This document shows, piece after piece, positions 1 to 64,000 of a stretch of 64,000 bases of DNA (positions are counted from its first letter, which is position 1; each line of letters opens with the position of its first letter). Position numbers and translations under genes: made by a program. The notes under the pieces were generated by a model. It did no database searches. It worked only from the letters and a program-made list of their open reading frames with translations, and was not told the origin of the DNA. This DNA is from Diadema antillarum (lineage: Eukaryota): contig NW_027271283.1 in NCBI RefSeq assembly GCF_040938485.1, positions 1,426,001 through 1,490,000 of the forward strand, given 5' to 3'.

Positions 1-190
1 TGTCAAGGATTCCTTCCTGCAGAAATGAGATTCTTAGCATAATATCTTCACATTTCTATACACTGTATTTGTATAACGAAAACAATAACCAGCTGTGGTA
101 AGAATGAATCAACAACTTTCAATCTGTGTCTTGATCAGTGATCAGTGACTGACCTGTAGAATGAACACAACATCAACTCCAATTGCTAAC

Positions 191-3100
191 CTTCGTCATC
201 ATAAAATCCATTCTCCTCCTTCTCTTCATTTTCTTCTCCCTCCTCCTCATCTTCGTCCATATTGAATGACAGCGTGCCTGCATTCTTGTGCTTCCTCCTT
301 CTCTTACCAGACTTGTCCGACCTATAAAGAACATAGACCTGGAAGTGGTGAATCTGGCCAGCATTCCTCTACACAGTTAATGATAGCGAGCTTTAAATTT
401 GCAACATGAACGCTAAAATGAAGCAGCCTCATGAGTTGGACAATGGAAACACCTATCTCCACATGTGCAGAACACCATTTCTTGCCTAATTAGCATCATC
501 TTAGTGTTTGCATTGCAGACCTAAAGCTCGCTACCATTACAAGGAAGAGGCACAGGTAGAATGGTGTGTAGAACTAAGTCTTGCATAGCTTAAACAAACA
601 AAAAACAAACAAATTACAGCAACTATCTTAGTTGTTTACCTGTTAACAACTAATGACAAAAATTTAGTAATTAAGTTGTATCACAACTCACTTGCTGTAC
701 ATACATGCATATAAATTACTTCTAAATGTAATTTATTCTCTTTATGTACATTAAAACACTTAGTGTCTCTAGGATCAATATATACATACATATATATCCA
801 CAAAATAATGAAGAGGCAAGTAGAATACCCAGGTAATAGGAAAGGGAAATTAAAGAAAGCAAAGTGAGAGACAAATAAGCATCATTTTAAAGACGAAAAT
901 CAACCATCACTGGGATGCAATATAATTTTTCATTTCATCAGAACTAAACTTTGTTTGTTCCATTCTCATTAAGAGGTTCTACATTGGTCAAGAGTTTTTC
1001 AACTAAAACTTGTAGTCACTTTAGCCACAGAACTACATGTTGATTCAACTTAAGATTTTGTTTTAAGTGGAAGGCTGTTTGCATTAAAATGTGAGAAATA
1101 TATACATTGTATGTAACATAAAGTTATTTTACTTTATCAGTAAGCATATACAGAATACGCATACATTTAAACATAACCATAAATCTGGTGATTATCTGTT
1201 TCATTTGAATACCCTTCAGAGTTACAGTCATTATTAGCAGTACGACAATGAGAATTATGGATATACAGTTCTGCCCTAGTGCAGCGCATGACTTACGATG
1301 ACTTGATCGACTGGGCAAGCTCTTTCTCACGCTCTTTCAGCAAGTTATCTCGCTTTGACCTCATCTGGTCAAGGGTAACAAGACCTAGTGAAGCACAAAA
1401 CAAATGTAATGTATAAAACATATAACCCCTAATTTCTATGGAGACTACAGGACACAGATTACACTGTATGCATCGGTCTTGCTAAAACAGGCAGCTCTAC
1501 CTCTAATATAGCGGTATGTAAACCTGTGTCCACTTACTGCATGTCATTATACATAATGATACTGGTACTTTTAATATGACTATTTTTTTTAATGAATTTC
1601 AATGCATGAATTAGGATGAATAATTACCTTCCTTTTATGAAGAGCGGGATGGTCAGGTGATATCCTAATTGAATTAGAATCTTCATGTACCAGGTACCAG
1701 GATTTGTACTGTTCCATCATGTCTTTGACATCATTTTTCTCAGTAGCTACTGCCTACTGGGCACTGGGTCTTGAGTCTATTCAGATCCTGGAAGGATTTA
1801 CAGTCAACAGGTTCATATCTACTTTCAACTTTGCTACAACACAAGATAGTTTCTTAGCATTTCTAAGATGAGCTCTTTACCAATGGTGCTGCTCTTGAGT
1901 TGCTGCTCCACTGCATCATAATGAGCTGAAAATTTCGCACTGATTGTAGCGACCCTGCTGACATTGTCCTGTGTGAGAAGAGAAAGGAACAAGAAACCAA
2001 ATGCTTCTTTACTCTATTGGAACAACAGATGTACCGGGTGTGAGCATTGCCAGATTGCATACGGTAACACTAACAGTGAAATTAGTTTTTCAAACAGGCA
2101 AAAAACAACAAAACTTTTGTGAGAAAACCGGCGATTTGGTAAAGTATGTACCCAGTAGCTTTATAAAAGGAGGAAAAAAAGAAAAGTTATTTGAGTTTGT
2201 TTACAATGTTTCAAGACACCATATGTCATGCAAAAAATGTGCGCAATAGAGCAGATTTTACACTTACTTGCAAGATTCGATATCTGTCTCAGATATTAAC
2301 TTTGTCAGTCATACAAGAGTTTCACTGTCGATTGACTCGATAGTCTAGTCTTACTCTCTAATGAATATCAATTATCGTATAGTCGCCACTTGCGTGTATT
2401 TCTTATGCACTCCCGGGTTGGCAAATTAACGCTAGACACAGAATTAGTTCGCCGCCCATAGTGTGCCACGTATTGATATCAGCGCGTGTTATACACACAC
2501 TTCAATGTAGGACTAAGATTTACTGCGACCAGCCCCATACGCATAGCGTTATGGGGCTGCGGACTGTAGCATTCAGGATCGTGACTAGGTAGTATCGCGC
2601 CCAAATATCAACTTTAAATCGAAAAATTTATTCAATTTGAAGACTTACCAGTGAAGCTGAAGTATTGACAACAGGGTTCGTGCAACGATTGGTTCTGTCA
2701 ATAGTCCCTTTCTGTTCGAATTGATGACTTAATGTGACTCGGTCGAGAGAAACCTGGGAAAGCTACACTGAATTGACGGCCAGCGCATGCGCATACAGAC
2801 ATCTTATCCAGTCAATGGATTAGAAATTTGTGCGCATGCGCTGGCCGTCAATTCAGTGTGGCTCTCCCAGGTTTCTCTCGACCGAGTCACATTAAGTCAT
2901 CAATTCGAACAGAAAGGGACTATTGACAGAACCAAACGTTGCACGAAGCCTATTGTCAATACTTCAACTTTACTGGTAAGTCTTCAAATTGAATAAATTT
3001 TTCGATTTAAAGTTGATATTTGGGCGCGATACTACGTAGTCACGATCCTGAATGCTACAGTCCGTAGCCCAATTACGCTATGCGTATGGGGCTGCTGGTC

Positions 3101-3827
3101 GCAGTTAGACTAAGATGTATTGTATGGTACACATCATCGCGTTTGAAAAACTTTGTTAATCTGCCACCTGAAATCCATTCGAAATCAAAATCATTCTCGC
3201 ATTGAAAATGGTTTTATGACCTGTTACACAAGGTAAAATACATTTGGATTAGAAGTTTACAATTATTTGTGTTTTTATGGAGGAAAAAGGTGAAACGTTA
3301 TATCAAATTTACCACATCATGGCGACATTTTCCTGCAATCACACTGTCACAGAAATCGAATAAGATTAAAAACTTGCTAACCAGCAAATTATCTCCATTT
3401 AGATACTCTACTTGGGACTCGAATGGCGCCCCTTATTTGTCAGCTATTCAAAACACAAAACATTAGCAACACACAACACGCAACACTCAGCATGAAAACT
3501 GTGTCTGTGTAAAACATAAACACTGTCTGAATTATACTCTGATGTCACCGAACAAAAACAGTTCAGACACATGCACAGCTCACAGCACAGCTTACACAGT
3601 CAGTTGTGTGTAAATGCAATGGCCATGATGGCCATCCATCGAGCCTCTTTTATTATTGGCTGCAACTGAATGAACAATAAAACTTTACATTTGATATTCT
3701 AGATTTCCGTTCGTACCTGTTCAATCTTCTGCTTCAGCCGTTCTAATTCCTCTCTCTGTTTTTCTCGTTTCATCAAAAGCTGGCGAACTCTGCCAGCTTC
3801 GCTTGCAGCTCCCTTGTATTCAGCCAT
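191..3827 (-). CDS. FAM50A: FAM50/XAP5 nuclear protein, first four coding exons (3827-3717, 1968-1881, 1384-1297, 321-191); gene continues beyond window start
   Basis: Spliced translation [37 protein letters not shown]|[29 protein letters not shown]|[29 protein letters not shown]|[27 protein letters not shown] matches the FAM50A N-terminus ([13 protein letters not shown]...[23 protein letters not shown]). GT-AG introns with consistent phases 0,1,2. Confidence 0.95.
2520..3107. mobile_element. Foldback MITE, Mutator-like, in FAM50 intron 1
   Basis: About 275-bp near-perfect inverted arms around a short spacer (about 2794-2830); 9-bp TSD GACTAAGAT at 2511-2519 and 3108-3116. Confidence 0.9.
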
Positions 3828-4258
3828 CTTGCAAGTGTGTACGGTAAGCAAAAGACGTCCTTTACGTCAGTAGAGGTCCCAATGATTGCGTTGTTTTGTG
3901 TTTTATCACTCTGTCAAATGTAACACGGAAAGTTCCTTTACGTCTTTTTGTACCGAATTACATAGAAATTATATGTTTAATACAAACACAGGAGTGAGAA
4001 AAATCTTCATAACTATCGATTTACGCTCCATACTCCAGACTCTAACTTTATAAAAACATACTGGTACTGCCTAGATATTAAAGCATTCCATACATATTAC
4101 GTATGTTGGCTACAGTTATTACGTACCGCGTACCGCACTCGTACATGTATACTGCGCGTGTACGTACGTGCATGTTGGAGCTACACTGTAGGATTACGGA
4201 GCGGAGAAGGAACCAAGCCCAACATTCGACATAGGAATTAAATCATCCGGTTTCCACC
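3828..4258. promoter_or_regulatory. Bidirectional promoter shared by FAM50 and ACAD9
   Basis: Divergent start codons 431 bp apart; locally CpG-richer, with a CGGAAA ETS-like core and palindromic CGTACG-rich tract at about 4120-4175. Confidence 0.75.
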
Positions 4259-7200
4259 ATGTTTAGTCCCAGCATTCGAAATATTCAAAACATTCGTGCA
4301 TTAATTCGAGTAAGAACAGTTTCTGGACTGCAAACTGATGTTGTCAGGTCTGTTGGTTGCTGGCAAAATGGCAAAAAGGGCAAAGACATCGGCTCACAGA
4401 CCTGGTCATCGAGACCTCTCCGTGGTCGGGAAACTTCCCCGGCGGGAGCTGGAGTGCGATGGCTAACTACTACCGCAGCTTCTGCGCAGCAGGAACAAGC
4501 GGCACCGTCAGTTGGTTTCGCGAAGAACTTGTGCCTTGGGAAGTTCAACAAGGTTAATATTAATGGAGATTGTTTTTCTTTTGTTGTCATTTGTTTATAC
4601 AGCAGCAATCCCACAACTCAGCTACGCGCTACCAACATGCAACAAACTTGATAATGATGTTGCAGTGCGGTATCGTTGGCATTGCATAATGTGGGGGTCT
4701 TGTGAAGGTCATCTTGAGGTACGGGATATCTTGTCATCAAACTTAATATTTACAACGTTGTTTTCCTTTGTAGGTCCTACATTGTACAAGCATTTGTAAT
4801 TTCTTGCTTTAGGCCTACTATTACTTTCTTGGCGTGTAGCAATTGCTTCGTTTTGTAGGGTTTTTTTTTCTTGTAGTACGAGTTTAGCACCATTTTTGTC
4901 AGAATTGATAATATTGATGATTGTCATTGATAATAAGAATTTGCAATTGTTTTTCTTTTTTTTTGGGGGGGGGTGTTTGTTTGATTGTTGTTGTTTTTTT
5001 GAGGTTTTTTTTTTTTTGCTTTTGCTTTTATTTTGTTTTGTTTATTTGTTTGTTTGTTTGTCCCTTTTTTTTTTGCCAGTGGTGGATGCTATTATTGGTA
5101 TTAATGTTTCCCCAGATCCCTTTTTGTGTCAGGAAAGTTATAGGGAAGCCTGGCAAGCTGCAATAAACTTCATTTTACCGTTTCATGTGAATTAATTCAG
5201 GAAAAAATAGGTGATCAAAGTACGTAGCGTACATTGCTTTTTAACTATTCACAGCCTTCTTGTTGTACAGACTCCTTGTTGCGCACGGTGCCTGGTCCAG
5301 GGGCTAATTGCTTTTGTACAGTAGTTTGTCAAAATGAAAAGAAAATTTATGCTGGTATAAGTAAACTGTGCACTGAAAATTTTTTACACAGTACAAATTA
5401 GACACTTGCATGAGAATTCAAGTTTCAACTTGAAAAAAGCAACCTGTTGATTATGATTGATGTGCTGTGATACCCCATATTTTGTCAAAGAGATACGAGG
5501 GAAAAATAAATGTGTATTTTAATCATATTATTTTCTGTTAGGCTTCACAATGAAATTGATATGTTGGCAATCAACCAAGTTTGTATCTTTCCAGAGTACA
5601 ATTATGACTGTAGCGATTCTGTCACTTGGCATTTGTGGTAACATGTAATTACATTATATGAATATGAATTGCCATACATGTATTGACCATTCAGCTCAAA
5701 ACTCACAAAAAGTTTTTAAGGATTCTGTAATGGGCCGAAATATGTTATTTGGCTGTTATTATGTTATTGTGTGTCTTAAATCCAAAATTTGGTGGCTTAC
5801 AACAAAACCTAAGTTGAGCTATTGGCAGTTTTGTTTTTGACAGGTGCTGCTTTCACTGAGTGTGAAATAGAACACATTTTCATTGATACTTCTGCACAGA
5901 TTGCCCGAGTGACCCAAAACCTATGAATCCTCTCTTCTCCCTTCTCTACGAAACTACAACCCTAGCTCTCTCTTATTTCAATTCTTTTTTGAATGGGTGA
6001 GGATGGTCCAATTTTTACAAGTCACACACTGTATCATAGCACAACTCTGTAAAACTCTTTTTAACTGAACTCCCCTAAACTACAGACAACAGTATATGTA
6101 CAAAAGTGTAAATAAATTTTGGCCTGCTTTTTTGTTGGTTTTGAGTTGATCAGTCACCTTCATGTATATCATGCAATGAACACTTCTGAGAAGTATTTTG
6201 AAGTTTGAAGTATTTTATTAACAAACAACAGTTCAGAATAGATGAATGATGTCTTGAACTGGTCTTCCTTTTTCACTCATAATGCAGGGAGGGAATATAC
6301 AATTGTACTCTGTATATTACTTTGTTGAAAACACTTATGAATGATATTTAGAAATTCCTAATATGCCTCTTCAGTACATCTCAATTCCATCACCAGCCAC
6401 ATACACACCTACTCATTGGAGTCTGTAGAACATATTTGTAAGTTCGTGATAATCAGCTTGAACTATATTGCCAGATTTGGATATCATCAAAAAGGCAGAT
6501 GATATTTATCAATACACTTTGCCCTCTCTAATTAGATATCAGATAAAGTCCAACCGATTTGTTTTTCTAAGAGATTACTATCATGTATTTCTAGGTTGTT
6601 AATTTTATTAAGTGACTATGTTTATTAAAGTTTATAACTATACAACATGTCCAATGTTGTGTAGAAAACTAAATTTCTTATCTGCTTTACATTTGTAATT
6701 TTATTTGGGTTTGACAGGATGTCTTTGTAGTCTTAATTTTGAATCATCTGATTTAATGTCCCATGGTGATTAATTTCAGATCCAGTAGTATGAGAAAACA
6801 TGGCTGGTCAGATTTAATCAATCTTCATTAGCTGCACAACAGGGTACATTACAAATTAGAAAACCATGTGTGAATAGCACCCGTCAGTATGAATAATGTG
6901 CAAATATTCATTAAAGCATAATATGCTCACAACAGTAACAGTCGACTCCAATTGAGGTTTTTGGGCTGTGTATCTGTATGCGTAGAGATCAGTGGCAAAG
7001 CTGTACACAATTTTTTCAGGGGATTATTGCAATAAAAAGAAATCCAAGCCAGGCCAGCCTTCCAACTTCATGCATGTAACATCTCCGTGCTACAGGGTCT
7101 TTAAAGCAGTTGATTCTGTATTGTTCATAATGAACACTATGTTCAGAGAAAAATCAATGTATCCTTGATTTTTAGTGAAGAACAGATCTTTGTCAACATG

Positions 7201-10200
7201 TTCAATTGACCTTAAACTCATGATTGTCAAATATGTTGCACAATCATGTCTTCTTGATATTCTCAAATTCTGTAATAACTAGGGGGATAAAAAAATTACA
7301 ATCATACCACTTTCATCTAGTGTACCTGGAAATGTCTTCATCATCATTACTATTATACATTGCAATTTATTCATTTTTCTTCTTATATCAAAGGATGATG
7401 CCTTCCCTTTCCCAGAAATTTCAGTGGAGCAGTTTGAGAATCTCAACCAAATGTGTGATCCCATTGAAAAGTTCTTCACAGAAGAAGGTTTGTTTCACTC
7501 TTTTATCCTGTCAGTATATTTGTTTTATGACAGTGAAAAATATTTATATATGCATGGTTGCAATGAAGTTAAGACGATTTTACTTCAAGCCCGATTCCCT
7601 ACTTCTGAAAATTATTATCTGGCAGGATATCTAGTTTCCATGCAATTTTTGTGTAGTTTGTTTGATGTGAGACAGTCATTATAGCTTTATTGTTAAGATC
7701 CTCCTATTAAAAGTAAATAAATCAAAAGCATATTTTTGCCTAACAAGGGAAGGTACCGGGTAGTTTTGTTGTTGTTTTTAGCGGAAAATAAGCATTTTTA
7801 TATGATCATTGAAATATGATTGTACTTGAATTATTGTCTTTGATAAAGCTAATCTAGAGGAAATGATTTATTAAATCCCAGATGCAATTTAACCTATGAG
7901 AAGTTGTGAATATAATAATGATGACTGGATCATTTTTGCTGAATTTCCTGAAACTTTGTATAATTGTCTTCCAGTGGATTCCAAGACTATTGACGTCAAT
8001 GCCAAGATTGATGAGAAGACTTTGCAGGGACTGAAAGAGTTGGGTCTCTTTGGCCAGCAGGTGCCGGAACAGTATGGTAAGAAGTTAATTGTTCTGTCTC
8101 ACTTTTTGTGTCTCTTTTCCCAAAGTACACTGGAAGCAATTATATTATGTGTGAGTGTTTTAGCGTCTTTCAGTCTTACTTGCCTTTGATAACTTGTGTC
8201 CTTCGTTAACCTTATATGTGCTAGGGGCTTTGGACAGGGTGTACAGTGCTGTGGGGTTTTGTGTGCCAATTGGCACTCAAAGCACACAAAAGGTTAACAA
8301 CAAAAAAACCCAGAAATCCCTTGGATGACTTTATCATAAATTGCAACATTTTGGATGAGGGCAAGTCCAAGATACATTATGTAAGGTCCCCTCAGAAGGC
8401 AAAATTTCATCTTTGCTCAATATTGACATATTTGGTATTATTTTGAAGCTTATGAGTCTAGTTTTGATTTCCATGGAGGAAATAATGATATTATGTAAAT
8501 TTATGCAAATTTCAAGGGCTTCATTGGCATAAATGTAAAACACAGCGTTACGTATGGGACATTTATAAAAATTCATATTTATTCAAAGGAAAGCAAATGA
8601 TATTTGATTAATATGTGGACATAAGAAGTTCATCAAATAGTTTAACTTGGTATGAAGATTTAGGGATTATGCAAATGATTATGCAAATTAGCTCGTGTCC
8701 TATCATGAGATGTCCCATACGTAACAAAATGAGGTCATATCTTTAGGTTTTTTCTGAAATTGCTCAGGTTATTTGAATGCCCTTTTGGAAAGTTCTAATT
8801 TATTGTTTAGAGAAATTAAATACCATAGAAAAAAGAAAAAACAGTAAAAGAAATATTTTTTATTAGGCATTGAAATAATGTTACGTATGGGACATCCTCA
8901 TATATATTGCATGTAAATGCATGTAGCTAGCTGGGAAGGTCTCTCAGTACACAAATGGTCAATCATCCTGAAGAAAGCATCCCAAGTTTGTAGTTTTTTT
9001 TAAAGTTACAGACACTTGAAACAATACATGTACTTGACTGAACAATTTTCAGAAAGGGGGATGGGAAGATGGCAAAATACACTTATGAAAATAAGCATTA
9101 AAGGGATGGTATAGTTTTTGTAGAAATGGGGATTCGGTTTTCAACATTTTATGAGATGACTGGAAACCAATAATATGAATTACTAAAGAGCATACAATTC
9201 TAAGACTAGAGGAATTCAAAGTTAATTTGATGGAGATCCAATTTGAAACGGTTAGAGTAAGTAAAATGATTCTTTTTTTATTGCAAGTGATACACAAATT
9301 GTCCTTATTCAGTTATCAATAGTAGCCACAACAAAATTCATGCATATACATTGTACATACTGAGGTGTGACTCAAATCAATGACCTGATGCTAGACAGAC
9401 ATCATACATACGACTGGAAGTCCACGCATCAGGTATTGCTTATCTATTAAAATTAATACAGAAATTTCTTGTGTCAAGTTGTTTTTTATTGAAACTAAAT
9501 GGCAAACTGCCCTTCATCAATGGAAGTACACACGTTAAACTATTCAATTTTTTAGAAGTAACTATCCTGATAAAACTAGGGCATACATACTCAGGTTGGT
9601 CATAAAAAATATAGAATATGATTATGATGGTAAATATTTGGGGGATATTGTTCACTTGACAATCTGGATCAGTATTTGAGTAATTTCAACTGATTCCACC
9701 TCAATAATTATGCAAAAATTTGTTTATGGGTATTTTGCAAAATTGTTTTGCAAAATACCCGTAAACATGGTTCTCCACACACTAAACGAATGGGGGACAA
9801 AGGGCATGCATACTTAGGTTGGTCATAAAAATATAAAAATATGATTGAATATGACTATGATGGTGAATATTTGGGGAATATTGTTTTCTTGACAATCTGG
9901 ATCAGTATTTGAGTAGTTTCAACTGATTTTACTTCAATAATTATGCGAAATACCCATAAACATGGTTTTCCACACACTAAATGAATGGGGGACAAAGTGT
10001 CCCATACGTAACTGTCCCATACATAACACGTCAGGTCTGTCTGTAATTAGAACCTGTAATTAGAGCTTTTTGCCTAATGACATGAAACTTACCTGTGATA
10101 ATCTTGAGTGTTGTGACTTTCATCACAGTGAGTTACAAGTTGTAGAATGAAACACTTTCAGAGAGTTTTGAGGTTGAAAAAAATGTTCCAAAAAACAAAA

Positions 10201-13200
10201 TTTTTCTGGTCCCATATGTAACGGCACATATTTTCTTTTCTAGAATATAATTGTCAAGGTCATTCTTCTCAATTTTTTAAATGATTATACTTCTCCTTGA
10301 TATCAATCACCATGATAAAGTTCAATATGATCAAAGGCCATTAACACTATTTTTCAGGTCATAAAAGTCTCTGAATGTCCCGTACGTAACGCGCGTGTTA
10401 TCTTGGACTTGCCCATGACTGTACGTATGTGAGTGGATGTTCTTGACAAATTTGTACATGGTCAAAAGTTGAAGATCTTGCACTGAGTCTGTCACAATCT
10501 GTAACTGCAGCTAATAACTGGTAGGACCTGTAATACTCATTTCAGTTGGTAGGAAATTAGTATATAATGCTAATTTCAATTCAGTTGGTAGGGAATTTAA
10601 CAGGCAATGAATAATGGGAGGGGAAAAAAAATCACTGAGCAACAAAAGGTGAAACTTCAGGATCAGTCACGCATGAACTCTGAGCACAATTTGAGCTTCT
10701 ATCTTTGAATTAAAGCATAAATTATATGATTTATTAGATTTTTTTCTTGTTAAGAGCTCTTCCTCTGTGTGTGTGTTTTCTTTTGAATGTGAAATATAAT
10801 TTGGTAATTTTGCTTTCTATTTTTTATCTTCATTTCCTAATCTTGTAGGTGGCTTGGGCTTGTCCAACACTGAGTTTGCTAGATTAGCAGAAATAACGGC
10901 TCTTGATGGTGCAGTAGCCGTGACACTAGCTGCTCATCAATCTATTGGATTTAAGGTAAATTTATTCTGATGCTATATGATCAAGTCTGCATGCACCTGT
11001 AAAAAGGACTAGGATCCTGAATGGAAATTAATTAAAAGAACTGAACTTGAACTGTGATTTCAAAAGAAAAGTAACAGAGAGGAGTTCCGTGTTTGTATGT
11101 CATCTCTCTGACACACTTGATTTGAGAATTAAATGCACTTTTTAGAAGAGAGATATAGGGTTATGTACCCAAAGAAATAATGTGCATATGGTTAATAAAC
11201 AGTGGGTGGTATAGGATCTGTCATACCAGAATACAATGTATAATAACGTGATTGTGATATCATATTTATGTCAGATGTTGGATAGCAAGAAGAACATTCC
11301 TGTTGTGGGTGGAAAGCTTATGAAACTGACACTGCACACAGCTGCAAAAATGGTGCCTGGAAAATGGTATGATTATCATAAGGTGTCATTGAAGTATGGA
11401 GTATTGCATACTTGGGTTGACACTTAATGAAATTATTGTGTTTTTTATTAGGGCCTTCTGATTGCTGGCACTGAAGAGCAGAAAGCAAAGTATTTGCCAA
11501 GGCTGGCTACAGGGGAGCTGGTAGCAGCATTCTGCCTCACAGAGCCTTCCAGGTAAGAGTTTGCGTGTCTGTATGTCTGCCTGTCTGTATATCTCTGTTT
11601 CCGTGTGTGTGAGTGTTGGGTGTGTGTGTGTGTGTGTGTGTGCGTGTATATGTGTATGTGTTTGTGTTTGCTTGTGTGTACATGGTAACTGTTCCTCTTG
11701 TCCCTATTCTACCTATTTTACCAAAGGAAAAAAAAATGCCATCAATTGAAAACTTATAGTAAACCAACCTCTTTTGTCAAGATGGTTTTGAAGTGGGGAT
11801 TTGCCTTACTGCTCTCTTTGTCAGTCATTGCTTTTGTGTGAGAATGTGGGAAGTTTTTACAGGTGGCTTAAGGGAACCATGCCTTTCAAATCAGACTCGG
11901 TGGTTTCGTTCCAATTGATGATTAATACCGTTGTTCCTTATAAGTCTAAACCCACAAAAACTTGCAGATTACATTGTAGGATTCTCTGTAATAGACCAAA
12001 ATATGTTATTTGGGTTGACGAACTCTTAATTTTCTCTGTTTGTCTTACCTGGGACTGGGAGAGTAATCTTTTCTCTACCTGGTGTCAATATTTTAGTGGT
12101 TCAAAATAAAATTGAAATCGAGATATTTTCAGTTATTATTAGTTTCTAGGACAGGTGCTGCTTTCACTGAGAAGTAAAACATGTTTTGTTGGTACTTCTG
12201 CACTGCATGCTTGGGTGACCCTTAATCCTGAAATCCTCTTTTCTCCCTTTCTATGAAGCTGCACTTCTTAACTCTGTGTTATTTCAATCACTTGTTGAAT
12301 GGGTTAGGATGGTCCAATTTTAACAAGTTATAAAGCATTTTAAATCTCATAGCTTATTCTTTCAAACTATGTATAAACTTAAGGTCGAAATCTATATTTT
12401 GCCTACTTTTTTTTTTGGGGGGGGGGGGTTTGAGCTGGGCGGTAAATGTCATTTGTCAAACAAGTTGATGAAGATTTTTTAATAATTTCTCTATGACAGT
12501 GGAAGTGATGCTGCATCGATTCGCACCAAGGCGACGCTCAGCCCTGATGGAAAGCATTACCTCCTCAATGGCAGCAAGGTGATATTCTTCACTCCTATTT
12601 CCTGTTTGTGATGTATTAGCTATCTATATTGTACACAGTGAATTTTCACCATGGTTCTTCCAATACAGGGAGACCAGCAAGTGTCATCCTGGTTACCCGT
12701 TTCAGTGACCTTACAGCATTTGGTTGATATACAGTATATCTTTTGAGTGTAAAGCTTTTTAGACCATTAAATTGAATTTGCATTTTCCTGTCTGTAAGTG
12801 ATTATTTGTGTGTCTTTGAAATGAGAAGTTTCAGATTCGTGAAATGGGTTTGAGTAAAACAGGTAATTGATGTAATGCCAAGCAATGCAATATCTTGGTC
12901 GCTTTGTTATTTTTGTGTGCATAATGTGCTGATAGTAAACAAACCATCAGTTCATATCAAGTGCATCATGGGGAATCAGAAATTAACTTGTTACTGCCAT
13001 GTGATTTACTGTCATAACTGAATTGATTACCTGGGGATATGAACATCACCCAAAAGGAAAACACTTCTTAATATGAAATTGTGAGTAACAGTACATTTAA
13101 GGTATAATGATTCAGAGGTGTGAATGCATAAATGTACATCATACCATGCAGTAATATCTGACATTAACAACATTGTCGACACTTAATTTTTGTACTTGGA

Positions 13201-16200
13201 CATTGATTCAGCAGTGATGAAATCTCAGGGTAGAGTTTTGGACTGATTTCTTGTCTCAGCTGCCTTCAGAGAGATGTTTATTCATTCACATTTCTTCTAT
13301 ATTATGTTTGTTTGAATGATTCTAGATTTGGATATCCAATGGTGGTATTGCGGATGTCTTCACTGTCTTTGCCAGAACAGATGTGGTTGATGAACAGGTA
13401 TAAAGCAACCCTTTACCTGATTAAATCATTCATGTATAACTTCTATGTATATGGTGTGTACAAAATGTAGTAAAACCTTTGCATGAATAGACCATACAAA
13501 TTATAGCTAGGCAACGCTTTACAACAATAAAGTATACATTTTCAGCTTTCATGTATCTCTAAAACTTGATAATAATGTTGGTATTACACATCTTTTCACC
13601 CATCCAGCCTGCAAACTGCATTTCCATTGTTTGGCTTTCTTTGTTCTGTGCTTTCATTATAATATGTAAGTATTTTTGTTACCGTTTCATGAAGTAAAGT
13701 AGAAAATTATCTCTCATTTGAGCTCTATATTGTTCACATATAATACAATTGTTTGTTGCAGTTACACAATTTTCAAATATTCAAGTGCTGAATTTATAAC
13801 TGATTTTTAGATTGGCAATGCATTTTAGAATGGAAAAAAAGCCTGAGTAAATTACTAATTTTGTGCAGAGTCACTGAACATTTTGATGTGTTAGCTTGAA
13901 GTCTGAATTTATCTTCTGCCAAAATGAGATCTCTCGTGTTGTGTTCTTTTGCTATAGGGTAATGTGCAAGATAAGATCACAGCATTTTTCGTTGAGAGGA
14001 ACTACGGAGGAGTCAGCAGCGGCAAACCAGAAGACAAACTTGGAATCAGGGGGTCCAACAGTGAGTACTGCTTTGTAGTGGTCTAAGTGGTGGTTGTAGT
14101 AGTTTTAGCAGTTGTCATTACAGTAATAGACTAGTAATACAGCTATATGTAGTAGTAGTAGTAGTGTTAATTGTGAAAAGCTAGGGCAGCAGTGTTAGTA
14201 GTCTTTTATAGGTACAAGTAGTGGTAGAAGTTGTAGTAGTACTAGTAGTAGTGGTAACTGAGTAATGGGCAACAATTGTAGTAGTAGCAGCAGTAGTAGC
14301 TGATTCAGTAATAGTAGTAATATTAATAAGTATTAATAGTGGTAGCAGTAATGGTAATCGTAGAGGTATCATTATCAGTAGTTGAAGATGTAATAGTAGT
14401 TTTTGTTGTAGGAGTAGGATAAGTATTATTTTGTAGAAGTAGTAACGTTTGGTGGAGTGATGATAGTGCAATGGTAGAAGTAAATAGAAGAAGTTATAAT
14501 TTGTAACAGCATTAGCAGTGAGTGGTATTAACTAGGGAGGTAACAGTAACTTTGCTGTATGATTTCAGCAAATGACATTATTAGCATATTGACACAACAG
14601 TCCGTTGGCAAAATCTCGACCAACATGATTTATATTTTAGATTCATGCTCTTCCTGCTCTGATAATTTGCTTTCCTGGTTGTGTTTTCAGCATGTGAGGT
14701 GCACTTTGAGGACACCCCAGTCCCCGTTGAAAACATCATCGGTGAAGTGGGCGGTGGCTTCAAGGTAGCCATGAACATTCTCAACAGTGGACGATTCAGC
14801 ATGGGCAGCTCTGGGGCAGGCATGCTGAAGAAACTGATAGGTAAAAATGAATAATCAAACCAACAAATCCAATGTTCTTAATTCTGACCATTCCTCCTTT
14901 TGTTGTTGTTACCATCGTTGTCATCGTCATCGTCGTGGTAGTCGCTGCTGTTGTTGTTGTTAACATATACATAGGTATTAACTTCTGCCATGACTGTTGA
15001 TCAACTTTTTGCATACAATGTTGAATGCCTTTTGCTAGGGCTATGCTGAGAGTGGTAAGTTTTGCATTTAGACATGCAACCTGCAACTTTTCATTGTAAA
15101 GAATTTACTACCTCTGATTTCCAACTGCCTAGGATTATCAGAAATAAGTGTGATATAGTGAAACCATTTCCCAGCTAGAGAAAGTACAGCTTATGAAGTG
15201 GTGAAGAGTCATAGTGCAATCAGTTTAAAGTTTTGAACAGAAATTACTCCGGAGCAAAGATATGTGTGACTTTTGCCCAAAACAGGGTTGTCTGTAATGC
15301 CTCACAGTTATTGCTAGATTGAAAAATGTATCAACTGTTCTACTAATTTTACAGACGTTTGTCATTTGTTGAAATACAAATAGATTGTAAACAATAAGGG
15401 GCAGTCATTTCTGCACCTTGCTTTCTGGGAAAATTACACACACAGGAAAATGTTATTTTTCCACTAGGCATGGCGGCAGACCACGCTGGCCAACGCAAGC
15501 AGTTTGAGACGAAGCTGAAGGACTTTGGCATGGTGCAGGAAAAGATTGGTCGCATGACGATGACAGCCTACGCCATGGAAAGCATGGCTTACCTCACAGC
15601 CGGCATCCTCGACAAACCTGGTGTGCCCGACTGCTCGGTGGAGGCAGCCATGGTCAAGGTATGCCAGAAGCTCAGTTTAAATATGCACAAATATATTGCT
15701 ACGTCACTGCACCAAATTTCCCAAAGATTATACATCTTAAGGTATACATCATTGGTCAATTGCAAACTTCTGTCAAAAGCGAAGAACAACAGTCATTTTG
15801 TTGGTCGCACATTTACATCTTGGTTTTACTTTCTCTGTAAAAAAAAATGTCATGTTAAGTATTTATACAAGAAGCATTTTTCCATGCATGTAATTAGCAT
15901 AAATACTGAGGCATTATCTTGAGTCATTGGGAAGACAAGTTTCATCTCTGAGTATTATGGAAACTCATTTAAGAGTACTCAAAAGAGCAACAATGTAGAG
16001 AACTTTTAATATGCTGCTAAATGCAAAGAAAAAAGAAAAAAGAAGAAAAAAAAATATATATGGAGGTTATATGAGTGCTGTTTCTTTTCTCCTTTATTTT
16101 CTTGGCCACAAATCTTTTTTGCCAAGGATATTGTGATTCTTAACAAGAAACAAAGGACATGAAGTTTATATCAACAACTTCTTCTTTGTTTGATCTTATT

Positions 16201-19200
16201 CCTATTTTCTTTAAAGGACCAGATCTGTAGTAGATAGTTCCCCATGCTTGCTTCTCTTGATTGACTATCTTCCTTGATTTACAAATGTTACACTCTCCCC
16301 ACCATTTAACTTCATGTAAATTGTGCACTGCCATGGATGCTACAGTGCTTCGGGTGCCATGTGTAAGCTAATAAGAATCAGATGGAGTCAGAAGGGGCCT
16401 GAGCTTTCAATCCTAGCAGAATCTTCGTCAGAGGCAAAATTACAAACCTGCAGGGAAAGCAATCACATTGTTATAAGGACATCATACAACAGAACAGTCA
16501 GGGACAGGCTATGGACACAGAACAAAGAAAACAAAAGAAGAGGGGGTCATGGGCAAGGAGCCCAACAGTTAAAGGGAGGGGGATTAGAGCAGGAGGGTGG
16601 ACAGACAAAAGGCAGAATAAAGGGTCAGTAATGACCCTGAGGACCAAGGGGGCAACCACTGAAGGAAAAGGATGAATAGGGAGGCAACATCAAACAAGAT
16701 ATGGAACAACAGAGAGATAAAGAAAGGAAAAGAGTGAAATAGCAAGGGGAAGGGGGGGATGAGGAACCAGCAAGCCCTAAAAAGGTGTACCAAGAGGAGG
16801 CAACAAAATGAAAGTGAGAGTCAACCAACAAATGCAAGTAATCAAACATATACATCAAAGTATATATACACAATAATGGTGATAAAAACAACAGTAATGA
16901 TAATGATAAAAATAATGATGATAAGAATCTGAGAAAATTCTTGTATTCTTTTGGAGCTTGTTATTGAGACGATTTTACTGTGGACAGCGCATTAATAGTG
17001 CCATATTGGAAATGCACTATATAAAACACTGTTTATCATTATTCTAATATGATCTTATTGAATGCTGTGTTGTAGATCTTCAGCTCAGAAGGAGGATGGG
17101 TGTGTGTGAGTGAAGCACTCCAAATCCTGGGCGGTCTGGGCTACATGAAGGACTACCCCTACGAGCGATACCTGCGAGACTGCCGCATCCTCCTCATCTT
17201 CGAGGGAACCAATGAAATCCTGCGGCTTTACGTGGCTCTCACGTGTCTCCAGCATGCAGGCAAAGAACTCGGTGCCATGGTGAAGTGAGTTCCTCTCAGA
17301 GATTACATCATATATCCGTACTGATGAAATACACTTGTAATGCATATCATCAATACACCTTTATCTACAAGTGTATATTGACGGTAAACATATTCTGTTC
17401 TCTGTGTTTTTACATTTTTTTTTAAATAGAAATTCTCCCTAGCACATAACTGTAAAAACTCATGAACAATGGTGGCACTATGTAATTTCCGCAACGGTGT
17501 GTTGATAACGCATTGCTAGCTCTATTTGTTGGTACACAAAGATAAGGGAGAGCATAGAGCACAATCTCTATCTCCAAAGTTTTATACATGGTAGAATTTA
17601 TGTTGATTTTCTCAGTAATTATTACATGTTTGGAAAAGAAATATCAACTTATGAGCTCTATGCTGTAGTCATGATAAAAAGGGAAAAATTAGATGCTGCA
17701 CAATTTACTCCACATTGCCAGAAGTGCACAGATGAACGCTGACAGTGCAACCCTGCTTGACTTCTGTGTGTTGTGCATGGGTTCATATGATCACCTCGTT
17801 CATTTGCACATAGTGTATGGCCAGCATAGAGACCCGACCGCTTGCAACAAAATGTCTACATTTGTATGCGATAGGGAGGATTGCATCATGCTCATCAAAC
17901 TGCATCTGAACTGCCATGCAAAATGAGAACAAAAAATGGTATCAACTCCACATGTTGTCTGTAAAAACTAAACGCTTTTCTTCGCAGTTAGTATTCTACA
18001 ACTGTCACATACATTCAGAAAGGAAATGAGTTGGAATGATGAGTTTGGGAAACCCTCAAGTTGCCAATATTGCACATATATCATCATTATATTTCAAAAA
18101 TTTTGAGGGCAACTGCCACACTTTCCGCTTACTTCCAATGTCATGCAGGAAACTGCAGAACCCAGTGTCCAACCCAGGATTCGCCATGAAAACCCTGACG
18201 GGTAGGATGCTGTCTAGGATTGGGCTGAAGGGGAGCTCAGTGAAGCTCCAGCACGAGGACGGAGGAGTGCATCCATCCATGCAGGTCAGTCAAAAGGAAT
18301 GAATGATTGTAGAACATGGATTAAGGTTGCTTTCAAGTTGTAGACAGGAGAGATGAATGTCATCAAAGCAGATATACATACATCCGCAGGCTAACAGACC
18401 TGTGGTATTAAAGCAAATATATATTTTTCATTGTGTGTGCTCCTTTCCTTCTTAGCCAGCATTTAGGCCCCATTTCATAAAAAGTTGATTTGATTGCAAC
18501 TCTTGTTGGAATGGCAATTGCCATGGTAATGACAAGAATCCAGCTTCCTGATTGGCTGTTGCAATGGGAAATTGTCATTCCAGCAAGAGTTGCTATCCTA
18601 ATGTTTTTTTGTGAAATGGGGCCCAGATTTCATTCTTGCCATTGAAAGTACTAATTATGTTCATCTCGATGTACCATGGGTTTAACAAATTGAACATCCC
18701 TTTTCTTCAATTCTTGTAATATCATCCCCCATGTGTAGAGAATTCAGTAGTGATAGGACTATACCAATAACAATCATGGTACATTTATATAATATTGACT
18801 GGCCCTGAGGGAGGTACCAGAAAATATTGCCCAAACTGAAAGCATATTGCCCGAGTCGAAGACGAGGGCAATATGTTTTCAGTGCGGGCAATATCTATCT
18901 GGTACCTCCCAAAAGAAAGGCCAGTCAATATCATAATTATTACCTATCCCCCTAGGTAAATTAAGAAAATATGTAAATACGGCTATACACTATATTACGA
19001 TACAGATCAAGCCACATTTGACTACCTGTAGACCATCAACATGTTGAATAATTGCAAAATTGTTCATCAATGTATATCATTCAACTCCAACTTCAAAGAT
19101 GCATGTAGTTGTAACAGGCAAACTTCAAACTTCTGAACGTTCTTACACTTTATTTTTACTTCTCTGTTTAAAGTTTGAGAGTTGTAAAACTGATGGTCAC

Positions 19201-21821
19201 TGTGCGATTACTGATCACAAATGGACTAGTCATTGCCTAGTGTTGCTGTAAGTGGTCGACCTTGTATGAGTTGATTTATTAGCGTTCTTCTGCGGTGCGT
19301 GTAACTGACACCCTGGACGTCCTGGAATGTTTTCTTTTCGTGGTCGATCGGAATGTTTACGTTTAAGGCAGGGAGGTGAGGAGGGAGATTCCACTCTTTC
19401 TCTTCCCACCTCCCCAAACCGGAAGATTGCACTCTTTGCTCATACTGTTACTGTTACGTAGCGACGTGGCGAAAAGCATATTGACTGCTGACCTTTAACC
19501 CTGCAAAATAACAACTCTTGACCTTTAACCCTGCAAAATAATAACCGGAATTGCCTCGCAAAACTCCCTCGTATAGGTAATAATTATATATATTAGACAT
19601 TATTCACCTGATCATGTTGCTAGACTTTGTGTTTGTGCTCTGGTTCATTTATAAGTACCTGTACATCTTCACATAGCAGTTTGCTGCTTGTCACTCATCA
19701 GTAGGAAAGTTTTGTTGCCCATTGCAAATCTCTGCATTAGTTCGAAGTCGGCACATTCACTGAGCAAATCCGTGTCTGAGACTCGTGAAAAGCCTGAAGG
19801 GGTGTATGAAGGGTTTTACACTCTAATACCAAAAAGCTTGTATTACCCATTCACTCATCTCTCCTGCAGGCCAGTGGCAAGAAGCTTGCCGAGTGCATCT
19901 CAGCATTCCAGACTGTCATTGAGGGTATCCTCAGCAAGTATAAGAAGGTCAGTCAAGAGTGTGGTGTTGGGTGTAATAGACCAATTCGTCCTTTAACACT
20001 GTGGTGTTCAATGCGCATACGCCTGTGAGAATATATCACACATATTGCGACAGGCTCGCACCTGCCACGATATACATCATGCATTCAGGGTACGTGCACA
20101 CTAATGGGACTCTGCAGTAATGGCAGAGTTTGTGCCTGGTTGGAATGGTCTTTACATGTATATCCCAAGCATTGTGTGTGTGTGGTTTGTGTTTGTGTAG
20201 TGTGTGAATACATGTATATCTGTGTGTGTGTGTTGTGAGTAGTGTGTTTGTGTAGTGTTAATGTGTTTGTCTCACATACATTTGTGTGTCATATACATGT
20301 ATGTCTGTTGTGTCTGTTGCTGCAGAGTGTTTACACTCAGGTATTTATTGCCACAAATACACAGACCATTCTAAGAATAGACACAAACAAGATACAACCA
20401 TACTCTGGTCCTGATTGTCCTTGGTTGCACAGTAAGTGTTTTCAGACCATCAAAACACACATCAAGTGGCATTTAAACTGGGATCCACATATTAGAGGAT
20501 TGGAGTGGCCTTTGGTGTGAGCATATAACCTGTCTTCAAATACAGTACATGAGGTCCACATTTAGTTGAGAGTCTTCCATTTCCACAAGTAGCTCTTTGT
20601 TTGAAAAATTCTGTAAATATTAAGTGAAGGTGGCATGTGGTGTCAAAATAGTGTGAAAAAAAAATCGGACTGTCTAGATGCTTCTAGCAATAATGAGTAC
20701 AAAAATATTCTATTGGTGTAATTTCATTTCATATCACTTTTATCAATAATATGCAGCAAGACAATGTATCAGATATATCAGTACATTTCCACAGTGGCAT
20801 CAAGGCCTCTGTACATGCTTGCCAAATGACCTGTCATTCTAGCTTACTATGACTGTACAAATGGCACCACCCCCAAACATTTACAAAGAGGACCACTGCT
20901 GTTGGTATCAAACATGTATATATTCCCGTGGCTCTTCAGATGTAAAATCATTTGTTTTTTCTGCCGTTTAACATTCACCAAATATGACTAGCAAAGGGAA
21001 CTGTTCCATGCTTTTCTCACCATTTCAAATCTGGTCATTTCTTTCCGTTTCCCTGACAACCAGGACGTCATCAAGGAACAGCTGGTCCTGAAGCGAGTGG
21101 CCAACATCCTGATTGACATCTATGCCATGACCGCTGTCCTCTCACGGGCGTCTCGCTCCAAGGCCATCGGACTCCGGAACTGTGACCACGAAGTCCTCAT
21201 TGCGACCACTTTCGTCAATGAGGCCAACGATCGAGTCAGGCAGGCCATGACTGAGATCCGACTCGGTAGGTATCCATGTTTTGGACAAGTAGGGCCATCT
21301 GTCACTAGTCAGCCAAATGATCATTCTCTGCATTTTTGCTGTGTTTGTATGTATGCCTTATTGAGAGCAGTGCAGTTGCATTTGCATACTTGCAACAGGT
21401 TAGCAAAATGCAGTGTTAGAGTCCTGTAAGTTGATTCAAACAATTTTGGGGTTGTTCATATGCTAATGGCAGTCGTACTGTGGAATTCTTTTTTTCTGTC
21501 CTATCAACCTCATTACAGGATGTTCCTGCATGTTGCGTTTTGTTCTAAATTTGTATTTTCAAATGATGTACCTACCTTTTCTTTTCCATTGCCGACATCG
21601 CATAAACATGAGCAAATTGTCAATCTGAAAAGTGCGAAGGTCAACAAAAAAGTCTGTCATTAAAGCTGTAAAGTGGACATATGATCAGATCTTTTTGCTT
21701 TCTTCTTTCTTTTTCAACAGCACCAGACTACAACAACGACGCATCGGTGTTGAGGATTGCCGATGAGGTCTTTGAGAATCATGGCTACAAAGCAGTACAT
21801 CCGCTTACCAGGGAATTCTGA
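4259..21821 (+). CDS. ACAD9: Acyl-CoA dehydrogenase family member 9 (mitochondrial complex I assembly factor), 15 exons, 672 aa. Exons: 4259-4552, 7394-7487, 7975-8076, 10849-10955, 11452-11552, 12500-12578, 13326-13397, 13958-14060, 14691-14840, 15468-15658, 17076-17284, 18149-18284, 19870-19947, 21064-21265, 21721-21821
   Basis: Motifs [84 protein letters not shown] (catalytic Glu), [27 protein letters not shown]. All introns GT-AG, phases consistent, total 2019 nt ending in TGA. Confidence 0.97.
5839..6020 (+). repeat. Diverged interspersed repeat; second copy at about 12150-12330
   Basis: Both copies start GACAGGTGCTGCTTTCACTGAG and share GAATGGGT(G/T)AGGATGGTCCAATTTT; located in ACAD9 introns 1 and 5. 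Confidence 0.7.
8359..10414. mobile_element. 2.06-kb non-autonomous DNA transposon, Sola2-like termini
   Basis: 16-bp perfect TIR GGGCAAGTCCAAGATA; 4-bp TSD ATGA (8355-8358, 10415-10418); seven copies of the motif TGTCCCATACGTAAC; internal about 220-bp tandem duplication (about 9578-9997). Superfamily is inferred from GRG termini plus 4-bp TSD. Confidence 0.85.
9102..9300 (+). mobile_element. Fragment of the TTAA|AGGG (Kolobok-type) MITE family nested in the 8359-10414 element
   Basis: Starts TTAA-AGGGATGGTATAG, the same terminus as the copy at 24262; right boundary approximate. Confidence 0.55.
14090..14550. repeat. Degenerate (AGT)n low-complexity tract in an ACAD9 intron
   Basis: Long run of AGT/AGC/AAT triplets; explains the spurious poly-Thr ORF at 14181-14471. 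Confidence 0.9.
18466..18623. mobile_element. Small MITE with GGCCCC termini (Tourist/Harbinger-like)
   Basis: TIR GGCCCCATTTCA(T/C)AAAA and internally self-complementary; similar design to 51154-51277. TSD not clean. Confidence 0.7.
18787..18937. mobile_element. Palindromic 150-bp element
   Basis: Arms AATATTGACTGGCCC..GGAGGTACCAGA..ATATTGCCC and their reverse complement, centred on CCCGAGTCGAAGACGAGGG. Confidence 0.75.
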
Positions 21822-23354
21822 GCTTGAGGCAACAATGGGAGACATAACACATGAACATGTAAAGAAAAAAATGCCACCAGACTGAATCCTTAACCTGTGC
21901 GACTTGTCTCCGAATCTGTAGCTGTAACTTTCTTCACACAGTCTGATCTAAAGATCCACGCAACACGGGCCATTATTTGGGCAAGAGAGTAGATGAGTTC
22001 CTTGTTGCCTCTGTTTATGGCAAATCTGTCAACATTGGTCGTGCTTATTTTGATGAACATTATCATCTCCGAAAGGAACGCGAATATCTGTTGTTACGGA
22101 CAAGGTAGGCCTATAGAAATTTGACACACAAAGTGGGCTGTGTCATCTTCCTTTCATTTCGTTTTTCCACATGAGCTACCACGTTCAAGATTGCATATAA
22201 AAGAATTAATTTGCTCGTCTGGGTTAGTTTGTCTCAAAATCCCGGGCTTGGACACTATTCAGTACAATCTTCAGCAGGGTCACAGGTTTTACTTCAGGTT
22301 TTTACAAACAAAATCATGGTGGGTCATTTGTTATTTATGAAGCCATTTATTATTTATAAAACAATGAACCTATGAAAGAGGACCTAGTTTGAAATACAGA
22401 AACTAAATCTTTTTCTACAAGAGAAATTGTTTTATTGTCTTGTGTGTTCATCTATAAGGAGTTCTTCTGAACAGAATTGTAACACGATATGAATGTCCAT
22501 TGTATTCTTTAATGTGCAATTCTACTCCATGTTCTACTTTACTGTGACGAATGGAGTAAAATCAGACAGAATAACAAGACACATGAAATTTCATCTAATT
22601 TGACATGAAATTAAGAAAATTTGGTTGTCGTCTTCCCCACAGATGGTTGACATATTGTTTACATTGACACAATGTGTTCTTATGTGTTTGTCATGTTGTA
22701 ATGTACATGTTCGACAAACCCAGTTATTATTATTATTGATGGAGAAGTATTTATCGTGGCATAACAGTATTTTAGCAGAATGCTTTGTTAACATTATCTT
22801 ACAAATCTGGGCATGACTTTGGTTCATCATGAACAGTGTGCATATGGAATACGCCATATATAATTCTTTTATTTTCATGAATTTTGCAAGTTCCCTGATA
22901 TTTGTGATACTACATAGCAACTCCTGAAAATATTGCTGTGCATAACAGAAATGCGTTATATATGGGATATCACAATCTTTTTTTTTTTTTTCATAGAAAG
23001 CCATAATGCATCTTTCTATTCCCTGAGGGTTGTTTTAGATCATGAAATTGTCCCTCAAGTCCCAATTTGCAAAATTTACAGCGTATTCAGTATAAATCAG
23101 TTAACCTGTTCATGGAAGATGATCCATAAAGGTGTGTACTTATTAATTATTCGAGAAAGCATCATCAATCCTGTGTTCACCAACACAGAAAGTGGATTTT
23201 GTCATAATACTTCCAGTGTGCATGGTTGCTTCAGACATCTGCCTGGGAATTGTAATTCCCCATGAGTAATGACAGACTTGTTTCTATTTGTCCCTTTGAG
23301 TTCTGGTTCACTATTTGTGCACAAGGCTGCTTCATTTCTTACTCCTTTTTTTTT

Positions 23355-23821
23355 TTTAAATGCCTTCGCCACCAAGTGGCACCGGAAGTGTTATGTTCTT
23401 GGGTTGTCCGTCCATCCCTCCGTTCATCCGGAATTAATTTTGTTCACAGTGTAACTTAAGAACCATTTCAGTAATCCAAGTAAAACTTGGTCATAAGGTC
23501 AAAGGCCAAAGGTCAAATGAAAATGCTAAAATGTAACTTTTTCCCTTCTTATCTTGGAAATGACTCCACCTGGTATCTTCATGAAACTTGGTGCATATAC
23601 ATGTATTGCCTGACATTGATCTCTTTGTAGTTAAAGGTCATGAGGTGAAAGGTCAAGGGTCAGAGGTCAGGTTAAAATGATACTTCTGTTACGCTATTCT
23701 ATGCTGAAATTACACTTTCTCCATACCCTGGAAATGCTTTGGCAAGATGCACTGCAGATAATTTACGAAAATAATGCAATATGGCGGAGGCATACCAGTC
23801 GCCACAGCAACATTTCTAGGG
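23355..23821 (+). mobile_element. Helentron-associated non-autonomous element (HINE; DINE-1/pearl/Tsp-like)
   Basis: Inserted in a T-run; subterminal inverted repeat ATGCCTTCGCCA (23360) / TGGCGGAGGCAT (23782); GTCC-type microsatellite core, AAGGTCA motifs, short 3' stem-loop, ends CTAG before poly-T. Confidence 0.8.
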
Positions 23822-23853
23822 TTTTTTTTTTTTTTTTTTTTAGTTATAAAATA

Positions 23854-23888
<35 letters not shown>

Positions 23889-24261
23889 GCTTTTTTGTTT
23901 TCCATTAATCAATTCAGTGTGCATGTGTTTTCTTCGGCAGATCAGCTGTGTTGCTATGACTACATCTATTTGCATCTTGTAAAGAATATTATGTCACATA
24001 TCAATTATATGGTGTAATGCTACACGAGGACATGAAATGAATAAAACATGAAATGCAAGGTAAATTTGTTTTTGTCAATTTTGCTTAACATGTGTATGAG
24101 CTGATTTAGATATGCTGTTTAAAGCAGAAAAGCCAAAGCCTTTTAAGACTTCATTTGATGTTGTGTGGAGTTGTCCCACATATCTGTACCTTTACAAGTA
24201 CATGTATTAGCTAGCTGCATATTTTGGTTTCATACCTCTTTACCAGATAAAGATTTTTTAA

Positions 24262-24558
24262 AGGGATGGTAAGCTTACAGTTTTGGAATTCAAAGTTTTA
24301 TTTGATGAAAATTGGTTTTGAAATGGCCGAGATATCCAAAACAAAGGGATCCTAATAAAAGGTGAGACCCAACTTTTATTAGGATCGCTTTGTTTCACCT
24401 TTTTGGATAGCTCGGCAATTTCAAAACCGATTGTCGTCAAGTAAACTTTGAATCCAGATTAGAATTGTACGCTTTTTAACATTTCATAAGTGGTTTCCAA
24501 GTATCTTGCAAAAAGTTAAAAGCTGAATCCTCACCTCATCCGATACTATACCATCCCT
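24262..24558. mobile_element. Kolobok-type MITE, same family as 42015-42433
   Basis: TIR AGGGATGGTA/TACCATCCCT preceded by TTAA; internal palindrome GAAATGGCCGAGATATCCAAAA..GATCCTAATAAAA..TTTTATTAGGATC. Confidence 0.75.
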
Positions 24559-25092
24559 TGGAGGAATTGGAATTAGAGTGATATTAAACAAAAGCAAGTG
24601 ATCTGTGAAGAGTGATTGATATCAAACAAGAATAAGATCAGATTTACCATCAATGTCATTGTGAACAAGTCATGGAATTTGGCTACCCTTCCACATTACA
24701 CAATACCCTTGAGGAAATGGGTTTTCATGACTGTACGGGGGGAAACTCCACATACTGTAACGAGATATCGGTCATTACGAGTAAACTTTCCCAGTCCTGA
24801 ATCTCCTACACAAGTCTATGTGAAACGCTACTCCTATAGCGAGTCAACTGCCATAACGAGATACATTTTGTGATTTCCAAACAAAGAAAAACAGTTATTC
24901 AAACCTGTTATAGCGAGGTATTGCGAAATCTCTTTGGGTAAAGTTTTACTTCGCCTGTGTGATCATGTTTGAAGATTGTAAAGCTCGATGCAACAAAAAC
25001 TATGTCTTGTACATACATGTATGTATTTTCTTCAGTGAACTCCACTTGCACCGCATGTTGTTTGTGTGTGTGTGTGTGTGTGCACACAATTA

Positions 25093-25168
25093 CAGGCCCG
25101 TAGCCAGGATTTTTCAAGGGGGGGTGCAGTCACTAAAAAAACGGACCTTCGGTACCAATACCAATGAT

Positions 25169-25206
<38 letters not shown>

Positions 25207-25211
25207 GTATA

Positions 25212-25248
<37 letters not shown>

Positions 25249-52108: not shown

Positions 52109-54307
52109 GTGACGTTACACGATATTTTTGAAAAAGGTAAAACAAATTATAATAAAAAGGGATTTCGAGTAATGTCACAACAACGTATAGAAAGTTTTAA
52201 AATGAGTCTTGATCATACCGACTGGTCTGCTGTTTATAATATGAATGACGCTGATATAGCGTTTGATATATTCAATGAAATTGTTTTGCGTTTATATGAT
52301 GCTCATTTCCCAGTTTCATCGATCAAATTGAATTATAAAAAAATCCCAAGAAGTCCTTGGATCACCAAATCAATTTTGAGATCTATAAATCGTAAAAACA
52401 ATTTATTTTATAGATATAAGTCTAGTGGTACAGAAGAAGCAAAACGTAAATACTCAGCTTACCGAAATACTTTGACTTCTGTGCTACGTAAAGCAAAAAA
52501 AGATTATTTTTCTGCACAATTTCAAATCCATAAAAATGATATCAAGTCTACTTGGAAAGTTATAAATGATGTATTAAAAAAGAATGATGGAAAGAAACTG
52601 GGAATTGATAAAATAATACAAAATGGAACGATAATTGATGACTCCCGTGGTATTGCTGAAGCATTCAACACGTATTTTGTAAATATTGGGTCAAATTTGG
52701 CCAGAAATATTCCTTTAACGGAAAAAACATTTCATTCATTTCTTGTGAATCCCAATCCTAGTTCTATATTTTTCACGCCCGTAGATGCATTGGATGTCAT
52801 TGATATTGTAAATAATTTTAAAGCTAAACAAAGCTCAGGCTATGATGGTATTTCAATGTTTCTTCTTAAACAAATCATTTATGAAGTAGCCGCACCTTTG
52901 ACCCATGTATTCAATTTGTCTTTAATGACTGGTGTTTTTCCTAGTAAAATGAAAGTTGCCAAGATTATTCCTGTTTTTAAGAAAGGCAGACAGGACGACC
53001 TGGGCAATTATAGACCTATATCTCTTTTATCATCATTCTCCAAAGTACTTGAAAAAGTTGTCTACTCCCGAACTATCAAGTTTTTAAATGACCATGATAT
53101 CTTAGTAGACACTCAATTTGGTTTTCGCAAAAAACATTCGACTACTCACGCTGTTTTGTTGTTAATAGATAAAGTTGTTCAAGCTATCGAAGCTAAATCT
53201 CACACTGTTGGAGTTTTTCTGGACCACTCCAAGGCGTTCGACACAATTGATCATGAAATATTACTGTACAAACTGTCTCATTACGGGATTCGTGGCAGCG
53301 CCTTGGAGTGGTTCAGAGATTACCTCACAAATCGATCACAATTTGTACACATTAATGATTCTGATTCAAGCACAGCAAATATAACGTGTGGTGTTCCACA
53401 AGGCTCCCTTTTGGGACCACTTCTTTTTATTGTGTACATAAATGATTTGCCCAGGTCGTCAGCACTCCTTTCTTTCCTCTTGTTTGCGGACGATTCAAGT
53501 CTTTTTTTGACGCACAAAAATCCTACTGAGTTACTTGATATGCTTAACTCTGAGTTGAATCACGTCAATGATTGGATTCAAAGTAACAAACTATCTCTAA
53601 ATCTAAACAAAACTAATTTTATGGTGTTTAGTAATACAATCACTTGTTTACCTGGCTCAATTTCAATCACAGGAGTAAACTTACAACAGACAAATTCAGT
53701 TGAATTTCTTGGTCTTTTAATTGATTGTAAATTATCTTGGCAGGAACAAACAAATCATTTATGTAAGTTATTATCAAGAAATTTGGGTGTTATACAGAAG
53801 CTTAAGCATGTTTTCCCCACATATATATTACGTACCTTATATTCGACTTTGTTATTGCCGTATCTTCATTATAGCATACTGGCCTGGGGGAATTGTTCCA
53901 AAATACGCCTGGAGTCTATCTTTAGAATACAAAAGCGAGCTGTAAGGATTATCAATTGTACCAATTATTTAGCACCGACAAGCCCTCTGTTCAAAAGTAA
54001 TAACCTCTTAAAGATTTTTGATATATATTTTTACTCCCTTGGGATATTTATGTACCAGTTAACTAAAGACGAATTACCTTATGCTTTCACTCCCATGTTT
54101 GTAAAAAATAAAGTTATACATTCCTACCCTACAAGACAGGAAAATTCATTTCACTTTTCTCCCGTGAGAACTGCATTTGCTCTTAAAACAATAGTACATA
54201 CAGGTCCAACATTCTGGAATAGCCTTGACTCCGACATTATTGAATCGTTGTCATTGAACTGTTTTAAACGTAAACTAAAAAAATCCCTTGTGCAGGCTTA
54301 TATCTAA
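52109..54307 (+). CDS. LINE ORF2 reverse transcriptase, lacking the endonuclease domain (732 codons open)
   Basis: NYRPISLLSSFSKVLEK, QFGFRKKHST, FLDHSKAFDTIDH, GVPQGSLLGPLLF..YINDL, LFADD, LSLNLNKT, FLGLLID. Confidence 0.92.
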   Translation: MTLHDIFEKGKTNYNKKGFRVMSQQRIESFKMSLDHTDWSAVYNMNDADIAFDIFNEIVLRLYDAHFPVSSIKLNYKKIPRSPWITKSILRSINRKNNLFYRYKSSGTEEAKRKYSAYRNTLTSVLRKAKKDYFSAQFQIHKNDIKSTWKVINDVLKKNDGKKLGIDKIIQNGTIIDDSRGIAEAFNTYFVNIGSNLARNIPLTEKTFHSFLVNPNPSSIFFTPVDALDVIDIVNNFKAKQSSGYDGISMFLLKQIIYEVAAPLTHVFNLSLMTGVFPSKMKVAKIIPVFKKGRQDDLGNYRPISLLSSFSKVLEKVVYSRTIKFLNDHDILVDTQFGFRKKHSTTHAVLLLIDKVVQAIEAKSHTVGVFLDHSKAFDTIDHEILLYKLSHYGIRGSALEWFRDYLTNRSQFVHINDSDSSTANITCGVPQGSLLGPLLFIVYINDLPRSSALLSFLLFADDSSLFLTHKNPTELLDMLNSELNHVNDWIQSNKLSLNLNKTNFMVFSNTITCLPGSISITGVNLQQTNSVEFLGLLIDCKLSWQEQTNHLCKLLSRNLGVIQKLKHVFPTYILRTLYSTLLLPYLHYSILAWGNCSKIRLESIFRIQKRAVRIINCTNYLAPTSPLFKSNNLLKIFDIYFYSLGIFMYQLTKDELPYAFTPMFVKNKVIHSYPTRQENSFHFSPVRTAFALKTIVHTGPTFWNSLDSDIIESLSLNCFKRKLKKSLVQAYI

Positions 54308-54858
54308 TAATACAATTCAAACATGCAATTTTATTTGAACTCCCTCTTCTTTATCAGATTCGTTGTTTATCATATGTATTCCATGGTTGCCTTTTGTTTG
54401 TTTTTTACTGAGTCATTTATGTCAAGGCTATTCCTGAATTAATGAATCATTATGTATCATGTGCGTTTTTGCGCATTCTTACAGTTACGTAACTGTGTTG
54501 CTCGGGTGACAAGGAGTCTTGTTAACGCGTTACAGGTGGCTACTTTGTATTTCGCTATGCTTTCGTATATTTTATTCCTTTCCTTTGCTCTTTTTGCTCT
54601 CTTTTCTTTTACGTCCCTTTCCTTCCTTTCATAGTTTTCGTTTCTAGGTTGTTTAAGAAGACCAACACTTTCATATATACAGGGACCTATACATTACAAG
54701 CTTTGCTTTTTAGTAGGTCCCCACATTTCATGTTTGTTAAATTGTCTTCTCTTGTATTTTTTGTAATTTACGACGCTATGTTCAATCTTATGTTCAATCG
54801 ATCGTATCATGTTTGATGTTTTGAAATGTGGAACAATAAAATCAAATCAAATCAAACA
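52110..54858 (+). mobile_element. 5'-truncated CR1/L2-group LINE, young
   Basis: Uninterrupted RT ORF, about 550-bp 3' UTR, AATAAA plus (ATCAA)n tail; possible 7-bp TSD ATATTTG (52103-52109, 54859-54865). Confidence 0.93.
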
Positions 54859-55191
54859 ATATTTGAATTAATATCATATTTCAATGCATGTAAAATACGG
54901 TCTTTCTTTCTTCATGCTATGTTTTGTACACTGACACTCTTTGTTGAAAATGGAAATAAATGAAATGAAAATGAAAAATTACCGGACGAGAAACACATAT
55001 TACTTTCATTTTGACGATCCTTGAAAAAATAGTAAGATATCAAATAGTAAGGACCTCCCTCATCGCCTTGCTCAAAAAACCCGGACGAGAAACTACTTTC
55101 TTTTTTTACTTGGCCTAATAATAAACTTAGTAAATTGTAAAAGATTTTAGAGTATTGAACGTGAAATTGCACTTTAATTGTTATTAAACAG

Positions 55192-55631
55192 TTACCAAAC
55201 GGTTTGGCACAGACAGAGCTTGGCCTTGGAGTTGCCGAGGAGGGCACAAACAAAAGTATGACTTTATTGTAGGAGCTGATGTCAAGACTTTTTATCTTTT
55301 GTCCTCGGAAGAAGATAGTTTGGTGACTTTTTTTCAGTTACAAACAGAATGGGCAGATGCTAAGCACATAGCTGTCCATACACAGCAACATATCAGGAAG
55401 GAATGTCCCTTATCTAACATTATAAACAACACCGTTGGTCAAGTACACAATATTTTAACATTATGCGTACACTTTATGATCTTACTTTGATATCCCCGTT
55501 TTCCCCGTTTCGAAATAAGAATGTCATTTTCTTTTTCTACAGAATTAATTCATGAGAAGTTAAGGTTACAGCATCATTCCCATCAAGAACAAGCTGAAGG
55601 AAAGTCATTGAGCAGTAATTCTGGATGTTAA
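55192..55631 (+). other. Putative terminal exons of an unknown plus-strand cargo gene (55192-55255, 55338-55437, 55543-55631)
   Basis: Strong acceptors (TTTTTTCAG, CTTTTTCTACAG); phase-compatible open frame ..LQTEWADAKHIAVHTQQHIRKECPLSNIINNTV|ELIHEKLRLQHHSHQEQAEGKSLSSNSGC*. Upstream exons uncertain; no homology recognised. Confidence 0.4.
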
Positions 55632-56214
55632 TTGCATGACAACAGGTGCAAGCTATGCTTCATGACGCCGTGACACTGGTACTGAGAGCCGCCGGGAAAG
55701 CCGACATTCGTGAGGAGCAAGCCGAACATGCGAACATGAATTGAGAGTAGTCCAACTTGCATGAACATGTGCCCTTCAACATCAATTTCTAAAACTGCTG
55801 TCGTGTTCTGTCCACCAAGATCATTCCCTAAATCAAAGAGAAGAACAAATACTATGATTAATGTGTACAACAAAAGTAACTCGGCAGTTTAGAGTGTAGT
55901 GGGCAGAATTATACATGAAATAAACACATCTGCACACTAAAAGGTATCTTGCCGAAGTACAGTGTACTGACGTTAGAACAAAGTCTTTGGGATCGGCAGT
56001 TTTGTTTCGTTGTATCAAAATTTTGTGTACAACAACACAAACAAAAAAAACCAACACTCAAATATGTGATTATCGACTACTCATAATATGCTAAAAAGCA
56101 ATATTAAATGCAATCCTATCACTTTAATTTCATTGATATTGTACATTTAATAGAGAAAGTTGTTTGTACTTCATGCTTAGTTTGAAATCACATCAAAGTA
56201 GTTGAGGATTCGAG

Positions 56215-57015
56215 TACTATTCTAAAGGTTCGTTGTTCCTAATGTCCGTTGTACTATAAAAGGTTTGCCGTTTCGACGGGTAGTCGGTTTTACGGCTCGC
56301 TATTCCCAAGGTTCGTAACGGTTGTTCAAAAGGTTCTTTTTTAAATGAAAAGGAAATTTATGGTTTGTTATTCTGAAAGTCCATTAATCCGAAATGAAGT
56401 ATCATTCGATTTTTCCGAAGGTTTGTTCATCTTCAATGAAAGGTTCTTTTATATATGAAAAGGAAATTTAAGGTTTGCTATGCTGAAAGTCCATTAATCC
56501 AAAATGAAGTACCGGTATCATTCGTTTTTTCCGAAGGTTTGTTCATCCGTCAATGAGAAAATGTTAGTTATTTCATTTCGTTTATCATAAAATGGAAATA
56601 AGGTTCATTGTTCATAAAAAAGATCGTTCATCCTTAAATGAAAACGGTTCATTATCCGAAGACTTGTTGATCTAAAAACGATGATGTATGTTTTTGTTAG
56701 CAGTCCTATAATCACCTCTTCATTTTCGGAGTCACAAACGATTTTCATTTCCGATTAACTAACCTTGAAACACAAAGATTCCAAATATTTTTAGGTTAAG
56801 GAACATTCGTAATAGCGAATCTTATTTCATTTTCGGATTACTGAACGCAAGGAAAAATGAATCTTCGCAGTAACGTCATATGCCATACAATGTCGCAATG
56901 ACGGACAGTAGTTTATTTCGGATTTGCAACGAACATCTAGGTACACTGCAAACAGAATTTGTGTGTTTTGGAATTACGAACCTTCGGAAAAAACGATCGT
57001 TATTTCATTTCGGAT
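56215..57015. repeat. AT-rich element built from TCCGAAGGTT/TTCGGA motifs in inverted arrangement
   Basis: Repeated CCGAAGGTTTGTTCATC and TTTCATTTCGGATTA motifs; about 120-bp internal direct duplication at 56330-56560; boundaries approximate. Confidence 0.6.
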
Positions 57016-57414
57016 TATCTTATAATATGGCCTAATGCAAGTTCCCTGAAACGCAGAGCGATTTCTATTTAAACCCACAAAAATGTGATGCGTTCTTCAA
57101 CAAAGAGACGCTCGCTAAATTTTTCTTATGCTGAAGTCATACTGTATATCGTAAGCGTCCCGCATTTCGTTATAGGGCCTTATAGAATAAATTTCGTTCA
57201 TTTTTCTTTTTCAATGTCGCCCGGAAATTACTTCGTTCAATCGAAAATTTAGCTATAAACGTTTTACTTTTGAGTGACTCAATGATGTTTATTTTTAGAT
57301 CTTAATTTTTTCATGTGCTTCGACGTTGTAACAATATGTCGTTCGTGGTAACGCAAGTGCACCGTATCAGCTCCTCTTGCCAACGCAACATGCAGAATCA
57401 TTGTTGAGCATTAA

Positions 57415-57499
57415 CCCGTTGAGGACGAGTCCCGAGTATACTCGGGCAGGTGTCTACGGGAAACGCGTGTTGTAGCAAAATCAAACCGTCCTCAACGGG
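57415..57499. mobile_element. 85-bp piggyBac-type MITE
   Basis: TTAA TSD on both sides; 13-bp TIR CCCGTTGAGGACG; internal palindrome CCCGAGTATACTCGGG. Confidence 0.9.
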
Positions 57500-59590
57500 T
57501 TAATAATGATTCAGGGAAGAGTGGAGAGCCTATTTCAGGGCTACCATTATCCTACACATCGTACGATCTTACCTTGCTCAACTTCCATTGTGCTGTTGGG
57601 ATCTGTGCCATAAGACAAGGAAAGAAAATATATCCAAAACTGTTAAGAAATGTTCCAGTTTCACAGAGAGAAATACAAATATGCAGTGTGATATTAATAC
57701 TGAATTAGATTGGTAGCAATATATCAATGTTACTTTTATGTGTAACGTTGCTTACCTTGTTCGTTTTGGCCTTCATTACGCAACTCCTTCATTTCCTGAA
57801 TGTGAACATCGCATCAGTTCTTGGAGGTCATCTTTATGAAATTAACAGATGTAGTTTGGTTAGTATACATGTACTTGCATCTAGATTCAAACAGAATTGA
57901 TGTGGCACACGTGTAACACTTCTAAAGAAGTACGCATGTAATCTGTTTCTGCTTATGATGCGCTTATGATGCAATAACCAATAAAACAAATGTGATATCA
58001 TCATTCACTGACCAATTAATGAAGCATGCGTGTGGGCCATCATGTGAGAAGTTCTGGTAACTTTTCTTACCATAGCACATGGCCTCTCCCCTCACTTGAC
58101 TCCACGATGACGGGCGTGCTACCGCCGGACCTACAGGTGAGAGCTCACCCTCGAGTCATAGATATTACAATGATTCATAAAATGTTTGGTTAAACTATCA
58201 GCACTGCATACTCTATAACTGTAGTGAGACCAGTCTTTAAAATTGCTGCAGTACTCGCTTACGGGAGCCATTTTCAAGTTTATTTTATAAATCATTTGAT
58301 TATAAGGATTTTAAAAATGGGAATATCATTTAGATGCGATCGAAAGAAGTATCTTTGATAATTTCGTTTCCACTGTTTCACAATTATTTTTTTCGTTTGT
58401 TTTTGTTTTGTTTTGTTTATAGAGTTTTGTTTCTAGTTTTATTCAACCGTTCCTTGAATATTAAAGCACTTCCCGTTTTGTTTGTGATTATTTAAATGCC
58501 CGTGTGTATGCATACATTATACATGGGAAACTAGCGTCGGCAGCTGCGCACGTGCAGTCGGACATACATTACTAGTAAGTAGTTTTCAACACAACGATGT
58601 GTTCACAACGGGATTTGTAGGTACCGGCATACAGTCGCCAAACCAGACAATCGGAAATCGGAATATTAATTAACAATAATTAGAATTAATATTTTATCAA
58701 TAAGAAATATTCATACCGTTCAAATTTGCCATAATTCCACTGCAAAGTGCATTGGTGACTTCGTAGGTGTGTTAAGTTGCTCCATGATGCGTGTACATGT
58801 ATTGCCATTGACAGCACAGCGACTTTCACATTTCGCGCGATAAATCCACGGGAAGACGGACAACCCACAAAAGTAGACGGTGAACTAGGGGTATTTGTAC
58901 ACGAGGAATCCGTTTATCGCATGTAGAACGTGCGGTTCGGTACCCCTAAGCCCGCAAAGCCCCGAGGAAAAAGTTCGTCCGCGAAAAAGCTACCGATCCC
59001 GATTTTCGCGGACGCGATTTGTCCGCGTTTACGAAGATACCCTCGTTTGTGCGGACGATCCGCATTCTCGGACCAGCACCCCTACTGATTACTATAGTAA
59101 TACTGATCATGATAGTGATGGGATGGAACATTTGCATGCATCCCATTGACCACTGATGGTGACCGTACACTACACAGTGTGTTACTGCATCATATTTGCA
59201 CTGTCCTCAACAAGTACATCTAACTTTTTACAGTACAGACCACAGTTGCATTCACTGCACACACATAAATATTGACACAAGATTTTACCAGAGATGCCAA
59301 AATCAGATAGCAGCTCAAAAGCTCAGCGTGAGATTTTGCATGTGATCCATGACATTGAAGGCTTGAGTAAAAGCTTGTAAGGCGTGTGAACGCGAGAAAT
59401 CCCCAGTGGTGCGAGTTTCACACTAGATGGCATGAGACTTGGTACAGTGTACATGTAGGTCAGCATTACTGCAGCAGCAAATGCAGATACTTGTTGAACC
59501 ATCAGTCACATGTGAACAGATCTACTATGCATGCATACATTTTCAATTGAATTGTATTTAACAACCCCATATCTATAAAAATGTAACACA

Positions 59591-59996
59591 TGGCCGGCGC
59601 CCCCCCCCCCCCACTTTTTTTGCACCATACAAATTGTACAAAGAAATACATAAGGTGTTAGCACTTTGCCCCCCCCCCCACTTTTTTAAACCCAGAAGTG
59701 GGTAAGTGGTACTAGAAAGAGATAGAGATCTTGAAGTGTGAGGGCAATAAGGCTATGTTTTTGCGCTGAAGACCTTTTTTTTCTTTTCTTTTCTTTTCTT
59801 GTCAGCTAAAGAAACCCGAAAGTGGAAGATGAAGATGAGCTGAGGACCTTTTTTTTTTTTGGGGGGGGGGGGGGGGATTGTTAGCTGAAGAAACCCAGAA
59901 GTGGATTTTTTTTTTTTTTTGGCTTGTTAGCTCATGAAACCTGGAAGTGTGCCCCCCCCCCCCCCCCCCACTTTTGAAAATGCTCCGCTGGCCCTG
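59591..59996 (-). mobile_element. CAGGGCC-terminus MITE remnant with poly-G/C runs
   Basis: Minus strand starts CAGGGCCAGCGGAGCATTTTCAAAAGTGGGGGG; repeated CCCCCCCACTTTT motifs; same design as the ends of the 25093 element. Confidence 0.6.
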
Positions 59997-62572
59997 TAAA
60001 TTTATTTGATGACTAAAGCATGCATAAACAATATTCCATATTAGACCAAATCGTACTGTCATAATCTTCATCCAGTTTATCAGTTTTTCATTGAATGCAT
60101 GTTGAGCAAGTTGTTCACTTTTATTTGAGACTCATCTTTTGGTATCCAATGCACTGTGAGAATTATTTGTAATTATGCCTGAATATCCTTCACTTCCTAG
60201 ACATAGGTAATCCTAATATTACTAAAGGGCATGCCTACCCGTTGGAAAATTATTTCTGCCCCTACTCTTTTTTCCCCTTCTCCATGCATTATGATAGCAG
60301 TGAAACAAAAGAACATATCGTCACTGGCATGTCAAGACCTCGCATATTCTACAAAATGTCGAATGTTCAGGAGAGCCAAAAAATATGGCAGCCAAAGCAC
60401 TATAGCAAATGGGATAGCCTTTCCTTTGACATGCCGCAGTAGCGTCATTTTTGGAATAAGACAGTTCGGATTTGGACAGGACATCACTTTGACCATTAAT
60501 CCAAAAAAGTCATTTTCACCAAAATTTCAGATAAAGGTCTTGTCACCCCAGCAAAGATATGATAATGTAATTGAATGAAAAGTAGTATTATGCTCAATAA
60601 ACGTACACGCAGTTAGTAAAAATGAAGTCCTCCCAGATGCAGCACCTAATTTGAATTTTGGGATTTGGGCAGAGGTTTTCGTCTCTCAGCAAATCAAGCG
60701 TGTGAACAAATCTGCACATAGGCACTACACACCAGTGACCAGGGTCTTTGCACTTTGTTCCTCTTCTTCTCTGTGGGCAATGTAAAAGTGTAGACTATGC
60801 AAGTGTGTTCATGTCTCACTATAATTGAATTTAAAGTTTATGAAGGTCACGTGTACATTAAGCATTGTGGGATAAATATGTAAAGTAGTAATTTTGATAA
60901 GCCACATAAAATTTACCTACTGTGACTTTCGTTCAGAGAGTAATTTCTTTGCAAGAGAGAAAAAAAAAGTTTTAATGGCTGAAAAGATTAAATTGGCAAG
61001 GGGAATGGAACCACCCATGCAGGGGATCCAGCAAGAAGTAGAATACGCTGTATACTTCAAAACAAGCAAACAAACACCTGGCTGCCACAGGCTGTGTATG
61101 ATTCAGTCCTCTGAGGTAAATACACCTCTGCTCAAACACAGGGCCCAAGTGTCATTGAGCTATCAGTGATTATAGCCTTTTGAAGTACTACTGTCAGTAT
61201 TCAGTTGTACTCCATTTAATAGTCTTTTTTTAAAAAGTCCACTTAATTTGGGAAGTATCATTTCTTCTTTGATTACACTCGTTGAATACATTTCATTGAT
61301 GGCAGCCAGCTACACACGTACATTGTTAGTAATAACTTCAGTATCACTTCTTGGACTTGATAGTTGCGCATCATTGATTGTGCTGTGGTACATCGATATG
61401 TACACTAGGCACACTTAGCTTTGAAGAGACTAACAAACAATTTAAAAAAAGTAGTCCAAAGATTTATTTGTTCTCCATTTCTAAATATATAGGTGATGAA
61501 AGCTGCGATTGGTGCATCACCAGAGTGATGCGTATCCCATAAAAATCATTCATCCTTTGACCTGATTGTCATTGAACTCACAGCCATGCTATGACTTGAA
61601 TTTTCCTTCATTATCCCATTGAATTCTTTTAGTGAAAGTATGTTAAACTCTTTATGTAACAACGTTTCTACGAGAACAGCTCAACTTTCCAGATGTAAAC
61701 GAGATGGACTGAACTGCACTGGAGTTCTTCTATGCTCTGTGAAAATTAAGAGTGTTGTTTTTCCCCTTGTCAAAGCTGCTGTGAAAGTTGAGATGGCAAG
61801 GTTTATTTAGTGGTTGTTGCTAAGGGTATGCTGCCCTCTCAGTTGTAGGAGCATCCATGTCTCTCAGTGATGCCACCACTGGAAAACGTCATGTTAGACC
61901 TGCCCTGGCTAAGAGCGCTTGTCGATGAGAGGAATATTACTGAAGTAGCAGCTCGGCATTAGTCATCCATATGTAATCTGAGCACACTTTTATCACTTTA
62001 TTTCCCGCTCAAGCAGCTGTTTTTCTGTTACCCTGCGATACTTATTAGTAACGATTATGTGTCAGCTAGCCTAATTAAAATCATCCTCTTTTGCCACTGG
62101 GTTTTTTTTTTCCTTCATATTCTGTCCACCCTCTCTCCCACCCTTCCAGTGCTTAAAAATATAAATGTGGATTGAGTGATGCAACAAATTAGTGGAACAC
62201 ATCCGTGAAAGTTTGAGGAAAATTGGACAATCAATTCAAAAGTTATGAATTTGTAGAGTTTTGATGCCGTCATCGCTGGATATACATGACATCATTCTGG
62301 ACAATGTGATAAAAGAAAATATAACAAGAATTCCACAGAATTTTAATTTTTCATGAAATGTACAAATACCAACATCTTGTTGCAGACACATTGTAGTGTG
62401 CTACAGGTGTATGTACAATGTATGTCCCTCTTCTTTCTGAAAGAGGTAATTCAAGTGCTCTTTCATTATGAAAATATGTTGAATCTTCTTTATATTGTAG
62501 TCCACAATGACATCATGAACCTTAGTAGTCTCCCTAACCAGTGATGACAGCACCGGAATTAAAAAACTTTAT

Positions 62573-62990
62573 GGGCAATTCCGCGGTTAGTAACGTTACA
62601 TTTAAAGAAATTTGATATTTATTTTTACTACTAAATCACCATTTATTAATTTCAAGTCAAAATTATGTTAAAACATGTTCATCCTTCCCAGGTCTATGAT
62701 ATAGAAAAGAATGAGTACAATCAAATAAATATTAGAATTGCTATGGCAACTAAAAGGGCTGGTTAGTAACGTTACGAAAAAAGGACATGACAAAAAAAAT
62801 CAATGTCTTGTAACAAAAAGTGTTCAAAATTTCAAGTTACTTCAAACAAAGTGTTGCATTAATTTCAATTACTGCATCATGACAAATGTTCACACAAATA
62901 TTTTTAGCAGTTCAACCGATAATTCATTAACTGGACCCCCAAATGCATGGTTAGTAACGTTGCGCAATGCAGTTGTGCAGTGACAGGCCA
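62573..62990 (+). mobile_element. One end of a GGGCAATTCC-type DNA transposon
   Basis: GGTTAGTAACGTT recurs at 62585, 62761 and 62949 after a GGGCAA terminus similar to the 8359 element; partner end not found. Confidence 0.4.
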
Positions 62991-63047
62991 GTTATCGTGT
63001 TTGCGAAGAGTTGATAAACGCAACTATTTTGGAAGCCGTTTCTAAAG

Positions 63048-63095
63048 GACTTTGGAAATGGCTTTGGAAACGGCTTTGGAAATGGCTTTTGAAAG
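63048..63095. repeat. 12-bp tandem repeat GGCTTTGGAAA(T/C), four units
   Basis: Read directly; explains the KPFP-repeat ORF at 62951-63244. Confidence 0.85.
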
Positions 63096-64000
63096 CCGTT
63101 TAAACAGGGGAAAGATGATAAACGCAGCCCAAGAGAGTGTCCAAAATGATAAAGATGGATTGATATTTGCATTTCATTGGTTGGTTGGTGATTCTTTTTT
63201 GTGTGTCCACACATACAACAATAGTAAGAATTATTTGTTTTCACATCACATTACCAGTTGATTTTTGAAACAGTCAATTTGGGATGTGTGTGTTTGAGTG
63301 GGCCTTTTGATGGTCTCATGATGGGCAAATTTTTGGATTATTGACCACTTGAAGCTACACAATACAGCTTGGGTTAGGTATACATAAACTTTGTATCATC
63401 AACAAGGAAGTGGTATACGTATGTACATGTATTTCTCATTTGTGCTAACTTCAAAGCTAACAAAAACATTGGGGAAGCTACAAAGTACAAAATGATAAGT
63501 GATTTTGTGTGTGGTGTACTGTTCACAGGCACTGTGTGAGGCTAATTATCGCAAGGTTTGCCGAAAATAGATCTTAATATTTTTTTTTCCATACTTAACA
63601 TTTTTGCGTTGCATTGCAAAAATTTGTTTTGGATAAGCATTTTTTGGGGGTCCACATGTATGAAAGGGCCTATCAGTATTTGCTAAAATATACACTGTAG
63701 AAGCAGTATCAGTATGAGATGTGAATCATTTTGTTCAAGATTTGGTTTTTTGAATATAATTTTGCGTCAGATCAATTCTAAGTTCATCAAAATTTTTATT
63801 GACATATCCATGCAAATCACTCCTAAAAATGGATTACTGTAAAGCCAGAAATGTTCACAGCATTAGACTTAAAATGCAAATTGTTACTGGCATTCAATGC
63901 ATTGTGTAGAAAAAAAAAAATCACCTGCACTTTACTGTCACAATGCTATGCTCGCAAAAGGTTTGTGCATGCAAGAATTTCTTGGTTTACAGTACCGGTA

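Follow-up and report, generated by a model that had tools for sequence, protein, structure and literature searches.

The minus strand of a transposon in the window (the whole stretch of 64,000 nucleotides of Diadema antillarum DNA that was analyzed) carries a series of small exons with a structure and a codon periodicity that chance does not explain, and very probably this chain is, or once was, a protein-coding gene. The preliminary description had paired it with a second spliced gene on the plus strand, convergent with the first and ending in the same TTAA. We favor, with about an even chance of being right, a non-autonomous transposon carrying a single orphan passenger gene that is broken, the plus-strand exons being most likely cryptic. 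The host window comes from an intron-rich animal genome with a GC content of 36–37%, and the acyl-CoA dehydrogenase gene (plus strand) and the ribosomal protein L18A gene (minus strand) present in it were used as host controls.

The outer transposon and its nested insertions

The region of the convergent ORFs had been placed within a mobile element, and we have found that it is indeed inside a TIR element with a 5-bp TSD. This outer element spans positions 44599–59087, i.e., 14.5 kb with its nested inserts and 5,241 nt (44599–45870 plus 55119–59087) once the largest insert is subtracted. Its TIRs (44599–44631 on the plus strand and 59055–59087 on the minus strand) are 33 nt long and complementary at 32 of the 33 positions, with fainter similarity out to ca. 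75 nt, and both ends begin with CAG (CAG..CTG). The TSD, ATTAC, is identical on both flanks (44594–44598 and 59088–59092), and a five-base match would arise by chance with a probability of ca. 0.0013. Self-BLAST of the 64-kb window detected no further copy of these ends.

To the Pfam comparison we submitted 137 stop-free frames of at least 28 aa, taken from 44599–46600 and 54850–59087. None of the 137 reached the cut-off, with sub-threshold noise only, and three ORFs included as positive controls matched hAT and RT families. For this reason the outer element appears to be non-autonomous, and a finely spliced remnant of a transposase, beyond recognition, could be present in it. There were no Rfam matches over 44000–60000. 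Our literature search returned no description of the outer element; Repbase Reports and supplementary files lie outside that search and may hold one.

The nested insertion at 45871–55115 (9.2 kb), with GGCC ends, an imperfect TIR of ca. 130 nt and a TAA duplication, parts the left arm of the outer element from the convergent ORF region. By its ends we take it to be Harbinger- or Zator-like. Inside it there are a hAT element (46607–51086, minus strand), the transposase of which sits within its own TIRs and 8-bp TSD and has one in-frame stop (48277–48275), and a 5'-truncated LINE (52061–54856, plus strand) with an RT frame of 748 codons and an AATCA tail. Closer to the right end, a MITE of 85 nt (57415–57499) of the piggyBac type, with CCC ends and a TTAA duplication, is located in the long intron of the minus-strand chain.

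A probable spliced gene on the minus strand

The matrices used to score splice sites were built on a by-eye selection of no more than 16 donors and 15 acceptors, taken from the hAT intron and from the host genes. All five junctions proposed in the preliminary description have GT..AG ends, with introns of 82 and 105 nt on the plus strand and of 239, 153 and 1745 nt on the minus strand. The minus chain had been started at an upstream ATG exon of 16 nt (58717–58732, donor of 8.5 bits), followed by an exon of 60 nt (58071–58130) that ends in ATG|GT with a donor of 10.0 bits. The acceptor of the latter, at 58130, is weak (2.2 bits), and given this the exon may actually be the first one. Next come exons of 76 nt (57756–57831, phase 0-1, acceptor 3.7 bits, donor 10.7 bits) and 30 nt (57573–57602, phase 1-1, acceptor 8.3 bits, donor 11.2 bits), and then the last coding exon, 200 nt long and stop-free (55628–55827, acceptor 10.1 bits).

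Read from ATG 58732 the chain turned out not to be intact, since its 382 nt are not divisible by 3 and a stop is met at 57778–57776 after 43 codons; skipping the 76-nt exon leaves 101 aa open from the same ATG. The splice phases, said to be compatible on this strand, do fit (0, 1, 1) when the reading begins at the probable start codon, the ATG at 58073–58071, from which 309 nt or 103 codons are obtained. In this frame codon 7 is a TGA (57816–57814, within the 76-nt exon), and the next in-frame ATG after it, at 57792, opens 88 aa, the longest open reading that includes exon 57831–57756.

The coding nature of this chain is indicated by the ranks of its donors and by its codon periodicity, which bear out the spliced protein-coding unit proposed for the minus strand. 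Of the 7,496 GT sites, the donors at 57573, 57756 and 58071 take ranks 2, 5 and 10, ties included, and three such donors within 500 nt were found in only 3 of 200 simulated 64-kb windows. Under a permissive splice-chain score the minus chain was reached by 300 of 600 nulls, as long chains accumulate score, and hence chains of fixed length were used. The last four minus sites then sum 40.3 bits; 8 of 1,200 null strand-segments attain this value, and of the 32 real strand-segments a single one, at a host gene region, is above it.

Exons 3–5 (101 codons) have GC contents of 0.55, 0.31 and 0.55 by codon position and a periodicity of 0.248, reached in 0 of 5,000 shuffles. The signal is found separately in the two small exons (p 0.008) and in the last exon (p 0.001; GC 0.57, 0.32 and 0.55), always in the frame set by the junctions, and fades around the TAA. 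Among 117 comparable stop-free stretches in the unmasked parts of the window a single one exceeds it. With the same statistic the host control exons gave 0.25–0.27, the hAT ORF 0.08 and the LINE ORF 0.01. A host codon model gave p 0.007 for the minus chain and p 0.50 for the plus chain. The periodicity statistic takes the same value when the in-register antisense frame is read, and for the last minus exon the codon model scored that antisense frame at 9.8 bits vs. 2.4, yet the antisense frame has four stops. In the reading from 58732, the two exons furthest upstream have no periodicity (p 0.74) and are for that reason probably 5' UTR.

It might be argued that both chains are chance splice-like signals in non-coding transposon DNA, which we consider very unlikely. 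Such an origin would agree with the in-frame TGA, with the lack of homologues in every search and with a four-site minus score that, at the frequency given above per segment and with 32 segments, is not extreme for the window as a whole. However, the clustering of the donors and the periodicity are independent of each other, and the latter keeps the same frame across two introns.

Neither of the two peptides had been recognized in the preliminary description, and our single-exon searches also gave no credible homologue or fold. The queries were single exons of 33–100 residues and part of the searches were word-seeded, so the absence of a homologue is weak evidence. In Pfam, eight single-exon or read-through frames (at E values up to 10) and six more frames gave nothing at the cut-off. 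Word-seeded searches of a set of 5.8 billion proteins yielded 0 of 4 candidates among longer proteins for the last minus exon, and for the plus frame 55188–55487 there were 0 of 18 among longer proteins and no candidate among those of similar length. With phmmer, the last minus exon retrieved three long repeat proteins from 1.84 billion representatives; their E values came from summed weak stretches and they were rejected (the top match, the one that was aligned, had a best pairwise score of 21.9 bits). The last minus exon had no match among the PDB sequences, where the plus frame had three (E 0.2–1.5), discarded as well, among them a faint likeness to 3luu_A that lacked Pfam backing, and an ORF of the left arm had one (E 1.9). 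The AlphaFold2 model of the last minus exon, from a single sequence, was uninformative (pLDDT 59.8, pTM 0.33, two helices), and Foldseek against the PDB with this poor model gave no matches. By eye, the last minus exon seemed to us to have a kelch-like pattern, for which there was no Pfam support at E values up to 10. Like it, the BTB-, zinc-ribbon- and RAG1-C-terminal-like patterns that were also seen by eye were dropped, as no profile supported them and incompatible patterns fitted the same residues.

The plus-strand chain and the shared TTAA

The TTAA at 55628–55631 contains a TAA stop on either strand (55629–55631 on the plus strand, 55630–55628 on the minus strand), exactly as had been described. 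This overlap is cheap and provides little information by itself. It is unsurprising because the last sense codon of the minus chain ends in T and because TTAA accounts for 370 of the 1,321 plus-strand TAA of the window. The plus-strand stop would thus be a by-product of the last codon of the minus gene.

Upstream of this stop three candidate exons can be drawn on the plus strand. The first (55192–55255, 64 nt) has an acceptor of 7.1 bits (top 3.2%) and a donor of 6.8 bits (top 2.5%). The second (55338–55437, 100 nt) has an acceptor of 8.8 bits, another acceptor being available at 55348, and the terminal one (55543–55631, 89 nt) has an acceptor of 11.6 bits (top 0.19%) and is open to the TAA. 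Together they read through 83 codons without a stop. The chain has no in-frame ATG and is therefore a 3' fragment at best. The donor at 55437, already noted as weak, is indeed so (-1.1 bits, a score that 58% of all GT reach; 4 of 9 consensus matches). Over three splice variants the periodicity had p values of 0.13–0.27, i.e., there is no codon signal. When any stop was allowed, the four-site score (26.2 bits) was below the null median and was reached by 1,194 of 1,200 null best chains.

A different picture was obtained with the stop fixed at the TTAA, a position that the minus gene sets beforehand and that makes the test more demanding. In shuffles of the upstream 509 nt the acceptor, the three-site chain and the five-site chain were matched 3, 3 and 12 times in 1,000, and among 734 other real TTAA sites they were matched at 3, 3 and 7. 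Once several eye-catching stop geometries are allowed for, this result is suggestive, not decisive. Nevertheless, very few of these controls equal the acceptor at 55543 and its chain, which goes against our favored explanation and in favor of a plus gene. In the left arm of the outer element, the best upstream plus exon was equalled by 41 of 100 real tiles, no better than chance. Starting in the left arm and bridging the insertion, it is possible to draw an open plus chain of 117 codons, and adding hand-picked left-arm exons brought the periodicity to p 0.06–0.13. Hence, from the second gene that had been proposed on the plus strand what stands is the good acceptors open to the TTAA stop, and what does not is a gene with an ATG, a proper donor, a codon signal and an upstream exon above chance level.

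If both chains were real, they would be two small spliced genes, convergent, with stops sharing the TTAA and with 3' UTRs antisense to the last exon of the partner, capable of forming dsRNA. We see this as possible, though rather doubtful. This copy would then have both genes damaged, the plus one cut from its 5' exons by the 9.2-kb insertion, a scenario to which we give the same limited credence. Such a pair would account for the presence of three good acceptors on the plus strand within 350 nt, for the short introns of 82 and 105 nt and for a chain to the exact stop that is in the top 0.4–1% of real TTAA sites and 0.3–1.2% of shuffles. The weak plus donor is one base from consensus, the 117-codon chain is open across the insertion, and poly(A)-like hexamers are found downstream on both strands (plus strand 55919; minus strand 55268 and 55178). 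However, the plus exons show neither periodicity nor a codon-usage signal, the left-arm exons are at chance level, and with permissive chains the joint overlap at these scores appeared in 21 of 300 random sequences of 3,970 nt. Besides, the p values are diluted by several near-overlap geometries that would be equally striking, and such hexamers are frequent in AT-rich DNA.

The overlap of the two chains in the mature RNAs would be of ca. 285 nt (55543–55827), where we detected no RNA structure on the minus strand (z +1.43). Formation of dsRNA from it could take place if both strands were transcribed, as it would require. The literature search found no description of a stop pair sharing a TTAA in a transposon.

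The minus gene could also have been longer once. With a shift of frame, its last exon would have continued beyond the TTAA as far as a donor at 55486, the TAA being a stop made by a frameshift. We regard this as improbable, and the same applies to the sources that can be imagined for it, e.g., a transposase that was deleted except for its 5' exons or a captured gene of larger size, and to the idea that the strong acceptor on the plus strand is nothing but a purine-rich coding run read in antisense. No stop interrupts the shifted minus frame over the first 30 codons beyond the TTAA; after one TAG this frame arrives at a strong donor (8.2 bits, top 1.1%) in phase 0, with a periodicity of 0.156 (p 0.044). 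However, p becomes 0.107 once three frames are allowed, two further lesions are required, three read-through frames had no Pfam match, and a coding downstream exon was not found.

Possible origin of the passenger gene and known systems resembling the transposon

Returning to the single passenger gene that we favor, the outer element would be a cut-and-paste transposon inserted by a transposase acting in trans, hAT5-like or CMCT-like to judge by its ends. It would carry one small intron-containing gene on the minus strand, the exon structure and coding signal of which have the statistical support described above. The gene was probably transcribed from the CpG-rich right end and would read from ATG 58073 through ca. 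100 codons to the TAA in the TTAA, with the plus exons most likely corresponding to cryptic splice sites in its 3' flank. In this copy the nonsense codon and the nested insertions would mark the decay of the element. As the introns are retained and GC by codon position is host-like, the passenger may come from a gene, or a piece of one, captured at the DNA level, or it may be a long-resident accessory gene. With the homologue search negative for both strands, there is no parent gene to support capture.

Passenger or relic genes are a familiar content of non-autonomous TIR elements, and the container is thus ordinary. The gene of ca. 100 codons has good statistical support and no relative by single-exon searches, and intact copies of it could define a new small protein family borne by transposons. 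If the plus gene were also real, the locus would be a compact natural test of convergent transcription in a transposon feeding small-RNA silencing.

The CA..TG ends of the outer element fit hAT. Families of hAT with a 5-bp TSD are treated as hAT5 (PMC12730594). The outer element resembles them in the 5-bp TSD and short TIR; hAT5 is further characterized by a transposase of the Blackjack-related lineage, whereas the outer element lacks a transposase by which it could be classified, and the likeness is one of end features. We found no small passenger genes in hAT5 in our literature search. The CMCT clade has CA..TG termini and a TSD of 2–5 bp, and the motifs C(2)C and H(3-4)H define its transposase (PMC12730594). 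The termini and the TSD length of the outer element agree with this clade, whereas without a recognized transposase it has no such motifs to compare. In Repbase, the first 11 bases and the length of the TSD decide where a non-autonomous element is placed (PMC4455052), and a literature search for the terminal 9-mer of our element gave unrelated matches only.

As a TIR element with an intron-containing coding sequence unrelated to transposase, it is also reminiscent of Pack-TIRs, which need a parental host locus and for which a median of 224 bp is reported (PMC8277862). The cargo here, of ca. 2.5 kb with introns, is far above this median, and no match to a parental copy was obtained in the window or, searching by single exons, in the protein libraries.

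The convergent arrangement brings to mind the RAGL/ProtoRAG elements, characterized by a 5-bp TSD, an invariant CAC start and convergent RAG1L and RAG2L genes (PMC7204232). The outer element shares the 5-bp TSD and a TIR of ca. 30 bp, and would share a convergent gene pair if the plus gene is real, but its ends are CAG, not CAC, and its ORFs are of ca. 100 codons. Neither Pfam nor the PDB sequence searches gave a RAG1 or RAG2 match, and membership in RAGL was rejected on the basis of the CAG ends and the lack of RAG1L and RAG2L. It is conceivable, although we would not bet on it, that the element belongs to an unclassified family with a 5-bp TSD, devoid of transposase and with two convergent orphan micro-genes that end in one TTAA and have mutually antisense 3' UTRs. 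Such a micro-gene pair would be arranged as in RAGL but encode unrelated proteins, and it would supply from within the element the dsRNA for self-silencing.

Host sequence around the outer element

We found a strong donor at 44307 (plus strand) ahead of the outer element, the one bounded by CAG-ended terminal inverted repeats, and an exon-like stretch on the same strand past it (60937-61115), for which a Pfam search gave no match. The positions of the two, before and after the element, suggest that a host transcript on the plus strand may carry the outer element in one of its introns.

Left arm and interior of the outer element

Much of the left arm is occupied by a stop-free frame of 161 codons on the minus strand (44598-45080), which terminates at the target site duplication. 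Its codon periodicity was mild over the first 32 codons (p 0.06), and no match to it was found in Pfam or PDB. On the plus strand, a candidate exon of 48 nt (45039-45086) has an acceptor in the top 8% and a donor in the top 1.4%, and its phase would allow splicing over the nested insertion to the plus-strand exon that begins at 55192; as an upstream exon of that chain it did not rise above chance level.

The hAT transposase nested in the middle insertion (47678-49690, minus strand) is almost whole. It has a spliced 5' exon, its reading frame is interrupted by one stop codon, and a short sequence resembling a retroelement tail has inserted close to its 3' end. The same insertion holds an inverted-repeat element of ~130 nt (51151-51281). 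A repeat-like stretch in the long intron of the minus-strand passenger gene (56200-57050) includes an inverted repeat of 42 nt as well as a 110-nt tandem duplication; we searched for ends and a target site duplication of this stretch and found none.

Other features of the window

Only one unmasked stop-free stretch, 62347-62541 (plus strand), exceeds the minus exon of the passenger gene in codon periodicity, and Pfam gives for it only a match at E 0.2. Besides, the window contains a second, frameshifted LINE fragment with a match to RT (37761-38956, minus strand), a near-perfect inverted repeat of 264 nt (2530-3094), a 636-nt tandem duplication (26550-27694) and a 157-nt tandem array (39908-40702).
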